Assembly (NCBI GenBank): GCA_041690395.1
Contig: JAWLHJ010000003.1
Coordinates: forward strand, 608,001-672,000
Reading direction: 5' to 3'
Origin: Longimicrobiales bacterium
GTDB lineage: Bacteria; Gemmatimonadota; Gemmatimonadetes; Longimicrobiales; Gaopeijiaceae
Length of the DNA stretch: 64,000 nt
Positions within the stretch are counted from its first letter, which is position 1. Each line of letters starts with the position of its first letter. The position numbers and the translations under genes were made by a program. Shown one piece after another: positions 1 to 64,000 of the stretch. The notes beneath the pieces are model-generated. The model worked only from the letters and a program-made list of their open reading frames with translations. It made no database searches and was not told the DNA's origin.

Positions 1-2417
1 GACTCCACGAGGAGGTCGTACCCCATGAGCAGACAGATCGACCGAGACAGCGCCAGGCCGAGGCCCGTGCCGCCGTATTTGCGTGACGTGCCGGCCTCGG
101 CCTGTTGGAACGCCTGGAAGATGGCTTCGAGCCGGTCTTCGGGGATGCCGATGCCGGTATCCACCACGGCAATGGCCGTCGGCGTCCTCCCGTCGGCCGC
201 TGTCTCGAGCCGGACGGTCACGGACCCCTCCTCGGTGAACTTGAGGGCGTTGCCGACCAGGTTGATGATCACCTGCTTCAGCTTGGCCGAGTCGGTCTGC
301 ACGAGCGCCACGTCGGGCGGCACCTCGCTCAACAGCCTGACCGCACCGTCCTTCGTCCTGGCCTGGCCCTCGAGCTGCTGGACGGTCTCGACGCAGAGCT
401 CGCCGAGATCCACGTCCTCGATGATGAGCTCCATGCGACCGGCCTCCACCTTGGCCAGGTCGAGCACCTCGTTGATCAACGCGAGCAGGTGCTTGCCGTT
501 CGAGAGGACCCGGTCCAGGAAGCCCACGTCCTTCTCGTTCAGCCGGCCGTCCTTGTTCTTCAGCAGGATGTTGGTGAAGCCGATGACGGAGTTGAGCGGG
601 GTCCGGAGCTCGTGGCTCATGTTGGCCAGGAAGTCGCTCTTGGCCTTGTTGGCCGCCTCCGCTTCGTCCTTGGCCACCCGCAGCGCCTCCTCGGCGCGAA
701 CCCGGGGCGTGACGTCCTTTCCGAAGAAGACGGCTCCCGACACGCCCTCGAGCGACTGGATCGGGTTGGCGTAAAGCTCGAAGTACCGGAGCTGGCCGTC
801 GACCTCGTCCGTCCGCAGGGCGACGTGGCGCTCACCGCCGAGCGTCCGCTCGTAGAGCGCCTGGTACCAGGGCAGATCCTCCGGGGGGAAGAGCTGCTCG
901 GGCAGCTGGCCCACTCCGGGCTCGTTGCCGCTGCGCGCCTCCATGGCGAGCGCGAACGCCGAGTTGAACGTGATGAGCCGGTGGTCCCGGTCGACGGACC
1001 AGATGGAGTCTCCCGTGTTCTCGACGAGGGCGCCGAGGTTGGCGCGAGACTCCGCGAGCTGCCGTTCCGCGAGACGCTGCTCGGTGACGTCCCGGAGGAT
1101 GCCCTGCGTGGCCACGGGCTCGCCGTTCACGAGCTGCGCCTGCGCGCTGCCGGAAAGGATCACCACCCGACCGTCCTTGGCCACGTACTCGACGTTGAAC
1201 CTTCTCGGCCGCTCCCCCGACACCACCCGGTCGAACTCCTCTCGTAGCGTGTCCCGGTGATCGGGACGCACGATGTCGAAGAGATCGAGACGGTCCAGGT
1301 CTTCGTCGTCGTAACCGAGCACGCGCTTCCAGGAGCTGTTGACGTACAGGATACGCCCATCCCGTGTAACGCTCTGGATGAGATCGTTGGCGTTGTCCAG
1401 GAACTCCTGGAGCCGTTGGTTGCTCTCCTTGACCGCCTCTTCGGTGCGCGACCGGACCGCGATCTCGCGCGCGAGGCGGTCATTGCTCTCCGTGAGCGCC
1501 CCGAGCACCTGCCCCTCGCGCCGGAACGTGACATAGACGCTGGACAGGAGACCCGTCAGGATGGCGGCGTGGGACGCGATCTTGAGCAGGTGGGCGGCAT
1601 CGTACATCGCGTCGAAGCGCTGATACGAGAACGCCATGAAGCCCGCGTGCACGAGCCCCGAGATGAGGAGCGAGACCAGCAGCCAGTGGTCGAAGACGTC
1701 CCGGCGCCAACTCCGCTTCCCCAGGAAGCCGACGAACGCCAGGAGGAAGAAGAGTGCCGGAAGGAACTCACCCGGGCGGGTGACGACCCGCGTCGGGAAC
1801 GTGAGCGACGACAGCGGCACGTTCTCGAAGAAGAGGAGATTCAGGAGCGTGAGCGCGAACGCGCTCCCGTATACCGACGCCTCGTTGATGGCTTCGCTGC
1901 CGTCGGCCTCGTCGTCCTCACGCACCTCCTGCCGCCAGGCCAGGAGGCTGACGAAGAGGAACAGGGAGAGGAACACCCTCTCCGCCGTCCAGCTCCACGC
2001 GAACAGGGTGGCATCGTCCACGCCCGGGTGCCGCGCGGCCAGCGCTCCCACGAGCGCTTCGCTCGTAATGAGCGTGTGGTTGAGGTTGAGGATCGCCGCG
2101 CCCAGGAACCCCGTCCCGATGAGCAGGAAGGTCGCCTGCTTGCGACTGTAGTAGCGGACCAGCGCGAGTGCGCCGATGAGCGCCGCGAGCACGGTGGAGA
2201 TCGACTCCATGACCGTGTGCGCGGTCGGGCCCGTGCTCCACACCAGATTCTCGCGGAGCACGAACGCTCCGGCGAGCAGCACGACGAACAGCACGCCGTA
2301 GAGGATGACGTGCTCGGCGCCCCGGTCCGGACCGGCGAGCGCCTCCTCCGTGACGGGCGCGACCAACGGCGAGCCGTCCCCAGGGGCCGAAGCGGCTCCC
2401 CCCGGGTGGTCGGTCAC
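1..2417 (-). CDS. Membrane-bound sensor histidine kinase (MASE3-like TM region, PAS, HisKA, HATPase); 3' end runs off the window
   Basis: Manual minus-strand translation gives a hydrophobic N-terminus (HTVMESISTVLAALIG...), H-box FLANMSHELRTPLNSVIGF near 560-630 and G2 box YGGTGLGL near 50-80. GTG start at 2417 is inferred. Confidence 0.85.
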   Translation of the reverse strand, partial: MTDHPGGAASAPGDGSPLVAPVTEEALAGPDRGAEHVILYGVLFVVLLAGAFVLRENLVWSTGPTAHTVMESISTVLAALIGALALVRYYSRKQATFLLIGTGFLGAAILNLNHTLITSEALVGALAARHPGVDDATLFAWSWTAERVFLSLFLFVSLLAWRQEVREDDEADGSEAINEASVYGSAFALTLLNLLFFENVPLSSLTFPTRVVTRPGEFLPALFFLLAFVGFLGKRSWRRDVFDHWLLVSLLISGLVHAGFMAFSYQRFDAMYDAAHLLKIASHAAILTGLLSSVYVTFRREGQVLGALTESNDRLAREIAVRSRTEEAVKESNQRLQEFLDNANDLIQSVTRDGRILYVNSSWKRVLGYDDEDLDRLDLFDIVRPDHRDTLREEFDRVVSGERPRRFNVEYVAKDGRVVILSGSAQAQLVNGEPVATQGILRDVTEQRLAERQLAESRANLGALVENTGDSIWSVDRDHRLITFNSAFALAMEARSGNEPGVGQLPEQLFPPEDLPWYQALYERTLGGERHVALRTDEVDGQLRYFELYANPIQSLEGVSGAVFFGKDVTPRVRAEEALRVAKDEAEAANKAKSDFLANMSHELRTPLNSVIGFTNILLKNKDGRLNEKDVGFLDRVLSNGKHLLALINEVLDLAKVEAGRMELIIEDVDLGELCVETVQQLEGQARTKDGAVRLLSEVPPDVALVQTDSAKLKQVIINLVGNALKFTEEGSVTVRLETAADGRTPTAIAVVDTGIGIPEDRLEAIFQAFQQAEAGTSRKYGGTGLGLALSRSICLLMGYDLLVE

Positions 2418-2431
2418 CGGGCCGGCCGGTG

Positions 2432-2806
2432 TCAGTCGGTCGGGGTCAGCCAACGCTCGATCGCGCCGATGAGGACGTCCTCGTCCACGATCGGTTTGGT
2501 GACGTAGTCGTTGAACCCCGCGGCGAGGTACTTTTCACGGTCTCCCGCCATGGCGTGGGCGGTCAGCGCGATGACCGGCAGATCCTTGAGCGACGGCTGC
2601 TGCCGGATCCAGGCGAGCACCTCGGTCCCGTCCATCTCGGGAAGCGAGATGTCGAGCAGGATCAGGTCCGGCACATCGTCACCGAGCCGGGCGACTGCGT
2701 CGACGCCGGACTCATACTCGGAGATGTCGTAGCGGTCCTCGAGGAGCGCCTGGACGAGCATCCGGTTGTCCGGGTTGTCCTCGATGACGGCGACCTTATG
2801 ACTCAT
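2432..2806 (-). CDS. Single-domain response regulator (CheY/DivK-like)
   Basis: IEDN, DLILLDISLPEMDG, ALTAHAM and YVTKP receiver motifs. Confidence 0.92.
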   Translation of the reverse strand: MSHKVAVIEDNPDNRMLVQALLEDRYDISEYESGVDAVARLGDDVPDLILLDISLPEMDGTEVLAWIRQQPSLKDLPVIALTAHAMAGDREKYLAAGFNDYVTKPIVDEDVLIGAIERWLTPTD

Positions 2807-3161
2807 TGTGGATTCCTCGTTCGATCGATTCGAGTTCGGTGACTGCGGCCGCGAACGCTTCCTCGAGGCCCGGCAGGCTCTCCACGACCGGAGCCATCTG
2901 CCCGTCGGCCGCGGCGAGCTCGATGGCGGCGGCGAGGGTACGCACGCGCTCGGCTCCGAGATTCGCGGCGCTCGACTTGAGGGAGTGCGCGCCCATCTCC
3001 GCCTCCCGGATCAGGTCGTCGCGCACGCCGACGCGGATCTGCTCGACCCGCTGGCCGGCGTTGCTGATGAAGAGCCGGATCATCTGGGCGACGAGCTTGT
3101 CGCCCCCCCACTCCCGTAGGCGGTCGAGCGCCTGGGGATCGATCGACGGTGCCTGCGTCAT
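2796..3161 (-). CDS. Hpt histidine phosphotransfer protein
   Basis: AHSLKSSAANLGA Hpt motif. Confidence 0.9.
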   Translation of the reverse strand: MTQAPSIDPQALDRLREWGGDKLVAQMIRLFISNAGQRVEQIRVGVRDDLIREAEMGAHSLKSSAANLGAERVRTLAAAIELAAADGQMAPVVESLPGLEEAFAAAVTELESIERGIHNES

Positions 3162-3814
3162 GGCGTCCTCGCGTTGCGGATGGCGCGGACACCGGCCGCC
3201 GCGCCGTCGGGGTGACCATAAACGGCCGATCCGGCCACGAGCACGGTGGCGCCGGCATCCACGAGGGTCGCGGCGTTCGAACGGTCCACGCCTCCGTCCA
3301 CCTCCAATTCGGCCCCGGAGCCGGCCTCGTCGAGCATGCGGCGGGCGCTCGCCACCTTCTCGACGCTGCGCTCGATGAACGCCTGTCCTCCGAAGCCGGG
3401 ATTGACGCTCATGATCAGGAGCAGATCGAGCTCGTCGAGCACCTCACCGACCGCTTCGATCGGCGTGGCCGGATTCAGCGCCACGCCCGCCTTCGACCCG
3501 GCCTGGCGGATCCTCTGGAGCGTGCGGTGCAGATGCCGGCACGCCTCGGCGTGGACCGTGATCACGTCCGCTCCCGCCTCGGCGAAGGCGTCCACGTACC
3601 GGTCGGGATCCTCGATCATGAGGTGCACGTCCAGCGGAAGCTCGGTGGCCCGACGGGCTCCTTCGACCACCACCGGTCCGATCGTGATGTTAGGCACGAA
3701 GTGGCCGTCCATGACGTCGACGTGGATCCAGTCGGCACCGCCGGCCTCCACGGCCGCGATCTCCTCGCCGAGCCGCCCGAAATCGCTCGACAGGATGGAC
3801 GGAGCGATCTTCAA
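3158..3814 (-). CDS. rpe: Ribulose-phosphate 3-epimerase
   Basis: KIAPSILSSDF, HVDVMDGHFVPN, DVHLMI, MSVNPGFGGQ; TTG start overlaps the rpiA stop. Confidence 0.96.
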   Translation of the reverse strand: MKIAPSILSSDFGRLGEEIAAVEAGGADWIHVDVMDGHFVPNITIGPVVVEGARRATELPLDVHLMIEDPDRYVDAFAEAGADVITVHAEACRHLHRTLQRIRQAGSKAGVALNPATPIEAVGEVLDELDLLLIMSVNPGFGGQAFIERSVEKVASARRMLDEAGSGAELEVDGGVDRSNAATLVDAGATVLVAGSAVYGHPDGAAAGVRAIRNARTP

Positions 3815-4515
3815 GGATCTCTCCTCATGACGCGGACGCCCTGGCGTGACGCGATCACGACCTCGTGGGCGAGCCCCAGGAAGAGTCCCGTTTCGACCAC
3901 ACCGGCTCGCGCCTGGAGCGCACGGTCGAGCGCTCGCGGATCGGGGATCCCGTCGGCGAACCGGCAGTCGAGGACCACGTTGCCGTTGTCGCTCGTGAAG
4001 GGGGTGCCGTCCTCGCCCCGGCGCACCGTAACCTCCGCGCCGTTCGCGGTGAGGAAGTCGATGTGGGACTCGTGCTCCCACGCCACGACCTCGACGGGCA
4101 ACGGCGAGCGCGTCCCGAGCCTGTCGACGCTCTTGCTGTCGTCCGCGATGATGAGCAGGTGGTCCGCGGCCTGGGCGACCATCTTCTCGCGTAGCAACGC
4201 ACCGCCCATCCCCTTGATGAGATCGGTATTGGGGTCGACCTCGTCGGTCCCGTCGACGGCGAGGTCGAGCCGCGCATGGGCGGCCAGCGACACCAGCGGG
4301 ATCCCCAGGCGCCGGGCCTCGGACTCGGTCCAGAGGGACGTCGGCACGCCCGCCACGTCCTGGACCCGGCCGGTCTTCAAGCGCTCCCCGAGCAGCTCGA
4401 GGAAATGGGCGACGGTGCTCCCGGTCCCGAGGCCGAGACGCATCCCGCTCTCTACGTGGTTGGCCGCCTGCTCGGCGGCCAGTCTCTTGAGGTCTTCGGC
4501 GGTCACCGAATCCAT
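3811..4515 (-). CDS. rpiA: Ribose-5-phosphate isomerase A
   Basis: LGLGTGST, DGTDEVD, IKGMGGALLREK, GVVETGLF. Confidence 0.96.
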   Translation of the reverse strand: MDSVTAEDLKRLAAEQAANHVESGMRLGLGTGSTVAHFLELLGERLKTGRVQDVAGVPTSLWTESEARRLGIPLVSLAAHARLDLAVDGTDEVDPNTDLIKGMGGALLREKMVAQAADHLLIIADDSKSVDRLGTRSPLPVEVVAWEHESHIDFLTANGAEVTVRRGEDGTPFTSDNGNVVLDCRFADGIPDPRALDRALQARAGVVETGLFLGLAHEVVIASRQGVRVMRRDP

Positions 4516-4674
4516 GGTCGCGCGCGCTCCCGGGTACGGTCTCTGAAGGCAGGTCGCGCCGGATCCCCCGAGGGGGCCGCGCCGCGAAGTCCACGCAATG
4601 TACCCACGCCCCGGTGGGCATTCCAGCCACGGCCAGGGTTGACAACGGCAACCGACCGCGGCGATGGTAGCGAC

Positions 4675-4752
4675 ATGGATCGCGCACTCACCCACGGCTA
4701 CTGGTATTACGCTCGCCCCCTCCCGGGAGCAGGCGTCCTCGTGCGCGACTGA
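4675..4752 (+). CDS. Aromatic-rich leader peptide of aroF attenuator (MDRALTHGYWYYARPLPGAGVLVRD)
   Basis: 25-aa ORF with a YWYY run directly upstream of a terminator and aroF; TTGACA at 4639-4644 and GATGGT 6 nt before the ATG. Confidence 0.75.
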   Translation: MDRALTHGYWYYARPLPGAGVLVRD

Positions 4753-4778
4753 GCCACAGTCCCTACCGCGACGCTTCG

Positions 4779-4808
4779 AAGCTCCCGACCTGGTCGGGGG
4801 CTTTTTTT
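4779..4808 (+). terminator. Intrinsic terminator (attenuator) upstream of aroF
   Basis: AAGCTCCCGAC-CTG-GTCGGGGGC followed by TTTTTTT. Confidence 0.85.
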
Positions 4809-4854
4809 GTGCCTTCGAGCAACGGGACCCGAGCGCCAAATCAAAGGAAGCTAC

Positions 4855-5904
4855 ATGATCATCGTCACCGTGCCGGGCGCCACAGACGCCCAGATCGACC
4901 ATATCAGGGAGCGCGTGGAAGCCGCGGGGCTCCGCACCCACCTCTCCCGAGGGGAGCACCGCACCGTCATCGGCTGCGTCGGCGACGAGGTGCTCCTCCA
5001 GAACGTACCGCTCCTGTCGATTCCAGGTGTCGACACCGTGCACCCGGTTTTGAAGCCCTACAAGCTCGCCTCGCGTGAGTTCGTCGCCGAGGCCACCCGC
5101 ATCCCCCTCGGTGCCGGCGAGCTGGGCGGTCCCGAGGTGCTCGTCATCGCAGGACCTTGCTCCGTCGAAGGGCCGGAGATGCTGTCCCGCACGGCGGAGC
5201 GGGTCGGCGCCGCGGGCGCCGGAGCGCTCCGAGGCGGCGCCTTCAAGCCGCGTACGTCGCCGTACTCCTTCCAGGGCCTCGGAAAGCGGGGCCTCGAGCT
5301 GCTCGCCGAGGTACGCGAGCAGACGGGACTCCCCGTCGTCACCGAAGTCATGGACACGCGCCAGGTCGAGCTCGTCGCGTCGTACGCCGACGTCCTGCAG
5401 ATCGGCGCGCGGAACATGCAGAACTTTCCGCTGTTGACCGAGGTCGGCCGGCTCCGGCGCCCGGTGCTCCTCAAGCGCGGCCTGTCCGCCACGCTGAAGG
5501 ATCTCCTCCTGGCCGCCGAGTACGTGATGAGCCAGGGGAACCCCAACGTCATCCTCTGCGAGCGGGGCATCCGCACGTTCGGCACCGAGACCCGGAACAC
5601 CTTCGACCTGGCGGCGATTCCCGTGCTGAAGCGCGAGACGCACCTCCCGGTCATCGCCGACCCGTCCCATGCCGGAGGACGCAGCCATCTCGTGCCCGCG
5701 CTGAGCTACGCGGCGGTGGCCGCCGGTGCGGACGGCCTGATGATCGAGGTGCACCCGGATCCCGAGAACGCGACCTCGGACGGCGATCAGTCGCTCGACT
5801 TCGACGCGTTCGACGCGCTCATGGACGGGCTTCGTCCCTTCGTGGACGCGGCGGGCAGATCGCTCCGCTCCGCTTCGATCCGCTCGGCGGCGAGCGCGAG
5901 CTGA
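4855..5904 (+). CDS. aroF: 3-deoxy-7-phosphoheptulonate (DAHP) synthase, type I-beta with N-terminal regulatory domain
   Basis: [54 protein letters not shown]. Confidence 0.95.
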
Positions 5905-7253
5905 CGGCGCACGGCCCGCTCCGACGAGCCGCCGTCGGTGTCCCTCGACTCCAGCGACGCGGCCCAGTCGAGCCGGGGTGGGTCGTCGCCGAAGCGCGCG
6001 TCCTCGGCCACGAGGCGTTCGGGCGGTAGCGCGTCGAGCGTGACGCCCTCCCGCTCGGCCGCGCGGACCAGGCGTCCGACGGTTTCGTGCGCCGTACGGA
6101 ACGGTACGCCTCTGCGGACCAGGTGGTCGGCCAGGTCCGTGGCCAGCATGACGGTGTCGAGGGCGTCGCGCATGGCTTCGGGGCGGAACTCCGCCGTACG
6201 GAGGGCACCGGCGACCGCGGGGAGCGTGAGCAGAAGGGTGTCGACGGTGTCGAAGAGGGGCGCCTTGTCCTCCTGCAGATCCCGGTTGTACCCGGTGGGC
6301 AGTCCCTTCACGAGTACCAGCAGCGAGGTCAGGGCGCCGACCAGACGGGCCGACTTGCCGCGGGCCAGCTCGGCCACGTCGGGATTCCGCTTTTGCGGCA
6401 TGAGGCTCGAGCCGGTGCTGTACTCGTCGGACAGCCGGAGGAAGCCGAACTCGGCGCTGGTGAAGAGCACGATGTCCTCGGACAGCCTCGAGAGGTGCAC
6501 GCCAATCATGGCTCCCGCGTACGCCAGGTCACACATCCAGTCGCGGTCCGACACGGCGTCGAGGGAGCTCTCGGAGACGCGGCGGAAGCCGAGCTCGGCC
6601 CGGAGGGCCTCCCGGTCGACCGGGAACGGGCAGCCGGCCAGCGCACCGGACCCCAGCGGCAGAACGGAGGCCGCCTCCTCGGCCGCCCGCAGACGGTCGA
6701 GGTCACGCAGGAACGCGAACAGGTGCGCCAGAGCCCACTGGGCAGCGCGCACGGGCTGCGCCCGCTGTAGGTGCGTGTAACCCGGCATGGGGTGGTCGAC
6801 GCCCCGTTCCGCCAGGCCGTGGAGCGCACGGACGACCTCGACGAGCCCCTCGCGTATGCGACCGATCGCGGCCATCCCCCAGAGCCTGGTGTCGGTCGCG
6901 GACTGGTCGTTCCGGGAGCGGCCGGTGTGCAGCTTGCCCGCGACGCCCCCGACTTCCTCCCGGAGCATACGCTCCACGACCGAATGGATGTCCTCCTCCG
7001 GCGCGTCGGCGAGCCCGTCGCGCTCGATCCGTTCCGCCACGCCCGCGAGCCCGACGGTCAGGCGCTCGACCTCTTCCGGGGTGAGCACACCCGCCCCACC
7101 GAGGGCCCGCGCCCACGCAACGCTGCCGCGTACGTCTTCCCGCCAGAGCCGCTGGTCGACGTCGAGGCTCAGGTTCAGGCGCTCCATGTCGGTGGACATG
7201 CCCTGCTCGAAGCGACCGCCCCAGAGCGGCGCGTCCCCTCCGTCGCGGCTCAT
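5787..7253 (-). CDS. argH: Argininosuccinate lyase
   Basis: [37 protein letters not shown]. Confidence 0.97.
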
Positions 7254-8452
7254 CCGTCAGCCTGCTCGTCGCGCCGCGCCGCCGCGCGAATCGGCAATCC
7301 GAACAGACGGATGAAGCCGGCCGCGTCCGCGTGGTCGTACGTCGCAGCGTGGCCGAAGCTGGCGAGGTCCTCGCGGTAGAGCGACGTCGGGCTCGATCGT
7401 CCCACCACCCGCGCCGAGCCCTTGAGAAGCTTGAGCCGCACGGTTCCGTTCACCGGCTCCATGAGTCGGTCGGTGAGCGCCTGAATGCCCTCGCGCTCGG
7501 GGGTCCACCACCGCCCCTCGTACACGAGGTCCGCCCAGCGCCGGGCCACCTCGTCCTTGAGCGCCTCCGTCCGGCGGTCGAGCGTGATCGACTCGAGGTC
7601 ACGGAGCGCCTGATAGAGGAGCGTGCCGCCCGGAGTCTCGTACACCCCGCGCGACTTCATGCCGACCAGCCGGTTCTCGACGAGGTCCGCGCGGCCGATG
7701 CCGTGTCTGGACCCGAGGTCGTTCAGGCTCGTGAGCAAAGTCACGGCATCCATCCGCTCGCCGTTCACGGACACCGGCGTGCCGGCCTCGAAGCCGATCT
7801 CCACGTACTCCGGTGCGTCGGGCGCGTCTTCCGGCGCGGTGGTCCAGGTGAACATCTCCGGCTCCGGCTCCAACGACGGGTCCTCGAGGGGACCGCCCTC
7901 GTGCGAGATGTGCCACAGGTTCTCGTCACGTGAGTAGAGCTTCACCTCGTCGACACCCGTCAACTTGATTCCGCGGGCACGGGCGTAGGCGAGCGCGTCC
8001 TCCCTCGAGCGGATATCCCACTCCCGCCAGGGTGCGATGATCCGGAGGTCGGGCGCGAGCGCCGCATATGTGAGCTCGAAGCGCACCTGGTCGTTCCCCT
8101 TCCCCGTGCACCCGTGGGCCAGGGCGTCGGCGCCCACCCGGAGCGCCACGTCCACCTGGGCCTTCGCGAGGATGGGACGGGCCATCGCCGTCCCGAGCAG
8201 GTAGGTGCGCCCGTACACGGCGCCCACGCGCAACGTCGGCCACACATACTCCTCGACGAACACCTTCCGCAGATCCACACCGTGGAAGGCCGAAGCGCCC
8301 GTCGCGAGCGCCTTCTCCTCCAGCCCCTCGAGCCCGCCCTTCTGCCCGACGTCGCCGGCCATGCATACGACATCGGCGTCGTACGTCTCGCGGAGCCAGG
8401 GCACGATGACGGAGGTGTCGAGACCACCCGAGTAGCCGAGCACGACCTTCAT
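7250..8452 (-). CDS. argG: Argininosuccinate synthase
   Basis: YSGGLDTS, HGCTGKGNDQVRFE, ENRLVGMKSRGVYETPG. Confidence 0.98.
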   Translation of the reverse strand: MKVVLGYSGGLDTSVIVPWLRETYDADVVCMAGDVGQKGGLEGLEEKALATGASAFHGVDLRKVFVEEYVWPTLRVGAVYGRTYLLGTAMARPILAKAQVDVALRVGADALAHGCTGKGNDQVRFELTYAALAPDLRIIAPWREWDIRSREDALAYARARGIKLTGVDEVKLYSRDENLWHISHEGGPLEDPSLEPEPEMFTWTTAPEDAPDAPEYVEIGFEAGTPVSVNGERMDAVTLLTSLNDLGSRHGIGRADLVENRLVGMKSRGVYETPGGTLLYQALRDLESITLDRRTEALKDEVARRWADLVYEGRWWTPEREGIQALTDRLMEPVNGTVRLKLLKGSARVVGRSSPTSLYREDLASFGHAATYDHADAAGFIRLFGLPIRAAARRDEQADG

Positions 8453-8498
8453 GTCATCTTCCTCACTTCATTGGATGGGTGGCGGGTGTCAGGTACAC

Positions 8499-8630
8499 AA
8501 AAAAAGAGGCCCGGGGGCTGGAAGACCGGTCACTTCCCGCCAAAGTGCCGGGGGGCCTCGTGCCCCGAACTCCCGCCCCCGGTCCCCTTTCGGAGTCCCG
8601 TGGCGTCGCGTCAGCCGTGCTGACGACGTA
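8499..8630 (-). promoter_or_regulatory. Structured 5' leader of argG ending in a terminator-like stem and U7
   Basis: Hairpins CGTCAGC-ACG-GCTGACG and GACTCC-GAAA-GGGGAC; GAGGCCC...GGGCCTC followed by TTTTTTT about 47 nt before argG. Confidence 0.55.
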
Positions 8631-8632
8631 TG

Positions 8633-8667
8633 TTGGATAATTATGCATCCAATCTGTATGGAGTCAA
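8633..8667 (-). promoter_or_regulatory. sigma70-type promoter of argGH overlapped by an ARG box
   Basis: TTGACT-16nt-CATAAT; TGCATAATTATCCA (8634-8647) resembles the ArgR operator TGCAT-N4-ATGCA; argR lies immediately upstream. Confidence 0.75.
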
Positions 8668-8688
8668 GGGTGTGTCGTGGCGCGACGA

Positions 8689-9135
8689 CTACCGCGCCAT
8701 ACGTTCGAGGCGCTCCTTTACCGTACCAAGGACCTCCGGGTCCCGCAGAACGAGCAGAATGGTATCGTCGCCGGCGAGGGTGCCCAGCACCTCGGGCCAC
8801 TCCTCCCAGTCGATTCCGGCGGCCACGGTCTGCGCTCCGCCCTTCATGGTGCGCACGACGAGCAGGTGATCGACCCCCTCGGCGCTGTGGAAGAGCGTCG
8901 GGAGCAGCGACTCGAGCGGCGGCGTCCCTTCCCAGTCGTCCGGGACCGCATAGTGGGGCGCCCCGTCCGCCCCGGGGACCTTCACGAGCCTGAGCTCGCG
9001 GATGTCCCGGGACAGCGTCGCCTGCGTCACGTCCGTGCCGCGCTCGACGAGAAGGGTCCGAAGCCCTTCCTGGCTGTTGACGCGATGCTCGCGCAGGATC
9101 TCGAGGATGAGCTGGTGACGGTCCCGCTTGCTCAC
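8689..9135 (-). CDS. argR: Arginine repressor
   Basis: VTQATLSRDIREL and GTLAGDDTIL motifs. Confidence 0.96.
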   Translation of the reverse strand: MSKRDRHQLILEILREHRVNSQEGLRTLLVERGTDVTQATLSRDIRELRLVKVPGADGAPHYAVPDDWEGTPPLESLLPTLFHSAEGVDHLLVVRTMKGGAQTVAAGIDWEEWPEVLGTLAGDDTILLVLRDPEVLGTVKERLERMAR

Positions 9136-9581
9136 GCCACGGCCCGCGCCGCGAAGTCCCGTAGGCGCTCGGGCTCGAAGCCGACACTCCGCTCCGCCTC
9201 CTCCCCGGCAGAGAAGAGGATGACTGTCGGGATGCTCCGGATGCCGTACCGACCCGCGACCTCCGGGGCACGATCCGTGTCGACCTTCACCACGAGCATC
9301 TTCCCCACGTGCTCATGGGCGAACTCGTCCATGAGGGGCGCCACCATGCGGCAGGGGCCGCACCAGTCGGCGTAGAAGTCGACCATGACCGGCACGCCGG
9401 CCCCCAGCACCGTGCGGTCGAAGTCGTCCTCGGCCACCTTGAGGGGCCGATCCAGGAGCATCGGCTTCGAGCACTCCCCGCACTGCGGCCGGTCCGCCGC
9501 ACGCGCCACCTCGACCTGGTTCAGCTTCCCACAGAAACCGCATCGGACCGTCGCCTGTCCGTCCGTTCTCTTCGTCGACAT
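9132..9581 (-). CDS. trxC: Thioredoxin with N-terminal zinc finger (Trx2 type)
   Basis: CGFC...CGEC zinc finger and WCGPC active site. Confidence 0.88.
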   Translation of the reverse strand: MSTKRTDGQATVRCGFCGKLNQVEVARAADRPQCGECSKPMLLDRPLKVAEDDFDRTVLGAGVPVMVDFYADWCGPCRMVAPLMDEFAHEHVGKMLVVKVDTDRAPEVAGRYGIRSIPTVILFSAGEEAERSVGFEPERLRDFAARAVA

Positions 9582-9642
9582 CCGTCCTCTCTCGTCTGAT
9601 TACGTCCGACCGCCAACGACTGAATATGGCGCAAGGACGCCG

Positions 9643-9686
9643 GAGGGGGGACGGGTGCGACGCACCGGCCGCCCCGTCCCCCCCTC
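9643..9686 (-). terminator. Hairpin downstream of the TonB-dependent receptor
   Basis: GAGGGGGGACGGG / CCCGTCCCCCCTC inverted repeat; no strong U tract. Confidence 0.5.
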
Positions 9687-9689
9687 GAA

Positions 9690-12473
9690 TCAGAAGATCT
9701 CGTACCGCAGCCGGAGCATCGCGAAGCGACCCATGGTCGGGACACCGACGAACGAGCGGTATCCGGTGTCGAAGATATTGTTGACCGAGAGCTGAAGCGT
9801 CGCGGCCGTGCCGGGAACCTGGTATCCCACGTTCAGGTCGAAGATCGTGAAGTCGTCGACGCACGGCTCGGAGAACTCGCTCGGCGCCACCCCGGGGATG
9901 CACTCGTTCCCAACGTAGCCGGCCGATTCGGCGGGGAATCCGGCAGAGAAGCGAGCCCGACCGTTGGCGGACAGGCCCGTCCGCACGTTCCGGTACGCGA
10001 GCCCGAGCGACCCCTTGTGCTTCGGCGCGTTGAGCGCGATCGGGGCACCGCCCTCGATCTCGAAGTAGTCGTCGCTCACCCACGAATACGTGCCGTTGAC
10101 GGTCCACTCGTCGTTCACGAAGGCCTGGATCGCGAAGTCGCTCCCCCAGAGATCGAGGTCGCCCACGTTCCGGTAGGTGACGATCAGGTCGGCCGCCTGG
10201 GCGCCGACCTCGTCGGAGGACACGACGCCGGCCGGGATCTGAGCGATGACCGGCGCGAGCGCGGCGGCCGTGGCCTGCGCCTGAGCGGGATCCATGCCGT
10301 CCTGGATGAACCGCGTCGCGATGAAGGTACCCACGTCCTGGCCGTTCAGCAGGAGCAACGGCGTCTGGACCTGCAGCGGCGATACGAAGTCGTTTTTCTG
10401 CATGTAGTAGACGTCCGCCGTGATCTTCACCCTGTCGTTCAGCACCCCGGTCCATCCGATCTCGTAGGTCTCGGTGTAGCTCTCCGCGATGCCGGGCACG
10501 TCGGGAATGCGCGTCGACGCCAGCGGGCTCAGCTCGCCCGGATTGTTCACGTCGAGGAGCATGCGCGCGATGTCGCCGTTCGTCGGATCCCAACCGCTCA
10601 TCTGCGCCGCCATCTGCGGGCTGATCGCGCTCTGGGCCTGGAGCACGCCGATGAGGAGATCCCACATGATGCCGACATCCGCCGGCAGCAACTGCCCCGC
10701 ACCCCCGAACTCGGCGGGATTGAACGGCGAGCGCATCCCGCGCAGCGTGCCGTCGGGGTCCTGAAAGGAATAGCCGTCCTTCCCGGTGCCGTAGGCCCGG
10801 GTCGTGTACCCCAGCTGACCCAGGGTCGACGGTGCCGCGCCGCCGGAGATGTCGAGGAAGAAGTTCAAGCTCGACGGCGTGGAGAAGGCGCGGTTGTAGG
10901 TCGCCCGGAAACTCTGTTCCTCGGTCGGGCTGAACACCAGCGCCGCCCTCGGAGAGAACACGTTGTCGTCCAGCAGCGAGTGCGAGTCGAGGCGCGCCGC
11001 CACGATGAAGTCGAGCTGGTCGGTCAGCGCGGTCTTGGACTGCACGTACGCGCCCCACTCGTCGATGTCGTCCTCGTCCTCGTAAGAACCGTTGATGCTC
11101 CCCTCGGTATCCGGGCGCGTCGCGAAGAAGTCGACGCCGTAGGTGAAGTCCTGACGGCCGTCGGCCAGGGCGAGGCCGTGCTGGCCCTGGGCGACGAAGA
11201 GCGTCGACTTGTCGATCAGCGGAACCCCGTCGCGCAGGAGCCAGGTGTCACCGGCGTCGCTGCGGTTGTAGTACGCCTGCGTGAAGAAGCGCCCCTTGTT
11301 CAGCCGCGCCTGGAAGTAGTCGTAGACCCAGTCGCTGGTCTGCCCGGCGCCGAGCCCGGTCAGCTCGATGCCGGTCGCGCTGGTACGGCCGTAGGTCCCC
11401 ACGAGCGTGCCGTCATCGGCGAACCGCCAGTCCGCGCGCGCCTCGAGCCCGTACCGGCTGATGTCGAAATCACGGATACCCACACGGGCGCACGCCTGCT
11501 CGGCCACCGCGGTCGAAAATCCACGGATCGCTTTGTCCTGGAGGCACGCCGGCTCCGACTGCTCCCGGGCCTCCTGCTCCACCGGATCGGTATAGGGCCA
11601 CTCCGTTCCGGACAGGTACTGACCGGAGAGCTTGACCCCGAAGTCTTCCGCGACGAGAAGGGCAGTTCGGAACGTCCCCTGGAAGACATCACGCTCACCC
11701 GCGCCGAGCGTCACCGTGGTCTCCTGGTCGTCGAGCGGCGACTTGGTCAGGATGTGCACCACGCCGTTCGCCGTGTTCGGCCCATAGAGCGCCGAGCCGG
11801 GTCCGAGCACGACCTCCATCCGGTCGACGTCCTCGTCGTTGGAGGGGAGGAAGTGCATGAGGTTCACCCGCAGCGACGGCACGCCGGCGAGCCGGTGGTC
11901 CGTGAGCATGTGGAGGCCCCCGGAGAAGATGTTGTTGAAGCCTCGGACGACCACGTTGGTCGACTGCACGCCCTGCGTGATGATGTCGACGCCCGGTGCG
12001 CCTTTCAGGTGGTCGGCGAGCGTGGCCGCCGGACGCTCGGTGATCTCGGCCGAGCTTACGTTGTACGTGGACGCGGGCGCCTCCGTGGACTTCTCGGGCG
12101 TGCCGCGGGACGCCGTGATCACGAGGGCATCGAGCTCCTGGGCCTGGGAGAGCAGCTCCATGTCATACGTGGTGGTCTGACCGGCCGACACGGTGACTCC
12201 GTCGAACCGCGTGGTCCGGTATCCCACGACCGTGACGGTGAGGTCGTAGCCGCCCGGAGGGAGGCCGATCCGGTAGCGGCCCTGATTGTCGCTCAGCGTC
12301 CCCGTGGCCTGACCGGCGCCGAGCACCTGAATCTGAGCGGCGGAGATCGGGGCGCCCGTCTCCGCGTTGGTGACGGTCCCGGTCAGGGTGCCCTGCTGAG
12401 CGGCGACCGCGCCGGCGAAGGCGAGGACCGCCGCGGTCGCAGCGACCAGGGATCCAACGAAACGTGCGGACAT
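9690..12473 (-). CDS. TonB-dependent receptor with N-terminal CarboxypepD_reg-like domain
   Basis: Signal peptide, plug motif EVVLGPGSALYG, C-terminal NNIFD...RYEIF. Confidence 0.92.
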   Translation of the reverse strand: MSARFVGSLVAATAAVLAFAGAVAAQQGTLTGTVTNAETGAPISAAQIQVLGAGQATGTLSDNQGRYRIGLPPGGYDLTVTVVGYRTTRFDGVTVSAGQTTTYDMELLSQAQELDALVITASRGTPEKSTEAPASTYNVSSAEITERPAATLADHLKGAPGVDIITQGVQSTNVVVRGFNNIFSGGLHMLTDHRLAGVPSLRVNLMHFLPSNDEDVDRMEVVLGPGSALYGPNTANGVVHILTKSPLDDQETTVTLGAGERDVFQGTFRTALLVAEDFGVKLSGQYLSGTEWPYTDPVEQEAREQSEPACLQDKAIRGFSTAVAEQACARVGIRDFDISRYGLEARADWRFADDGTLVGTYGRTSATGIELTGLGAGQTSDWVYDYFQARLNKGRFFTQAYYNRSDAGDTWLLRDGVPLIDKSTLFVAQGQHGLALADGRQDFTYGVDFFATRPDTEGSINGSYEDEDDIDEWGAYVQSKTALTDQLDFIVAARLDSHSLLDDNVFSPRAALVFSPTEEQSFRATYNRAFSTPSSLNFFLDISGGAAPSTLGQLGYTTRAYGTGKDGYSFQDPDGTLRGMRSPFNPAEFGGAGQLLPADVGIMWDLLIGVLQAQSAISPQMAAQMSGWDPTNGDIARMLLDVNNPGELSPLASTRIPDVPGIAESYTETYEIGWTGVLNDRVKITADVYYMQKNDFVSPLQVQTPLLLLNGQDVGTFIATRFIQDGMDPAQAQATAAALAPVIAQIPAGVVSSDEVGAQAADLIVTYRNVGDLDLWGSDFAIQAFVNDEWTVNGTYSWVSDDYFEIEGGAPIALNAPKHKGSLGLAYRNVRTGLSANGRARFSAGFPAESAGYVGNECIPGVAPSEFSEPCVDDFTIFDLNVGYQVPGTAATLQLSVNNIFDTGYRSFVGVPTMGRFAMLRLRYEIF

Positions 12474-12612
12474 GGGGCCTCACACCGTGATTGGACAGGC
12501 GTGCGCGCAGGGTGGCGAACTCACTACGAAGCTACCGCTCCGGCGGTGCCCGGTGCAATCGAAATCTGCATCGGGGTGGCCTCGCGAGGGACGTCCCGAC
12601 ATCATCGTGGGC

Positions 12613-13578
12613 ATGAAGACTCCGCCATTCACCAGGACCCGACTCGAGGAGGCCCGCGCCGACCTCGGCCACGCCGTCCACCGGACCCCTCTCATCCACT
12701 CGACGACGCTGTCCGAGGTGGCCGGCGTCCCCGTGCACCTCAAGTGCGAGAACCTCCAGAAGACCGGCTCGTTCAAGGTGCGTGGCGCGCTGCACCGCAT
12801 CCGGCAGCTCGATGCACGAGAACGCGAGCGGGGCGTGATCACGATCTCCGCGGGCAATCACGCCCAGGCGGTCGCTTGGGCGGCCTCCGCGGCGGGGGTC
12901 GCGAGCACGGTGGTCATGCCCGAGGCCGCCTCCCGTACGAAGGCGCGCGCGAGCCGCGGCTACGGCGCGGAGGTGATTCTGCACGGCACGCCCGGAGAGG
13001 CGTTCGAAAAGGCCTTCGAGCTGGCCGAGGAACGGGACCTGACCTTCGTGCATCCGTTCGACGACGAGCACGTGGTCGCAGGTCACGCCAGCTGCATGCT
13101 CGAGATCCTCGAGGACCTTCCGGACGTAGGGACCGTGCTGGTCCCGGTCGGAGGCGGCGGGCTCGCGTCCGGCATCGCGTCGGCGGCGGCCGTGAAGGCG
13201 CCGGACGTGGCCGTGTGGTGCGTCGAGCCGGAGGGCGCGGCGGCGATGCACCGGAGCTTCGAGCTCGGCCGGGCCGTTCAGCTCGACTCGGTGTCCACCG
13301 TGGCCGACGGGCTCAAGGCACCCATGGCCGGGAAGCTGAACTTCGAGATCCTGCGGGAGTGGTCCCGTGGCGTCGTCCTGGTCGACGACGACGCGATCGT
13401 CTCGGCCATGAAGCTCCTGCTCGAGCGGACGAAGCTACTCGCCGAGCCCGGCGGCGCGGCGGGCCTCGCCGCGCTCCTGACCGGCGCGACCCCCGACCCG
13501 CGCGGGCCGGTGGTCGTCGTGCTGAGCGGCGGGAACGTCGACGCCGAGCTCCTCGGGACGTTGTTACTCGACGGCTAG
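12613..13578 (+). CDS. Threonine/serine dehydratase (PLP, no ACT domain)
   Basis: KCENLQKTGSFKVRGA, SAGNHAQ, PVGGGGL, LSGGNVD. Confidence 0.92.
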   Translation: MKTPPFTRTRLEEARADLGHAVHRTPLIHSTTLSEVAGVPVHLKCENLQKTGSFKVRGALHRIRQLDARERERGVITISAGNHAQAVAWAASAAGVASTVVMPEAASRTKARASRGYGAEVILHGTPGEAFEKAFELAEERDLTFVHPFDDEHVVAGHASCMLEILEDLPDVGTVLVPVGGGGLASGIASAAAVKAPDVAVWCVEPEGAAAMHRSFELGRAVQLDSVSTVADGLKAPMAGKLNFEILREWSRGVVLVDDDAIVSAMKLLLERTKLLAEPGGAAGLAALLTGATPDPRGPVVVVLSGGNVDAELLGTLLLDG

Positions 13579-14013
13579 CAGCTCGACGTCGAAGATCAGG
13601 ATTCCTTCCGACCCCCTGCGGAAGTAGGCCAGCTGGGGCGGAATCACGAGCTTGCGCTCGCCGCCGACCCGCATGCCCCGGACACCTTCATTGAACCCTG
13701 CGATGACCTGGTCCATGTCGATCTCGAACGAGATCTCCCCTGAATCGAGCGTCGCTCCGCTCCGGTAGCGAACCAGGTATGCGACCGTCACCTGCGACCC
13801 CGGCTCCGCCAGCGCGCCGTCCCCCACCACCAGGTCCTGGTAGTAGAGTCCCGAGTCCGTCCGCGTCATCGCCTCGAGATCGACGTCCAGCGACTCGTGG
13901 AAGAGGGCCGTCTCGATCCGCTCGAACTGGGGCGCGGTCGCGCTCGAGCACGCACCGAGCACCAGGACGGCACCACAGGCCACACCCCATCCCCACCGCT
14001 TCAACATGTCCAT
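13564..14013 (-). CDS. FKBP-type peptidyl-prolyl isomerase, probable lipoprotein
   Basis: Lipobox VLGAC; VIAGFNEGVRGMRVGGERKLVIPPQLAY. Confidence 0.9.
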   Translation of the reverse strand: MDMLKRWGWGVACGAVLVLGACSSATAPQFERIETALFHESLDVDLEAMTRTDSGLYYQDLVVGDGALAEPGSQVTVAYLVRYRSGATLDSGEISFEIDMDQVIAGFNEGVRGMRVGGERKLVIPPQLAYFRRGSEGILIFDVELLAVE

Positions 14014-14023
14014 TCTCCGTTGG

Positions 14024-15595
14024 TCATGACGTCGGGCCCCGGCCCCCGAGCATCCGCTCGAGAAGCGCGGGATCTCCCTGGATCGCCGAGCGACGCTGGT
14101 AGAGCCTGAGGCCGGACAGGCCTCCGAGCTCGGAACCGTTTCCGGCCCGGCCCGGCCCGCCGTGCATCAGGGCGGGGATCACCATGCCGGAGCCGAGGGC
14201 GGCACCGGCGACACCGCTGGACCCCAGGTAGATCCGTCCGTTCCACTGCGCGAACCGGGTCACGACACCTTCGAGCCACTCCGGGTCGTCACCGTACGCG
14301 CTGGCCACGAGGCTTCCCCGGCCGAGCGCCACCAGCTCCGCGGCGTCCTCGGGCGTCCCGTCGTACGGCAGAATCGACGAGACCGGCCCGAACACCTCCC
14401 GCTGATGGACCACCGTCGCGGCCCGGGCGTCGTCGAAGCGCACGAGCGTGGGACGCACGTAGTACCCCTTCCCCTCGGGCGCGCCGACGCCGTCGACGGG
14501 CTCCGAGCCACCGAGCAGCACGGTGCCCTCGGCAGCCAGCGCGTCGATGCCCTGGCGGTTGTCGCGCAGCTGACGCGCGCTCGTGACCGGGCCCATGGTG
14601 ACCGACGGGTCCGCCGTGTTTCCGACGACGACCTCCTCGAGGCGGGCCACCAGGTCCGCCGCGACACGCTCCACCTGATCGGCCGGCACGAAGATGCGCC
14701 GGACCGCGGTGCACTTCTGGCCGGCCTTCTGGGTGATCTCGCGAACGACGTCCTTCAAGAAGAGCCCGTAGAGGTCGGAGTCGGGATCGACGCCCGGGGC
14801 CAGGACCGCGCTGTTCAGCGAATCCGCCTCGACGTTCACGGTCACGTTGCGCTCGAGGATCTCCGGCATGGAGCGGAGATGCAGCCCGGTATCGGCGGAC
14901 CCGGTGAACGCCAGCACGTCCTGCTCACCGAGGTGCGACAGGAGGTCGCCCGGCGCGCCGCAGACGAGTTGCACCGACCCCTCCGGCAGGACGCCGGCCT
15001 CGTCGAGAATCTGGATCATGCGCCACGTGACGAGCGCGGTGCTCGTGGCCGGCTTCACGATGACCGGCATCCCCGCGAGCAGCGCGCACGCCGCCTTCTC
15101 GCCGAAGCCCCAGCCCGGGAAGTTGAACGCGTTGACCAGGACCGCCACGCCCTCCTTCGGCACCAGCACGTGCCGCCCCGCCCAGTCACCGTCCCGCGAG
15201 AGCGGAACCGAGTCGCCGTCGGGCATCAGCCTGGCGTCGCCCAACCCCTTCCCGAAGTGCGCGTAGGCGGCGAGCGTCCCGGTGGCGCCGTCGACGTCGA
15301 ACTTGGCGTCGCCCTTGGTGTTGCCGCCGTTCCTCTTGGCCATGTCGAGGAGCTCGTCACGGTGTTCGCCGAGCGCCTTGGAGATCGCCTTGAGGAGCGC
15401 CGCCCGGTCACCGAGCGTCAGCGCCCTGAGCGCCGGCCCGCCGACCTCACGAGCGTACCGGACCGCCGCGGCCAGATCGAGGCCCTCCGTGGAGGTTTCC
15501 GCGATCGGCTCCTCGGTCGAGGGATTCACGAGGACGGACGGCTCGCCGGAGCCTTCCTGCCAGCGGCCGTTCACGAAGCTCTTGAGCGTGATCAT
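14024..15595 (-). CDS. PaaZ-N / 3,4-dehydroadipyl-CoA semialdehyde dehydrogenase-like aldehyde dehydrogenase
   Basis: NAFNFP, FTGSA, EADSLN, KAGQKCTAVRR, EVFGPV, HGGPGRAG; no MaoC domain. Confidence 0.88.
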   Translation of the reverse strand: MITLKSFVNGRWQEGSGEPSVLVNPSTEEPIAETSTEGLDLAAAVRYAREVGGPALRALTLGDRAALLKAISKALGEHRDELLDMAKRNGGNTKGDAKFDVDGATGTLAAYAHFGKGLGDARLMPDGDSVPLSRDGDWAGRHVLVPKEGVAVLVNAFNFPGWGFGEKAACALLAGMPVIVKPATSTALVTWRMIQILDEAGVLPEGSVQLVCGAPGDLLSHLGEQDVLAFTGSADTGLHLRSMPEILERNVTVNVEADSLNSAVLAPGVDPDSDLYGLFLKDVVREITQKAGQKCTAVRRIFVPADQVERVAADLVARLEEVVVGNTADPSVTMGPVTSARQLRDNRQGIDALAAEGTVLLGGSEPVDGVGAPEGKGYYVRPTLVRFDDARAATVVHQREVFGPVSSILPYDGTPEDAAELVALGRGSLVASAYGDDPEWLEGVVTRFAQWNGRIYLGSSGVAGAALGSGMVIPALMHGGPGRAGNGSELGGLSGLRLYQRRSAIQGDPALLERMLGGRGPTS

Positions 15596-15709
15596 GTCTC
15601 GGGTCCACTCCGGAATGTGCGATACGGGGACCCGAACAGTAGAACGAGGGCCGGAGCGGACAAGGGGGCGCGGCTCGTAGCGCGCCCCCCCGGTCCTACC
15701 CCGCCGTGG

Positions 15710-16882
15710 TCAGCGGCCGCCCGGCCGGTAGCTCCGTACGGGGGGAAGCTGCGCACCCGTCAGGCCCTCGGGCTCCTCTTCCCCCACGACCGGCATCCGC
15801 AGCGTCCCGACCCCGTCGATGGTCGCCTCGATGACCTCGCCCGGCTGCAGGAAGCGCTGCTCACCCCGCACCGCCGTGCCCATGCCGGTTCCCCCCGAGG
15901 TCCCGTTGTTGATCACGTCGCCGGGAAACAGCGTGATGATCGAGGAGCCGTACTCGATGAGCTCCCACAGCGAGTGGATCATGTCGCCGGCCATCCCCTC
16001 CTGCATGCGCTCGCCGCCGACGCTCAGCGTCTGCCTGAGGATCTCCATCGGGTTGCCGTAGAACTCCTTGGGCACGATCCAGGGGCCCATGGGCGCGAAG
16101 GTGTCGTGCCCCTTCCCCACGAACCAGTCGGACTGGAGGGGATTTCCGCCCGGGGGCCGCCCGCCGCGGTCCGAGATATCCATCGTGACCGTGTACCCGA
16201 ACACGTGCGCCTCGGCGTCGTCCGCGGAAATGTACTTGCCGGCCCGCCCGATGACCGCTCCGAGCTCCACCTCCCAGTCGATCCGGTCGCGACCGTACGG
16301 GAGCACGATCGGCTCTCCGTTGCCGACGACGGCGCCCCGGCTCGGCTTGAGGAAGAGGTACGGCACACCTCGGTTCTCCCGGCGCTGCCGCAGGGCTTCG
16401 GCCCGCTCCTCCTCGGTGCCGGTCTCGTCGACGTGGGTGTAGAAGTTCACCGCGGCGTTGAGGATCTTGCCCGGATACATGATGGGCGGGAGGGTCCTGA
16501 GGTCGCCGACCTCGTGCACGTAGTCAGGCCGCGCCGCGCCCAACGCGTCGTCGGCCACGAGCTGATTCACCAACTCGTAGAGTCGGGCCTTCATGCCGTA
16601 CTCGTAACGCTCGATCAGCTCGAGCATGTCTGCCGGCATCGGCAGGCGTGGATATTCGGGGCGGCGCTCCAGATCGGCGTTGGCGCGCTCGAGGTCCACC
16701 ACGAAACGGTCTCGCAGGACCACGCCGACCCGCGGCTCGTCGTCGATCTCGAAGGTGCCGACCTTGAACGGCTCGGCGACCGAGGGAGCCTGCGCCTCGC
16801 CCCCGGCAGGCAGAAGCGCCAGGCACACGAGCCAGCCGCAGAGCCGGAGGGCCTTTGAAAGGGACGGAACGGACGTGCGCAT
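15710..16882 (-). CDS. Fumarylacetoacetate hydrolase family protein with a predicted signal peptide
   Basis: DWEVELGAVIG, DISDR, GKGHDTFAPMGP, GDVINNGT; hydrophobic N-terminus ending GEA-QA. Confidence 0.88.
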   Translation of the reverse strand: MRTSVPSLSKALRLCGWLVCLALLPAGGEAQAPSVAEPFKVGTFEIDDEPRVGVVLRDRFVVDLERANADLERRPEYPRLPMPADMLELIERYEYGMKARLYELVNQLVADDALGAARPDYVHEVGDLRTLPPIMYPGKILNAAVNFYTHVDETGTEEERAEALRQRRENRGVPYLFLKPSRGAVVGNGEPIVLPYGRDRIDWEVELGAVIGRAGKYISADDAEAHVFGYTVTMDISDRGGRPPGGNPLQSDWFVGKGHDTFAPMGPWIVPKEFYGNPMEILRQTLSVGGERMQEGMAGDMIHSLWELIEYGSSIITLFPGDVINNGTSGGTGMGTAVRGEQRFLQPGEVIEATIDGVGTLRMPVVGEEEPEGLTGAQLPPVRSYRPGGR

Positions 16883-16947
16883 GACCTTACCTCCAGAGTG
16901 GGGACTCTACGGATAAGGGGCAGTGTCGGGGGGCGGGCCGCCCGGTG

Positions 16948-18006
16948 TCAAACGGACGCGGCCTCCCGCGGGAGATGGACGTCGAACGTGGTTCCCGCCT
17001 GCGGCGACGAGGAGACCATGATCGATCCGCCGTGCGCACGCGCGATCTCCCGCGCGATGTAGAGTCCGAGCCCCAAGCCTTGCTTGGGTCGGTCGGCCCG
17101 ATCGGTGCTCGCAGGATGAACGAAGGGATCGAAGAGCCGCTGCCGATCCGCGTCGGGAATCGCGCTTCCTGCGTTGTGGATGGAGGCGACCACCTCGTTC
17201 TCCTCTCCGATCAGAACGACGGTCACCGGCGCCCTGTCTCCGTGCAGCACCGCATTCTCGACCAGGTTGGACATCGCCTGCCCCAGGCGTCCCGCGTCCC
17301 ATTCCCCCTCGAGCTCGCCTCGTGCCTCGAACCGGAGATCGCATTCCGGATGTGCCGACCGCGCCTCTTCGACGATCTCGCGCGCGATCTCCTTCAGGCA
17401 GGTACGGGACCGGACGATCGGCATGCCGTCGCCGAGTCGGCACCGTGAAAAGTCCAGCAGGTCGTTCACCAGGTCCGTCATCCGTTGACCACTACTACGG
17501 ATCCTGGTCGCGAGCCTCAGGTCACGCTCGGTCAACGCTCCTCGCTTCACCAGATACTCGGATGCCATGAGCAGGGCGCCGAGCGGGGTGCGGAGGTCGT
17601 GGCCCAGCATCGCGAGGAACAGCTCGCGCCTCTTGCGCGCCTGGATGCGCGCCCGGGCGATCGATTCCATCAGGCCCTCGTCGATCGTCTTGTTCAACGA
17701 GATCAGGCCGTTCACTTCCGCGAGAGACGGCGAGCGGTGAGCCGCGACCCACTGTCGAACGAGCCTCGCGCGCGCGTCGCTGCACTTGTCGATCTTTTCC
17801 TTCAGGCCGATATCGTCGTCCAGGAGATCTTCGATTTCCTGCGTGGTGACCTTGGGCAGATCTCCCGGCGACGCGTCGTCGCCCTGGCGAGGCAACTCCC
17901 TCGGAAGCTCCGCGATCCTCTCCGAAGCACGTTCCCGGACCTGCTGGAGGGCATCCGCAAGGCGGCGACCGGTGTCCTCCGACTCCGTGTGGAGCGGGTC
18001 ACTCAT
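16948..18006 (-). CDS. Soluble orphan sensor histidine kinase
   Basis: LGHDLRTPL H-box, NLVENAVLHG, GLGLGLYI. Confidence 0.88.
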   Translation of the reverse strand: MSDPLHTESEDTGRRLADALQQVRERASERIAELPRELPRQGDDASPGDLPKVTTQEIEDLLDDDIGLKEKIDKCSDARARLVRQWVAAHRSPSLAEVNGLISLNKTIDEGLMESIARARIQARKRRELFLAMLGHDLRTPLGALLMASEYLVKRGALTERDLRLATRIRSSGQRMTDLVNDLLDFSRCRLGDGMPIVRSRTCLKEIAREIVEEARSAHPECDLRFEARGELEGEWDAGRLGQAMSNLVENAVLHGDRAPVTVVLIGEENEVVASIHNAGSAIPDADRQRLFDPFVHPASTDRADRPKQGLGLGLYIAREIARAHGGSIMVSSSPQAGTTFDVHLPREAASV

Positions 18007-18121
18007 GCCGACCTCCCTGGTCCTCGGCGTGTCCCCCGACGCGCTGTTAAGCTCATCTTCAACATAACGCAAGGACCATGCCGATCGCGAACCCGTCGGG
18101 ATCGGTGGCAGCGGTGCCCGC

Positions 18122-19441
18122 CTACGGAAGCACGACCCCGGGACCGTTCCGGGTGAGCGCGCGGCACGCCTCGAGGAGCTCCGCCCCGAGCCCCCGGTCC
18201 AATCCACCCCACGTGAACAGACCCTCTACCTTCGCGTCCAGCGCATCGTCGTCCAGGGGGCGGTCCGGGTCTCCCGTTGCCGAGACCACCCTCGCATGGT
18301 GCGTGCCCCCCGCTCCGCTCCGCGCCTCCACCCGCGCGCCCCAGCGCTCGGGGTACGCGTCGGCCAGAGTCTCATTCACGCCGACGGTCACGCGTCCGAG
18401 CATCGCCCGCACGTCCTCATCCTCGAGCGCCACGGCATCGAACGCATCCAGGCCGGGCGTCCCACGCACGAGGGCGCGGGCCACGGCGTACTGAAGGCTG
18501 AAGCGCGCCTCGTGCGGCGTGTTCGGGTCCGGCCGATCGGTCACGTCGAGCGCGGCCGGGTAGCTCTCCACGGACACTCGCTCGGGGGCCACGCCACCCA
18601 GGGCCGCCCGTACCTCGAGCGCCGCGTCGATGGCCGGGTGCACGTGGCGGCAGCACGGGTAGGGCTTCATCGACGTCTCCGGGAGCTTCCACGTCGGAGC
18701 GCCGGCGCACACGACATCGGGCCGCGCGTCGGGGCACAACGCCCGGAACAACCCCTTCTCTCCTTCCAGAATGTGCTCCGCACCCGTCAGCCCTTCGGCC
18801 GCCAGGAGCGTCGCGCGAAGCCCCGCGGCGGCCGCATGGCCGGCGTGGAGTGGCTTGCTCATGGCGCCTTCCGCGTTGAACTGCCAAAGCCCCGCCGCCT
18901 GCGTTCCGGCGCTCCCGAGCGAGTTCACCCAAGCGTCCTCGTCGAGCTGCAGCAGAGAGGCTGCGGCCGCGGCCGCACCGAAAGGGCCGGCCGTCGCGGT
19001 ATTGTGGAAGATCCGGTAGTGCGCGGGGCCGAGCGCCTCGCCTACGCGGATCATCACCTCGTAACCCGCGAGCACCGCGCCGAGCACGGCGTGTCCTGCG
19101 GCCCCGATCTCGCGGCCCAGGAGGAGCGCCACCGGAACGACCACGCACCCCGGGTGCGTCACCGAGGCACGGTGGAGGTCGTCCGTCTCGGTGACGTGCG
19201 AGCGCGCGGCCGCCAGGAAGACGCGCCCCTCCAGGTCGCGGGCGCGGGCTCCGTAGGCCTCGAGGATCCGTCCCTCGGGGGTGGCGGCACCGGCGACGTA
19301 CGAGCCCAGCCAGTCGCGCACGAAGCGCTCGGCCTCCACACGGTCCAGATCGGTGACGGGGCGCGCCCGGACGTATCGCGTGAGGCGCCGGGTGAGGCTC
19401 CCCTCCTCCCCGGGGTCACGGGCCGACGAGGCTGCGGTCAC
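18122..19441 (-). CDS. MmgE/PrpD family protein
   Basis: ETDDLH, HPGCVVVP, KPLHAG, KPYPCC, FSLQY. Confidence 0.92.
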   Translation of the reverse strand: MTAASSARDPGEEGSLTRRLTRYVRARPVTDLDRVEAERFVRDWLGSYVAGAATPEGRILEAYGARARDLEGRVFLAAARSHVTETDDLHRASVTHPGCVVVPVALLLGREIGAAGHAVLGAVLAGYEVMIRVGEALGPAHYRIFHNTATAGPFGAAAAAASLLQLDEDAWVNSLGSAGTQAAGLWQFNAEGAMSKPLHAGHAAAAGLRATLLAAEGLTGAEHILEGEKGLFRALCPDARPDVVCAGAPTWKLPETSMKPYPCCRHVHPAIDAALEVRAALGGVAPERVSVESYPAALDVTDRPDPNTPHEARFSLQYAVARALVRGTPGLDAFDAVALEDEDVRAMLGRVTVGVNETLADAYPERWGARVEARSGAGGTHHARVVSATGDPDRPLDDDALDAKVEGLFTWGGLDRGLGAELLEACRALTRNGPGVVLP

Positions 19442-20559
19442 GTGGCGAACTCCTTTCTGAGGGCCGCGCCGTGCTGGTCGAGCCCCGGTACGGGCCCGTC
19501 CACTTCGTCCTCACGCCAGCGCGTGGCGGGCGCGGGCATCCGCACCGGCCCGTCCGGGGTGTCGACATCCAGCAACTCGAGCTGCGGATGGTCGGCGAGC
19601 TCGGCCACCGTGCGGACACGTCCGAACGCGATCCCGCCGCGCTCCAGGCGCGCAACGAGCTCCGACGTCGTCCAGCCTCCGAACACCACCTGGAGCTCGG
19701 CCACCAGGTCATTGCGGTGCCGGACCCTCGCGGGATTGTCCTGGAACCGCGGATCGGACGCCAACTCGGGCCTCGCGAGCACGTCCGCGCAGAGCCGCTG
19801 CCACTCGCGCTCGTTCTGGACAGCCACCATCACGGTGTCGCCCTCGGAGGAGGTGTACGGTCCGTACGGTGCGATGCCGGGGTGCCGGAGACCACTCCGC
19901 GAGGGCGGACGCCCGCCGTACACCTGATGCAGGTACGGCACCGACATCCAGTCGGCGATCGACTGGAACAGGGATACCTCGAGGGCACGCCCTTCCCCGG
20001 TCGCGTCCCGCACGCGGAGCGCCTCGAGCACCGCCGTGTAGACGTGCATGCCCGCGGCGATGTCGCACACCGAGATACCGACGCGCGCCGGAGACTCCTC
20101 GGTGCCGGTGACCGCCGCGAGCCCGGCTTCGCCCTGCACGAGGCTGTCGTAGGCCTTCATGTGCGCGTAGGGGCCGTCCCGGCCGTAACCGGAGACGTCG
20201 CACGTGATGAGCCGCGGGTGGGCGGCCCGAAGCGCCTCCGAGCCGAAGCCCGCGCGCTCGGCGGCGCCGGGGGCGAGGTTCTGAACGAAGACGTCGGCGC
20301 GCGCGATCATGCGCCGGAGCAGCGCTGCCTCCGCGGGGTTCTTCAGGTCGAGCGCGACCGACTCCTTCCCTCGGTTGAGCCAGGCGAAATACGCGCTCCC
20401 TCCCCGCACGACCCGGTCGTAGCCACGCGCGAAGTCGCCGTCCGGACGCTCCACCTTGATGACCCGGGCGCCCGCGTCGGCCATCTTCCGGGTCGCGAGC
20501 GGCGCGGCGACCGCCTGCTCGACCGAGACGACCCGCACCCCCTCGAGCGGGAGCGTCAC
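19438..20559 (-). CDS. CaiB/BaiF family III CoA-transferase
   Basis: [36 protein letters not shown] start overlaps the upstream stop. Confidence 0.93.
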
Positions 20560-21878
20560 GCGCCGACGCCGCAGAAGCGCACGGCCGCCACGGCGAGCGT
20601 GCGTGCGACGGCCGCCAGGTCGTCGATGGCGACCCACTCGTCCGGACGGTGCGCCCGCCGGATGTCTCCCGGACCGAACAGCACCGTGGGGGTCCCGCCG
20701 ACCATCGCCAGCGTGCCCATGTCCGCGCCGTAGGTCATCCCCTCGAGGGGCAGGTCGCGGCCGACCACCGCGCTCCCGGCGGACTGGACGGTAGCCACCA
20801 ACGGATGCTCCGGATCGGTTCGGGCGGCGGTGAAACGCCCGCCCCACCACGAAAGCTCGGGCGGATGGTCGCGAAGCCACGGATCGCCCCGGGCCGCTTC
20901 GGCCACGGCCCGTTCGAGCTCGCTGCGCGCGTCGGCCTCGTCTTCCCCCGGAGCGACACCGTAGCGCCCCTCGAAGGTCAGGTGGTCGGCGACGGACGAC
21001 GCCCAATCGCCGCCCCGGACCGTCCCGACGCAGATCGGGAACGGGAAGGCGTACGACGCGAACAGCGGATCACCTCCGAAACGGCGGTTCCGGTCCTCCT
21101 CGAGCCAGCGGATACCGGCCATGATCGTGGGCAACTTCTCGATCGCGTCGACCCCCTCCTCCCGCACCGCCCCGTGTGCCGCGAGCCCCCGGATACGCAC
21201 CCGGAAGTTCAGGCATCCGGCCTGGGCCGGCGCCACGGCGAGCCTCGTCGGCTCCATGACGATGGCGCCGTCGCCCCGGTATCCTCGGAGAACGGACGCC
21301 AGCGTGCCGAGGCCGCCGTCCTCCTCGCCCACGACGCTCTGCAGATGGACGTCGCCGGCCAGCCTGAGGCCCGTCGAGCGCACCGCGCGGAGGGCATAGA
21401 GGGCGGCTACCAGCGCGCCCTTCATGTCCAGCGCGCCACGCCCGTACAGGCGGCCCTCCCGGACCGTCCCGGAGAACGGCGGATCGGTCCAGAGCGCCTC
21501 GTCACCGGGCGGGACGACGTCCACGTGCCCGTTGAGGACGAGGGTGCGGCCGGGTCCGGACCCGCCGGGCGCCGGTTCCGCGCCCGGAGCCGCCTCACGC
21601 GTGCCCGGCAGTGTGCCCACCAACCCGATCGCTTCGTCGCGCTCCAACTCGGCGCTGAACGACGGGTGGCGGGAGAGCTCCTCGAGATCGATCGTCCAGC
21701 GGTCCACCTCCAGGCCGGAGTCGGCCATCGTGGCGGCCATGAAGTCCTGAGCCGCCGTCTCCCGCCCGTTCCAGCTCGGAATCCGGACGAGCTCCTGAGC
21801 GGCTCGGACGAGCCCATTGACGTCCACCGCGTCCGCGACGTCGCGCTCGAGGTCGGTGAGGTCGGACGCGTCGCTCAT
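20556..21878 (-). CDS. ArgE/DapE family M20 deacylase
   Basis: [30 protein letters not shown]. Confidence 0.92.
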
Positions 21879-23056
21879 CCCCGGGCTAGAGCCTGCTCCA
21901 GGTCCGCGATGAGATCCTCCGGGTCCTCGATACCGACCGAATAGCGCACCAACCCCTCGGGGATGCCCAACTCGGCCCGTTCCTCGGGGGTGCATTCGAC
22001 GTGGCTCGTGGTCGCGGGCGTGCCGGCGACGGTCTCGACCGCGCCCAGATTCGCGGCCAGGTGCGCCCACCGGAGTGCCGGCAGGAAACGTTTGACGGCC
22101 TCCAGGCCGCCATCGAGCGAGAAGCTCAACATGCCGCCGAACGCCCGCATCTGCCTCCGCGCCACGGCGTGCCCGGGGTGCGTCTCGAGGCCCGGATAAT
22201 GCACGGCGTCCACGCCCTCGGCATCCCGCAGCCACGTCGCGATCCGCATCGCGGAGGCGGACTGGCGCTCAACCCGCAGCGCCAGCGTCTTGAGGCCGCG
22301 GAGTAGCAGGTACGCCGCTTCCGGGTGCAGGCTCGCCCCGGCGATCTCGCGATGGCGGAAGACCTTCCGGACCAGGTCGGCGTCGCCGCAGAGCACGCCT
22401 CCGAGCGCGTCCGCGTGCCCGCCGAGGAACTTCGTGGCGGAATGGACGACGAGGTGCGCGCCCAACTCCAGCGGAGACTGGTTGAGTGGGGTGGCGAACG
22501 TATTGTCGACCACGACCGTCGCGCCCGCGGCGCGGCCCGCCGCCGCCAACCGGGCGAGATCGACCACCTTGAGCGTGGGGTTGGTCGGCGTCTCCAGGTA
22601 GAGGAGATCGCACCCGCCGGCGATCTCCGCCTCGATGGCGTCGTCGTCGGTCTCGGCGAGCGCCACGTCCACACCCCACTCCGGGAGGTGCCGGGTCAGC
22701 AGGACGCTCGTGCCCCCGTAGGTGTCCTTCTGCGACACGACCCGCGATCCGGGTCGGAGGAACGTCTGGAAGACATTGGAGATCGCGGCCATGCCCGTCG
22801 CGAACGACGTTGCCGCCTCCGCCGCCTCGAGCGCGCGGACCTTCTCCTCGAAGGCGGCCACGGTCGGGTTCGTGTTCCGGCCGTAGATGTGCCCCTCGCG
22901 CTCTCCCCGCGCCACGGCGACCCAGGCGTCGACGTCCCGGTACCCGAACGATACGGACGGCACGACCGGAACCTGGGTCGGCGCGCCGGGAGCGCGGCTC
23001 TCCTCCCCGGCCCAGACCGACAGCGTGGCCGGGCCGGGACGGCCTCTCCCCTCCAC
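21875..23056 (-). CDS. Cystathionine gamma-synthase/lyase family PLP enzyme
   Basis: [40 protein letters not shown]. Confidence 0.92.
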
Positions 23057-23061
23057 GGGCG

Positions 23062-25695
23062 TCAGCTTCCCACCAGCGCGTTGAAGAGGAACTTGAAGGT
23101 CCCGTGCGTCTGGGCCCTGTGCTGCGTGCGGAAGCCGATCATGAGGATCTCGCCCTCACCGTGATCGATGTGCAGCATGGCCGCCCTTCCCGCGATCAGG
23201 TCCTCGCCGTCGAGCTGGCCGCTCTGGAGCACATCGTCCCGCCAGTACGACGCCACCCGGCGCACCCGCTCCCCGTCCGAGGAGCGCTCCACCTCGTAGA
23301 CCTGGTTGTCCCCGAAGAACACGACCCAGGCATCGTCCGGCATGCCCCACGCCATCGGATGATCGGTCTCCACGTCGACCCGCAGCGTCGAGCCGTATGC
23401 CCAGAACTCGGAGTTCGGCACGTCGGCGACGACGTTGCGAATCGGCACGTCGAAGCCGTCCAGGACGAGGTCACCAGCCTGGGCGAACGTCACGAGTCGT
23501 CCGCCCCCTCGCACGAAGGCCTCGAGCGCCTCGACACCGGCCTCCCCGAATCCGCTCCGGTATTCGGGCGGCATGGAGGTCATCTGCTCCTCGTCGTCGG
23601 AGCCCATCAGCGTCTCCAGATCGTCGTCAGGCACGATCAGGACGTCGATCCGGTCCGCGAGCCGCCCGGAGAGCACGTCGGCGTCCATGATCGTGTCGTA
23701 CGGGAAGCCGAAGTCCTCGATCATGAGCCGGGTCCACCCCTCGTCCATGTTGCCGCCCCAGTACCGCTGGAACATGCCCACGCGGAGGCGCGCGGCCTCC
23801 GGCGCGTACTCGTCGCCCGCGTCGACGTTCATGGCCAGGAAGTCGACACCGGTCTCACCGGCGATCCGCGAGGCCACCGCGTCGGACACGTCGGGCACCC
23901 AGAAGTCGCCGGCCGCGTGCGGCCCGTGGTCGCTCACGAACCGGTGCACGGTGACGCCCTCGTCCCAGAGCATGTTCACCGCATGGAAAGCGTCGTTGAG
24001 GTTGCCGGGGATGTGGAAGCCCTCGCTCCCCCGGGTCACCTCGCCCGTCGGGTCGGGGCGCGTCGCCACCAGGTCGAGTGCCGCCTCGACCTCGCCGCCC
24101 GCGGGATGGACCTCCACGCCCATGAACTCCGCGAGCACGTCGGCGCTCATGTCGTACGGGCGGATCGGGCTGCCGTCGGGGTTCCGCGTGTAGCTGTTCT
24201 GCGGATAGAACGTCCGGCCCAGCAGGTAGCGGATGACCCCCTGCTTCGGCTGCGCCATGGACACGACCCACGAGCCCGCCGGATAGAAGCGGCCCTCGTG
24301 CACGAAGTCCTCCGACGACCGATGCACGTCGACGCCCTGGAGGAGCAGCTTGTCCACGAGCTTGGTCGCGGTGAGCGGGTCGTGCTGGTCCGCCGAGATC
24401 AGGTAGACCCGGGTCTCGGCCTCGGCGCCCCGCCGCGTCTGGGCGAGCGCCTTGCGCGCCGTGTTGCGCAGCTGGAGCTCCCGGTTCCGCGCCGCGATGT
24501 CCAGCGAGGCGAAGGTCGCGATGTTGATGTTGGTGACGATGTCGCGCGTGCTCCACCACCCGCCCGGCCAGGGGCTCGGGAAGGTGGTCTGCTCCTCGTA
24601 CTCCGGGAGCTGGCGCGATCCGGTGAGCTGCTCCGGATGCACGTAGATGGGCGAGGCCATGTCCGCGCTCGCCGACTCCGTCAGCATGCCGGCGATGTTG
24701 TGGAACGGCGTGATCCAGTGGAAGCCGAAGTGGCCCCAACCGGAGTAGATCGCCGCGCCGATCACCCCCTGGCGCCCCTCTTCCTCGAGGCGGTACCCCA
24801 TGTGCGCACCGTACCAGTCCATCTCGCGCCACACCAGCGGGTCGGCACCGGGCCGCACCGGCTCCGCATAGGGCGGGATGTACATGCGGGCGGTATAGCC
24901 GCCCATCTGGTGATGATCGATGAAGGCCTGCGGTATCCAGTCCCGGAACAGGATCTCCGCGCCGTACTGCGACTCGACCGTGGCCTGCATGAACGCGTCA
25001 CGGTTGTTGTCGTGCCCGATGTAGTGATGATAGAGCTCGGGAGGGCGCGTCGTCTCGTACTCGGTGCCGACCTGCTGCCGGTACCAGTCGGTGACGATGT
25101 GGTTGCCGTCCGGATTGAACATCGGGATCTGGATGGCCACCGTCTCGTCGAGGATGCGCATCATCTCCTCGTCGTCGCGCGTCGCCATCTCGTAGAGGAT
25201 CTCGACCGACGCCTGACTCGGCGCCACCTCGGTCGAGTGCAGCCCGTACGACTGGACGAGAACGACCTTGCCCCGCTCCACAGCGTCGTCGATCTCGGCC
25301 TGGCTCCGGCCGCGCGGGTCCTGCAGGAGCGCGTTCAGCCGCTGGATCTCGTCGAGGTTCGCCAGGTTCTCGGGGCTCGAGACGAAAATCACCAGGAACG
25401 GGAGCCCCCGGGTGGACGTGCCCACGTCACGGACCTCGATCCGGTCGCTCCGCTCGCCGATCATCTCGTAGTACGGAAGCATCTCGTCCCACCGCACCAG
25501 CTGCCGGTCTGCGCCCATCACGTGGCCGAAGTACTCCTCGGGCGACGGGATGGCCTGCGCGGCCGCGGACGCGACCGTGGCCAGGCTCAGCGCGACGGCC
25601 AGCGCCAGCACGGAAGCCGAGCGCAGGGTATCAGCCGCGCCTCGCTGCAGCGGTCGGAGAAGTCGGTTTCGTAGGGCCCTGGGGCTCGAAATCAT
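23062..25695 (-). CDS. Secreted M14 zinc carboxypeptidase with C-terminal GATase-like domain
   Basis: Signal peptide, LHSTE, NPDG, DNNRD, DHHQMG; start is uncertain. Confidence 0.85.
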   Translation of the reverse strand: MISSPRALRNRLLRPLQRGAADTLRSASVLALAVALSLATVASAAAQAIPSPEEYFGHVMGADRQLVRWDEMLPYYEMIGERSDRIEVRDVGTSTRGLPFLVIFVSSPENLANLDEIQRLNALLQDPRGRSQAEIDDAVERGKVVLVQSYGLHSTEVAPSQASVEILYEMATRDDEEMMRILDETVAIQIPMFNPDGNHIVTDWYRQQVGTEYETTRPPELYHHYIGHDNNRDAFMQATVESQYGAEILFRDWIPQAFIDHHQMGGYTARMYIPPYAEPVRPGADPLVWREMDWYGAHMGYRLEEEGRQGVIGAAIYSGWGHFGFHWITPFHNIAGMLTESASADMASPIYVHPEQLTGSRQLPEYEEQTTFPSPWPGGWWSTRDIVTNINIATFASLDIAARNRELQLRNTARKALAQTRRGAEAETRVYLISADQHDPLTATKLVDKLLLQGVDVHRSSEDFVHEGRFYPAGSWVVSMAQPKQGVIRYLLGRTFYPQNSYTRNPDGSPIRPYDMSADVLAEFMGVEVHPAGGEVEAALDLVATRPDPTGEVTRGSEGFHIPGNLNDAFHAVNMLWDEGVTVHRFVSDHGPHAAGDFWVPDVSDAVASRIAGETGVDFLAMNVDAGDEYAPEAARLRVGMFQRYWGGNMDEGWTRLMIEDFGFPYDTIMDADVLSGRLADRIDVLIVPDDDLETLMGSDDEEQMTSMPPEYRSGFGEAGVEALEAFVRGGGRLVTFAQAGDLVLDGFDVPIRNVVADVPNSEFWAYGSTLRVDVETDHPMAWGMPDDAWVVFFGDNQVYEVERSSDGERVRRVASYWRDDVLQSGQLDGEDLIAGRAAMLHIDHGEGEILMIGFRTQHRAQTHGTFKFLFNALVGS

Positions 25696-25799
25696 GGAGG
25701 TACTCCGCGATCGGTCTGGGGTTGAGGTCCCTTCGGGATAACGTCTTCGGCCCACGGATCGCAAGTGGCGCGCTTGTGCTTCGCGCCGATTCCGGACAT

Positions 25800-25837
25800 G
25801 AGAAAGCCCCGCGGACCAGGTGGCCCGCGGGGCTCTC
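25800..25837 (-). terminator. Terminator downstream of tRNA-Asn
   Basis: GAGAGCCCCGCGG...CCGCGGGGCTTTCTC. Confidence 0.75.
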
Positions 25838-25843
25838 GCATTA

Positions 25844-25916
25844 CTGGGGCGGGAGGGTTCGAACCTCCAACCTCCTGGTTAACAGCCAGGCGCTCTGCCG
25901 GTTGAGCTACACCCCA
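25844..25916 (-). tRNA. tRNA-Asn (GTT), CCA not encoded
   Basis: Cloverleaf with acceptor TGGGGTG/CGCCCCA-G, anticodon arm CCTGG-CTGTTAA-CCAGG, T-loop GTTCGAA and U1:A72 pair. Confidence 0.97.
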
Positions 25917-25973
25917 TACGCTTGGCGGGTTCGTGCCGATGACCCCCGCCGATCGACACTCCCCCACCAACGC

Positions 25974-26007
25974 AAAACGGCCGCGATCCCCTGGGGACCG
26001 CGGCCGT
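25974..26007 (-). terminator. Attenuator terminator upstream of tRNA-Asn
   Basis: ACGGCCGCGGTCCC-CAG-GGGATCGCGGCCGT followed by TTTGCGTT. Confidence 0.75.
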
Positions 26008-26030
26008 CTCGTCGTTCCGATTTCGTTCGG

Positions 26031-26108
26031 CTACGCGAGTCCGCGGTCGCAGTCCCCATTGGGATTGCGATTCATATTCGGATTCGAGTTGCCGCGCGTG
26101 TTGTTCAT
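26031..26108 (-). CDS. Asn-rich leader peptide (MNNTRGNSNPNMNRNPNGDCDRGLA)
   Basis: 8 Asn in the first 17 codons (3 AAC, 5 AAT); ATG lies 6 nt after the -10 element. Confidence 0.78.
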   Translation of the reverse strand: MNNTRGNSNPNMNRNPNGDCDRGLA

Positions 26109-26114
26109 GCACCG

Positions 26115-26143
26115 ATTATCACGAGGAGGGTCCGATCCGTCAA
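26115..26143 (-). promoter_or_regulatory. sigma70-type promoter giving a leaderless transcript of the Asn leader and tRNA-Asn
   Basis: TTGACG-17nt-GATAAT-CGGTGC-ATG. Confidence 0.75.
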
Positions 26144-26152
26144 GCCGTCTCT

Positions 26153-27133
26153 CTATCCGCCCGTCTGGGACAGCGCCACGAGCCCACCCGACCCGACCGC
26201 GCTCCCCTGGACCAGATGGTGCCGCTCGGGCTTCACCCGCAGCGTCTCCTCGATCAGCGGGCGGATGTCGTCGCCGGCGCGGAGCGGGTCGCGGAGATTC
26301 GTCTGGAGCGACCCGAACAGGCACGGGCGTAGCTGCCCGTCGGCCGTGAGACGCATGCGGTTGCAGCGGTCGCAGTAGTTGTGGCTCATCGGGGTGATGA
26401 CACCGACGGTGCCGGGCGCTCCCGGGAAGCGATGATAGCGTGCGGGTCCGTTCCCGAACGGCCCGTCCACCGGCTCGAGCTGTTCGATGGCGCGCACCCG
26501 CCTGAGCGCCTCGGCGCACGACACGAAGCTTCCGGCGCTCAGGTCGAGGTTCGCCCCCGTCGGCATCATCTCGATGAAACGGATGTGCCAGGGTCGCTCA
26601 CGCGTGATCCGGGCGAAATCCTCGATCTCGTCGTCGTTCTGACCCCGGATGAGCACGACGTTGATCTTGATGGGCGCGAAGCCCGCTTCCTCGGCGGCCC
26701 GGAGCCCGTCCATGATCTTGGGATACGAGCCCGGACGCCGCGCGATCTCGTCGACGCGGTCGGGCCGGAGCGAGTCGAGGGACACGTTCAGCCGGTGGAC
26801 GCCCGCGGCGCGTAGCGCGTCGGCGTGCTCCGCGAGCAGCACCGCGTTCGTCGACAGCGAGAGATCCTCGATCCCCGGCACCCTGGACAACATGGCCGCC
26901 AGCTCCGGAAGGTCGCGGCGCACCAGCGGCTCGCCCCCCGTGATCCGAACCCGCTTGAGCCCCATGCCGGCCATCGTGCGCACGATCCGCTCGATCTCCT
27001 CGTAGCTCAGGAGCGCTTCGCGCTTCAACCAGGGCAGCCCTTCCATGGGCATGCAGTACACGCAGCGGAGGTTGCACTTGTCGGTGACCGAGATCCTCAG
27101 GTACTCGACGCGGCGTCCGAACTGGTCGATCAC
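26153..27133 (-). CDS. moaA: GTP 3',8-cyclase (Moco biosynthesis)
   Basis: YLRISVTDKCNLRCVYCMP, CDRCNRMR...PCL, C-terminal GG. Confidence 0.97.
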   Translation of the reverse strand: MIDQFGRRVEYLRISVTDKCNLRCVYCMPMEGLPWLKREALLSYEEIERIVRTMAGMGLKRVRITGGEPLVRRDLPELAAMLSRVPGIEDLSLSTNAVLLAEHADALRAAGVHRLNVSLDSLRPDRVDEIARRPGSYPKIMDGLRAAEEAGFAPIKINVVLIRGQNDDEIEDFARITRERPWHIRFIEMMPTGANLDLSAGSFVSCAEALRRVRAIEQLEPVDGPFGNGPARYHRFPGAPGTVGVITPMSHNYCDRCNRMRLTADGQLRPCLFGSLQTNLRDPLRAGDDIRPLIEETLRVKPERHHLVQGSAVGSGGLVALSQTGG

Positions 27134-27600
27134 GATGCGTCTCCCGTCGTCGCGGTCGCGGACGCTCCGCCGGATCCCGGCGGCGCGGTCCCCTCGACCC
27201 AGCTCGCCTCGCCGTCCACATAGCGCTCCTTCTTCCACACCGGAAGGCGCTTCTTGATCTCCTCGATGACGTACCGGGACGCCTCGTACGACTCGGCCCG
27301 GTGGGGGCTCGACACCGCGATCGCGACACTCACCTCGCCGATGGCCAGCTCGCCGGTGCGGTGCACCACGGAGAGCCGGTCGGTCCCGAGCGTCTCCGCG
27401 GCCTCGCCGGCGATCTCACGCAAGACGCCGCTCGCCATGGCCTCGTACGCCTCGTAGTGCATGCCCCGCACGGAGCGGCCGTCCGCGTGGTTCCGTACGA
27501 CGCCCAGGAACAGCAGCACCGCCCCGTCCTCGTCGGAGCCGACGTGGGCGAGGACCCGCTCCGGGTCGATGGGGTCGGATTGCACGACGGCGCGCACCAC
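27130..27600 (-). CDS. moaE: Molybdopterin synthase catalytic subunit
   Basis: FLGVVRNH, YEAY, HRTG, SPHR, PVWKKE. Confidence 0.95.
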   Translation of the reverse strand: MVRAVVQSDPIDPERVLAHVGSDEDGAVLLFLGVVRNHADGRSVRGMHYEAYEAMASGVLREIAGEAAETLGTDRLSVVHRTGELAIGEVSVAIAVSSPHRAESYEASRYVIEEIKKRLPVWKKERYVDGEASWVEGTAPPGSGGASATATTGDAS

Positions 27601-27603
27601 GGC

Positions 27604-27855
27604 TCAGCCCCCCGCCACCGGAGGTATGAACGCGACCTCGTCGCCGGCCGACAGACGCTCGTCGGGTCCCGCGTAGGTCTGGTTCACGGCGACGGCCGGC
27701 TGCTCGGGGAGCCCGTCGAAAGGCGCTCCGCGGTCCCGGAGGCTTCGCACCAGATCCCGCACGGTCGCGTCCGGCGCCACCTCCACGGACAGCTCGGACG
27801 TGCCGAGCAGGTCACGGTAGGCGGCGAAGAACAGCGTTCGGACGGAAAGGGACAT
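27604..27855 (-). CDS. moaD: Molybdopterin synthase sulfur carrier
   Basis: 83 aa ending AFIPPVAGG. Confidence 0.94.
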   Translation of the reverse strand: MSLSVRTLFFAAYRDLLGTSELSVEVAPDATVRDLVRSLRDRGAPFDGLPEQPAVAVNQTYAGPDERLSAGDEVAFIPPVAGG

Positions 27856-27945
27856 GTGGCCCGGGCGGATGGAGGGTCGCGGTGCGGCCGACCGGCGCCG
27901 TGATCACGCCGGTCACCTTCAGAGTGAGGGACCCCGAACCGGCGG

Positions 27946-28527
27946 TCAACGTTCCGCCGCGCCGCCCTTCCCGGAATGTCCGGACGATTCCCCACCGGGC
28001 CGCCTCCGCCTTTCGTCCTCCCCACCCCGGTTCCGGATGGCCCGGATGCGTCGCCCGATCTCGACCCTCAACTCGTACAGCTGCAGAACCTGGGCGGGCG
28101 ACAGAACCTCCTGGAGACGTGCCTGCTCCTCACGGACGAGCTCGGCCTCACGGAGCCGGAGCGCCACGAAGTGCTCGAGTAGCGCGGCCGAGGCGGAGTC
28201 GTCCGGCGTCTCGGCGGCGAGGAGCTCCTCCGCGCGTTCTTTGGCCTCCCGCTCCTCCCGCGCCAAGGCGTGACGCCTGACCTCGTACTCCCGTGCGATG
28301 GCCGACAACTCTTCGGCCTCCTCCTCCGTCAATCCCAACCGGTGCTGGATGATCTCGCCCATCCGGGCCCGTATCCGCTCCTCGAGCCGCGACCGGTCCT
28401 GCCCCTCCCTGGGCCGATCCGGCGTGCGCTGAGCCGACAGCGGGACGGAGGACGCGGCGAGCATGAGCGCTCCGGCCAGCACGAGAAGCCGGGTCGTCGA
28501 GCGGCCCACGTTCGAGCCGCGCGTCAT
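27946..28527 (-). CDS. Periplasmic Spy/CpxP-like helical protein
   Basis: Signal peptide, LGLTEEE and VLSPAQ motifs; third gene of the ECF operon. Confidence 0.6.
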   Translation of the reverse strand: MTRGSNVGRSTTRLLVLAGALMLAASSVPLSAQRTPDRPREGQDRSRLEERIRARMGEIIQHRLGLTEEEAEELSAIAREYEVRRHALAREEREAKERAEELLAAETPDDSASAALLEHFVALRLREAELVREEQARLQEVLSPAQVLQLYELRVEIGRRIRAIRNRGGEDERRRRPGGESSGHSGKGGAAER

Positions 28528-28994
28528 GAGCCACCACCTACGTCGGCGAGATCCGCGAGCAGCGCTTCGAGCGCGTCGTCGGAGAGATCCTCGAGCACGA
28601 CGGAGCCGGCGACCGTGCCTTCCCCGAGTACCCAGGGCCAGCCCTCCTCGACCTCCATCGCGAACGCAGGGGCGACAACGCCGACGCCGTCGCCGGACGT
28701 GAGCCCGATCCCCAGCGCCAGAGCGGCCACGGCGGCCGCGGCCATCGCCCACCAGGGACGATGGACAGCCTGCCGGTCGAACGCCACGGCGCGCCGGACC
28801 CGCGTCGCCAGGTCGTCGGCCGTCGTCGGTCGGGACTCGAGAAGCGCGCGCACCAACGCCAGCTCTGCGTCGCACTCCGCGCAACTCGCGACGTGCGCCT
28901 CGAGCCGGACGCGCGCGTCGCCGGCGAGAAGTCCGTGCACGAGCTCGGGAATCGCTTCCCTCACCACACCGCAATCGATCGCATTCATGTTCAT
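28524..28994 (-). CDS. Zinc-binding (zf-HC2) anti-sigma factor
   Basis: HVASCAEC motif plus one TM helix. Confidence 0.88.
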   Translation of the reverse strand: MNMNAIDCGVVREAIPELVHGLLAGDARVRLEAHVASCAECDAELALVRALLESRPTTADDLATRVRRAVAFDRQAVHRPWWAMAAAAVAALALGIGLTSGDGVGVVAPAFAMEVEEGWPWVLGEGTVAGSVVLEDLSDDALEALLADLADVGGGS

Positions 28995-29548
28995 CGCATC
29001 AGCTCCCTCAGGCGCCGGATGCCGTGGAAATAGTTCACCCTCGCCGCCCCTTCGCTCGATCCGGTGATCTCTCCGATCTCCCGGAAGCTGAGCCCCTCCT
29101 CGGTCCGCAGCGCGACGGAAAGCCGCTGCTTCTCGGGTAGCGTGCCCAACGCGGCCCGGGCGCGCCGGGCCTGGTCGTTCATGGTGGCCCTCTCGGCCGG
29201 ATCGGGGTGGTCGGTCACGACTTCCGCCGCGTCCTCGAGAGAGGTCTCGCCCCGACGCCCGGCCTTCCTGAGCGCACCCTTTGCCTCGTTCGCGGTGATG
29301 CGGAGGAGCCAGGTGCGGAACGAAGCGTCACCCCGGAAGCCGTCGAGCGCCCGCATCGCCTTCACGAACGCATCCTGAACGACGTCCTCGGCCGCCCCGG
29401 GCTCGCGCAGATAGGAGAGCGCGAGCCGGTAGGCACCGTCCTGGTGACGCCGGACCAGAGCGTCGAGCGCCCCGTCATCGCCTTGTTGAGCACGCCGGAC
29501 CAACTCCGTGTCGGGAATCTCCGAACCACCCCGCTCATCGTCATTCAC
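28991..29548 (-). CDS. ECF RNA polymerase sigma factor
   Basis: AEDVVQDAF, FRTWLLRI, LSFREIG. Confidence 0.94.
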   Translation of the reverse strand: MNDDERGGSEIPDTELVRRAQQGDDGALDALVRRHQDGAYRLALSYLREPGAAEDVVQDAFVKAMRALDGFRGDASFRTWLLRITANEAKGALRKAGRRGETSLEDAAEVVTDHPDPAERATMNDQARRARAALGTLPEKQRLSVALRTEEGLSFREIGEITGSSEGAARVNYFHGIRRLRELMR

Positions 29549-29554
29549 CGATGA

Positions 29555-29583
29555 TCAGACGCTCGAAGGGGTCGATCCGTTAG
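29555..29583 (-). promoter_or_regulatory. Putative autoregulatory ECF promoter
   Basis: CTAAC-17nt-CGTCTGA, 6 nt before the GTG start. Confidence 0.45.
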
Positions 29584-29669
29584 GTGCGATCCGGAAGATG
29601 CTCCGACAACCCGCGCGTGTGGCACGGCCCGCAACCGTTCCTGGCGCGGTCAGGCCCGGTGGCCGGGCA

Positions 29670-29969
29670 TCACACCTTGGGCTTGTCGAGCTTCTCGACG
29701 CGCGCGCGGAGGTGCTTGGACGGCTTGAACACCGGAACGGAGCGGGAGGGAACCTCGACCTGCTCCCCGGTGCGTGGATTACGGGCCATGCGTGTCTTGC
29801 GCTTCCGGACCTTGAAGGTCCCGAACCCGCGGATCTCGATGTTCTCGCCCTGGGCCAGAGCGAGCTTCACCGCGTTGAGGAAGCCGTCGACGACGAGCGC
29901 GCAGTCCTTCTTGGTGATTCCTGGGCCAATGGCTTCGGTCACCTGTTCGACCAGGTCCGCCTTCGTCAT
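29670..29969 (-). CDS. HU/IHF family DNA-binding protein
   Basis: MTKADLV, IEIRGFGTF, ARNPRTG, PVFKPSK. Confidence 0.95.
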   Translation of the reverse strand: MTKADLVEQVTEAIGPGITKKDCALVVDGFLNAVKLALAQGENIEIRGFGTFKVRKRKTRMARNPRTGEQVEVPSRSVPVFKPSKHLRARVEKLDKPKV

Positions 29970-30062
29970 GCTCCCTCCAGAGCGGGTTCTCAAACTAGAA
30001 AGGCGCCGTCCGAGGGTCGGACGGGCGTGCCAGGGTAACGGGCGCGATCTTTCGCCGCAAGA

Positions 30063-31202
30063 CTACGGGAGTCGTTGCGCGGTAGGAACTTGCGCCTCCC
30101 TGCGCTTTTCCATGAGCGACACGAAGCGATCGAAGAGATACCGGCTGTCGTGAGGGCCCGGCGCGGCCTCCGGATGGTACTGCACCGCGAAGACCGGAAG
30201 CGTCCGGTGTTCGATACCCTCGACCGTATGGTCGTAGAGGTTCAGGTGCGTGAGGCGTAGCTCGGGCGCACCCGGAATGGTGCCGTCGTCGGCGCTCCGC
30301 ACCGCGAAGCCGTGATTCTGCGACGTGATCTCGACGGTGCCGCGCTCGAGGTTCTTCACGGGATGGTTTCCACCGTGGTGGCCGAACGGGAGCTTGTACG
30401 TCTCCGCGCCGAACGCCCTCGAGATCAGCTGGAGGCCGAGGCAGATCCCGAAGACGGGCACGCCGGCCTCCGCGAGCTGCACGATGGCGTCCCGCGCCTC
30501 GCCGACCGCGGCGGGGTCGCCGGGCCCGTTCGAGACGAAGAGGCCGTCGGGCGCTGCGGCCGCGACCTCGGCGGCCGACGTGTCCGCGGGAATGACGGTC
30601 ACGCGGCATCCGCGCTCGGCGAGCAGCTTGGGGGAGTGCGCCTTGACACCGAAGTCGTACGCCAGCACGTGGAAACGCTCTTCGCCCACCGCGGGAATCT
30701 CGTAGCTCGCTCGGGTCGAGACACCGACCGCGAGATCGAGGCCCTCCATCAGCGGATGGGCCTGGATCCGTTCCATGGCCTCGGCCTCGGGCGTGTCCGC
30801 CGAGGCGATGGCGCCGCGCATGGCCCCGTGCGAGCGGATGTGGCGGGTGAGCGCCCTCGTATCGATGTCGGTGATGCCGGCGACGCCGTGCGTTCCCAGA
30901 TAGTCGCCGAGACCGCCTTCGGCGCGCCACGACGAGTGCATGCGGGACGCCTCGCGCATGATGAAGCCGGACACCCGCGGACTCTCGGACTCCCGGTCCT
31001 CGTCGTTCACACCGTAGTTCCCGATCATGGGATACGTCATCGTCACCAGCTGGCCGGTATACGACGGATCCGTCAGGATCTCCTGGTATCCGGTCATGCA
31101 GGTATTGAACACGACCTCGCCGACGGTCAGGTCGGTGGCTCCCACGGAGAGGCCGTCGAAGCGGCGGCCGTCCTCCAGGAGCAGGTAGGCGTTGGATTCC
31201 AC
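30063..31202 (-). CDS. carA: Carbamoyl-phosphate synthase small subunit
   Basis: GEVVFNT, TDPSY, SNGPGDP, GICLG, SQNHG, QYHPE. Confidence 0.97.
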   Translation of the reverse strand: MESNAYLLLEDGRRFDGLSVGATDLTVGEVVFNTCMTGYQEILTDPSYTGQLVTMTYPMIGNYGVNDEDRESESPRVSGFIMREASRMHSSWRAEGGLGDYLGTHGVAGITDIDTRALTRHIRSHGAMRGAIASADTPEAEAMERIQAHPLMEGLDLAVGVSTRASYEIPAVGEERFHVLAYDFGVKAHSPKLLAERGCRVTVIPADTSAAEVAAAAPDGLFVSNGPGDPAAVGEARDAIVQLAEAGVPVFGICLGLQLISRAFGAETYKLPFGHHGGNHPVKNLERGTVEITSQNHGFAVRSADDGTIPGAPELRLTHLNLYDHTVEGIEHRTLPVFAVQYHPEAAPGPHDSRYLFDRFVSLMEKRREAQVPTAQRLP

Positions 31203-31373
31203 TCGGGTCCTCGCGACGACGGAAAGCGACAGAGTCGCCGGAAACCTACCCAGGAGGGATGACCGGTCAAGCGTGGCGCTCCCCTACGCGCCGGCCCACC
31301 GGGTTGATTAGGTTGCCGGCCTCCGGGCGGCGCGCCGCCCTTCCCTACCCGAACCCCGCTCGCGGACCCGGTC

Positions 31374-31949
31374 TTGGACACGCTGTACGTACACGCCGAC
31401 GAATCCTGCCTCGGAAACCAGTTTCGTGAGCGCGCCAATCCCGGCGGCGCCGGCGGGCTCGTGGAGATCTGGCGGAACGGCGCCTGGGAGCGACGCGACT
31501 ACTGGATCTCGGAGCCGGACACGACCAACAACCGCATGGCGATCCGGAGCGCCATCGAGCTCCTCGGGGCCCTTCGGCGCCCCTGCCGTGTGATCTTCGT
31601 CTCGGACAGCCAGTACCTGGTGAAAGGCATCCGTGAGTGGCTTCCGGGATGGAAGCGGCGCGGCTGGAAGCGGAAGGGCGGACCCATCGAGAACCTGGAG
31701 CTCTGGCAGCGGCTCGACGGGCTCCTCCAGCGTCACGACGTGCAGCCACGTTGGGTCAAGGGCCACGCCGGGCATCCGGAAAACGAGTACGTCGACCACC
31801 TCGCCACGACGGCGGCGAAGGAGCTCACTCAGAGTGGTGGGCTGCTCCCGTCGGGGTTCGGCGAGTGGTTGGAGGACGAGCGCGAGCGCGGGAGGTACCT
31901 GGACTACATGGAGTTCACCCCGCCCGAGGAACGGTACGGAAGCTCCTGA
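31374..31949 (+). CDS. rnhA: Ribonuclease HI
   Basis: DESCLGN...PGG, TTNNRM, DSQY, WVKGHAGHPENE. Confidence 0.93.
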   Translation: MDTLYVHADESCLGNQFRERANPGGAGGLVEIWRNGAWERRDYWISEPDTTNNRMAIRSAIELLGALRRPCRVIFVSDSQYLVKGIREWLPGWKRRGWKRKGGPIENLELWQRLDGLLQRHDVQPRWVKGHAGHPENEYVDHLATTAAKELTQSGGLLPSGFGEWLEDERERGRYLDYMEFTPPEERYGSS

Positions 31950-31967
31950 GGGGGTTCGTGCCCCGGG

Positions 31968-32633
31968 TCAGGGTTTTTCGTCGAGGACGGCTCCGAATCG
32001 ACCGCAGAACGCCTCGACGAGTGCCTCGCGCACTTCACCCATGGGGACCTCGCGACCCAGCTCACGCTCCAGCGAGGTGACCTCCCGGTCCACGATCCCG
32101 CAGGGCACGATGGTGCCGAAGTACGAGAGGTCGGTGCGGACGTTGAGCGCCAGACCGTGCGAGGTGATCCACCCCGACGAGACCCGCACGCCGATCGCCG
32201 CGATCTTGCCGCCCGGCGTCCACACCCCCGTCTGACCCTCGCTGCGCTCGGCCGCGACGCCGTACGACGTGACGACGTCGATCACCACGCCCTCCAGGTC
32301 GCGGAGATAGGCGTGCAGGTCCTTCCGATCGGGCTTCAGGTCCAGGATCGGATACGCGACCAGCTGCCCGGGCCCGTGGTAGGTGACGTCCCCACCCCGC
32401 CCCGTGTCGAACAGCTCGATCCCTTTTCGGGCCCGCTCGTCCGCGTCCACGAGCACGTGCTCGGGATGCGAGCTCGAGCCGAGCGTGATGACATGCGGGT
32501 GCTCGACGAGAAAGAGGGTGTCGGGAATCTCTCCCGCGCGCCGCGCCTTCACCGCGTCTTCCTGGACGCCGAGGGCGTCGGCGTAGGGCATCAGGCCGAG
32601 CTCCCGGACGACGAGCCGACGGGGGACGGTCAT
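31968..32633 (-). CDS. lipB: Lipoyl(octanoyl) transferase
   Basis: EHPHVITLG, RGGDVTYHGPGQ, KIAAIG, HGLALN, IVPCG. Confidence 0.96.
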   Translation of the reverse strand: MTVPRRLVVRELGLMPYADALGVQEDAVKARRAGEIPDTLFLVEHPHVITLGSSSHPEHVLVDADERARKGIELFDTGRGGDVTYHGPGQLVAYPILDLKPDRKDLHAYLRDLEGVVIDVVTSYGVAAERSEGQTGVWTPGGKIAAIGVRVSSGWITSHGLALNVRTDLSYFGTIVPCGIVDREVTSLERELGREVPMGEVREALVEAFCGRFGAVLDEKP

Positions 32634-32688
32634 GGGCTGGCAGCCTCCCCGGGGCCTGCCGCGCGCACGCCGGCCCCGACGAACGCCG

Positions 32689-32720
32689 AAGCCCCCGGAG
32701 CCGACTGGCTCCGGGGGCTC
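32689..32720 (-). terminator. Hairpin terminator after the E2 gene
   Basis: AGCCCCCGGAGCC / GGCTCCGGGGGCT inverted repeat. Confidence 0.65.
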
Positions 32721-32745
32721 GAATCCTGCGGGTCCACCGGTCCGG

Positions 32746-34116
32746 TCACGCGTCCTCGGGGAAGTCCTCGAGGGTCTCCTTCAAGCGCGAAAGGAAGCGG
32801 GCCGCGTCCGCACCGTCCACGACGCGGTGGTCGTAGCCGAGCGTGAAGATCGCGCGCTTCCGAATGGCCATGGCGTCGGTCCCGTTCTCCGGGTCCTCCA
32901 CGACGACCACGCGCTTCTCGATCGCCCCCGTTCCGAGAATCGCCGACGTCCCCTTCGGGATGACCGGCAGGCCGGCCAGCGTCCCGAGCACGCCCGGGTT
33001 GGTCACCGAGAAGCTGCCACCCTGGATCTCGTCCGGGCTGAGTTGTTTGCTCCGCGCCCGCTCGGCCAGGTCGACGATCTTGTTCCCGATGCCGACGAGG
33101 CTCAGGTGGTCGGCGTCGCGCACCACCGGAACGATGAGCCCCGGGTTCAGGTCGACGGCCATACCGAGGTTCACGTTGCCCCGGTAGATGATGTTGTTCC
33201 CCGAGATAGTCGCGTTGACCATCGGGAACTCGCGCAGCACGCGGGACACCGCCCACGCGACGAAGGCCGTGTAGCTGACCTTCGCGCCCTGCTGCTTCCA
33301 CTTCGGCTTGTTCGCGGCGCGCACCTTGTCGATCGACGAGAAGTCGATCTCGATGAACGAGTGGACGTGCGGCGCCACGCGCTTGGCCAGCACCATGTGC
33401 TCGGCCGTGAGGCGGCGCATCTTGTCCATCGGCTGGACGTCGTCCGCGTCCCGCACCGGATACTCCGGATGCTGGACCTCCTTGTAGAACTTCGTCCAGA
33501 GGTCGGACGGTGCGGCGGACGGTGCGGGGGCCTGCGCCGGCTTCGACGGGGCGGCCGGAGCCTGCGCCGCCGGCTTGGCCGGAGCCTCCGCCTTCCCGGG
33601 CGACTCGATGAAGTCGAGGATGTCCTGCTTGGTCACCCGACCCGCGTGCCCGGTGCCCGTCACCGACGCGATGTCGACGCCGTGCTCCTCGGCGATCTTG
33701 CGGACCACGGGGGTCGACCGCGTGCGGAGGCGCTCCTCGGCGCTCCCGGCCGGGGCATCCGAGGCCTCGGCTTCGGCTGCCGCCGGGGCCTCCTGCTCCG
33801 GCTCCTTCGGGGCCGCGGGCTCCGCCGCTGGCTCGGCCTTCGCCTCGCCTCCACCGGAGTCGGCCGCGGCTCCCCCCTCGGTATCGATGTAGGCCACGAT
33901 GGTGCCTACTTCCACGGTCTCGCCTTCCGCGACCGCGACTTCCACGAGGGTCCCCGACTGGGGGGACGGGATCTCCGCGTCCACCTTGTCGGTCGAGATC
34001 TCGAGGATCGGCTCGTCGCGCTCCACAGTATCACCCACCTGCTTGAGCCACTTCGAGACCGTTCCCTCCGCGATCGACTCCCCCATCTGGGGCATCGGCA
34101 CTTCGATTCGAGCCAC
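32746..34116 (-). CDS. 2-oxoacid dehydrogenase E2 dihydrolipoamide acyltransferase
   Basis: Lipoyl domain STDKV, E3-binding GTGHAGRVTKQD, catalytic DHRVVDG. Confidence 0.95.
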   Translation of the reverse strand: MARIEVPMPQMGESIAEGTVSKWLKQVGDTVERDEPILEISTDKVDAEIPSPQSGTLVEVAVAEGETVEVGTIVAYIDTEGGAAADSGGGEAKAEPAAEPAAPKEPEQEAPAAAEAEASDAPAGSAEERLRTRSTPVVRKIAEEHGVDIASVTGTGHAGRVTKQDILDFIESPGKAEAPAKPAAQAPAAPSKPAQAPAPSAAPSDLWTKFYKEVQHPEYPVRDADDVQPMDKMRRLTAEHMVLAKRVAPHVHSFIEIDFSSIDKVRAANKPKWKQQGAKVSYTAFVAWAVSRVLREFPMVNATISGNNIIYRGNVNLGMAVDLNPGLIVPVVRDADHLSLVGIGNKIVDLAERARSKQLSPDEIQGGSFSVTNPGVLGTLAGLPVIPKGTSAILGTGAIEKRVVVVEDPENGTDAMAIRKRAIFTLGYDHRVVDGADAARFLSRLKETLEDFPEDA

Positions 34117-34199
34117 GCTCGATAACTCCGGTTTACCGGTTGTCAGGTCCAGCGACGCGTCGGTTACCCACCACGCCGCGCTTCGATCCTACCGTGCTC

Positions 34200-35228
34200 T
34201 CAGTACCCCGCCAGATATCTGGCGGCTTCGACGATGTCGTCCGTCTGCGGAAGAAAGTAATCTTCCAGCGACCCGGAGTAAGGGACCGGGGCATCGATGG
34301 CCGTCACCCTGAGCATCGGCGCGTCGAGCCATTCGAACGCCGACTCGCTGACCCTCATGGCGATCTCACCCGCGATTCCTCCCGTCCGCGTGTCCTCGTG
34401 CACGATGAGGAGACGTCCGGTCTTCTTCACGCTCTCGACGATCGCGCCGTCGTCCATCGGGAGCAGGGTGCGCAGGTCGATGATCTCGACGGACACCCCG
34501 TCCTCCTTCTCCATGCGCTCGGCCGCCTCGACGCTTTTGTGCACCATCGCGCCGTAGGTCACGATCGTGAGCGCATCGCCCTCACGAACCGTGCGCGCCA
34601 CCCCGAGCGGCACCACGTAGTCCTCGTCCGGAAGGACCTCGCGGAGCGCGGGCGCCCGGTACAGCCCCTTGTGCTCCTCGAACAGCACCGGATTGTCGTC
34701 GCGGATGGCCGCCTTCAGCAACCCCTTCGCGTCGTACGCCGTGCTCGGGTAGACGATCTTCAGGCCCGGTGTGTGGAAGAACGCCATCTCCACGTTCTGC
34801 GAATGGAACGGGCCGCCACGATTCCCGCCGCCCACGGGGCCTCGGATCACGAGCGGCATCGGTCCCGCGCCTCTGTAGAGCGAGGTCGCGATGTAGTTGG
34901 TGATGACGTCGTAGGCCGGCGAGATGAAGTCCATGAACTGGATCTCGACCACCGGGCGGAGGCCGGCGTGGGCCGCTCCCGCGGCCGCACCCGTGAAGCC
35001 GCCCTCGGCGATGGGCGTGTCGATGACTCGCGCGGCCCCGAAGTGCTCCAGGAAGCCGCGGGTCACCTTGAACGCCCCGCCGTAGACGCCGATGTCTTCA
35101 CCCAACAGGAAGACGCTGTCGTCGCGCGTCATCTCCTCGAAGAGCGCCTCGCTGACGGCCTCGAGGAGCGTCACCGGCTCTCCGTTGCGGGTCTTCATGA
35201 GGTGCTCGGGTACCGCTTGCTCGGTCAT
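34200..35228 (-). CDS. 2-oxoacid dehydrogenase E1 beta subunit
   Basis: GEDIG, DTPIAE, EIQFMDF, HSQ, EHK, DLRTL. Confidence 0.95.
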   Translation of the reverse strand: MTEQAVPEHLMKTRNGEPVTLLEAVSEALFEEMTRDDSVFLLGEDIGVYGGAFKVTRGFLEHFGAARVIDTPIAEGGFTGAAAGAAHAGLRPVVEIQFMDFISPAYDVITNYIATSLYRGAGPMPLVIRGPVGGGNRGGPFHSQNVEMAFFHTPGLKIVYPSTAYDAKGLLKAAIRDDNPVLFEEHKGLYRAPALREVLPDEDYVVPLGVARTVREGDALTIVTYGAMVHKSVEAAERMEKEDGVSVEIIDLRTLLPMDDGAIVESVKKTGRLLIVHEDTRTGGIAGEIAMRVSESAFEWLDAPMLRVTAIDAPVPYSGSLEDYFLPQTDDIVEAARYLAGY

Positions 35229-35238
35229 AACCACCCTT

Positions 35239-36309
35239 TCAGACGGCCTTCTTGGGACGGGGTCCGGCCCAGATCCGGCGCGTGACGCGCTCGGACCCCG
35301 CGTAGACCCCTTCGAGTGTTTCGGGCGCGGCCGGCGGCCCGGCGGAGCGCGCACGCTCGAGCCCCTCCGCGCACTGGCTGACGACGTCCGCCTCCAGAGC
35401 CTCGAGCTCCGATCCGGTGGCCGCTTCGGCGTCGAGGATCCGGGCACGGAGTCGCTCGACGGGATCGCCGTCTCCGTAGCGGATCTCGACCATCTGGACT
35501 CCCTCGCCGATTCGCGCGCGCTCGGCCGCCCGCCGAACGGCCGTGACGACGGACAGCACGTCGCCGCCGTCGGCGTGCTCCATACCCAACCCGTAGCCCG
35601 GTGCCTTCTCGGAGAAGGACGCCAAGCGGGTGTGCGTGCGGACACGCTCCACATTGGCGGGGGCTTCCACGACGAGGACCAACGGGCTGCGGCGCGCCGC
35701 GGCGAAGACGATCCCCTCGTGCCAGGCGCCGGTCGACGTCGCACCGGCGCTGTCGCAGACGACCCCGACCCGTTCCTCGCCACGCATTCGGGCACCCAGG
35801 GCCCATCCGCCGACGACTTCGACGAGCAGACCCATCGGCACGACGGGCGCCAGCAGACCGCTCTGCCAGTCGATGCGGTGGAGCTCCGAGCCGGACTCGC
35901 GCGCGGGGCCGACCCGGTGGGCGAGATGATCGCGGAAGAAGTCCTCGATGCCGACACCGAACAGCTGGAGGGCTCCGGCGGCCCGGAAGGTCGGCGCGAA
36001 GACGTCGCCGGTTCCGTCGGTGGCGCGCCGGATCGCGAAGGCCGAGCCGACCGGCCCGGCCTCACGGTGCGGAGCGCGGCGGGGAGCCATCCGCACCAGG
36101 CCCTCGTCCGCCATGACGGCCAGGCGCGACTCGGCGGCCCGGGTCAGGCGGAGGAGACGGTAGAGCTCGATCGCCTCGTCAGCGTCGAGATCCGGCGCCG
36201 TGCGAGGCGCAGCCGGCTGCTCGGGAGAACGACCGGACCCGGCGAAGGGGAGCGCGGACCTGGGAAGCCCGGCCGCGTGTCGCGGTGCGTCCCCTGCTTC
36301 CGGGGGCAA
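35239..36309 (-). CDS. Divergent E1 alpha subunit homologue
   Basis: Overall E1a-like (GATSTGAWHEG, DGGDV, DPVERL), but GDG, NN and RxxGH motifs are absent. Confidence 0.8.
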   Translation of the reverse strand: MPPEAGDAPRHAAGLPRSALPFAGSGRSPEQPAAPRTAPDLDADEAIELYRLLRLTRAAESRLAVMADEGLVRMAPRRAPHREAGPVGSAFAIRRATDGTGDVFAPTFRAAGALQLFGVGIEDFFRDHLAHRVGPARESGSELHRIDWQSGLLAPVVPMGLLVEVVGGWALGARMRGEERVGVVCDSAGATSTGAWHEGIVFAAARRSPLVLVVEAPANVERVRTHTRLASFSEKAPGYGLGMEHADGGDVLSVVTAVRRAAERARIGEGVQMVEIRYGDGDPVERLRARILDAEAATGSELEALEADVVSQCAEGLERARSAGPPAAPETLEGVYAGSERVTRRIWAGPRPKKAV

Positions 36310-36312
36310 GCC

Positions 36313-36705
36313 TCAGGGCTCCGGCTGGTTCGGCGAACCGCCCCCATCGGGCGAGCCAGGGCCTTCCGGAACCACAGGCGCGTCGGTCCCCGTCCCTGGC
36401 AGCACCGGCTCGGGCTGACCCTGCGGCTGCACGGGCTGGTCGATCTCGATGACCGAAGTCGGATTGTCGGCACGCGAGGACATGATCGACAGGACGAGCG
36501 ACAGCACCATGAAGATGGTGCCGGCGGTCCAGGTCGCCCGGGTGAGCACCGTGGTGGCCTGGCGGCCGCCCAGGATGCCATCGGTCATGGCACCGGCTCC
36601 GCCGCCAACGGCAGCGAGTCCTCCACCTTTTCCTGCCTGGAGGAGGATCACGACCGACAGGAAGATCCCGTCGAGCACCAGAACGGCGAGCAAGAATCCG
36701 TACAT
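36313..36705 (-). CDS. secG: Preprotein translocase subunit SecG
   Basis: Two TM helices, ILLQAGKGGGL; follows tpiA. Confidence 0.93.
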   Translation of the reverse strand: MYGFLLAVLVLDGIFLSVVILLQAGKGGGLAAVGGGAGAMTDGILGGRQATTVLTRATWTAGTIFMVLSLVLSIMSSRADNPTSVIEIDQPVQPQGQPEPVLPGTGTDAPVVPEGPGSPDGGGSPNQPEP

Positions 36706-36772
36706 CGTCTCAAATTCCTATGAACAGCCTGCGGGGGCGAGACCGTAAACGTCGATCAGGCTGCAAACGCTG

Positions 36773-37513
36773 TCAACGGGATGCGGCCGCGATCGCGGCG
36801 AAGGAATCGGCATCGAGGCTCGCCCCTCCCACGAGGACGCCGTCCACGTCGGACGCGCCGAGGAGCTCCGCGGCGTTGTCCGGCTTCACCGAACCGCCGT
36901 AAAGGATCGGGACGTTCGGGGCGCCGACGACGCCGACTCCGTCCTCCAGGCACGACCGGAGCGTGGCGTGTGCGGCCGACGCGTCCTCCGGCGTGGCGGT
37001 CTCCCCGGTGCCGATCGCCCAGACCGGCTCATAGGCGACGAGGAAGCGGGCCGATTCGTGGGCCACCGTCGGGAGCACGGCGCCGAGCTGGCGGACGATC
37101 ACCTCGTCCACGCGTCCCGCCCGCCGCTCCTCGAGCGTCTCCCCGACGCACACGACGGGCACGAGGCCATGCCTCAGCGCGGCCTCGACCTTACGGCGGA
37201 CGTCCTCGTCCGACTCCCCGAACACGTGGCGGCGCTCGGAATGGCCGACGAGTGCGAACGTGGCCCCCGCGTCGCGGGCCATCACCGCCGACGTCTCGCC
37301 GGTGAACGCCCCTGCGTCCTCCCAATGGATGTTCTGCACCCCGATCGACACGCGAGGGGGACGAGCCGCCATGGCGGCGGCGAGCGACACCGAAGGGGGG
37401 AAGATCAGGATCTCGTGGTCCCGGGAGACTTCGTCCAGCACGAGCGCGTCGAAGAAGTCGCGCGTCGCCGTCGGACCGTGGTGCATCTTCCAGTTTCCGG
37501 CGATGACCGCCAT
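36773..37513 (-). CDS. tpiA: Triosephosphate isomerase
   Basis: AGNWKM, GHSERR, AYEPVWAIGTG, YGGSVKP. Confidence 0.98.
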   Translation of the reverse strand: MAVIAGNWKMHHGPTATRDFFDALVLDEVSRDHEILIFPPSVSLAAAMAARPPRVSIGVQNIHWEDAGAFTGETSAVMARDAGATFALVGHSERRHVFGESDEDVRRKVEAALRHGLVPVVCVGETLEERRAGRVDEVIVRQLGAVLPTVAHESARFLVAYEPVWAIGTGETATPEDASAAHATLRSCLEDGVGVVGAPNVPILYGGSVKPDNAAELLGASDVDGVLVGGASLDADSFAAIAAASR

Positions 37514-37546
37514 TTGGACTCCTCGTTCGTTGGGTGGCGACTCGCG

Positions 37547-38749
37547 TCAGGCGTCGGACAGGGAGACCACGCCCGGCAGCGCGACCCCGGCCAACAGATC
37601 GAGCGAGGCTCCGCCGCCCGTCGACACGTGCGAGATGCGGTCGGTCACCCCGGCCCGCTCTGCGGCGGCCCCGGAGTCTCCCCCGCCGATGATGCCCAGC
37701 GTACCTTTGTCGCAGGCGTCGGCCAGCGCGCGGGCCACGTCGATGGTGCCCTCGGCGAACACGTCCATCTCGAAGACGCCCATCGGCCCGTTCCAGACGA
37801 CCGTGCGGGCGCTCCCGATGATCTCGGCGTAGAGGGCGCGGGTCCGCGGACCGATGTCGGCGATCCGGTCCGTCGGGCCGACCGCTTCCCTGTCGACGAC
37901 CCGGGTCGCGGCGCCGGGCTCGATCTCGTCGGCGACCACGCAGTCGAGCGGCAGCACGAGCCGTTCCCCGTTACCGTCCATGATCTTTCGAGCCATCTCG
38001 AGGCGGTCCTCTTCCACGAGCGAGCCGCCGGTCTCGAGCCCCATGGCGCGGAAGAACGTGTTCGCCATGGCGCCCCCGATCAGGAGCCGGTCGACCTTCG
38101 GGAGCAACGCCGAGATCACGTCGATCTTCCCGGAGATCTTCGCACCCCCGAGGATGGCCACGAACGGCCGCTCGGGGTCGTCGATGGCGTCGTGCAGGTA
38201 CTTGAGCTCCCGCTCGAGCAGCAGGCCCGCGACGGCGACGCCTCCCCCGGTGACCACGGCGTCCGCGAGGCCCGACGTGGACGCGTGGGCCCGATGCGCG
38301 GTCCCGAAGGCGTCGTTCACGAAGACCGAGCCCAGGGCCGCCCACGAGCGCGCGAGCTCTGGGTCGTTGGTGGTCTCCCCCGGCAGGAAGCGGGTGTTCT
38401 CGAGGAGCACGACGTCGCCCGGCTCCATGGCGGCCACGGCCTCGTCGACCGCGGGTCCCGTCCCTTCCGGGACGAACCGCACCGGGCTCCCGAGCAGCTC
38501 CTGGAGCCGCTCGGCGACCGGCTTCAGGGAGAACTCGGGTTTTGGGGCCCCCTTGGGACGACCGAGGTGCGAGAGCACCACCGGGCGCGCGCCCGCGTCG
38601 AGCAGGACGCGGAGGGTCGGAACCGAGGCTCGGATGCGCTGGTCGTCCGAGACGCTCCCGTCTTCGAGGGGGACGTTGAGGTCGGTGCGAACGAGCACGA
38701 CCTCACCGCTCAGGCGAGCGGCGTCCATGCCGGAAAGTCGTCGTTTCAT
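37547..38749 (-). CDS. pgk: Phosphoglycerate kinase
   Basis: DLNVP, SHLGRPKG, DAFGTAHRAH, STGGGASL. Confidence 0.98.
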   Translation of the reverse strand: MKRRLSGMDAARLSGEVVLVRTDLNVPLEDGSVSDDQRIRASVPTLRVLLDAGARPVVLSHLGRPKGAPKPEFSLKPVAERLQELLGSPVRFVPEGTGPAVDEAVAAMEPGDVVLLENTRFLPGETTNDPELARSWAALGSVFVNDAFGTAHRAHASTSGLADAVVTGGGVAVAGLLLERELKYLHDAIDDPERPFVAILGGAKISGKIDVISALLPKVDRLLIGGAMANTFFRAMGLETGGSLVEEDRLEMARKIMDGNGERLVLPLDCVVADEIEPGAATRVVDREAVGPTDRIADIGPRTRALYAEIIGSARTVVWNGPMGVFEMDVFAEGTIDVARALADACDKGTLGIIGGGDSGAAAERAGVTDRISHVSTGGGASLDLLAGVALPGVVSLSDA

Positions 38750-38785
38750 GTGTCCCGTGGGTACCGAGCGAATCAGCCGGGCGCG

Positions 38786-39799
<1,014 letters not shown>

Positions 39800-39861
39800 G
39801 ATGTCCGGTCCTCTTGGGGTCTGGTTTCAGGGTGAGGAGCTTCGCACGAAAAACATAACGT

Positions 39862-40623
39862 CTAGGCCGCGCCCTGCGTCACGGCTCGGGCGAAGGTGGC
39901 CACGACCACGGGTCCCGCGCCAGCCTCGACCAGGCGCTCGGCCGCGGCGGAGACGGTCGCTCCGGTGGTGAGCACGTCGTCGACGAGGAGCACGGCCCGG
40001 CCGCCCAGCCGCCGGGCCTCGGGACCCGCGTCGAACACGCCGTCGACGTTCCGAAGCCGCTCCGCCGGCGTCAGGGTCGTCTGTGACCGCGTGGCTCGGG
40101 TCCGCCGGAGCGCCGCCACGTAGGGCAGATCGAGGCGCTCCGCGACGCGACGCGCCAGGAGCTCGGCCTGGTTGTAACCCCGGGCCTTCATCCGCCCCGG
40201 CGTGGTCGGAACCGCGGTGACGACCGCGCCCCCGTGCCCTCCATCCGGCCAGGGAAGGTCCAGCGCGGCCACCGCGTCGCCCATGAACGGCGCCAGCTCG
40301 CGCCACCCCTCGTACTTGAGCCCGTGCACCAGGTCATCGACCGGCGGGCGCAGCTCGTAGGCGAAGCGCGCACCGACGAGCGGCTCGGGCCAGGCGGCGC
40401 ACTCACGGCACTCCACCTCTTCGGAGCGGCCCGTGCCGCGCGGCCAGTGGCACCGAGGACATCGGGGCCACGACCCCGGCCTCATCCGGGCGCGGCACGA
40501 GACGCACACGAGCTCCGGAACCGGTGACCGTCGCTCCGGAAGCCACGAGCCGCACGAAACGCACCCGGACGGCAGCAGCAGACCGAGCAGGTCGGACGCC
40601 CAGGTCGCCGGGGCCACACTCAT
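39862..40623 (-). CDS. comF: ComF family protein
   Basis: N-terminal CxxC pairs, RGYNQA, LVDDVLTTGAT. Confidence 0.9.
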   Translation of the reverse strand: MSVAPATWASDLLGLLLPSGCVSCGSWLPERRSPVPELVCVSCRARMRPGSWPRCPRCHWPRGTGRSEEVECRECAAWPEPLVGARFAYELRPPVDDLVHGLKYEGWRELAPFMGDAVAALDLPWPDGGHGGAVVTAVPTTPGRMKARGYNQAELLARRVAERLDLPYVAALRRTRATRSQTTLTPAERLRNVDGVFDAGPEARRLGGRAVLLVDDVLTTGATVSAAAERLVEAGAGPVVVATFARAVTQGAA

Positions 40624-41462
40624 CGCGTGGCCCGGGACTCCAGCGCCGTGCGCATGACGTCCATGCCCGCCTCACGCCCCCACCACCTCTCGAAGGCGAC
40701 GGCCCCCTGCTGGACGAGCATCTCCCGTCCGTCGACCGCCCGGATCCCCTTAGCCTCGGCGTGGCGCACGAACACGGTCGGCTCCGCCGAGTAGACGAGG
40801 TCCATGGCCGCTTCCACGGCGCCCAATAGCCCGAAGTCGATCGGAGCCGGATCGTCGGGCTCCAGACCGAGTCGGGTCGCGTTCACGACCAGCCCGAAGT
40901 CGACGCCCTTCACGTCGTCGCTCTCGGCGGCGACCCGCGCCCGCTCGCCACCGATCCGCCGGGCCACGGCCCGCGCCCGCTCGGGTGTCCGGTTGAGGAG
41001 CACCACCTGCTCGGCGCCTTCCTCGATCAGGCCCAGGAGCACCGCCCGCGCGGCTCCGCCAGCGCCGAGGAGGAGCACGCGGCGCCCCGTGACCGACTCC
41101 GGCAGGAAGTCGCGGAGGGCCCTCTTGAAGCCCTCGACGTCGGTGTTGTCACCGTGCACGAGGCCCTCTTCGTCGCCCCAGAACGTGTTGCAAGCCCCCG
41201 TGCGCCGCACGGCGTCGCTGGGCCGGTCGAGCAGTCCCGCCGCCCGCTCCTTGTGCGGGAGCGTCACGTTGCCCCCGCCGCCCGCGTGCGCGATCCCTTT
41301 CAGAAGCCCCGGGAGATCCTCCGCGTCGCAGCCGAGGGCGACATAGACGCCGTCCACGCCGGCGTCCCGTATGGCGGCATTCTGCATGGCCGGCGAGGCC
41401 GAATGGTCGACCGGATCGCCGAGCAGGACGAGCAGCCGGCGCCCCACCGGTTGCGCCGTCAT
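40620..41462 (-). CDS. aroE: Shikimate dehydrogenase
   Basis: HSASPAM, NVTLPHK, NTD, GAGGAARA. Confidence 0.93.
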   Translation of the reverse strand: MTAQPVGRRLLVLLGDPVDHSASPAMQNAAIRDAGVDGVYVALGCDAEDLPGLLKGIAHAGGGGNVTLPHKERAAGLLDRPSDAVRRTGACNTFWGDEEGLVHGDNTDVEGFKRALRDFLPESVTGRRVLLLGAGGAARAVLLGLIEEGAEQVVLLNRTPERARAVARRIGGERARVAAESDDVKGVDFGLVVNATRLGLEPDDPAPIDFGLLGAVEAAMDLVYSAEPTVFVRHAEAKGIRAVDGREMLVQQGAVAFERWWGREAGMDVMRTALESRATR

Positions 41463-41995
41463 CCCGAGGCCTCGTCGGCAAGACGGCGGAGGACCTTCCC
41501 GACGAGATCCTCCAGGCGCCGGTACGTCCGGTCGTACTCCTCGTCGCTCCCGCCGATCGGATCAGGGATGGATCCCGAGTCCGCTCCGGTCTCCGTGCCC
41601 TCCGCGTAGGCCGTGAGGAGGGTGGCGTGGGCTCCACCTCCGAGCTCGCTCACGCGCATGAGGTGCCCGGGGGACATCGTCAGGATGAGGTCGGCCCACT
41701 CGATCTCGCGGCGCGTCAGCAGCGTCGCCCGATGGTCCCGCAGATCGACGCCGCGCTTCGAAGCGACGCGCACCGCACCCCCGGAGGGGGGCGAGCCCGG
41801 AAAGGCGCCCACACCCGCGGACCGCGCTTCCAGTCCGGTCATGGCGCCCTCGCCCGCCAGGCGCGTCGCGATCGCCTCGGCCATCGGGCTCCGGCAGGTG
41901 TTGCCCGTGCAAACGAAGAGGATGCGGTGCGTCCCCCGTCCGGACGCTTCCCGTGACTCGGCGCGATCGTCTCTCTCAGTGGTCGAATGGCTCAT
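41459..41995 (-). CDS. Low-molecular-weight protein phosphatase (YwlE-like Arg/Tyr phosphatase)
   Basis: VCTGNTCRS P-loop and DPIGG. Confidence 0.9.
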   Translation of the reverse strand: MSHSTTERDDRAESREASGRGTHRILFVCTGNTCRSPMAEAIATRLAGEGAMTGLEARSAGVGAFPGSPPSGGAVRVASKRGVDLRDHRATLLTRREIEWADLILTMSPGHLMRVSELGGGAHATLLTAYAEGTETGADSGSIPDPIGGSDEEYDRTYRRLEDLVGKVLRRLADEASG

Positions 41996-42653
41996 GGATC
42001 TCCGGAATGACACAGCGGAGGCGGCCGACGGGCACGCTGCCCGCGCGCACCACGACCGGCTCCGGCCCCGTGCAGTCGAGGACGGTGGACGGCTCGGACG
42101 GGGGCAGCGTGCCCCAGTCCACGACCAGGAGGCGGTCGTCCATCGCTTCCGCGATCTCCATGGCTTCCGATCCCGAACGGGCCGGGGGGTGGCCCGGCTC
42201 GTTCATGCTGGTCGACGTCAGCGGGGCCCCGTAGCAATCCAGGAGCCGCCGCACGAACGGGTGCGGGCTGACCCGCACGCCGACGCCCGCTCCGCTTTCG
42301 CTGCGGACGCCTTCGGGGAAGATACGGTCGGGGTCGGCCAGGACCAGGGTGAGCGCCCCCGGCCAGAACGCCCCCGCGAGCTCGCGTGCGGCCTCGGTCC
42401 ACCGGAGGCCCGGAACGGCATCGGGGCCGGGGATCAGGATGAGGAGCGGGCGGTCGGCCGTCCGGGCCTTCAGCCGCTGGACACGAGCGACCCCTTCGGG
42501 CGTCACCGGGCCGCCGAGGCCGTACACGGTCTCCGTCGGGTACGCGATGGGGAGGCCGGCCTCCAGGTGGGCGACCACCCTGCCGAGATCTCCCTCGGGA
42601 TCGCCCCGAAGATCGAGACGCTCGGGCCCGCTCGCGGCGTCGGGCGTGTTCAC
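41976..42653 (-). CDS. tsaC: L-threonylcarbamoyladenylate synthase (TsaC/YrdC)
   Basis: YPTETVYGL, WPGALT, TSTSMN, PSTV. Confidence 0.9.
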   Translation of the reverse strand: MNTPDAASGPERLDLRGDPEGDLGRVVAHLEAGLPIAYPTETVYGLGGPVTPEGVARVQRLKARTADRPLLILIPGPDAVPGLRWTEAARELAGAFWPGALTLVLADPDRIFPEGVRSESGAGVGVRVSPHPFVRRLLDCYGAPLTSTSMNEPGHPPARSGSEAMEIAEAMDDRLLVVDWGTLPPSEPSTVLDCTGPEPVVVRAGSVPVGRLRCVIPEIHEPFDH

Positions 42654-43354
42654 GGCGCCTGGCGCTCGGCTCGCTGGAGCACGGCCTCGGCCACCACGAG
42701 GTCGTCGGGGCGCGTCACCTTGAAGTTGCCCGGACCCGCGTCCACCATCCGTACCGGGCCGCCGATCGCTTCGACGAGCGCCGCGTCGTCGGTGCCCTCC
42801 CCCGCCCCGTCCTGATACGCCCTGCGAAGAACGGCCGCCGGAAAGACCTGCGGGGTCTGCGCGTGCCACATGGCGGCTCTGGGCGGCGTCTCGACGATGC
42901 GTCCCTCGCTGTCGACGCGCTTCAGCGTGTCGACAGCGGGCGTTCCGGCCACGGCGCCCACGCCGCCGGACGCGATGTCCACGCAGCGCGCCACGACCTC
43001 CGCCGTCACGAACGGTCTGGCCGCGTCGTGCACGGCGATGACGTCGAGGTCGTCCTCGAGCCGAGCGATGCCCGCCCGGACCGACTCGGTGCGCGTCGCG
43101 CCGCCGGCCGTCACCCGGATGCGGGGGTCGAGTGAGGTGAGCCAGGCCGGTGGTCCTTCCTCGTCGTCCGGCGGGAGGGCGACCACGATCGAGACCACAC
43201 GCGGGTCGGCCAGGAACGGCCGGAGCGCCCGCTCCAGGACGGGCACCCCCGCCAGCTCCAGGAACGGCTTCTTCACACCGCCCATCCTCCGTCCCGACCC
43301 CGCGGCCGGCACGACCACGCCGACGCGGGGGCGCCGCGCCTCACCGTCGGTCAC
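42650..43354 (-). CDS. ispD: 2-C-methyl-D-erythritol 4-phosphate cytidylyltransferase
   Basis: PAAGSGRRMG, VHDAARP, AQTPQ, TDD, KVT. Confidence 0.95.
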   Translation of the reverse strand: MTDGEARRPRVGVVVPAAGSGRRMGGVKKPFLELAGVPVLERALRPFLADPRVVSIVVALPPDDEEGPPAWLTSLDPRIRVTAGGATRTESVRAGIARLEDDLDVIAVHDAARPFVTAEVVARCVDIASGGVGAVAGTPAVDTLKRVDSEGRIVETPPRAAMWHAQTPQVFPAAVLRRAYQDGAGEGTDDAALVEAIGGPVRMVDAGPGNFKVTRPDDLVVAEAVLQRAERQAP

Positions 43355-44772
43355 GGCCCATAGCCACCGTCATCTCCGCCCTGGCCGTTCCCATAGCTCC
43401 CGGGCGCCACGGAATCGAAGCGCGTGTACGCCTTCTGGAAGAAGAGCTGCACCACGCCCGTGGGTCCGTTCCGCTGCTTGCTGATGATCAACTCCGACTT
43501 GCCGTCGAGCTCCTCCTTCTTCTCCGCCGGAGCATAGTACTCGGGCCGGTAGAGGAACATGACGACATCGGCATCCTGCTCGATCGAACCGGACTCACGC
43601 AGATCGGACAGCATGGGTCGCTTGTCGGTGCGCTGCTCGGGACCACGGCTGAGCTGCGAGAGCGCGATCACGGGCACCTCGAGCTCGCGCGCGAGCGCCT
43701 TGAGGCCCCGCGAGATCTGACTCACCTCCTGCACCCGGCTCTCCGACTGCCCGGCGCCCGACATGAGCTGCATATAGTCGATCACGATCAGTCCCAGATC
43801 CTTGTCGTCGGACCGGAGCTCGGACTGGAGGCGACGCGCCTTGGCTCGGATCTCGAGGACGTTGCTTCCGGGCTGGTCGTCGATCCAGATCGGGGCGGTG
43901 TTCAGGTGACCGGCGGCGGCCGCGAGGCGTTGATGCTCCTCCTGGGAGAGGCGGCCCTTCCGCAGCTTCTGCGCGTCGATGCGTCCCTCGGAGCAGAGCA
44001 GCCGCTGCACGAGCTGCTCAGAGGACATCTCGAGGGAGAAGATCGCGACCGGGATCTCGTGCGAGATGGCCGCGTTGGCCGCGACGTTCATGACCCAGGA
44101 CGTCTTCCCCATGGACGGTCGCGCCGCCACGATGACGAGGTCGCCCTTCTGCAGTCCCGTCGTCATCCGGTCGAGGTCCGGGAAGCCGCTCGGGACACCC
44201 GTGATCCCGGAGTCGGACTGCTGCAGCCGCTCGATGTGCTCGAACGCCGACCAGAGGATCTCCTTGATCCAGACGAAGCCTTCGCGCTTGTGGCTCTCCG
44301 CTACCTGGAAGATGCGCGCCTCGGCCTCGTCCAGGATCTCGTCGACGTCCTTCGCACCCTGCTCGTAGACGTCGCGGATGATCTGCGTCGACTGTTCGAC
44401 CAGGCGCCTCAGGAGCGCCTTGTCGCGGACGATCCGTGCATGGTACTCGATGTTCGCCGCGGTCGGAACGGCGTCGACGAGGTTGCCGAGGTAGTCGAAG
44501 CCACCGGCCGACTCGAGCTCTCCGGACTTCTTGAGCTCCTCCGACACCGTGATGACGTCGATGACGTCGCCGCGCTCGAAGAGCCGCACCATGGCCCGGT
44601 AGAGACGCCGGTTGGCCTCCCGGTAGAACATGGTGTCGCTCAGGACCTCGACGGCGCGGGTCACGGCGTCGCGGTCGATGAGCATTCCGCCCAGGATCGC
44701 CGTCTCCGCCTCGAGCGAGAACGGGGGGGTGCGGTCGAAGACCGCCTGGGTCAGGGAGGAAGGTGCTTCCAA
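43351..44772 (-). CDS. dnaB: Replicative DNA helicase
   Basis: AARPSMGKT, FSLEM, DYMQLM, LSQLSR, SGSIEQDAD; no intein. Confidence 0.98.
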   Translation of the reverse strand: MEAPSSLTQAVFDRTPPFSLEAETAILGGMLIDRDAVTRAVEVLSDTMFYREANRRLYRAMVRLFERGDVIDVITVSEELKKSGELESAGGFDYLGNLVDAVPTAANIEYHARIVRDKALLRRLVEQSTQIIRDVYEQGAKDVDEILDEAEARIFQVAESHKREGFVWIKEILWSAFEHIERLQQSDSGITGVPSGFPDLDRMTTGLQKGDLVIVAARPSMGKTSWVMNVAANAAISHEIPVAIFSLEMSSEQLVQRLLCSEGRIDAQKLRKGRLSQEEHQRLAAAAGHLNTAPIWIDDQPGSNVLEIRAKARRLQSELRSDDKDLGLIVIDYMQLMSGAGQSESRVQEVSQISRGLKALARELEVPVIALSQLSRGPEQRTDKRPMLSDLRESGSIEQDADVVMFLYRPEYYAPAEKKEELDGKSELIISKQRNGPTGVVQLFFQKAYTRFDSVAPGSYGNGQGGDDGGYGP

Positions 44773-44851
44773 GCCGGGGCTCGATCGATGGGATGCATGG
44801 GGAAACGGACCCGCAATCTACGGGAGCCCGCAGTCGCTGAGGAGGGGCGGC

Positions 44852-45778
44852 CTACCCGGCCTCGTCCATGACGTCCCGCAGGAGCTGCAAGTCGTCCCAG
44901 AATGCCCTCGTCCAGTTCCCGTTCCTGAGCAGCGCGGCCGGGTGGTACGTCACCACGAGCGGCACGCCCTGATAGCTGTGCACCTCGCCGCGGAGCTTGC
45001 CGAGCGCCGTCTTGTCCCGCCCGGTCAGGAGCTGGGCCGAGAACGAGCCGACCGCGAGGATCGCCCGGGGCTGGACGATCTCGATCTGCTTCAGCAGGTA
45101 CGGCGAGCACGTCTCGATCTCGCGCGGCTCGGGGTTCCGGTTCCCCGGCGGGCGGCATTTCAGGACGTTGCAGATGTAGACCGACTCCTCCCGCGAGAGG
45201 TCCACCGTCGCCAGGAGCAGGTCGAGGAACTTTCCCGCCGCCCCCACGAACGGCAGGCCGGTCTCGTCCTCGTTCGCGCCCGGCGCCTCGCCGACCACCA
45301 TGAGCCGCGCGTCGGGCGAGCCGTCCGCGAACACGACCTGGGTGCGGCTGTCGGACAACCCGCACCGCGTGCACCCGAGCGCGAGGTCACGGAGCGCGTC
45401 GTGGTCGTCGGGAAGGACCGGTAGGTCCGCGCGCGCGACCGGCTTCGACGCGGGCTTGCACGCCGGAGCCTCCGCCCCGGACGCCTCGGGACGGCTCGCC
45501 GTGTTCGAGCGGTCGATCTCCTCGCGGACCAGGTCCTTCAGGGAGCGGGCGGCAGCGTCGCCCGTGGCTACGGCGCGGCCGGGGGCTTCCCGAGCCACGG
45601 CAGGGTCGGGCCGGCGGGTGGGCGCGGTGCCCGCCACCGGAGCCCGCTTCGCTTCCCGGACGAGCGCGATCAACCGCTCACGGTCGAGTCCGTCCAGGAA
45701 CCACTCCGTCTCACCCATGTCGATGCTCTGACGGACGAGACGCGCGGCGACGGTGCGGAGGTCGACGTCCCCGCTCAC
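44852..45778 (-). CDS. Uracil-DNA glycosylase family 4
   Basis: CTRC, GEAPG, KCRPP, HPAALL. Confidence 0.93.
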   Translation of the reverse strand: MSGDVDLRTVAARLVRQSIDMGETEWFLDGLDRERLIALVREAKRAPVAGTAPTRRPDPAVAREAPGRAVATGDAAARSLKDLVREEIDRSNTASRPEASGAEAPACKPASKPVARADLPVLPDDHDALRDLALGCTRCGLSDSRTQVVFADGSPDARLMVVGEAPGANEDETGLPFVGAAGKFLDLLLATVDLSREESVYICNVLKCRPPGNRNPEPREIETCSPYLLKQIEIVQPRAILAVGSFSAQLLTGRDKTALGKLRGEVHSYQGVPLVVTYHPAALLRNGNWTRAFWDDLQLLRDVMDEAG

Positions 45779-47016
45779 GAGCCATGCTCCAGCGCCGGGG
45801 TCACCCGGTCCAGGATCTCATCCGCGACCTCGTGCTTGGAGGCGAGCGGAAGCCGCTCCGGCTTGCCCTCGGCCGTCAGGATCGTGACGCGGTTCGTGTC
45901 GACCTCGAAGCCCGCGCCCTCCTCGTTGGCGTCGTTCGCGACGAGCAGGTCGAAGCCCTTGGATTCGAGCTTCTTCCGCGCGTTGGCGATCACGTCGGAC
46001 GTCTCGAGGGCGAAGCCCACCGCGACGCTCCCCGCCTTGCGCCGGCTCCTCGTGTCGCGTGCGACGTCAGGATTCTCGGTCAGCGTGAGGGCGAGCCCGT
46101 CGCCCGAGTCGCGGCGCTTGAGCTTGTCGGTCCGGGCATCGACAGGCCGGTAGTCGGCGACGGCGGCGGCGAAGATCGACACGTCGGCCTCCCCGATCCG
46201 CTCCGAGACGGCGGCGTGCATGTCGACGGCCGACTCGACCCGGACCAGATCCACGCCCACCGGTGCGTCCAGCGCGGTCGGCCCGCTCACGAGAGTGACC
46301 CGCGCGCCTCTTCTCCACGCGGCGGCGGCGAGCGCGTAACCCATGCGTCCCGACGAGCGGTTCCCGACGTAGCGGACCGGGTCGATGGCCTCCCGGGTCG
46401 GGCCGGCCGTCACGAGCACGTGCCGGCCCTGCCAGCGGGCGTCGCGCCCGAGCGCCCTCCCGACGTGCGCCACGATGTCGGCCGGCTCGGTCATGCGGCC
46501 CGGCCCCTCCCCTTCACCCGCGGCGAGGGGACCGACGGCGGGACCCAGCACCTCGTAGCCCAGGGCGTTCGACAGATGCTCGATATTCGCGCGAACCTGG
46601 GGATGATCGTACATGACGTCGTTCATGGCCGGGCAGACGAGCACGGGGGCCCTGGTCGCCAGGAGCGTCGTGCAGATCAGGTCGTTCGACCGACCGTGGG
46701 CGGCCCGCGCGACGAAGTCCGCGGTCGCGGGCGCGACGCAGACGACGTCGGCCTCCCGACCCAGCCTGACGTGCAACGCGGCCCCCTCGGCGGAGAACAT
46801 GTCCGTCAGGGGAAGCCGTCCGGTCACCGACTCATACGAAAGCGGCGTGACGAAGCGGAGTGCCGATCCGGTCGGCACCACGTCCACCACGCCGCCCAGC
46901 CGGGTCAGGTCCCGGGCGAGCTGCACCGTCTTGTAGGCCGCCACGCCCCCGGTCACGCCGAGGACGATCCGCCGACCCTTCCAGGGGCTACGCGGAACGA
47001 GCACGACGGGCGGCAC
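45775..47016 (-). CDS. coaBC: Phosphopantothenoylcysteine decarboxylase/ligase
   Basis: GGVAAYK, PAMN, TAGPTRE, NRSSGRMG, AAVAD, GFALET. Confidence 0.96.
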   Translation of the reverse strand: MPPVVLVPRSPWKGRRIVLGVTGGVAAYKTVQLARDLTRLGGVVDVVPTGSALRFVTPLSYESVTGRLPLTDMFSAEGAALHVRLGREADVVCVAPATADFVARAAHGRSNDLICTTLLATRAPVLVCPAMNDVMYDHPQVRANIEHLSNALGYEVLGPAVGPLAAGEGEGPGRMTEPADIVAHVGRALGRDARWQGRHVLVTAGPTREAIDPVRYVGNRSSGRMGYALAAAAWRRGARVTLVSGPTALDAPVGVDLVRVESAVDMHAAVSERIGEADVSIFAAAVADYRPVDARTDKLKRRDSGDGLALTLTENPDVARDTRSRRKAGSVAVGFALETSDVIANARKKLESKGFDLLVANDANEEGAGFEVDTNRVTILTAEGKPERLPLASKHEVADEILDRVTPALEHGS

Positions 47017-47035
47017 GACGGAATCGTCCGTCCGC

Positions 47036-47251
47036 TTACTCTTCGCGACGCCGGCGCTTGACGAGCCTGAACTCGATCTGGCCGGAGGTCAGCGCCTCGA
47101 GCGAGCGGGTCGTGAGCTTCTTCTCTTCGCCGATCGGCATCGCCTCACGGGGAAGCGAGTTGAGCTCGCGCGCGTACTTCGCTGCGACGAGCACGCCGAG
47201 ATACTTGCTCTCGGTTCCGGTCGCCACTTCCATCGGTGTGAACACCCGCAT
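47036..47251 (-). CDS. rpoZ: RNA polymerase omega subunit
   Basis: SKYLGVLVAAKYAR; gmk-rpoZ-coaBC synteny. Confidence 0.85.
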   Translation of the reverse strand: MRVFTPMEVATGTESKYLGVLVAAKYARELNSLPREAMPIGEEKKLTTRSLEALTSGQIEFRLVKRRRREE

Positions 47252-47299
47252 CTGGTCTCTCCCTGTCGTACTTCTGGTGACCCGCAACGAGACCCGCGC

Positions 47300-47959
47300 C
47301 TAGCTGGCCGCGCGTCCCTCGATTTCCCGCTCCAACACCCGCGCTACCTCGGCCCTCAGCCCGCGCGCGTCCTCTCTCGTGCCCGAGGTCTCACCGGGAG
47401 CCAACTCGCCCGCGACGATCGCCTCGATCTCGGCCAGGCATCGCTCGAGATCGTCGTTGACGACCACGTAGTCGAACGCCTCGGCCGCATCCAGCTCGTC
47501 GAGCGCGGACCGCAGCCGGCGCTCGATGTCCTCCCGCCCTTCCGTTCCCCGCTCGCGAAGCCGGGTCATGAGCGACTCGGCCGAGGGCGGCAGCACGAAG
47601 ATCAGCCGGGTCTCCGGGAACGCCTCCTTCACCTGACGCGCGCCCTGGACGTCGATGTCGAGCACCACGTGCGCGCCGCGCGCTGCGGCGGCCTCGAGCT
47701 CGACCCTCGGCGTCCCGTACAGTCGGCCGTGGACCTCCGCCCATTCGGCCAGCTCACCCCGCTCCACCATCGCCTCGAAGGTTTCGCGGTCCACGAAATG
47801 ATAATCGATCCCGTCCCGCTCCGTACCCCTCGGGGCCCGCGTCGTGGCGGACACCGAGAACTCGTACCGCCCGGATCCGTCGACGAGCCGGCGCGACAAG
47901 GTGGTCTTGCCGGTGCCGCTCGGCGCCGCGAGGACGACGGGGCAGGCGCCGGACGTCAC
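47300..47959 (-). CDS. gmk: Guanylate kinase
   Basis: APSGTGKTT, SATTRAPR, YGT, DIDVQGA. Confidence 0.96.
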   Translation of the reverse strand: MTSGACPVVLAAPSGTGKTTLSRRLVDGSGRYEFSVSATTRAPRGTERDGIDYHFVDRETFEAMVERGELAEWAEVHGRLYGTPRVELEAAAARGAHVVLDIDVQGARQVKEAFPETRLIFVLPPSAESLMTRLRERGTEGREDIERRLRSALDELDAAEAFDYVVVNDDLERCLAEIEAIVAGELAPGETSGTREDARGLRAEVARVLEREIEGRAAS

Positions 47960-48843
47960 TCGACGTTCTCGACCTGCTCGCGGACGCGCTCGATCTCTTC
48001 CTTCAGGCCCACCGACGCCTGGGCGATCCGCGCGTCGTTGGCCTTCGAACCGATCGTGTTCGCCTCCCGGTGCATCTCCTGGACCAGAAAGCCGAGACGC
48101 TTGCCCACGGGCTCGTCCCCCGCGGCACCCAGCGCCTCCTTGAAGAGCTCGATGTGCGAGCGGTAGCGGACGATCTCTTCGTTGATGTCCCAGCGCTCGG
48201 CCAGGTACGCGACCTCGCGCGCGAGCCGGTCTTCGTCCACGTCCACCTGTCCGCTGAGCTCGGCGACGGCCTCCCGCAGGCGGTCGCGCTCGGCGGTGAG
48301 CCGCTCGGGCGCCCGCTCTGCCACCTCGTCGAGAAGGGCGTCCATGGCGTCCACCCTGCCACGGAGGTCCGTCTCGAGCCGGCGTCCCTCGGCTTCGCGC
48401 ATCTCGCGGGCGGCCGAAGCCGCGTCGGCCGCGAGCTCCTCCACCCACTCGGGCTCGAGGCTCGCGCCCCGGTCCGGCTCGCCGCCGCGGAAGAGCTCCC
48501 CGAAGCGCGCGATCATCTGGAGGTCCACCACACCCGGCACCGCCAGGTGCTCGCGAAGCCCCTCGAGCGCATCCTTCAACGCCTCCGCGCGCTCGAAGTC
48601 CACGTGGACCTCGCGGCCCGCACTGCCGGAGCCACGCCCTATGGTGAGCGACGCGCTCACGTGTCCCCGGGTGAGATGCCGCTTCAGCCCTTCGACGACG
48701 GAGCGCTCGAACCGGTCGAGGCCCTGCGGCGTCTTCACGCTGGTGTTGAAGAAGCGGTGGTTCACGGTACGCACCTCGATGCGAACGAGACCCTCGTCGG
48801 TCTCCCGCTCGGCGTCGCCGTACCCCGTCATGCTCCGGATCAT
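47956..48843 (-). CDS. yicC: YicC/YloC family endoribonuclease
   Basis: MIRSMTGYG, QEMHREANTIGSK, REQVENVE. Confidence 0.94.
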   Translation of the reverse strand: MIRSMTGYGDAERETDEGLVRIEVRTVNHRFFNTSVKTPQGLDRFERSVVEGLKRHLTRGHVSASLTIGRGSGSAGREVHVDFERAEALKDALEGLREHLAVPGVVDLQMIARFGELFRGGEPDRGASLEPEWVEELAADAASAAREMREAEGRRLETDLRGRVDAMDALLDEVAERAPERLTAERDRLREAVAELSGQVDVDEDRLAREVAYLAERWDINEEIVRYRSHIELFKEALGAAGDEPVGKRLGFLVQEMHREANTIGSKANDARIAQASVGLKEEIERVREQVENVE

Positions 48844-48907
48844 CTTCGCGCTCCATGCATAGCCGACAATACTAATACCGATGCGCGAACGACCGAAGGT
48901 GGGGCGG

Positions 48908-50806
48908 TCAGTTGCGCATGGTCCAGCGGAGGCCGTACGAGGTCCGGAGGGCCGGCAAGACCCGCCCCGGGAACGCCTGGAGGTTCCGGCGTACGGTGAC
49001 GTTCTCCCAAGACACGAAGATCCGGACCGTCACGATCCGCACCTGGATGCGGGCGTCCCAGCTCTGGTAGAAGGGCACCGTCACGAGTTGCGTGCCGTCC
49101 GGATCGTCGTCCGGCGGGGGAGCGAAGACCTGCATGGGGTCGTGGCCCCGCACCCCCACGCTCGCCCTGAGCTCCAGGTTCTCGGAGTCCATGTACACAC
49201 GGTGGAAGTCGAACGCGCCCCGGTAGATCCGCGCCGGGAGATACGGACCCGGCCGGTCCCACTCCTGGTACGAGCCCACGAGATCGAGGCCTTCGAGCGG
49301 GGTCGGCACGCGTCCGTGCGCTTCCCATCCCCGGCGGGTCACACCTGGCACCGGGTCGGCGCCGAGGTCGGGCGCCAGCCCCAACGGCAGCGAGACGTCG
49401 TGCTCGAGCCCGAGCGCGGCCGCCGAGACGGTCGCGCCACGCCACGAGAGCATGGCGCCCGCCCGGTAGGTCGTCCGGTCCGTGAGCCAAAGCGTGGCCG
49501 GACGGCGGGACTCCCAGGCGGGTTGCGCCGGGTCGACCGGCGCCTCCGGATCGTCGGGATCCGGCTCGGCAACCGGCGGCGGCGTGCGGTCCAGCACCGG
49601 GCCGGAGCGGGCCCCGTACCGTCCCGAGCTCCAGTCGCCGAACAGCGTGACACCCGCGAGGGGCTCCACCCAGCCGCCGACCGACCGGCTCCACGGCCGC
49701 GCCCCCTTCCAGTCCTCGCGCGTCACGCGGCCCGTGACGCCCCCGAGACCCTCGCGGCGCCACCCACCCTCGACGTCCAGGCGATTCTCGAGGAGGTCGT
49801 CTCCGCCGATGAGGCGAAACGCTCCGTCCGCCCACAGTCCGGCCGCCTCGAGCGAGAGCCGCCCCCCGTGCTGCGTGCGCCCCCCTCCTTCGGTCGCGTA
49901 GAGCGGGCGCTCGTCGTCCGTATCGACGGTGTGGCGGCCGGTGAAGAGCTCGGCCACGACGCCGTCGGCGAGTCGAGCCCGCCCCCGGAGCGTCACGTCC
50001 GTGCGGGTCACCGGCGCGGGATAGTCGGCGACCTCGGAGCGCGACCCCATGCGTCGGTAGTCGAGCGCGATACCGGCGGCCTCCCCCCGGTGGAGCTGGT
50101 ACCGGACCCAACTCCCCGTCCGGCTTCCGGTCTCCCGGCCACCGGCGCCGCGCGTGTCGGAGCGCTCGAGCGCCAGGCCCAGGCTCCCGCCCAGCGCGTT
50201 CGGAGCGGTGAACGTGCCGCGGAACAGATTGTTGTCGAGATCGCCCGTCCCGGCCTCGACCAGGGAGTACGGCCGGTGGTCCTCGTAGTCCAGCGACCAC
50301 ATCTCCACGAGAATCCGCCCACCGCTCCGCCTGACGCGCACGCGCTCGATCCCTCCGAGGCCGACGCGCTGCAGATCGACGACCCCTCCCGACATCGGCA
50401 GCAGCTCGAAGCCGTCACGGATGACGCGGACGCCGCCGGCGCCATGAGCGAACGCGCTGAACGCCGCGGGCGTCCCGTAATCGCCTGCCTGGAGCGGCAC
50501 GACCCCGGGAACCTCGTCCACGAGCTCCACCAGCGTGTGGGCTCCGGACGCCATGATCTGCTCGTGGTCCCAATTCCAGGTGCCCATCTCCCACCCGGAG
50601 CGGACCCCGTCGGCGTGCGCCGGGAGGTTGTGGAAGTCCGGTACGCTGTCCGTCGTCAGCGTGTCGGCCGTCACCGAATCGGGCGCCATCCGAGCGACCT
50701 CGGCCGAGTCGGGCCGTGGCAGCGAGTCGGGCACGGGGTCCTGGGCGACCGCCCCTGCCGGCCACGCGCCCAGGACGAAGAGAAGGACGGGAAAGCGCTT
50801 CGTCAC
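48908..50806 (-). CDS. Outer-membrane beta-barrel protein with a TonB plug-like N-terminal domain
   Basis: Signal peptide, LVDEVPGV...RDG plug-like region, amphipathic strands, ends GLRWTMRN. Confidence 0.65.
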   Translation of the reverse strand: MTKRFPVLLFVLGAWPAGAVAQDPVPDSLPRPDSAEVARMAPDSVTADTLTTDSVPDFHNLPAHADGVRSGWEMGTWNWDHEQIMASGAHTLVELVDEVPGVVPLQAGDYGTPAAFSAFAHGAGGVRVIRDGFELLPMSGGVVDLQRVGLGGIERVRVRRSGGRILVEMWSLDYEDHRPYSLVEAGTGDLDNNLFRGTFTAPNALGGSLGLALERSDTRGAGGRETGSRTGSWVRYQLHRGEAAGIALDYRRMGSRSEVADYPAPVTRTDVTLRGRARLADGVVAELFTGRHTVDTDDERPLYATEGGGRTQHGGRLSLEAAGLWADGAFRLIGGDDLLENRLDVEGGWRREGLGGVTGRVTREDWKGARPWSRSVGGWVEPLAGVTLFGDWSSGRYGARSGPVLDRTPPPVAEPDPDDPEAPVDPAQPAWESRRPATLWLTDRTTYRAGAMLSWRGATVSAAALGLEHDVSLPLGLAPDLGADPVPGVTRRGWEAHGRVPTPLEGLDLVGSYQEWDRPGPYLPARIYRGAFDFHRVYMDSENLELRASVGVRGHDPMQVFAPPPDDDPDGTQLVTVPFYQSWDARIQVRIVTVRIFVSWENVTVRRNLQAFPGRVLPALRTSYGLRWTMRN

Positions 50807-52299
50807 CCGCTCCGGCTCCGGACCCATTGGACGAGAAGGCGGGTCGGGAAGCCGTACCCGCCCTTCCGGCGATAGGGCAGGTCGCCCTCTCCGTACGCGG
50901 TTCCGGCGATGTCGAGATGCGCCCACCGGGCATCCCCGACGAACTCCTTCAGGAAGACCGCCGCCGTGATCGTGCCCGCCGAACGCCCGCCGATGTTCTG
51001 GAGATCGGCGGTCTCGCTGTCGAGCTGCTTCCGGTACTCGTCCCAGAGCGGCAGCTGCCAGCAGCGCTCTCCGGACACGGTGCCGGCGTCGAGCAGCTCC
51101 CGCACCAGCGCCTCGTCGTTGCCCAGCACGGCGGCCGCCTGGTCTCCGAGCGCGACGACCACGGCCCCGGTGAGGGTCGCGCAGTCCACCATGGCCGCCG
51201 GGCCCAGACGCGCTCCGAACGCCAGCGCGTCGGCCAGGATCAGCCGGCCCTCGGCGTCCGTGTTGATCACCTCGACCGTCTTGCCGGCCAGGGTCCGGAT
51301 GACGTCACCGGGCTTGACCGCGGTCCCCGACGGAAGGTTCTCGGACGACGGCACGATGCCGACGACGTTCGCCCTCACGCCCAGCTCGGCGATCGCCTGC
51401 ATGGCGCCGATGACCGCCGCCCCGCCCGACATGTCGAACTTCATGTCCTGCATGCCGAGGGACGGCTTGATCGAGATGCCGCCGGCGTCGAAGGTGAGCC
51501 CCTTCCCGACGAGCACCAGGGGCGGATCGCCCTTCTCGCCCCCCTCGTGCCGCATGACGATCAGGCGCGCTTCTTCCTCGGAGCCACGGGACACGGCCAG
51601 GATCGCGTGCATCCCCTCCTCCACCATGCGCGCCTCGTCGTAGATGTCGACGGACATGCCGACGGAGCCCGCGATCCGGACGGCCTCCTCGGCGAGGTGG
51701 GTGGGCGTCGCGAGGTTTCCCGGACGGGACTGCAGCGTGCGCGCGAGGTTCTCGCCGCGCGCGATGGCGGCTCCGGCCATGGTGGCGTTGCCCCGGGCGT
51801 CGTCGTGTCCGGCGCCGACCAGGTCGACGGCGCGGACGGGCACGACCGGGTTCTCGTCATCGGGTGTCTTCAGCTCGGTGAAGCGCCACGCGGCCAGCGC
51901 CGCGCCCTCCGCGGCGGCCTGCGCCACGATGTCCGGCGCCAGCGCGTCGAACCCCTCCAGCGACACGGCTCCGGACTCCATCCGGAATCGCTCGGCCGCA
52001 CGAACCAGTCTCCCCGCCGTGCGACGCACCGTCTCGGCATCGACCTTCTCGGCCTTGCCGAGCCCGAGGAGCAGCACCCGCTCCGGACCTTTCGCCGTTC
52101 CCGGGGAGAAGAGGAGCAACTCGTCGTCCGGGCGTCCCCTCATGTCGCCGCGCTGCAGGGCCCGGGCGATCTGGCCTCCGAGGACCTCGTCGAGATCCGC
52201 GAGCGCCCCCTGAGGGGTCTCGGTCCCGCGCGGGATGCCGACCCCGAGGATAGGCGTCTCATGGGCCTCCGGCTTCACATCGACGTAACGGAGCTGCAT
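50803..52299 (-). CDS. pepA: Leucyl aminopeptidase (M17)
   Basis: GKGLTFDAGG, MKFDMSG, NTDAEGRL, HLDIAG. Confidence 0.96.
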   Translation of the reverse strand: MQLRYVDVKPEAHETPILGVGIPRGTETPQGALADLDEVLGGQIARALQRGDMRGRPDDELLLFSPGTAKGPERVLLLGLGKAEKVDAETVRRTAGRLVRAAERFRMESGAVSLEGFDALAPDIVAQAAAEGAALAAWRFTELKTPDDENPVVPVRAVDLVGAGHDDARGNATMAGAAIARGENLARTLQSRPGNLATPTHLAEEAVRIAGSVGMSVDIYDEARMVEEGMHAILAVSRGSEEEARLIVMRHEGGEKGDPPLVLVGKGLTFDAGGISIKPSLGMQDMKFDMSGGAAVIGAMQAIAELGVRANVVGIVPSSENLPSGTAVKPGDVIRTLAGKTVEVINTDAEGRLILADALAFGARLGPAAMVDCATLTGAVVVALGDQAAAVLGNDEALVRELLDAGTVSGERCWQLPLWDEYRKQLDSETADLQNIGGRSAGTITAAVFLKEFVGDARWAHLDIAGTAYGEGDLPYRRKGGYGFPTRLLVQWVRSRSG

Positions 52300-52467
52300 G
52301 GGGTGTGTCCAAGGAGGAAAGGCGCGGGTCCGAGCCAACGGGCGCGCGCTGCGTCGGGCGCGTACCCGGGGGCCCGGAATTGCACGGAAGCTACCCGGGG
52401 AAGCGGAGCCGGATCAAGGCGGACGCCCGCAGCACCGGCCCGGTGAGAAGGCGCCGACCGGCGACGC

Positions 52468-54084
52468 TCAGAACGAGCGCCAGAGCCCCAGCTGCAGCCT
52501 CGTCCCTCCAAGGCTCGTGCCCCACTGCCTCTGTCCGGCGACGGTGGTCCGGAGATCCTCGAACAACCGGAACCCGAGCCTCAGGTCGACCGCATGAGAG
52601 ATCAGGTCCTCCTGCGACCTCGTCGTGCGGTAGAGGCGATAGGCGAGCTGAGCGTCGACCGGTCCGATACTCCCGGACGCGCCCGGGCCGACGGCGAGTG
52701 AGCGGAGATCTTCCCGGGCCCAGAGTCTCCCGGACGCGCGGAGCCACACGCGTCCCGCACGTTGATCGAATGCCGCCGCGACCGAGCGGCCCCGGGCGGC
52801 GTCACCCCAGCGCATGACGGCACCGTCCACGGACACGCCTCCGGTCGCGTGCCGGACCGACAGGCCCAGGGAGCGCTCGTCACGGACCGGGGCTCCGACC
52901 AGAAGCGTGTCTCCCGCCAGCCCCGAGCGCCTCCGCGCGAAGCCGCCTTCCAGCGCGAGCGGACCCCACACGTCGACGGACCCGCGCAGGCGGAGCCGCC
53001 CCACGGTGAGGGAAGAAGCGTCGAAGGGTCGATCCACCCTCACATCGCTCGTCAGGGCCAGAGGCCCGGCCCTCGCCGACTGACTCCACCCCGCGAACGT
53101 GCGTCGATACCCCGGTCCCTCCCGGAGCCAATGGAGCGAGACGTCGGACGCGTAGCGCCACGTGCGCCCTCCGAGGCGGAGGTCGGTGAATACGGTGGCC
53201 TTGGGAAGATCCGTCGAGAACCCCTCGTCCGACCGGGATGGCTCCAGCCCGGCCGCCGCTCCGACCCCGAACCTGCGTCCCCCACCCCGGATCAGCATGC
53301 CGTCCCAGTAGGCGCTGAAACGCTCGTAAGGATTGTAGAATCGACCGACGCGCACGTCCATCGGGACACGCTCGAAGCGCCGCGACACGGACAGCTCATA
53401 GGCGCGCAGGCTCACCGCGGGAACCGCCGCGAACGTCTCCCCGTAGCGATAGGCGGCGCGGAGGTTGCCACGCACGGAGATCCCCCCCGGGAGCTCGGTC
53501 GCCGTGAACGCCAGCCGACCGACCGAGCTCGCGAAGCGACGCCGGGTGTCTCCGAACGACGAGCCCGTCCAGGAGGTCCGCGACTCCCGGGCGTCCAGCT
53601 CGAGTCCCATCCGCCCCCGCACCCTCGGGCCGGTCACGGGATCGTCATCTCGCGCCACCGTGGTCGCCACGGGAATCGGGGTCGGCGCGTCGGCCGGACC
53701 CTCACGCGGGGCCCCGTCGTCGGCCGACCGAAGCAGAACGTAGACCGCCCCGCCCCGCTCCAGCTCCATCGAGCCCGGAAGGAGCGCAGCCACCGAACGT
53801 CTTCGAGAGACCGACAGCACCTCCAACCTCGCACCCGGCGCGTCTGCGGTCGCCGACAGATAGGCGACCAGGGTGTCCCCCATCGATACACCGTGGTCGA
53901 CGCCGATCGGCAGGTAGATCCCCTCGACGCCGACGTAGTCGACGGTGACGAGCGTGCGGGGCGGCTCCTGCCCGGAGACCGGGGCGGCGGCCGAGACGGC
54001 GACCGAGGCCATGCCGAGGCCCACACCCAAGACGAGCGTCCTGACGGCCCGCAACACGGTCAGCTCCGCCCCGTCGGGTGACAC
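52468..54084 (-). CDS. Putative outer-membrane beta-barrel (porin) of the multiheme cytochrome operon
   Basis: Signal peptide, alternating amphipathic strands, C-terminal Phe (LGLWRSF). Confidence 0.65.
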   Translation of the reverse strand: MSPDGAELTVLRAVRTLVLGVGLGMASVAVSAAAPVSGQEPPRTLVTVDYVGVEGIYLPIGVDHGVSMGDTLVAYLSATADAPGARLEVLSVSRRRSVAALLPGSMELERGGAVYVLLRSADDGAPREGPADAPTPIPVATTVARDDDPVTGPRVRGRMGLELDARESRTSWTGSSFGDTRRRFASSVGRLAFTATELPGGISVRGNLRAAYRYGETFAAVPAVSLRAYELSVSRRFERVPMDVRVGRFYNPYERFSAYWDGMLIRGGGRRFGVGAAAGLEPSRSDEGFSTDLPKATVFTDLRLGGRTWRYASDVSLHWLREGPGYRRTFAGWSQSARAGPLALTSDVRVDRPFDASSLTVGRLRLRGSVDVWGPLALEGGFARRRSGLAGDTLLVGAPVRDERSLGLSVRHATGGVSVDGAVMRWGDAARGRSVAAAFDQRAGRVWLRASGRLWAREDLRSLAVGPGASGSIGPVDAQLAYRLYRTTRSQEDLISHAVDLRLGFRLFEDLRTTVAGQRQWGTSLGGTRLQLGLWRSF

Positions 54085-55313
54085 GTGAGACAGGCCGCCG
54101 ATTCATAAACGTAGCCGGCGCGCTCGCTGTGCTTGTCGTCCATCTCGCTCTGGCGGTGCTCGTGGCACCCGAGGCACGAGAACGTCGCGTAATCACCGGG
54201 CGTCTCATGGCACTCGGCGCAATCGGCTCCGGTGTGCGCGCCCGAGAAGATGGGGAAGTCGTGCGCGAACGTCGCGCCGTCCCACGTGCTCGTCCGGTGG
54301 CACGCGGTGCAGTCCGTCGGAAAGCCGATGCCCTGGTGCTCGCCCTCGTAATCGATGCGGTGACAGGCGTAACAGTCCTGCGGGCCACTCGGTTGGTAGA
54401 GGGTCTCCGACGAGGAGCCGACGTGACAGTCCGCGCACGCGAGCCGGTCGTGATCGGGCGGGATGTCGAACCCGGTGGCCAGCCCGTGCTCGAAGACGGC
54501 CCCGTCCCAGTCGTTCATGTCGTGGCACATGAGGCAGGTGGTCGGGAAGCCCGAGCCGGCGTGCTCGTCCTGGTAGTCGTCCAGGTGGCACGTCACGCAG
54601 TCCTCGGGCCCGGCGGGCGGCTGCGGAATGGAGCCACCCGCCCCGCTGTGGCAGGAGGCACATTCGATGCCCGCGTGCCGCCCCAGGAGCGCGAAGCCCC
54701 CCGAAATCTCGAAGTGGTCGAACGCGACGTCCCGGAAATCGAGCATCGAGTGGCAATCCAGGCACTCCGTGGAGAAGCCCAGCGCTTCATGGTCGACCAG
54801 CGGATTGAGTCGGTAGTCGCCCATGTGGCACGCCACGCATTCACGGTCGAGGGGCGTGAACGCCCCGCCCAGGTCGTCGACGTGGCAACTTTCGCAGGAC
54901 GTCTGAAAGTGGGCGCCCTCGAGCGGGAAGTCGGCCGGGTGCACGGTCCCCGGGTCCATGAGCGTGAACGAGGTCGTCGTGTGGCAGGAGGCGCACGGCC
55001 GGGTCGCGCTGCCCTGGTGGACATCGACGTGGCACGAGGCACAGTCCACCGGGTCGGCGATCGAGGTCTCGAACCGGAGCCCCTCGTGACAGGACGCGCA
55101 CGTCACGTCCTCGTGGCGCCCGTCCAGGCGGTATCCGGCGTCCCGCGCGTGATCGAACACGATGTCCGGCCGCAGGGGCGCCCAGGCCTCGGTCGTGTGA
55201 CAGTCGACGCATGAGATCCCCTCGGGAAGTACGCCGTGCGGCTGGACCTGCGTCTGCCCCGACACCGCCAACGGAATGGACGCCAGGAACGTCAGGAGCA
55301 GCGGCGCGCGCAT
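54060..55313 (-). CDS. Multiheme cytochrome c, 16 CxxCH
   Basis: 16 CxxCH motifs counted, with F(P)LxGxH repeats and a signal peptide; start may be the GTG at 55319. Confidence 0.93.
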   Translation of the reverse strand: MRAPLLLTFLASIPLAVSGQTQVQPHGVLPEGISCVDCHTTEAWAPLRPDIVFDHARDAGYRLDGRHEDVTCASCHEGLRFETSIADPVDCASCHVDVHQGSATRPCASCHTTTSFTLMDPGTVHPADFPLEGAHFQTSCESCHVDDLGGAFTPLDRECVACHMGDYRLNPLVDHEALGFSTECLDCHSMLDFRDVAFDHFEISGGFALLGRHAGIECASCHSGAGGSIPQPPAGPEDCVTCHLDDYQDEHAGSGFPTTCLMCHDMNDWDGAVFEHGLATGFDIPPDHDRLACADCHVGSSSETLYQPSGPQDCYACHRIDYEGEHQGIGFPTDCTACHRTSTWDGATFAHDFPIFSGAHTGADCAECHETPGDYATFSCLGCHEHRQSEMDDKHSERAGYVYESAACLTCHPTGRS

Positions 55314-55315
55314 GG

Positions 55316-56953
55316 TCACGACCCACCTCCATGGCAGTCGACACAGTCGGTGCCGACGGGCCGGTACCGGGTGAAGGGCCCGCGCTCTCCCTGCTCCGTG
55401 ACGTGACACGAAGCGCATGGCACCTCGCGATGCGCCCCGTCCAGCGCGAATGCCGAGCGCCCGTGGTCGAACCGGGCGTCCACGGGCACGAAGGCTTGGG
55501 TCCCGTGGCACGCGGCGCACCCCAGCTCGGGGAACTCGCCCGAGTGGGGATCCTCCGAGCGGTGGCACGACGCGCACGTCGTGTCCTGGGCTCCGCCATC
55601 CACCCCCGCGTGATCGAAGGCGACGATGTCGAAGGCGTCCGTCACGTGGCACACTTCGCACGCGCGGTCGGCGTAGAGATCGTCGTGCGGGCTCTCGAGG
55701 GCGTGGCAGGACGCGCAGTCCGTCGCGCCGAGGCCGAGGGTGAAGCGGTCATGGCCCCGCTCCGGATCGAGGTGGCAGGCCCAACAGGGCGTCACCGCAT
55801 GGGCTCCCGTGAGGGGGAGCGCCGAGGCGGCATGCCGCTCCACGCCGTACGCGGACGGAGCCCAGCGCGCCTCCGTGTGGCAGGTCGCGCACGCCGTCCA
55901 TCGATCGCCCGATCCGGGGAGCGCGTGCCGGTCCACGTGGCACGACCCGCAGGACGTCGCCACCGGCTTCGGATAGGTGGCACCGGCGCTCCCCGGGAGG
56001 TACCGCATGCGGATCAGCTCCGTCGCCGGCGGACGCCCGGGCCGGTGGCAGGCGACACAGTCGGCCGCCGCGTGCGCACCCACGAGCGGGAACGCCGTCC
56101 GGCCGTGATCGAACCTGCCGTCGAGGGATGCCGAGCTCAGAGCTCCCCAACCGGTGGGCGAATGACACGAGGCGCAGGCGCCGCTCATGCGTCCCGCGTG
56201 GGGATCCGCATGGCAGTCGGCGCAGCTCCCGAATGCGACCGGACGATACGGGACGGGATCGCGATCTTCGGCGTGACACGCGGCGCATTCGACCCGGGCA
56301 TGCAGGCCCTCGAGCCGGAAGCGTGCGCGCTCGTGCGCGAACGCGGTCGGGTCCGTCCAGGTCCCCGCGTCGTGGCAGTCGGCGCAGGACCGATCCCGGA
56401 ACTGATCGCCATGGGGGTCGCTGTCCGCGTGACACGTGGCGCAGCCCTGGTCGAGACCCAGGAACGTCCGGCCGAGGGCCCCGTGCTCGGTCAGGGTCCG
56501 GACCACGACCGGATCCGCGATCAGCTCCGCGCGGTGGCACTCCCGGCACGCCACGTCTCCGTGGCTCAGCTCCAGCGCGTATCCGGTCTCCCCGTGCTGG
56601 AACGCCGCCTCGTCGAGGCGCCGGAGGTCGAAGTCCGGGCCCAGATGCTCCTGATGGCAGTCCGCGCAATCCCGCTGGATCGAAGCATGGTAGCCCCGGT
56701 CGGCCGCGATGCGCGTCTCGATCAACGCATGACACGAGAGGCAGCGGTCCGGAGAGGTTCCGCGCTTTCCGAGCTCGTGGCAGGCGGTGCAGTTCCGGAT
56801 CCCCTCGAGCTCGGCATGGGGCGCCGCGAGCTTTCCGGGCGAGAGGATCTGGGCGGCGGCGGGAGCGGTCGCGACGCAGGCCAGACCCGTGAGCAGCAGG
56901 AGCACGACCCCGGTGCCGCGCCCGCCGCGCCCGACCTCGCGGCGCGGTCTCAT
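55316..56953 (-). CDS. Multiheme cytochrome c, 19 CxxCH
   Basis: 19 CxxCH motifs counted, with FDH...FxLxGxH repeats; signal peptide AAA-QILSPG. Confidence 0.94.
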   Translation of the reverse strand: MRPRREVGRGGRGTGVVLLLLTGLACVATAPAAAQILSPGKLAAPHAELEGIRNCTACHELGKRGTSPDRCLSCHALIETRIAADRGYHASIQRDCADCHQEHLGPDFDLRRLDEAAFQHGETGYALELSHGDVACRECHRAELIADPVVVRTLTEHGALGRTFLGLDQGCATCHADSDPHGDQFRDRSCADCHDAGTWTDPTAFAHERARFRLEGLHARVECAACHAEDRDPVPYRPVAFGSCADCHADPHAGRMSGACASCHSPTGWGALSSASLDGRFDHGRTAFPLVGAHAAADCVACHRPGRPPATELIRMRYLPGSAGATYPKPVATSCGSCHVDRHALPGSGDRWTACATCHTEARWAPSAYGVERHAASALPLTGAHAVTPCWACHLDPERGHDRFTLGLGATDCASCHALESPHDDLYADRACEVCHVTDAFDIVAFDHAGVDGGAQDTTCASCHRSEDPHSGEFPELGCAACHGTQAFVPVDARFDHGRSAFALDGAHREVPCASCHVTEQGERGPFTRYRPVGTDCVDCHGGGS

Positions 56954-58260
56954 GCCGCCCCGAACTTGGTATCGACCTCGACCCCGCACTGGTCGAGGAA
57001 GCGCGTCGGCAGCTCACCCCCCGCGAAGATCAGGACCTGGTCGTTCGGGAGCGCGTAGGGGTGCCCTCCCTCCACGGTCAGCCAGACCCGATCGGCCTCG
57101 ATGCGGAAGACCTCGGTGCTCCAATGGACGTCGATCCGCCCCTCGGCGATCGCACTCTCGACACGGTCGCGGTTGCCGGGCTTGATGCGGCTGAACCGGT
57201 CGCGACGGTAGGAGAGCGCCACGCGGGTGCCGCGTTCCTCGGAAAGGGCGAGCGCCGCCTCCACGGCCGAATCTCCGCCACCGACGACGAGCACGCGGTC
57301 GCCTCGGAACGCCTCGGGCTCGGCGAGGGCGTACTGGACCTTGGGGAGCTCCTCGCCGGGCACGCCGAGCTTCCGCGGGATCCCCCTTCGGCCGATAGCC
57401 AGAATCACGCGAGGGGCGCGGAAGGACTCCCCCTGGGTACGCACCTCGAAGCCACCCTCCACCCGCGCGACGTCGTGCACGGTGAGCCCGAGACGGAAGG
57501 GCAGATCCGCGTCCACCGCGACACGGGTCCAGACCGCCATGAGGTCCTCCTTCCGGATCTCGCGTCCCCCGATGCGGCCGACCCCCGGGATCTTCACCGG
57601 CTCCGTCATGACCAGCTTCTTGCGGGGGTAATGGCGGACCGTCCCCCCCAGATCCGGTTCCTTGTCGATGGTCACGAAGCGGAGCCCGGCACGCTGGGCA
57701 TGAAGCGAGGCGGACAGTCCCGCCGGTCCCGCTCCGACGATGACCAGGTCGAGGCCGTCCCCACGTCGCTTGGCCCGACCGGCGATCCCTTCGATGCACT
57801 GCCGGCCCTGCTCGAACGCGTTCCGGATGAGCCCCATCCCGCCCAGCTCCCCGACGATGTACAGGCCCGGTACGTTGGTTTCGAAATCCGGCTTGATGCG
57901 GGGGATGTCCACGCCGCGCTTCGCGGTCCCGAACACCAGCTGGATCGCCTCCATGGGGCAGGAGCGCTCGCACAGGCCGTGTCCGATGCAGGACGCCGGC
58001 GCGATGGGGACGGCCTGTCCGTCACGGATGCCCAGCACCTGCCCCTCGGGGCACACGTCCACGCAGCTCCCCGTTCCGATGCACCGGTCGGGATCGATCA
58101 CCGGATGCAGCGACGTCGGTTCGTGCAGGCCGTACTCCAGGGCCAGGACCTCCGCTTCGTCGGTCCGTCGTTCCTTCCGCCGGAGTCCGAGCAGCACGGG
58201 CCCGGACGCGGCGACCACGAGCCCCACCCCGATCAGCGTGACGAGCGTGCCGTCCGTCAT
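56950..58260 (-). CDS. Membrane-anchored ferredoxin + FAD/NAD(P)H oxidoreductase (TrxB-like fold)
   Basis: N-terminal TM, CIGTGSCVDVCP and CIGHGLCERSCP, GAGPAG, GGGDSA...YRR. Confidence 0.88.
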   Translation of the reverse strand: MTDGTLVTLIGVGLVVAASGPVLLGLRRKERRTDEAEVLALEYGLHEPTSLHPVIDPDRCIGTGSCVDVCPEGQVLGIRDGQAVPIAPASCIGHGLCERSCPMEAIQLVFGTAKRGVDIPRIKPDFETNVPGLYIVGELGGMGLIRNAFEQGRQCIEGIAGRAKRRGDGLDLVIVGAGPAGLSASLHAQRAGLRFVTIDKEPDLGGTVRHYPRKKLVMTEPVKIPGVGRIGGREIRKEDLMAVWTRVAVDADLPFRLGLTVHDVARVEGGFEVRTQGESFRAPRVILAIGRRGIPRKLGVPGEELPKVQYALAEPEAFRGDRVLVVGGGDSAVEAALALSEERGTRVALSYRRDRFSRIKPGNRDRVESAIAEGRIDVHWSTEVFRIEADRVWLTVEGGHPYALPNDQVLIFAGGELPTRFLDQCGVEVDTKFGAA

Positions 58261-59117
58261 CCGAAGATCCAGGTGTAACCGAAGGCGACCGCGACGCCGA
58301 CGTGGACGATCAGGACCAGCAGCATCACGATCGCGAGCGGCAGATGGAACGCGTGCCAGTATCGGAAGGCACGCTGGAAAGGACGGATCAGGGCGACCTG
58401 TTGCCGTCTCAGCCGGTCTTCCTGGAGCCGGTCCACGAGAGCCGCGCGCGTGTGCTCGGGGACGCCCGCCGCGGACAGGCGCCGTTCGATCCGGGCCCGG
58501 TCACGACGACGTGTCCAGCGGTACCGGACGGAGAGGCCGACCGCCGAGAGGATCCCCGGGGGGCCATCCGATGCGGGCTCCGCGCCGATATCCAGGAGCT
58601 CGAGGACCTGGGCCGCCGGCAGGCGGAGTCCGGCCTCCACGTCTTCCAGGAGCCCCCTCATCTGGTCCTGGATCTCCCGCACCTGGAGGAAGCGGCCGTT
58701 CACGGTCTTCGGGATCCAGACATAGATCCACCGCCCGAAGACACCGCTCGCGACGACCATCGCCATGCTCCAGAACGCGATGGCGACCAGCCCGCCGAAG
58801 CGGAAGGTCGTGTGCAGGAGGACGAGGAAGGGCCCGAGGAGACAGAGGAAGATGTGGAAGTGCAGCCAGCCCTTGAGCGTGCCGACCCGGGAGAGCGCCC
58901 GGACCCTCTTACGCAGCGAGTAGAGCCCGACGCCGAGGAGGATCATCGCGGTCCCGACGACACCGAACCCCTGGCCGATCAAGCCGGTCGGGGCATACAG
59001 GTCGTGCAGGGGCGAGAAAGGGCGCTCGGTGAGCGGCGTGACGTAATAGGCGAGGCCTCCCCAGAAGGCCCCGCCGGCGATGGACACGCCCAGCAGGAAC
59101 AGCACTCGTACGAACAC
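58257..59117 (-). CDS. Polytopic membrane protein, probable diheme b (ferric-reductase-like)
   Basis: About 5 TM helices; WLHFHIFLCLLGPFLVLLH and WHAFHLPLAIVMLLVLIVH each carry a His pair 14 residues apart; start is inferred. Confidence 0.75.
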   Translation of the reverse strand: MFVRVLFLLGVSIAGGAFWGGLAYYVTPLTERPFSPLHDLYAPTGLIGQGFGVVGTAMILLGVGLYSLRKRVRALSRVGTLKGWLHFHIFLCLLGPFLVLLHTTFRFGGLVAIAFWSMAMVVASGVFGRWIYVWIPKTVNGRFLQVREIQDQMRGLLEDVEAGLRLPAAQVLELLDIGAEPASDGPPGILSAVGLSVRYRWTRRRDRARIERRLSAAGVPEHTRAALVDRLQEDRLRRQQVALIRPFQRAFRYWHAFHLPLAIVMLLVLIVHVGVAVAFGYTWIFG

Positions 59118-59236
59118 GCGTTCGCTCTCGGCTCGATACCCCGGCACTCGGCCAGGCGCGTATGCGTGGGAGGAGCACACACGCGGTAGGGGTCGGATGC
59201 ACCACGAGGTGCTCCGGCCGGTCGGAGCGGTATCTG

Positions 59237-59251
59237 GCAAGCGTCATGCCA
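59237..59251 (-). promoter_or_regulatory. sigma54 -24/-12 promoter of the cytochrome operon
   Basis: TGGCATGACGCTTGC (GG-N10-GC). Confidence 0.75.
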
Positions 59252-59301
59252 TGGCGAGGGCCGCGGAAAGCGAGCGGCCGTCTGGGCTATTCGACGGTCA
59301 C

Positions 59302-59318
59302 TGCACCATTCTGGTGCA
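59302..59318. promoter_or_regulatory. NtrC-type enhancer (UAS) palindrome
   Basis: TGCACCA-TTC-TGGTGCA, about 50 nt upstream of the -24 element. Confidence 0.7.
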
Positions 59319-59369
59319 TCAGGATCGTGGTCGCTGCGTTCCGTGACCGGAAAGAGAAGCCCTCCTCTT

Positions 59370-61085
59370 TCAGCGGCCCGACAGGATCGCTTCGACGAGA
59401 TCTTCCGACGCCTCGGACGCGTAACTCCCGTGAGGTCGTGGATACCGGTCCAGCCCCTCCCGGAAGCACCGGTGGTAGGTCCGTCCCGACCGGAGCGTCA
59501 TCGGTCCGCTCTCCGGACGCCAGGTCGCACCCTCCGGCACGTCGGCTTCGGGCATCCGGATGCCGAACCGCTCCCGCGTTTCAGCCTCGGTCCGCGAGAC
59601 CAGCGCCTCCCCGAGGTCGATCGCGTCGAGGAGCCGCCGCTCGGTATAGACCGTCAGGGTGTCCCGCGCGCCGTCCGGGTCGCCCGCCTCGTAGCGCGCT
59701 CCGGCCTCACGCTCGAGCCCGGCCTGCTCGGCCACGAGGCGTGTCTCGAACGCCTCGAGGTCCGCGGTGACGGGCCGGAGGAAGGCTCCGGGCTGCTCGC
59801 ACGCGTGGTAGAGGAGCCGCTTGTGGACCCGGAACGCCGAGCGCGTCGCTTCGAGCGGAGCGAAGTCCGCGTCGAGGAAGGCGTCGTCGGCGTCCTTGGT
59901 CATGTAGCGGTGCTGCTTGTACTCCGGTGGCACGTCCCGGACGCCCAGCCGCACCGGCACAAACGGACTCGCCACCGAACCGGTGATGGACATCCAGAGC
60001 GGGACGAGCTCCGGATGCACGCCGGGCCTCAGGTGCGCCACCTGGCCGTAGCCCGAGCCGTCGTTCGACCACCGCGGATCGCGGACGAGCGCCATCATGT
60101 CCGCCACCGACACCGGAGCCATCCCCCGAACCTCTTCTTCGAGGAGAGGCGGATACCGGAACAGGTTGTGCGGATCGTCCTGGGAGGGATCGCTCGGGAA
60201 GGTGCGGCCGTAGACACGGTGCAGGTTGAAGGGCTCGTCTCCGTCCGGATCCCACCACCCCTGCTCGACGGCGAAGGAGACGAGGTTCTCCGAGCCCATG
60301 TGGTCGGGTGAGCGCTCGAAATCGACCGGGAAGTCGCCGATGTAGCCCGGATACGATACGCGCACGTCGTCCGGCCCGAGCCGCTCGGCGGCCCAGAGCC
60401 CCTGCCCTCCGGCGTAGTCGATGAGCACCCACCCCTCCTCGGCGTCGGCGAAGAGATGCGAGTTGCCGCCGTACGTGGCGTAGCCGTGCCCGTCGATGAG
60501 CCGCCCCACGATCTCCACGGCCTCGCGGGCGCTGCCGGCCCGCTCCATGACGATGCGGGACAGGTCGCTGTAGTTGAGCCCCCGCTGCGGGACGGGCGTC
60601 ATCTCCACCAGCTCCGGGCGCGACGGCGACCAGACGTCCCGGGCCGCCAGGCCGCGCTCGTTCAACCCTCCGTTCGTGAGCGGCGGCGGAAAGCCCGCGA
60701 ACTCCGAATAGTTGGTCGTGATGAAGCGGAGCGTCTCCGTGACCTGGGGAATCCGGAAGCGTTCCCCGGGGATGCGCGCCTCCTCCGTGATGCCGACCTC
60801 CATGGTCGTGCCGGGCGGGAACGTGCGCGCGGGCGTGATCTCGTACCAATGGCTCGACGGCTCGTGACCGAAGCCGCCGAGCAGCACGGAGCCGTCTTCG
60901 GTGAGGTTCCGGCCCACGTAGAAGGCGATGCTCTTGGCGGGCATGGCCTCGCTCGGGCTTCGGGCCTCGGGCCCGGATACCGGCGCGGGTGATGGGGTCC
61001 GTACGGGGATCAGGAACAGGCAGGCCGCCAGAAAGGACGCCACTCCAGCGGTTCGTAGGGGGCGTCCGGAGAGCGGAGAGAGCAT
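59370..61085 (-). CDS. Secreted C69 family dipeptidase-like (Ntn-fold) protein
   Basis: SIAFYVGRNLTEDGSVL, NGGLNE, AREAVEIVG, ADAEEGW. Confidence 0.75.
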   Translation of the reverse strand: MLSPLSGRPLRTAGVASFLAACLFLIPVRTPSPAPVSGPEARSPSEAMPAKSIAFYVGRNLTEDGSVLLGGFGHEPSSHWYEITPARTFPPGTTMEVGITEEARIPGERFRIPQVTETLRFITTNYSEFAGFPPPLTNGGLNERGLAARDVWSPSRPELVEMTPVPQRGLNYSDLSRIVMERAGSAREAVEIVGRLIDGHGYATYGGNSHLFADAEEGWVLIDYAGGQGLWAAERLGPDDVRVSYPGYIGDFPVDFERSPDHMGSENLVSFAVEQGWWDPDGDEPFNLHRVYGRTFPSDPSQDDPHNLFRYPPLLEEEVRGMAPVSVADMMALVRDPRWSNDGSGYGQVAHLRPGVHPELVPLWMSITGSVASPFVPVRLGVRDVPPEYKQHRYMTKDADDAFLDADFAPLEATRSAFRVHKRLLYHACEQPGAFLRPVTADLEAFETRLVAEQAGLEREAGARYEAGDPDGARDTLTVYTERRLLDAIDLGEALVSRTEAETRERFGIRMPEADVPEGATWRPESGPMTLRSGRTYHRCFREGLDRYPRPHGSYASEASEDLVEAILSGR

Positions 61086-61178
61086 GGATGCGCTCCTCGT
61101 TGTAGCAGGCGAACGAGCGGTCGAAGCGCCTGCAAAGTAAGCGCGAATCCGGTGTCGCGCTCGCCGTCCGGAACCTCG

Positions 61179-61213
61179 TTGCACACCCCTCATCTTCGGT
61201 TTATGTTCGGTTT
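61179..61213 (+). promoter_or_regulatory. sigma70 promoter overlapped by a LexA-like direct repeat
   Basis: TTGCAC-17nt-TATGTT; CTTC-N7-GTTC, with TTCGGTTT repeated at an 11-nt period. Confidence 0.6.
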
Positions 61214-61258
61214 CCTGCCGCAGTCGCCGGCCCCGTCACAGGAGCGTCCCACACCGCC

Positions 61259-62638
61259 ATGTCGCAGTCCCGCGCGAGTGCCGAACATGTTCCCACCCAC
61301 CTGAACGGGCGGGGGTGGGCTCAGATTACGTCCCATCCCCCCACCCCCTTCCAACCCGCTTCCCCCCGGCCCGCCTCCCCCGGCAACCGCACGGCTCTTT
61401 GCCTCTGGCTTCCCACCTTCGAGCTCCGGCTCGAGCTCGTCCGCTCCCCGGAGCTCGACCGCACCTCCGTCGCGCTCCTCTCCGAGGGCGAGCACACGCA
61501 ACGGACCGTCTGGCAGGTCTCGGCACGAGCCCACGAAGCCGGAGTCCGGCCCGGCCAGCGCGTGTCCCAGGCCGTCTCGCTCTGCCCTGCCCTGACGCTG
61601 CTCGAGCCCGATCCGGCCCACTACGACGCAGCCACGGACATCCTCCTGGAAACCCTGACCGAGGTCTCTCCGGTGATCGAGCCTGCGGGACGGGGACGGG
61701 TCTTCCTGGGGATGGACGGGCTGGACCGCCTCTTCGGCCCGCCCCGGCGTCAGATCGAGCGGACACTCGGCGCGCTCTTCGAGATCTTCCCCGCCCCGCT
61801 CGTGGCCGCGTTCCGCGCCGGGATGGCGCCGGGGCGCTTCGGTGCCTGGGTGGCCGCGACCCGCGCCGGGGGAGGCGAGCCGGTGATCGTGCCCGAGCAC
61901 GAGCTGAGCGTGTTCCTCGGGGGCTGTCCCGTCCGTGTCCTCCAGGTCGATCCGCGCATGATCGAGCGGCTCGAGCGCCTCGGCATCGACACACTCGCGG
62001 CGCTCCGGGAGCTGCCGGAGCCGTCCCTCGTCGCCCAGTTCGGGAAAACCGGTCGCGCCATCCACGCCTGGGCTTCCGGCCGGCGCATCGATCCGGTCCG
62101 GCCGTGGCACCGCCCCCGCCCGCTGCGCGCATCGCTCGCGTTCTCGAATCCGGTGGGCATGGTCGACACCCTGCACGGCGCGCTCGACCGGCTCGTGGAG
62201 CGCGCGCTCACCCGTCCCGCGCGCCGTGGCCGGAGCGTGACGGGCGTCCGACTCGGCGCCCATCTGGAAGGCGGGGGCTCCTGGGTCGTGGAGGCCACGC
62301 TCCGGGAGCCCACCACCGTCTGTGAGCGCATCGCCGCGCCCCTGCGCTCGAAGATGGCCATCGCCCCGCCGCCGAAGGCCGTCGACACGCTCTTCTTCGA
62401 GATCACCGACTTCGGCGCGCCCTCGGCCCAGGAGAGCCTCTTCGACCGGAAGGACGCCGGAAGCCGGGAGGGTGCCGGAAGCGGCCCCCTCCAGGGCGAC
62501 GTACCGCCGTCCCTCCGCGATGCCGTGAAGGAGCTCAAGCTCCGGCTCGGTGACTCGCCGCTCTACCGCGTGGTCGAGCTCGACCCCTGGTCGCGGATTC
62601 CCGAGCGCCGCCACGCCCTTCTGCGTTTCGACCCGTAG
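61259..62638 (+). CDS. ImuB-like inactive Y-family DNA polymerase
   Basis: LCLWLP, AGVRPGQRVSQAVSLCP, SPVIE, LERLGI, QFG; acidic catalytic motif not evident; start is uncertain. Confidence 0.8.
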   Translation: MSQSRASAEHVPTHLNGRGWAQITSHPPTPFQPASPRPASPGNRTALCLWLPTFELRLELVRSPELDRTSVALLSEGEHTQRTVWQVSARAHEAGVRPGQRVSQAVSLCPALTLLEPDPAHYDAATDILLETLTEVSPVIEPAGRGRVFLGMDGLDRLFGPPRRQIERTLGALFEIFPAPLVAAFRAGMAPGRFGAWVAATRAGGGEPVIVPEHELSVFLGGCPVRVLQVDPRMIERLERLGIDTLAALRELPEPSLVAQFGKTGRAIHAWASGRRIDPVRPWHRPRPLRASLAFSNPVGMVDTLHGALDRLVERALTRPARRGRSVTGVRLGAHLEGGGSWVVEATLREPTTVCERIAAPLRSKMAIAPPPKAVDTLFFEITDFGAPSAQESLFDRKDAGSREGAGSGPLQGDVPPSLRDAVKELKLRLGDSPLYRVVELDPWSRIPERRHALLRFDP

Positions 62639-62655
62639 ATCGCGATCTCACGCAC

Positions 62656-62922
62656 ATGCCCAGACGCCCCCAGCTCCGTCCCCTCGGCCAGCCGAAGCCC
62701 GTCCACGTCCGCACCGACACGCAGGGCGATCCCGAATTCGTGCGACTCCCCGGGAAAACCGCGCGTAAGGTGATCCAGGTCCGGGAGCGCTGGCGGATCG
62801 ACGACGAGTGGTGGCGCCGGCCGATCTCCCGCGCCTACTACGCGGTCGCCCTCGACGACGGCCGCGCGCTCACGCTGTACCACGACCTCGTGGAACACAC
62901 ATGGTATGCACAACGCGGCTGA
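62656..62922 (+). CDS. Small protein resembling the ImuB C-terminal / DUF6504-like domain
   Basis: ERWRIDDEWWRRPISRAYY...LYHD...W. Confidence 0.7.
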   Translation: MPRRPQLRPLGQPKPVHVRTDTQGDPEFVRLPGKTARKVIQVRERWRIDDEWWRRPISRAYYAVALDDGRALTLYHDLVEHTWYAQRG

Positions 62923-63016
62923 TGCCGTGGCGCGATGAGGCGTGCCGAGTGAGGGCTTGGATGCAAGCATCCGAGCGAAGCGCCCCGAACGAGGTACGCC
63001 TCATCGCGTCACGGCC

Positions 63017-63427
63017 TCACCCTACGTGCACTACGCATCGCCGCACGGACCCTCTCCGCCGGTGCTCCCACAGATAGATCCCCTGCCAGGTGCCGAGAGC
63101 GAGCCGGCCACCCTCGAACGGAATCGACAGGGTGGTCGCGGTGAGCGCGGCCCGGATGTGCGACGGCATGTCGTCCGGTCCTTCCGCCGTGTGCGTGAAG
63201 TGCGGATCGCCCTCGGGCACGTGTCGCTCGATCCAGTTTTCCAGGTCGCGGCGAGCCGACGGGTCGGCGTTCTCCTGGATCGTCAGGCTCGCGGAGGTGT
63301 GCCGGATCATCACCGTGCACAGCCCCTCGTCGAGACCGCTCCGGGCCACGCATGCCTGCACGACATCCGTGATCTCGTGGAGCCCCTTCCCACGGGTCCG
63401 CACCTCGACGTGCTCGATCACGCGCAC
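63017..63427 (-). CDS. yjbQ: YjbQ family protein
   Basis: HTSASLTIQENADP, EGPDDMPSHI, LGTWQGIYLWEHR. Confidence 0.93.
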   Translation of the reverse strand: MRVIEHVEVRTRGKGLHEITDVVQACVARSGLDEGLCTVMIRHTSASLTIQENADPSARRDLENWIERHVPEGDPHFTHTAEGPDDMPSHIRAALTATTLSIPFEGGRLALGTWQGIYLWEHRRRGSVRRCVVHVG

Positions 63428-63443
63428 CTCCCGCTCATTTCCC

Positions 63444-64000
63444 TCAATCCAGGAACAGGTCGGGCAGCAGGGGTTTGCCCGGCTCGACGGCATAGCGATC
63501 GAGGTCGGTGACCCCTTCCTCGCCCAGAACCTCGTCGTCGATGAAGAAGCGGCCGGTGGTCTCCCTCGCCGGTCGGGTGAGGATCGCATGCGCCGCGTCC
63601 GCCACGATCTCCGGGGTCCGGCACCGGCTCACGTCCACCCCCGGGAGCAGGTTGAGCGCGGCCGTATGGATGATGGTCCGCGGCCAGAGCGCGTTCACCG
63701 CGACGCCATCCTTCCGGAACTCCTCGGCCATCCCCAGCACGCACATCGACATGCCGTACTTCGACATGGTGTAGGCCAAATGCGCGGCGAACCAGCGGGG
63801 GTTCATGTCGAGGGGCGGGGCGAGGGTGAGGATGTGCGGGTCGTCCGCCTTCTTCAGGTGCGGCAGAGCGACCCGCGAACACAGGAACGTCCCCCGCGCG
63901 TTCACCTCGTGCATGAGATCGAAGCGCTTCATGGGGGTCTCGAGCGTCGGCGTCAGGCTGATGGCCGACGCGTTGTTCACCAGCACGTCGATGCCGCCGA
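63444..64000 (-). CDS. SDR oxidoreductase (HSDL2-like); 5' end outside the window
   Basis: LVNNASAI, YTMSKYGMS, NALWPRT. Confidence 0.88.
   Translation of the reverse strand, partial: GGIDVLVNNASAISLTPTLETPMKRFDLMHEVNARGTFLCSRVALPHLKKADDPHILTLAPPLDMNPRWFAAHLAYTMSKYGMSMCVLGMAEEFRKDGVAVNALWPRTIIHTAALNLLPGVDVSRCRTPEIVADAAHAILTRPARETTGRFFIDDEVLGEEGVTDLDRYAVEPGKPLLPDLFLD

Follow-up and report, generated by a model that had tools for sequence, protein, structure and literature searches.

The window analysed here is a 64,000-nucleotide stretch of a Longimicrobiales genome (Gemmatimonadota; contig JAWLHJ010000003.1, positions 608,001 to 672,000). On its minus strand, a tRNA-Asn(GTT) gene (25844..25916; ARAGORN, Rfam score 70 bits) is preceded by a promoter, a short ORF and several competing hairpins. 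The sigma70-type promoter, TTGACG-17-GATAAT (26115..26143, with the -35 box at 26143-26138 and the -10 box at 26120-26115), is the sole promoter-like site in 25000-27000, a region in which shuffled sequences would be expected to give 0.1. An ATG at 26108 sits 6 nt past the -10 box, and transcription is predicted to start at or adjoining this codon, i.e., the ORF would be leaderless. The ORF (26031..26108, minus strand, its TAG ending at 26031) has 25 codons, eight of them for Asn (5 AAT and 3 AAC). All eight fall within the first 17 codons, the final one 8 codons short of the stop. With a genome-wide Asn frequency of 1.8% (GC content 69%), eight or more Asn in 24 codons is far from chance (7e-9, uncorrected for the choice of site).

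Two segments of the leader may compete for pairing. Segment 1 (26061..26070), which lies inside the Asn codons, pairs with segment 2 (26044..26057) to give a hairpin of -13.2 kcal/mol, and folding indicates that segment 2 may instead act as an antiterminator by pairing with the 5' arm (26006-25993) of an intrinsic terminator hairpin (25974..26008, -30.2 kcal/mol). This terminator is a GC-rich hairpin of 14–15 bp followed by a tail of four U; the U-run is short, and the element was not called by a consensus terminator scanner. A spacer of 57 nt, in which no promoter-like site was found, separates it from the tRNA. Within the spacer lies an 8-bp hairpin (25933..25959, minus strand) with four pairs showing two-sided change, the compensatory changes being found across the five genomes of the genus, in an alignment whose rows from outside the genus align poorly. 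An overlapping alternative helix is also present, and the hairpin is possibly a precursor-processing or second control element. A downstream hairpin-U terminator (approximately 25801..25835; -38.2 kcal/mol for 25795-25843) closes the unit, which contains the tRNA alone and no biosynthetic or synthetase protein gene. Apart from the spacer hairpin, these elements had been described in the original prediction, and their coordinates and pairings were reproduced.

The upstream neighbour outside the unit is moaA (GTP 3',8-cyclase; 26153..27238, minus strand; TIGR02666, 369 bits). In the relatives G004 and G005 the leader and the tRNA lie 2–3.5 kb distant from moaA with the unit intact, the leader having stayed beside the tRNA. 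In the leader-bearing loci that were read, neither asnS nor asnB was seen between leader and tRNA, which speaks against a relic of an asnS or asnB attenuator. Within the genome, an ATG ORF with at least three Asn in the 330 nt upstream was found for 1 of 49 tRNA genes, the controlled tRNA-Asn itself, and for none of the 48 others. Comparison with Rfam gave no T-box riboswitch at the gathering score or at E-values up to 5, and chance matches only over the leader. RNA reads from four runs, none of this strain, yielded one 165-nt contig with adapter-like ends over 25831-25966 (six differences, depth 5); no contig reached the leader, and such contigs cannot show transcript ends.

The genome carries a second tRNA-Asn gene, a canonical copy (C1:235595) behind a plain promoter. 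The two genes align with a score of 51 of 73, and the controlled gene represents a second, divergent form of tRNA-Asn, with U1-A72, G2-C71, G3-C70, A15/U48 and G73. Elsewhere in the genome, we observed partial or duplicated sequences of tRNA-Val, tRNA-Lys and tRNA-Ser (G000:C4:417131, C5:383854 and the start of C7), as left by element integration.

To analyze conservation, we searched 60 relatives by DNA similarity and found the leader together with the tRNA in four further genomes of the genus and in three other genera of the family. A survey of the phylum then covered the DNA upstream of second-form tRNA-Asn genes at 125 loci from 124 genomes, a leader being defined as an ATG ORF of 10–40 codons with at least three Asn. 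Such an ORF was present at 36 loci; one of them, G139, was removed from the leader set because its three Asn lie in a distantly placed ORF and a terminator was not seen, which left 35. L218 was left out likewise. An Asn-rich ATG ORF combined with a hairpin-U terminator was found at 35 of the 125 loci, in 16 genera and three families of Gemmatimonadota, so the conservation upstream of tRNA-Asn that had been proposed as a check is present in relatives. The 35 leader sequences are widely diverged between genera, and Asn accounts for 19% of their residues. The last Asn is placed 5–14 codons ahead of the stop, and the distance from the -35 box to the ATG is 35 nt in all eight leaders of the family and 35–39 nt in 30 of the 35. 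Promoter, leaderless ORF, hairpins that compete for pairing and the tRNA-Asn(GTT) gene thus form a real, conserved unit. A leader was absent from all 19 loci of the canonical tRNA-Asn form.

The other 90 of the 125 loci did not qualify as leader-bearing, although two of them have GTG-started leaders (G264 with five Asn, G309 with two). At G194 (L093) the terminator is kept, with no Asn; at G253 (L155) and G266 (L154) the promoter lies directly ahead of the hairpin; and G103 (L355), from outside the 125 loci, keeps the layout with one Asn. In these four the leader appears to have decayed or been deleted while the hairpin was retained, which suggests repeated secondary loss of control.

A GTDB-wide pattern scan detected the leader with its terminator at at least 11 loci among the 80 matches listed, two of which repeat loci of the phylum survey, and at least 77 of the loci among these 80 matches are titled as Gemmatimonadota lineage; the second form occurs, among others, in records titled Gemmatimonas sp. 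Records titled outside the phylum with the tRNA pattern were also observed among the matches listed (L226 and L228; Actinomycetota and Acidobacteriota). The Actinomycetota-titled record has a plain promoter upstream of the tRNA; the Acidobacteriota-titled one has a terminator end ahead of a tRNA whose form is identical to that of Gemmatimonadaceae copies, and is possibly misbinned. DNA matches to the terminator region in G039, G045 and G059, which belong to another family, were rejected: there is no tRNA there, and no leader was seen near these regions among the matches listed.

We then analyzed the folding of the leader. The whole leader folds with z = -4.66. In a transcript cut at the terminator loop, the minimum free energy (MFE) structure is the pairing of segment 2 with the terminator 5' arm at 13 of 14 positions, the very pairing that had been proposed. 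When a ribosome was placed on Asn codon 13 or 15 of the window's cut transcript, segment 2 paired with the terminator 5' arm in the MFE structure; with the ribosome on codon 17 the arm took a shifted partner, and with the ribosome at the stop it was almost free. When the full-length RNA was folded to equilibrium, the terminator prevailed whatever the ribosome state modelled; therefore, any switch must be co-transcriptional and kinetic.

Across the 35 leaders, a measure based on pairing probability was passed by four loci (above 0.5 on stalling, below 0.2 at the stop), because GC-rich arms find weak partners. The energy needed to free the terminator arm was adopted in its place after this result had been seen. 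The mean cost over the 35 leaders was 15.9 kcal/mol with the ribosome on the best Asn codon, 14.2 on the last Asn codon, 6.8 with no ribosome and 3.6 once it had reached the stop; the window's own leader gave 20.5 (best Asn), 11.9 (last Asn) and 3.9 kcal/mol (stop). Since this contrast between stalling and stop is partly built in (more masking leaves fewer partners), segment 2 was shuffled as a control, which lowered the mean cost from 14.2 to 7.1 kcal/mol. Values clearly above the shuffles (matched by at most 3 of 60) were found at 23 of the 35 loci; the other 12 were not clearly above them. In addition, pairings between segment 2 and the terminator arm of the same lineage had a mean of -22.3, compared with -17.0 (sd 4.3) for cross-lineage combinations.

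The original prediction had also called for covarying stems in relatives. This was borne out for the terminator and the spacer hairpin, whose covariation exceeded that of all shuffles (0 of 500) in an alignment of eight relatives; in the terminator, 100% of cells are paired and three pairs show two-sided change. For the antiterminator, covariation in the eight-sequence family alignment was not above shuffles (52–174 of 500). Taken together, the modelling predicts an antiterminator that is mutually exclusive with the terminator, being open when a ribosome rests on the control codons and blocked when it reaches the stop.

The dominance of the terminator at equilibrium, the absence of the leader at most loci, and the cases in which a terminator or a degenerate ORF stands alone (G194, G103, G253 and G266) would all fit a relic, or a constitutive damper with no response to Asn, in which the terminator merely lowers the level of the second tRNA. 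A precedent is given in PMC1262725: the Streptomyces ilvB leader looks like an attenuator, and its codons did not regulate. However, despite the divergence of the leaders, 16 genera have kept the Asn codons, the length of the ORF, the spacing of the promoter and the lineage-matched pairing of segment 2 with the terminator arm, and we regard a relic or damper as quite improbable. The trp/his-type layout recognized in the original prediction has gained support from the same features, and we consider it highly probable that a ribosome-controlled transcription attenuator precedes the second tRNA-Asn gene.

Support for this layout also came from elsewhere in the genome. At G000:C2:746952 (plus strand; locus L363), a His-rich leader ORF of 26 codons with six His lies directly behind a promoter. 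It precedes hisG, is accompanied by a hairpin-U terminator, and shows almost the promoter spacing of the Asn leader, with 36 nt between -35 box and ATG; it is predicted, judging from these features, to be a leaderless his attenuator in Gemmatimonadota. Thus, the attenuator layout would also be found in its textbook place in this genome. A further Asn-rich feature was noticed as well: at least seven long ORFs on contigs C2, C3, C4 and C7 of G000 end in a closely similar C-terminal motif, an Asn run followed by two terminal Cys, and form a paralogous family.

The Asn codons of the 35 leaders differ from those of the genome, with an AAT:AAC ratio of 94:65 (59% AAT) compared with 2005:16917 (11%) genome-wide. 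This bias, together with the presence of tgt in the genome, might indicate that the leader reads AAU decoding, e.g., the queuosine status of tRNA-Asn, rather than the supply of asparagine. The Asp, His and Tyr codon families (GAT/GAC, CAT/CAC and TAT/TAC) are also read by queuosine tRNAs, but in the leaders these codons are neither enriched nor biased toward U (GAT 4, GAC 16, CAT 5, CAC 9, TAT 1, TAC 1), and a bias toward A/U also keeps segment 1 weakly folded. Sensing of wobble decoding is therefore, in our judgment, the most improbable of the readings. An Asn-Arg-Asn motif is frequent and occurs in most of the 35 leaders, where CGA accounts for 19 of 132 Arg codons; motif and CGA codons may tune stalling.

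In the controlled tRNA, G2-C71, G3-C70, G4-C69 and G26 are as in the tRNA-Asp of the genome. U1-A72 and G73 occur in the controlled and canonical copies alike, and the sequences compared retain both of these features along with the GTT anticodon. C2 is found in all ten distinct canonical-form sequences; in the second form, G2–G5 are fixed by the search pattern itself. G31-C39 was rejected as a mark of the second form, G31 being present in 8 of the 10 distinct canonical sequences and A31 in 36 of 118 second-form sequences. According to PMC9976931, U1-A72 is a determinant for the amidotransferase GatCAB, and G2-C71 is strictly conserved in bacterial tRNA-Asp and is a minor AspRS determinant. Judged by these bases, the controlled tRNA combines a tRNA-Asp-like acceptor stem (G2-C71) with the GatCAB determinant U1-A72.

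The genome (98% complete) encodes AspRS, AsnRS and GlnRS-YqeY, all passing NCBIfam cut-offs, as well as GatB and GluRS; the AspRS is single and of bacterial type, and ORFs upstream of gatB resemble GatA and GatC as judged by eye. GatCAB (matched through GatB) is present while GlnRS makes it unnecessary for Gln. AsnA and AsnB were not found in this 98% complete genome, whose only AsnB-family match is weak and lies inside a protein that reads by eye as MnmA. For the combination of AsnRS, GlnRS and GatCAB without Asn synthetase, PMC4206432 infers tRNA-dependent Asn synthesis. Inspection of the DNA upstream of aspS, asnS and gatCAB of the genome revealed no Asn-rich ATG leader.

To examine the relationship between the second tRNA and GatB, we used a sample of 300 genomes from the phylum; G212 was left out, 46 genomes with no tRNA-pattern match were dropped from the tables, and "two-copy" denotes at least two tRNA-Asn pattern matches. 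Full-score GatB was detected in 129 of 132 two-copy genomes compared with 74 of 122 single-copy genomes, and two copies were found in 2 of 36 GatB-less genomes, both of them fragmented drafts. Sequence comparison confirmed the second form in 111 genomes of the sample, and 108 of these have full GatB. Among GlnRS-bearing genomes, full GatB is present in all 50 with two copies and in 23 of 67 with a single copy; in the window's family, the corresponding numbers are 15/15 and 3/30. Because the genomes are kin (19 of the GatB-less ones belong to one genus), this split is to be read as a pattern and not as a P value. Weak GatB matches, with E-values between about 1e-39 and 1e-58, were tallied separately. 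They come from 16 genomes (e.g., G118, G121, G168, G282, G328 and G340) that show weak GatB_N matches only, most of them with GlnRS and one tRNA-Asn, and may represent a divergent or decaying class of GatB. As a separate observation, most genomes of family f7 show neither enzyme at the thresholds used, GlnRS and GatB each being detected in 4 of 23.

The original prediction had proposed a direct tRNA-supply feedback loop. Its target, a tRNA-Asn gene, stands; the proposal is incomplete in that a second, canonical copy lies behind a plain promoter and the controlled form tracks GatB. In such a loop the attenuator would work, and the second tRNA would be no more than a decoding reserve, which AsnRS would charge as it does the first copy and which would be called on once tRNA-Asn as a whole ran short. 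All the attenuator evidence fits it, and so do the presence of AsnRS in 79 of 80 genomes, the discriminating appearance of AspRS at one known position, and the AsnB-family genes of most leader-bearing relatives (26 of the 29 sampled across the phylum, and 3 of 5 others). On the other hand, it leaves unexplained why control always falls on the divergent form, with a leader at 0 of 19 canonical loci, and why two-copy genomes keep GatB despite GlnRS (50/50); moreover, extra uncharged tRNA would presumably be of no help during Asn starvation in a genome in which no Asn synthetase was found. We consider a plain supply loop rather unlikely. Since the second form is distinct and tracks GatB, the controlled tRNA is likely, on these comparative grounds, a regulated "biosynthetic gene" of tRNA-dependent Asn synthesis. 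The same counts bear on two other associations: the leader does not mark AsnRS-less genomes (AsnRS in 79/80), and it is not supported as a mark of AsnB-less genomes beyond this genus.

The AspRS is the main weak point of this reading. Two of its features, a His/Leu position and the PEG turn, bear on it; we take both to be important for discrimination. At the former, the enzyme of this genome has Leu, as does the Asp-only enzyme of Thermus, where the non-discriminating Pseudomonas enzyme (4wj3) has His; its PEG turn is Pseudomonas-like. Leu was present in all 21 parsed sequences (9 of 30 loci did not parse), with or without the second tRNA, and no AspRS signature of second-tRNA genomes was seen among them. 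The special tRNA could compensate for this Leu, or Asn-tRNA may not be made along this route.

The same lack of a matching change in AspRS would suit a role outside decoding, in which the Asn attenuator works and the divergent tRNA is, for instance, a regulatory RNA or a donor of aminoacyl groups to the synthesis of envelope components or peptides. A strongly divergent tRNA body conserved across the phylum does imply a distinct partner. However, control by stalling at Asn codons suits a tRNA that restores the decoding of Asn, the sequences compared have not lost U1-A72, G73 or the GTT anticodon, the second tRNA co-occurs with GatB, and no transferase gene stood out beside the tRNA in an unsystematic look at the loci read. 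A non-decoding role is therefore very improbable.

We somewhat favour the reading that the attenuator turns on the divergent tRNA-Asn when Asn-tRNA is low and that this tRNA is the AspRS/GatCAB substrate for making asparagine; the dedicated-substrate part is the weaker step of the two. A ribosome would initiate at the 5'-terminal AUG. When Asn-tRNA is plentiful, it would reach the stop and cover segment 2, leaving the terminator free to fold and to halt transcription near 25974. When Asn-tRNA is scarce, it would stall on the AAU/AAC codons, segment 2 would capture the terminator 5' arm, and the polymerase would read through into the tRNA. The single AspRS would then load aspartate onto the second tRNA, with its Asp-like acceptor stem and U1-A72, and GatCAB would convert the aspartate to asparagine, giving Asn-tRNA without free asparagine and relieving the stall. 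In the asparagine-replete state, the canonical tRNA and AsnRS would suffice and the second tRNA would be shut off.

The architecture resembles that of E. coli trpL, hisL and pheL, of pheST, and of Streptomyces trpS and leuS, all of which combine a short ORF rich in a single amino acid with 1:2/2:3/3:4 hairpins and a terminator. Unlike these classical attenuators, the element described here would sense Asn and would control a tRNA in place of an enzyme operon; the targets given in the available texts of PMC1262725 and PMC4007540 are biosynthesis and synthetase genes only. The leaderless start has a parallel in Deinococcus deserti, for which 14 leaders are predicted to be leaderless in the accessible part of PMC4007540. 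In the full-text literature searched, subscription papers and supplements aside, we came across neither a leader-peptide attenuator that acts on a tRNA gene nor any Asn attenuator; this statement does not extend to table S9 of PMC4007540, which holds the 14 D. deserti leaders and could include an Asn case.

The T-box of Clostridium acetobutylicum, studied by Saad et al. in 2012, reportedly controls extra enzyme genes. It resembles the proposed system in that the AspRS/GatCAB route is controlled at the RNA level in the presence of redundant Asn pathways, and its control of tRNA-dependent amidation is cited in the available portion of PMC4206432; it differs in that here the sensor would be the ribosome and the regulated part the tRNA. 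The same portion names Bdellovibrio, Legionella, Staphylococcus aureus, Thermus and Deinococcus as bacteria that form Asn-tRNA by two routes. Bdellovibrio and Legionella share with our genome AsnRS, GlnRS, GatCAB, one AspRS and no Asn synthetase, but neither a division of labour between two tRNA-Asn forms nor regulation of a tRNA gene is described in that portion for the two-route bacteria.

If this is true, ribosome-mediated attenuation would extend to a new amino acid, Asn, and, with a tRNA gene, to a kind of target new to it, and a pathway would be controlled via its tRNA scaffold rather than its enzymes. It would also offer testable answers to two questions raised in PMC4206432: how the work is shared between the routes in bacteria that possess AsnRS as well as GatCAB, and how Asp-charged tRNA-Asn is limited when asparagine is plentiful. 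Two tRNA forms in one genome would constitute a natural experiment on the identity rules of AspRS and AsnRS, and might yield a route-selective tRNA. In the broadest reading, to which we give an even chance, Gemmatimonadota have split tRNA-Asn into an AsnRS form and an AspRS/GatCAB form and regulate Asn biosynthesis by attenuating a tRNA gene; the tRNA would then be the rate-limiting "biosynthetic gene", and tRNA identity, not enzyme specificity, would pick the route.

Follow-up and report, generated by a model that had tools for sequence, protein, structure and literature searches.

To our knowledge, the outer-membrane conduits described so far take their electrons from the quinone pool. The closest described relative of the locus reported here is PCC3, a porin-cytochrome cluster of four genes that was reported in iron oxidisers (He, Barco, Emerson, Roden 2017, PMC5566968) and is commonly cited as a candidate for Fe(II) oxidation. 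In the sections of that paper devoted to the cluster, its inner membrane protein (IMP) is defined as a protein of ~300 amino acids (aa) with five transmembrane (TM) helices, an SGxxG motif on TM4 and Wx3Hx13H motifs on TM3 and TM5, and is modelled as reacting with quinone. Here we analyze a window of 64,000 nucleotides from a Longimicrobiales bacterium of the phylum Gemmatimonadota (GCA_041690395.1, contig JAWLHJ010000003.1, positions 608,001 to 672,000); the coordinates given below are those of the window.

Gene content of the locus

Inspection of the open reading frames of the window revealed five tightly coupled genes on the minus strand (52468-59117). Three of the gene junctions are start/stop overlaps or nearly abut, and the genes for cytochrome 2 and the barrel are separated by 2 bases or overlap by 25, according to which barrel start is chosen. 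With the chosen starts, GC content at codon position 3 of the five genes is 0.85-0.89, which indicates that all five reading frames are real. The genes lie in a block (52303-59369) that is missing from a relative of the same genus, G604: in blastn against locus L138 the match ends at 52302 and restarts at 59370, and only ~105 bases lie between the two flanking matches in G604. The block lies between pepA and a gene for a C69 peptidase, and these two genes are adjacent in the relatives G604 and G606. The five genes are thus missing together, as a single block, from close relatives.

The gene at 58257-59117 encodes a 286-aa protein that agrees with the published definition of the PCC3 IMP in size and in its signature motifs, with five hydrophobic segments predicted to be TM helices, two Wx3Hx13H motifs (His88/102 and His258/272) and SGxxG on TM4. 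In an alignment of 66 members, W84, H88, H102, S124, G125, G128, W254, H258 and H272 are invariant in every row, and the two Wx3Hx13H motifs would bind two b hemes. The AF2 model (pLDDT 85) contains a basic helical loop of ~120 residues, predicted to be cytoplasmic from the loop charges. Profile matches among the 66 members were to DUF4405 (31), Ni_hydr_CYTB (8) and Ferric_reduct (4, best E 0.051). Fold searches with the heme-free model gave middling scores and nothing over background, E. coli superoxide oxidase ranking 50th (Z 6.4, rmsd 3.7, 134 aligned), and searching the IMP profile against PDB sequences returned coiled-coil noise only.

For comparison by homology, gammaproteobacterial loci with an IMP, a 21/24-heme cytochrome, a larger cytochrome and a porin served as stand-ins for the two PCC3 clusters of Sideroxydans ES-1 (Slit_0867-0870 and Slit_1446-1449). 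Cytochrome 1 (55316-56953; 545 aa, Sec-type signal peptide) has 19 CxxCH motifs and 40 His, or 28.7 aa per heme, in line with the few residues per heme and the median of 21 motifs given for the periplasmic cytochrome of PCC3. Its residues 7-541 align with the 21-heme protein of a PCC3-layout locus, L046 (33.5% identity, E 3e-62), and identities to the 21/24-heme proteins of the gammaproteobacterial loci are 25-34%; no relative was found in the PDB under E 0.1. Judged by this homology, cytochrome 1 corresponds to the 21-heme periplasmic cytochrome of PCC3. Cytochrome 2 (54060-55313; 417 aa, Sec-type signal peptide), with 16 CxxCH motifs and 33 His (26.1 aa per heme), is encoded at the place where PCC3 clusters have their 'extracellular' cytochrome and shows weak homology to the 51-heme protein of L046 (27% identity, E 9e-14). 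Comparison with the N-termini of homologues found no lipobox on either cytochrome, which weakens the case for surface exposure in the export chain proposed below; a Sec signal without a lipobox does not by itself place cytochrome 2. An FxH..LxxH..CxxCH repeat occurs as four units in cytochrome 1 and three in cytochrome 2. An earlier note on this DNA had rightly called the repeat unlike MtrA; it also opens the 51-heme protein of L046 and is therefore not peculiar to this locus.

The last gene (52468-54057; 529 aa, alternative start 54084) encodes a predicted outer-membrane beta-barrel, as expected for the porin of a PCC3 cluster. The AF2 model (pLDDT 74) has a small N-terminal beta domain (residues 34-108) ahead of a 22-stranded barrel (residues 145-528), and the protein ends in Phe. 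Its best structural matches are outer-membrane barrels (Cir: Z 18.3, rmsd 3.9, 367 aligned), and hhalign against 28 porins of PCC3-layout loci gave 97.2% (E 3e-11, 347 columns), with a reversed control at 0.3%. The N-terminal domain could plug the pore, which fits structural alignments starting at residue 33. PF11854 (MtrB_PioB) had no match on the barrel or elsewhere in the genome, which is 98% complete.

Together, these comparisons identify four of the five genes, on sequence grounds, as a divergent PCC3 porin-cytochrome cluster. The earlier note had described five coupled or overlapping minus-strand genes for a membrane protein with two His pairs, a TM-anchored Fe-S/FAD/NAD(P)H oxidoreductase, two exported cytochromes with 35 CxxCH motifs and a predicted barrel with a terminal Phe, and our analysis agrees on strand, coordinates and each of these products. 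Its reading of the locus as an electron conduit stands as regards anatomy and co-conservation, but it had missed the PCC3 identity of four genes, among them the di-heme inner membrane protein for which a link to quinone has already been proposed in print. None of the findings that it had named as contrary was made: modelling of the last protein gives a barrel, the five genes show co-conservation, and we found no characterised system with another function that matches them.

The flavo-ferredoxin and its association with the cluster

The remaining gene (56950-58260) encodes a membrane-anchored flavo-ferredoxin of 436 aa, which is absent from the passages of PMC5566968 and related papers that describe PCC3; nor is the five-gene arrangement described in the relevant parts of Shi et al. 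2014, Zhong et al. 2018 and Garber et al. 2024. An N-terminal hydrophobic anchor is followed by a 2[Fe-S] ferredoxin domain (residues 52-108) and a TrxR/FNR-type FAD/NAD(P)H domain (residues 171-431), which Pfam matches as a 4Fe-4S dicluster domain and Pyr_redox_3; at one of the two predicted Fe-S clusters, a conserved His would take the place of a Cys ligand. The best PDB sequence matches are TrxR-like proteins, Bdr and FNRs. Identity as a YpdA/Bdr bacillithiol disulfide reductase was rejected, since NCBIfam TIGR04018 (YpdA) scored 165.6 bits against a cut-off of 339.9, as was identity as a thioredoxin reductase, since the redox-active CxxC after the ferredoxin domain occurs in 0/92 homologues. 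A GGGDSA motif is present in 82/92, followed in most of them by Tyr-Arg or His-Arg, which may point to a preference for NADPH over NADH. FAD and NADPH-type motifs without CxxC are the marks of TrxR-type ferredoxin-NADP+ reductases. The membrane anchor is found in 63 of 66 aligned rows and a Tat motif in none of the 66, and the predicted topology places the flavoprotein and the basic IMP loops on the same side of the membrane. Complex prediction for the pair reached 0.24 against a mark of 0.32 and was weighed neither for nor against their contact. A weak search of longer proteins returned no IMP-flavoprotein fusion, only one SPOR-IMP protein, and an ESM Atlas search gave unnamed clusters only.

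The flavoprotein and the IMP were found to occur together in two distant groups, although the sampled genomes are kin and these counts do not stand for independent events, for which reason Fisher p-values were set aside. Among 200 genomes of this phylum, the flavoprotein is present in all 46 with an IMP (and the IMP in 46/49 with the flavoprotein), within 5 kb of 44 of the 46 IMP copies. Among 399 gammaproteobacterial genomes, 41/45 with an IMP have the flavoprotein and 41/44 with the flavoprotein have an IMP, the two lying within 18 kb for 41 of 48 IMP copies; in three genomes with two IMP copies, a flavoprotein sits beside each. In both groups sampled the flavoprotein is rare in genomes without an IMP. 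A profile built solely from loci L001-L050 matched 33 of 39 IMP-seeded loci from Gammaproteobacteria (seed L091 left out), and the flavoprotein remains beside the cluster across several different gene orders. Our analyses thus point to the flavoprotein as a conserved partner that travels with the PCC3 cluster. A correlation between IMP and flavoprotein distances (0.74) was set aside, as it follows from shared descent. Around distant IMP relatives, a flavin/cNMP/Fe-S protein of different arrangement adjoins the IMP in 8/20 loci. Against an NADPH-fed conduit count the four gammaproteobacterial IMP genomes of 45 without a flavoprotein match and the 11/20 distant loci with no such flavoprotein within the stretch examined.

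Sideroxydans ES-1, with two PCC3 clusters, has two flavoprotein homologues, both detected in published proteomes. One, Slit_0866, adjoins the PCC3 porin Slit_0867. The other, Slit_0525, is the more abundant and lies between queC and sucC in the proteome table, and the second, expressed PCC3 cluster (Slit_1446-1449) has unrelated neighbours; both observations count against the NADPH-fed reading. A late rise of Slit_0866 and Slit_0525 on magnetite was rejected as evidence because it is common to QueC and SucC, and the correlation of Slit_0525 with the porin Slit_1449 (0.95) is confounded, an unrelated protein giving 0.78-0.88. In the data reported in PMC8788666, the PCC3 genes of ES-1 are lower on Fe(II) than on thiosulfate, as would suit a function unrelated to oxidising Fe(II).

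Proposed source and destination of the electrons

We propose, with a probability of about 0.6, that the five proteins form an export chain, from NADPH through FAD, Fe-S clusters, two b hemes and c-heme wires to the outside, and not an Fe(II) oxidase. A hydride from NADPH would reduce the FAD of the flavoprotein, which would then pass single electrons to its two Fe-S clusters; the ferredoxin domain would dock on the basic cytoplasmic loops of the IMP and reduce the inner and then the outer b heme, a step modelled on NOX, FRE and MsrQ. The 19-heme cytochrome would span the periplasm, the 16-heme cytochrome would enter or cross the barrel, and the acceptor reduced outside could be Fe(III), humics, an electrode or a partner cell. 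Outward electron flow is aided by the membrane potential and costs proton-motive force, and inward flow to NADP+ would require a donor of much lower potential than Fe(II). On these energetics, the role of the chain would be to balance redox state or to reduce an outside substrate, not to conserve energy.

We consider it unlikely that the IMP instead trades electrons with the quinone pool and that the flavoprotein, as a co-regulated reductase of the NAD(P)H:quinone or ferredoxin-NADP+ type, contacts the conduit via quinone only. Di-heme cytochromes b are often quinone-reactive, and ES-1 has a stand-alone flavoprotein homologue. The model of He et al. 2017 (PMC5566968) takes this form, and MsrQ itself binds a quinone according to the account in PMC12525009. 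However, one would hardly expect a general quinone reductase to occur almost exclusively in IMP genomes and to be duplicated with the cluster, and the ordinary dehydrogenases of the genome could presumably do that job.

Still less probable is that reducing power reaches the periplasm or barrel lumen only, for repair, detoxification or reductive uptake of a metal complex; the cytochromes would then store electrons in the periplasm, and the barrel would be plugged or serve as a channel for substrate. The Sec signals without lipobox on both cytochromes, the precedent of MsrPQ as presented in PMC12525009 and the likeness of the barrel to its best structural matches, TonB-dependent transporters of equal size, would all suit such a role. 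The barrel has no Plug family match, however, and in homologous loci the number of heme motifs grows from ~10 to >100 in the second cytochrome but keeps to 17-24 in the first, as suits an extension outside the cell joined to a fixed periplasmic span. Least probable of all is a five-part wire running inward to make NADPH with electrons from an outside donor of very low potential (cathode, Fe(0) or partner cell), for although PCC3 was described from iron oxidisers and FNR-type enzymes are reversible, the membrane potential opposes such flow, the donor would have to lie well under NADP+/NADPH, we know of none of such low potential for the host, heme-copper-oxidase-family genes are present in its genome, and the PCC3 transcripts of ES-1 dropped on Fe(II).

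If the NADPH-fed export chain holds, it would represent a different class of extracellular electron transfer, serving redox balance rather than respiration, and would change the reading of PCC3 genes in iron oxidisers and metagenomes. Systems of the PCC3 type were found in ~1/9 to 1/4 of the sampled genomes in the two distant groups. We suggest more tentatively, as a generalization about as apt to fail as to hold, that PCC3 as such is a five-subunit, quinone-independent wire from NADPH to the surface, in which a NOX/ferric-reductase-like module joined to envelope-spanning cytochromes could reach low-potential acceptors by means of the membrane potential.

Comparison with known systems

The locus shares with MtrCAB/MtoAB and the Geobacter Pcc systems a porin and multiheme cytochromes as an outer-membrane conduit, but has no decaheme MtrA and no lipoprotein cytochrome, and its membrane link is a predicted b-heme protein rather than CymA/ImcH; identity with MtrCAB/MtoAB was rejected on the lack of PF11854 and the heme counts of 19 and 16. 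Those counts also exclude PCC4, which has three cytochromes of 4, 5 and 10 hemes and a porin. PCC4 and the porin-less IMP clusters have a related IMP with two Hx13H motifs, but other cytochromes and another flavoprotein domain order: loci resembling the porin-less clusters encode a Pyr_redox, cNMP and Fer4 protein of ~810 aa. PMC5566968 (sections 16-18, Supplementary Table 6) lists redox and Fe-S proteins neighbouring the IMP in porin-less clusters; in those parts the flow is drawn to quinone and the partners are not named as NAD(P)H donors. The flavoprotein resembles TrxR-type ferredoxin-NADP+ reductases and YpdA/Bdr in its FAD and NADPH-type motifs without catalytic CxxC, and differs in its fused ferredoxin domain and membrane anchor.

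The predicted inner-membrane module is reminiscent of NOX, FRE, STEAP and MsrQ with Fre, which, as outlined in PMC12525009, have two transmembrane bis-His motifs and basic cytoplasmic loops and are proposed to take their electrons from an NAD(P)H flavoenzyme in the cytosol; there, MsrQ is supplied by Fre, a flavin reductase of the cytosol, and not by quinones. The IMP would match the ferric reductase domain in carrying its bis-His motifs on TM3 and TM5, but has five TM segments where that domain has six, which counts against a ferric-reductase-like reading; here, moreover, the donor is a separate TrxR-fold flavo-ferredoxin and the output would go to a multiheme chain and barrel. The closest likeness is to PCC3 itself, in an IMP of ~300 aa with the signature, two multiheme cytochromes at 26-29 aa per heme and a porin, these four genes standing in the same order and showing homology to gammaproteobacterial PCC3-layout loci. 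The differences are the smaller porin (529 aa; those of the sampled PCC3-layout loci are longer, and one that was scanned has SPOR/TPR domains), the 19 and 16 motifs of the cytochromes, a host in Gemmatimonadota where the PCC3 descriptions in Hoover et al. 2023 (PMC9900912/PMC10734462) and PMC5566968 concern Proteobacteria, and, inside the operon, a flavo-ferredoxin beside what the published account presents as four genes with a quinone-linked model.

The five genes and their neighbourhood

All five genes that the earlier note had described on the minus strand are real and lie where it placed them. In order of transcription they encode an inner membrane protein (IMP; 58257-59117), a flavoprotein (56950-58260), cytochrome 1 with 19 CxxCH motifs (55316-56953), cytochrome 2 with 16 (54060-55313) and a barrel (52468-54057). 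The cytochromes contain 40 and 33 His, respectively, one spare His per heme motif, a pattern suggestive of bis-His wires. Heme attachment is available in this genome (G000), which carries two Cytochrom_C_asm genes close together. Elsewhere in it, a second multiheme cluster (L140; G000:C6:85638-91865) encodes proteins with 8, 17 and 16 motifs, one with a NapC/NirT-like N-terminus, and gives weak MtrC-domain matches; no MtrB-family gene was found in G000. Just past the window lies one of the genome's three matches to COX1, of the heme-copper oxidase family (G000:C3:673441-674676, plus strand).

The DNA match of the window to the same-genus relative G604 stops at 52302 and restarts at 59370, and the block missing there is the five cluster genes; the flanking pepA and C69 peptidase genes are adjacent to each other in G604 and in G606, a further relative. 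IMP matches were found in none of six same-genus genomes (75-98% complete) and in none of 24 same-family genomes sampled separately, and GC3 in the five genes is barely lower than in core neighbours. The five genes are a discrete module, and both gain in G000 and loss in relatives are possible. The flanking C69-family peptidase-like gene (59370-61193, minus strand) occupies the same site in G604 and G606 and is absent there in the relative G607. At 61259-62922 (plus strand) stands an ImuB/Y-family polymerase-like gene, and after it comes a conserved 88-aa ORF that matches no Pfam family. An outer-membrane protein gene (48908-50926, minus strand), with a weak TonB plug match (E 1.7e-5) and no barrel family match, is kept beside pepA in four relatives.

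The four-gene core

For the published porin-cytochrome cluster PCC3, He et al. (2017; PMC5566968) define the IMP by its five helices together with SGxxG and a pair of Wx3Hx13H motifs. The window IMP carries every one of these elements, which are invariant across 66 aligned rows. Its profile matches in 60 of 400 scored gammaproteobacterial genomes; nearly all of the 40 loci examined, out of 49 strong IMP places, combine IMP with a cytochrome of 21 or 24 hemes, another cytochrome that is larger, and a long gene resembling a porin, which is the published PCC3 layout. Cytochrome 1 is 25-34% identical to the 21/24-heme protein of these loci. The predicted structure of the barrel has 22 strands, preceded by a small beta domain at the N-terminus, and structure searches place it among outer-membrane barrels; its family matches 28 porins of PCC3-layout loci with 97.2% probability (0.3% for reversed sequences). 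By these sequence comparisons, with gammaproteobacterial PCC3-layout loci standing in for the named proteins of Sideroxydans ES-1, the four-gene core is PCC3.

Very large PCC3-type cytochromes occur at L076:10551-20000 (plus strand), L064:2650-7812 and L070:4567-9675 (both minus strand), with at least 102, 69 and 67 CxxCH motifs, respectively. Two cytochrome-barrel pairs follow a single IMP in the clusters L102:10642-17264 and L109:7715-17067. Cluster genes of L012, L048, L064 and L101 have frame breaks, possibly assembly errors.

The flavoprotein and its association with IMP

The flavoprotein comprises an anchor and a basic stretch, then a ferredoxin domain of the dicluster type and a flavin domain with a TrxR fold. 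Its closest relatives come from MAGs of Gemmatimonadota and Longimicrobiales (68-73% identity), which points to Gemmatimonadota as the phylum of the host. Among 92 homologues, His replaces the second Cys of the second cluster motif in 90; the same place in the first motif is Cys in 41, Thr in 31 (as in the window protein) and some other residue in those that remain, and none has CxxC in the flavin part. This build points to an FNR fused to its own ferredoxin and facing the cytoplasm. In variants at L105:8838-10292, L110:8832-10265 and L111:9719-11305, encoded directly after IMP on the same strand, the match begins past the anchor region, and these may be anchorless. In several genomes of this phylum (loci L100:742-5710, L101:982-6121 and L104:13792-20000) a further cytochrome cluster (18 + 16 motifs and more) adjoins the flavoprotein gene.

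A flavoprotein search yielded 50 loci, of which 24 contain all five genes and most others are cut by contig ends; named hosts include Gemmatimonadota, Rhodothermales, Bacteroidetes and Gammaproteobacteria. IMP-seeded loci of this phylum are complete in 19/20, two of the 20 repeating flavoprotein-seeded loci, and the remaining one lies at a contig end. With the two seed genomes (G000, G001) and G219, which had no score, excluded, and four weak second rows dropped, the flavoprotein was found in 46/46 IMP genomes and IMP in 46/49 flavoprotein genomes of this phylum (200 genomes). In Gammaproteobacteria (399 genomes; 20 of 69 rows, weaker than E 5e-28, dropped) the figures were 41/45 and 41/44; for both groups, only 4-12 candidates were scored per genome, the profile used included some of the same loci, and the genomes, being kin, do not count as independent. 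The non-circular support for co-conservation is the near absence of the flavoprotein from IMP-less genomes, together with an independent HMM. Near 34 of 48 gammaproteobacterial IMP copies the flavoprotein lies <4 kb away on the opposite strand (a head-to-head arrangement in the loci that were inspected); for the others it is on the same strand (2), at 5-18 kb (5) or not on the same contig (7).

In ES-1, the supplement of PMC12016527 lists Slit_0866, a 430-aa FAD pyridine nucleotide-disulfide oxidoreductase adjoining the PCC3 porin Slit_0867; as far as that article's accessible text goes, it is absent from the main text. Its five peptides match the window flavoprotein at 11/11, 6/8, 5/7, 6/9 and 7/14 residues. 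ES-1 has another homologue, Slit_0525, of higher abundance, which lies away from the second PCC3 cluster, so that the flavoprotein is adjacent at one cluster of two, with equal copy numbers.

Proposed electron path and relation to published clusters

IMP loops 2 and 4 carry on average 5.4 and 23.9 basic residues, charges that would put both in the cytoplasm, with one His pair near each membrane face. Electrons would most likely pass from NADPH to FAD, two Fe-S clusters and the inner and then the outer b heme, and onward through cytochromes 1 and 2 to the barrel; we infer every step, export direction included. On general energetic grounds, the membrane potential aids outward electron flow and is spent by it, and a direct wire could not feasibly carry electrons inward from Fe(II) to NADP+; export would therefore be favoured. 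This agrees with the lower PCC3 expression of ES-1 on Fe(II) (PMC8788666). The published PCC3 model, in which IMP is quinone-linked, stands against this path, as do four gammaproteobacterial IMP genomes without a flavoprotein match, 11 of 20 distant IMP loci without a flavoprotein nearby, the putative nature of cytochrome 2's surface location and a possible plug in the barrel. For the NADPH path, there is a precedent in MsrQ, a membrane protein of this kind that is fed by Fre, a cytosolic flavoenzyme separate from it (PMC12525009).

Our literature search, mostly of open-access texts and including passages of PMC5566968, found none adding the flavoprotein to PCC3, which has four genes in the accessible text of PMC12442390, PMC9900912 and PMC10734462. 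The idea of such a partner is partly foreshadowed in print, since He et al. record 'other redox proteins' as neighbours of PCC4 and of IMP clusters that lack a porin (PMC5566968) and similar loci encode flavin/cNMP/Fe-S proteins of matching size, a match by size and layout only. Two PCC4-like loci (L113:5294-10401 and L119:5460-19714) encode a protein with Pyr_redox, two cNMP and Fer4 domains, a distant IMP downstream and, after that, a decaheme protein carrying an FHA domain; the presence of cNMP domains suggests that the donor enzyme is regulated. The five-gene cluster is a variant of the known PCC3 system, itself of predicted function, with the flavoprotein added.
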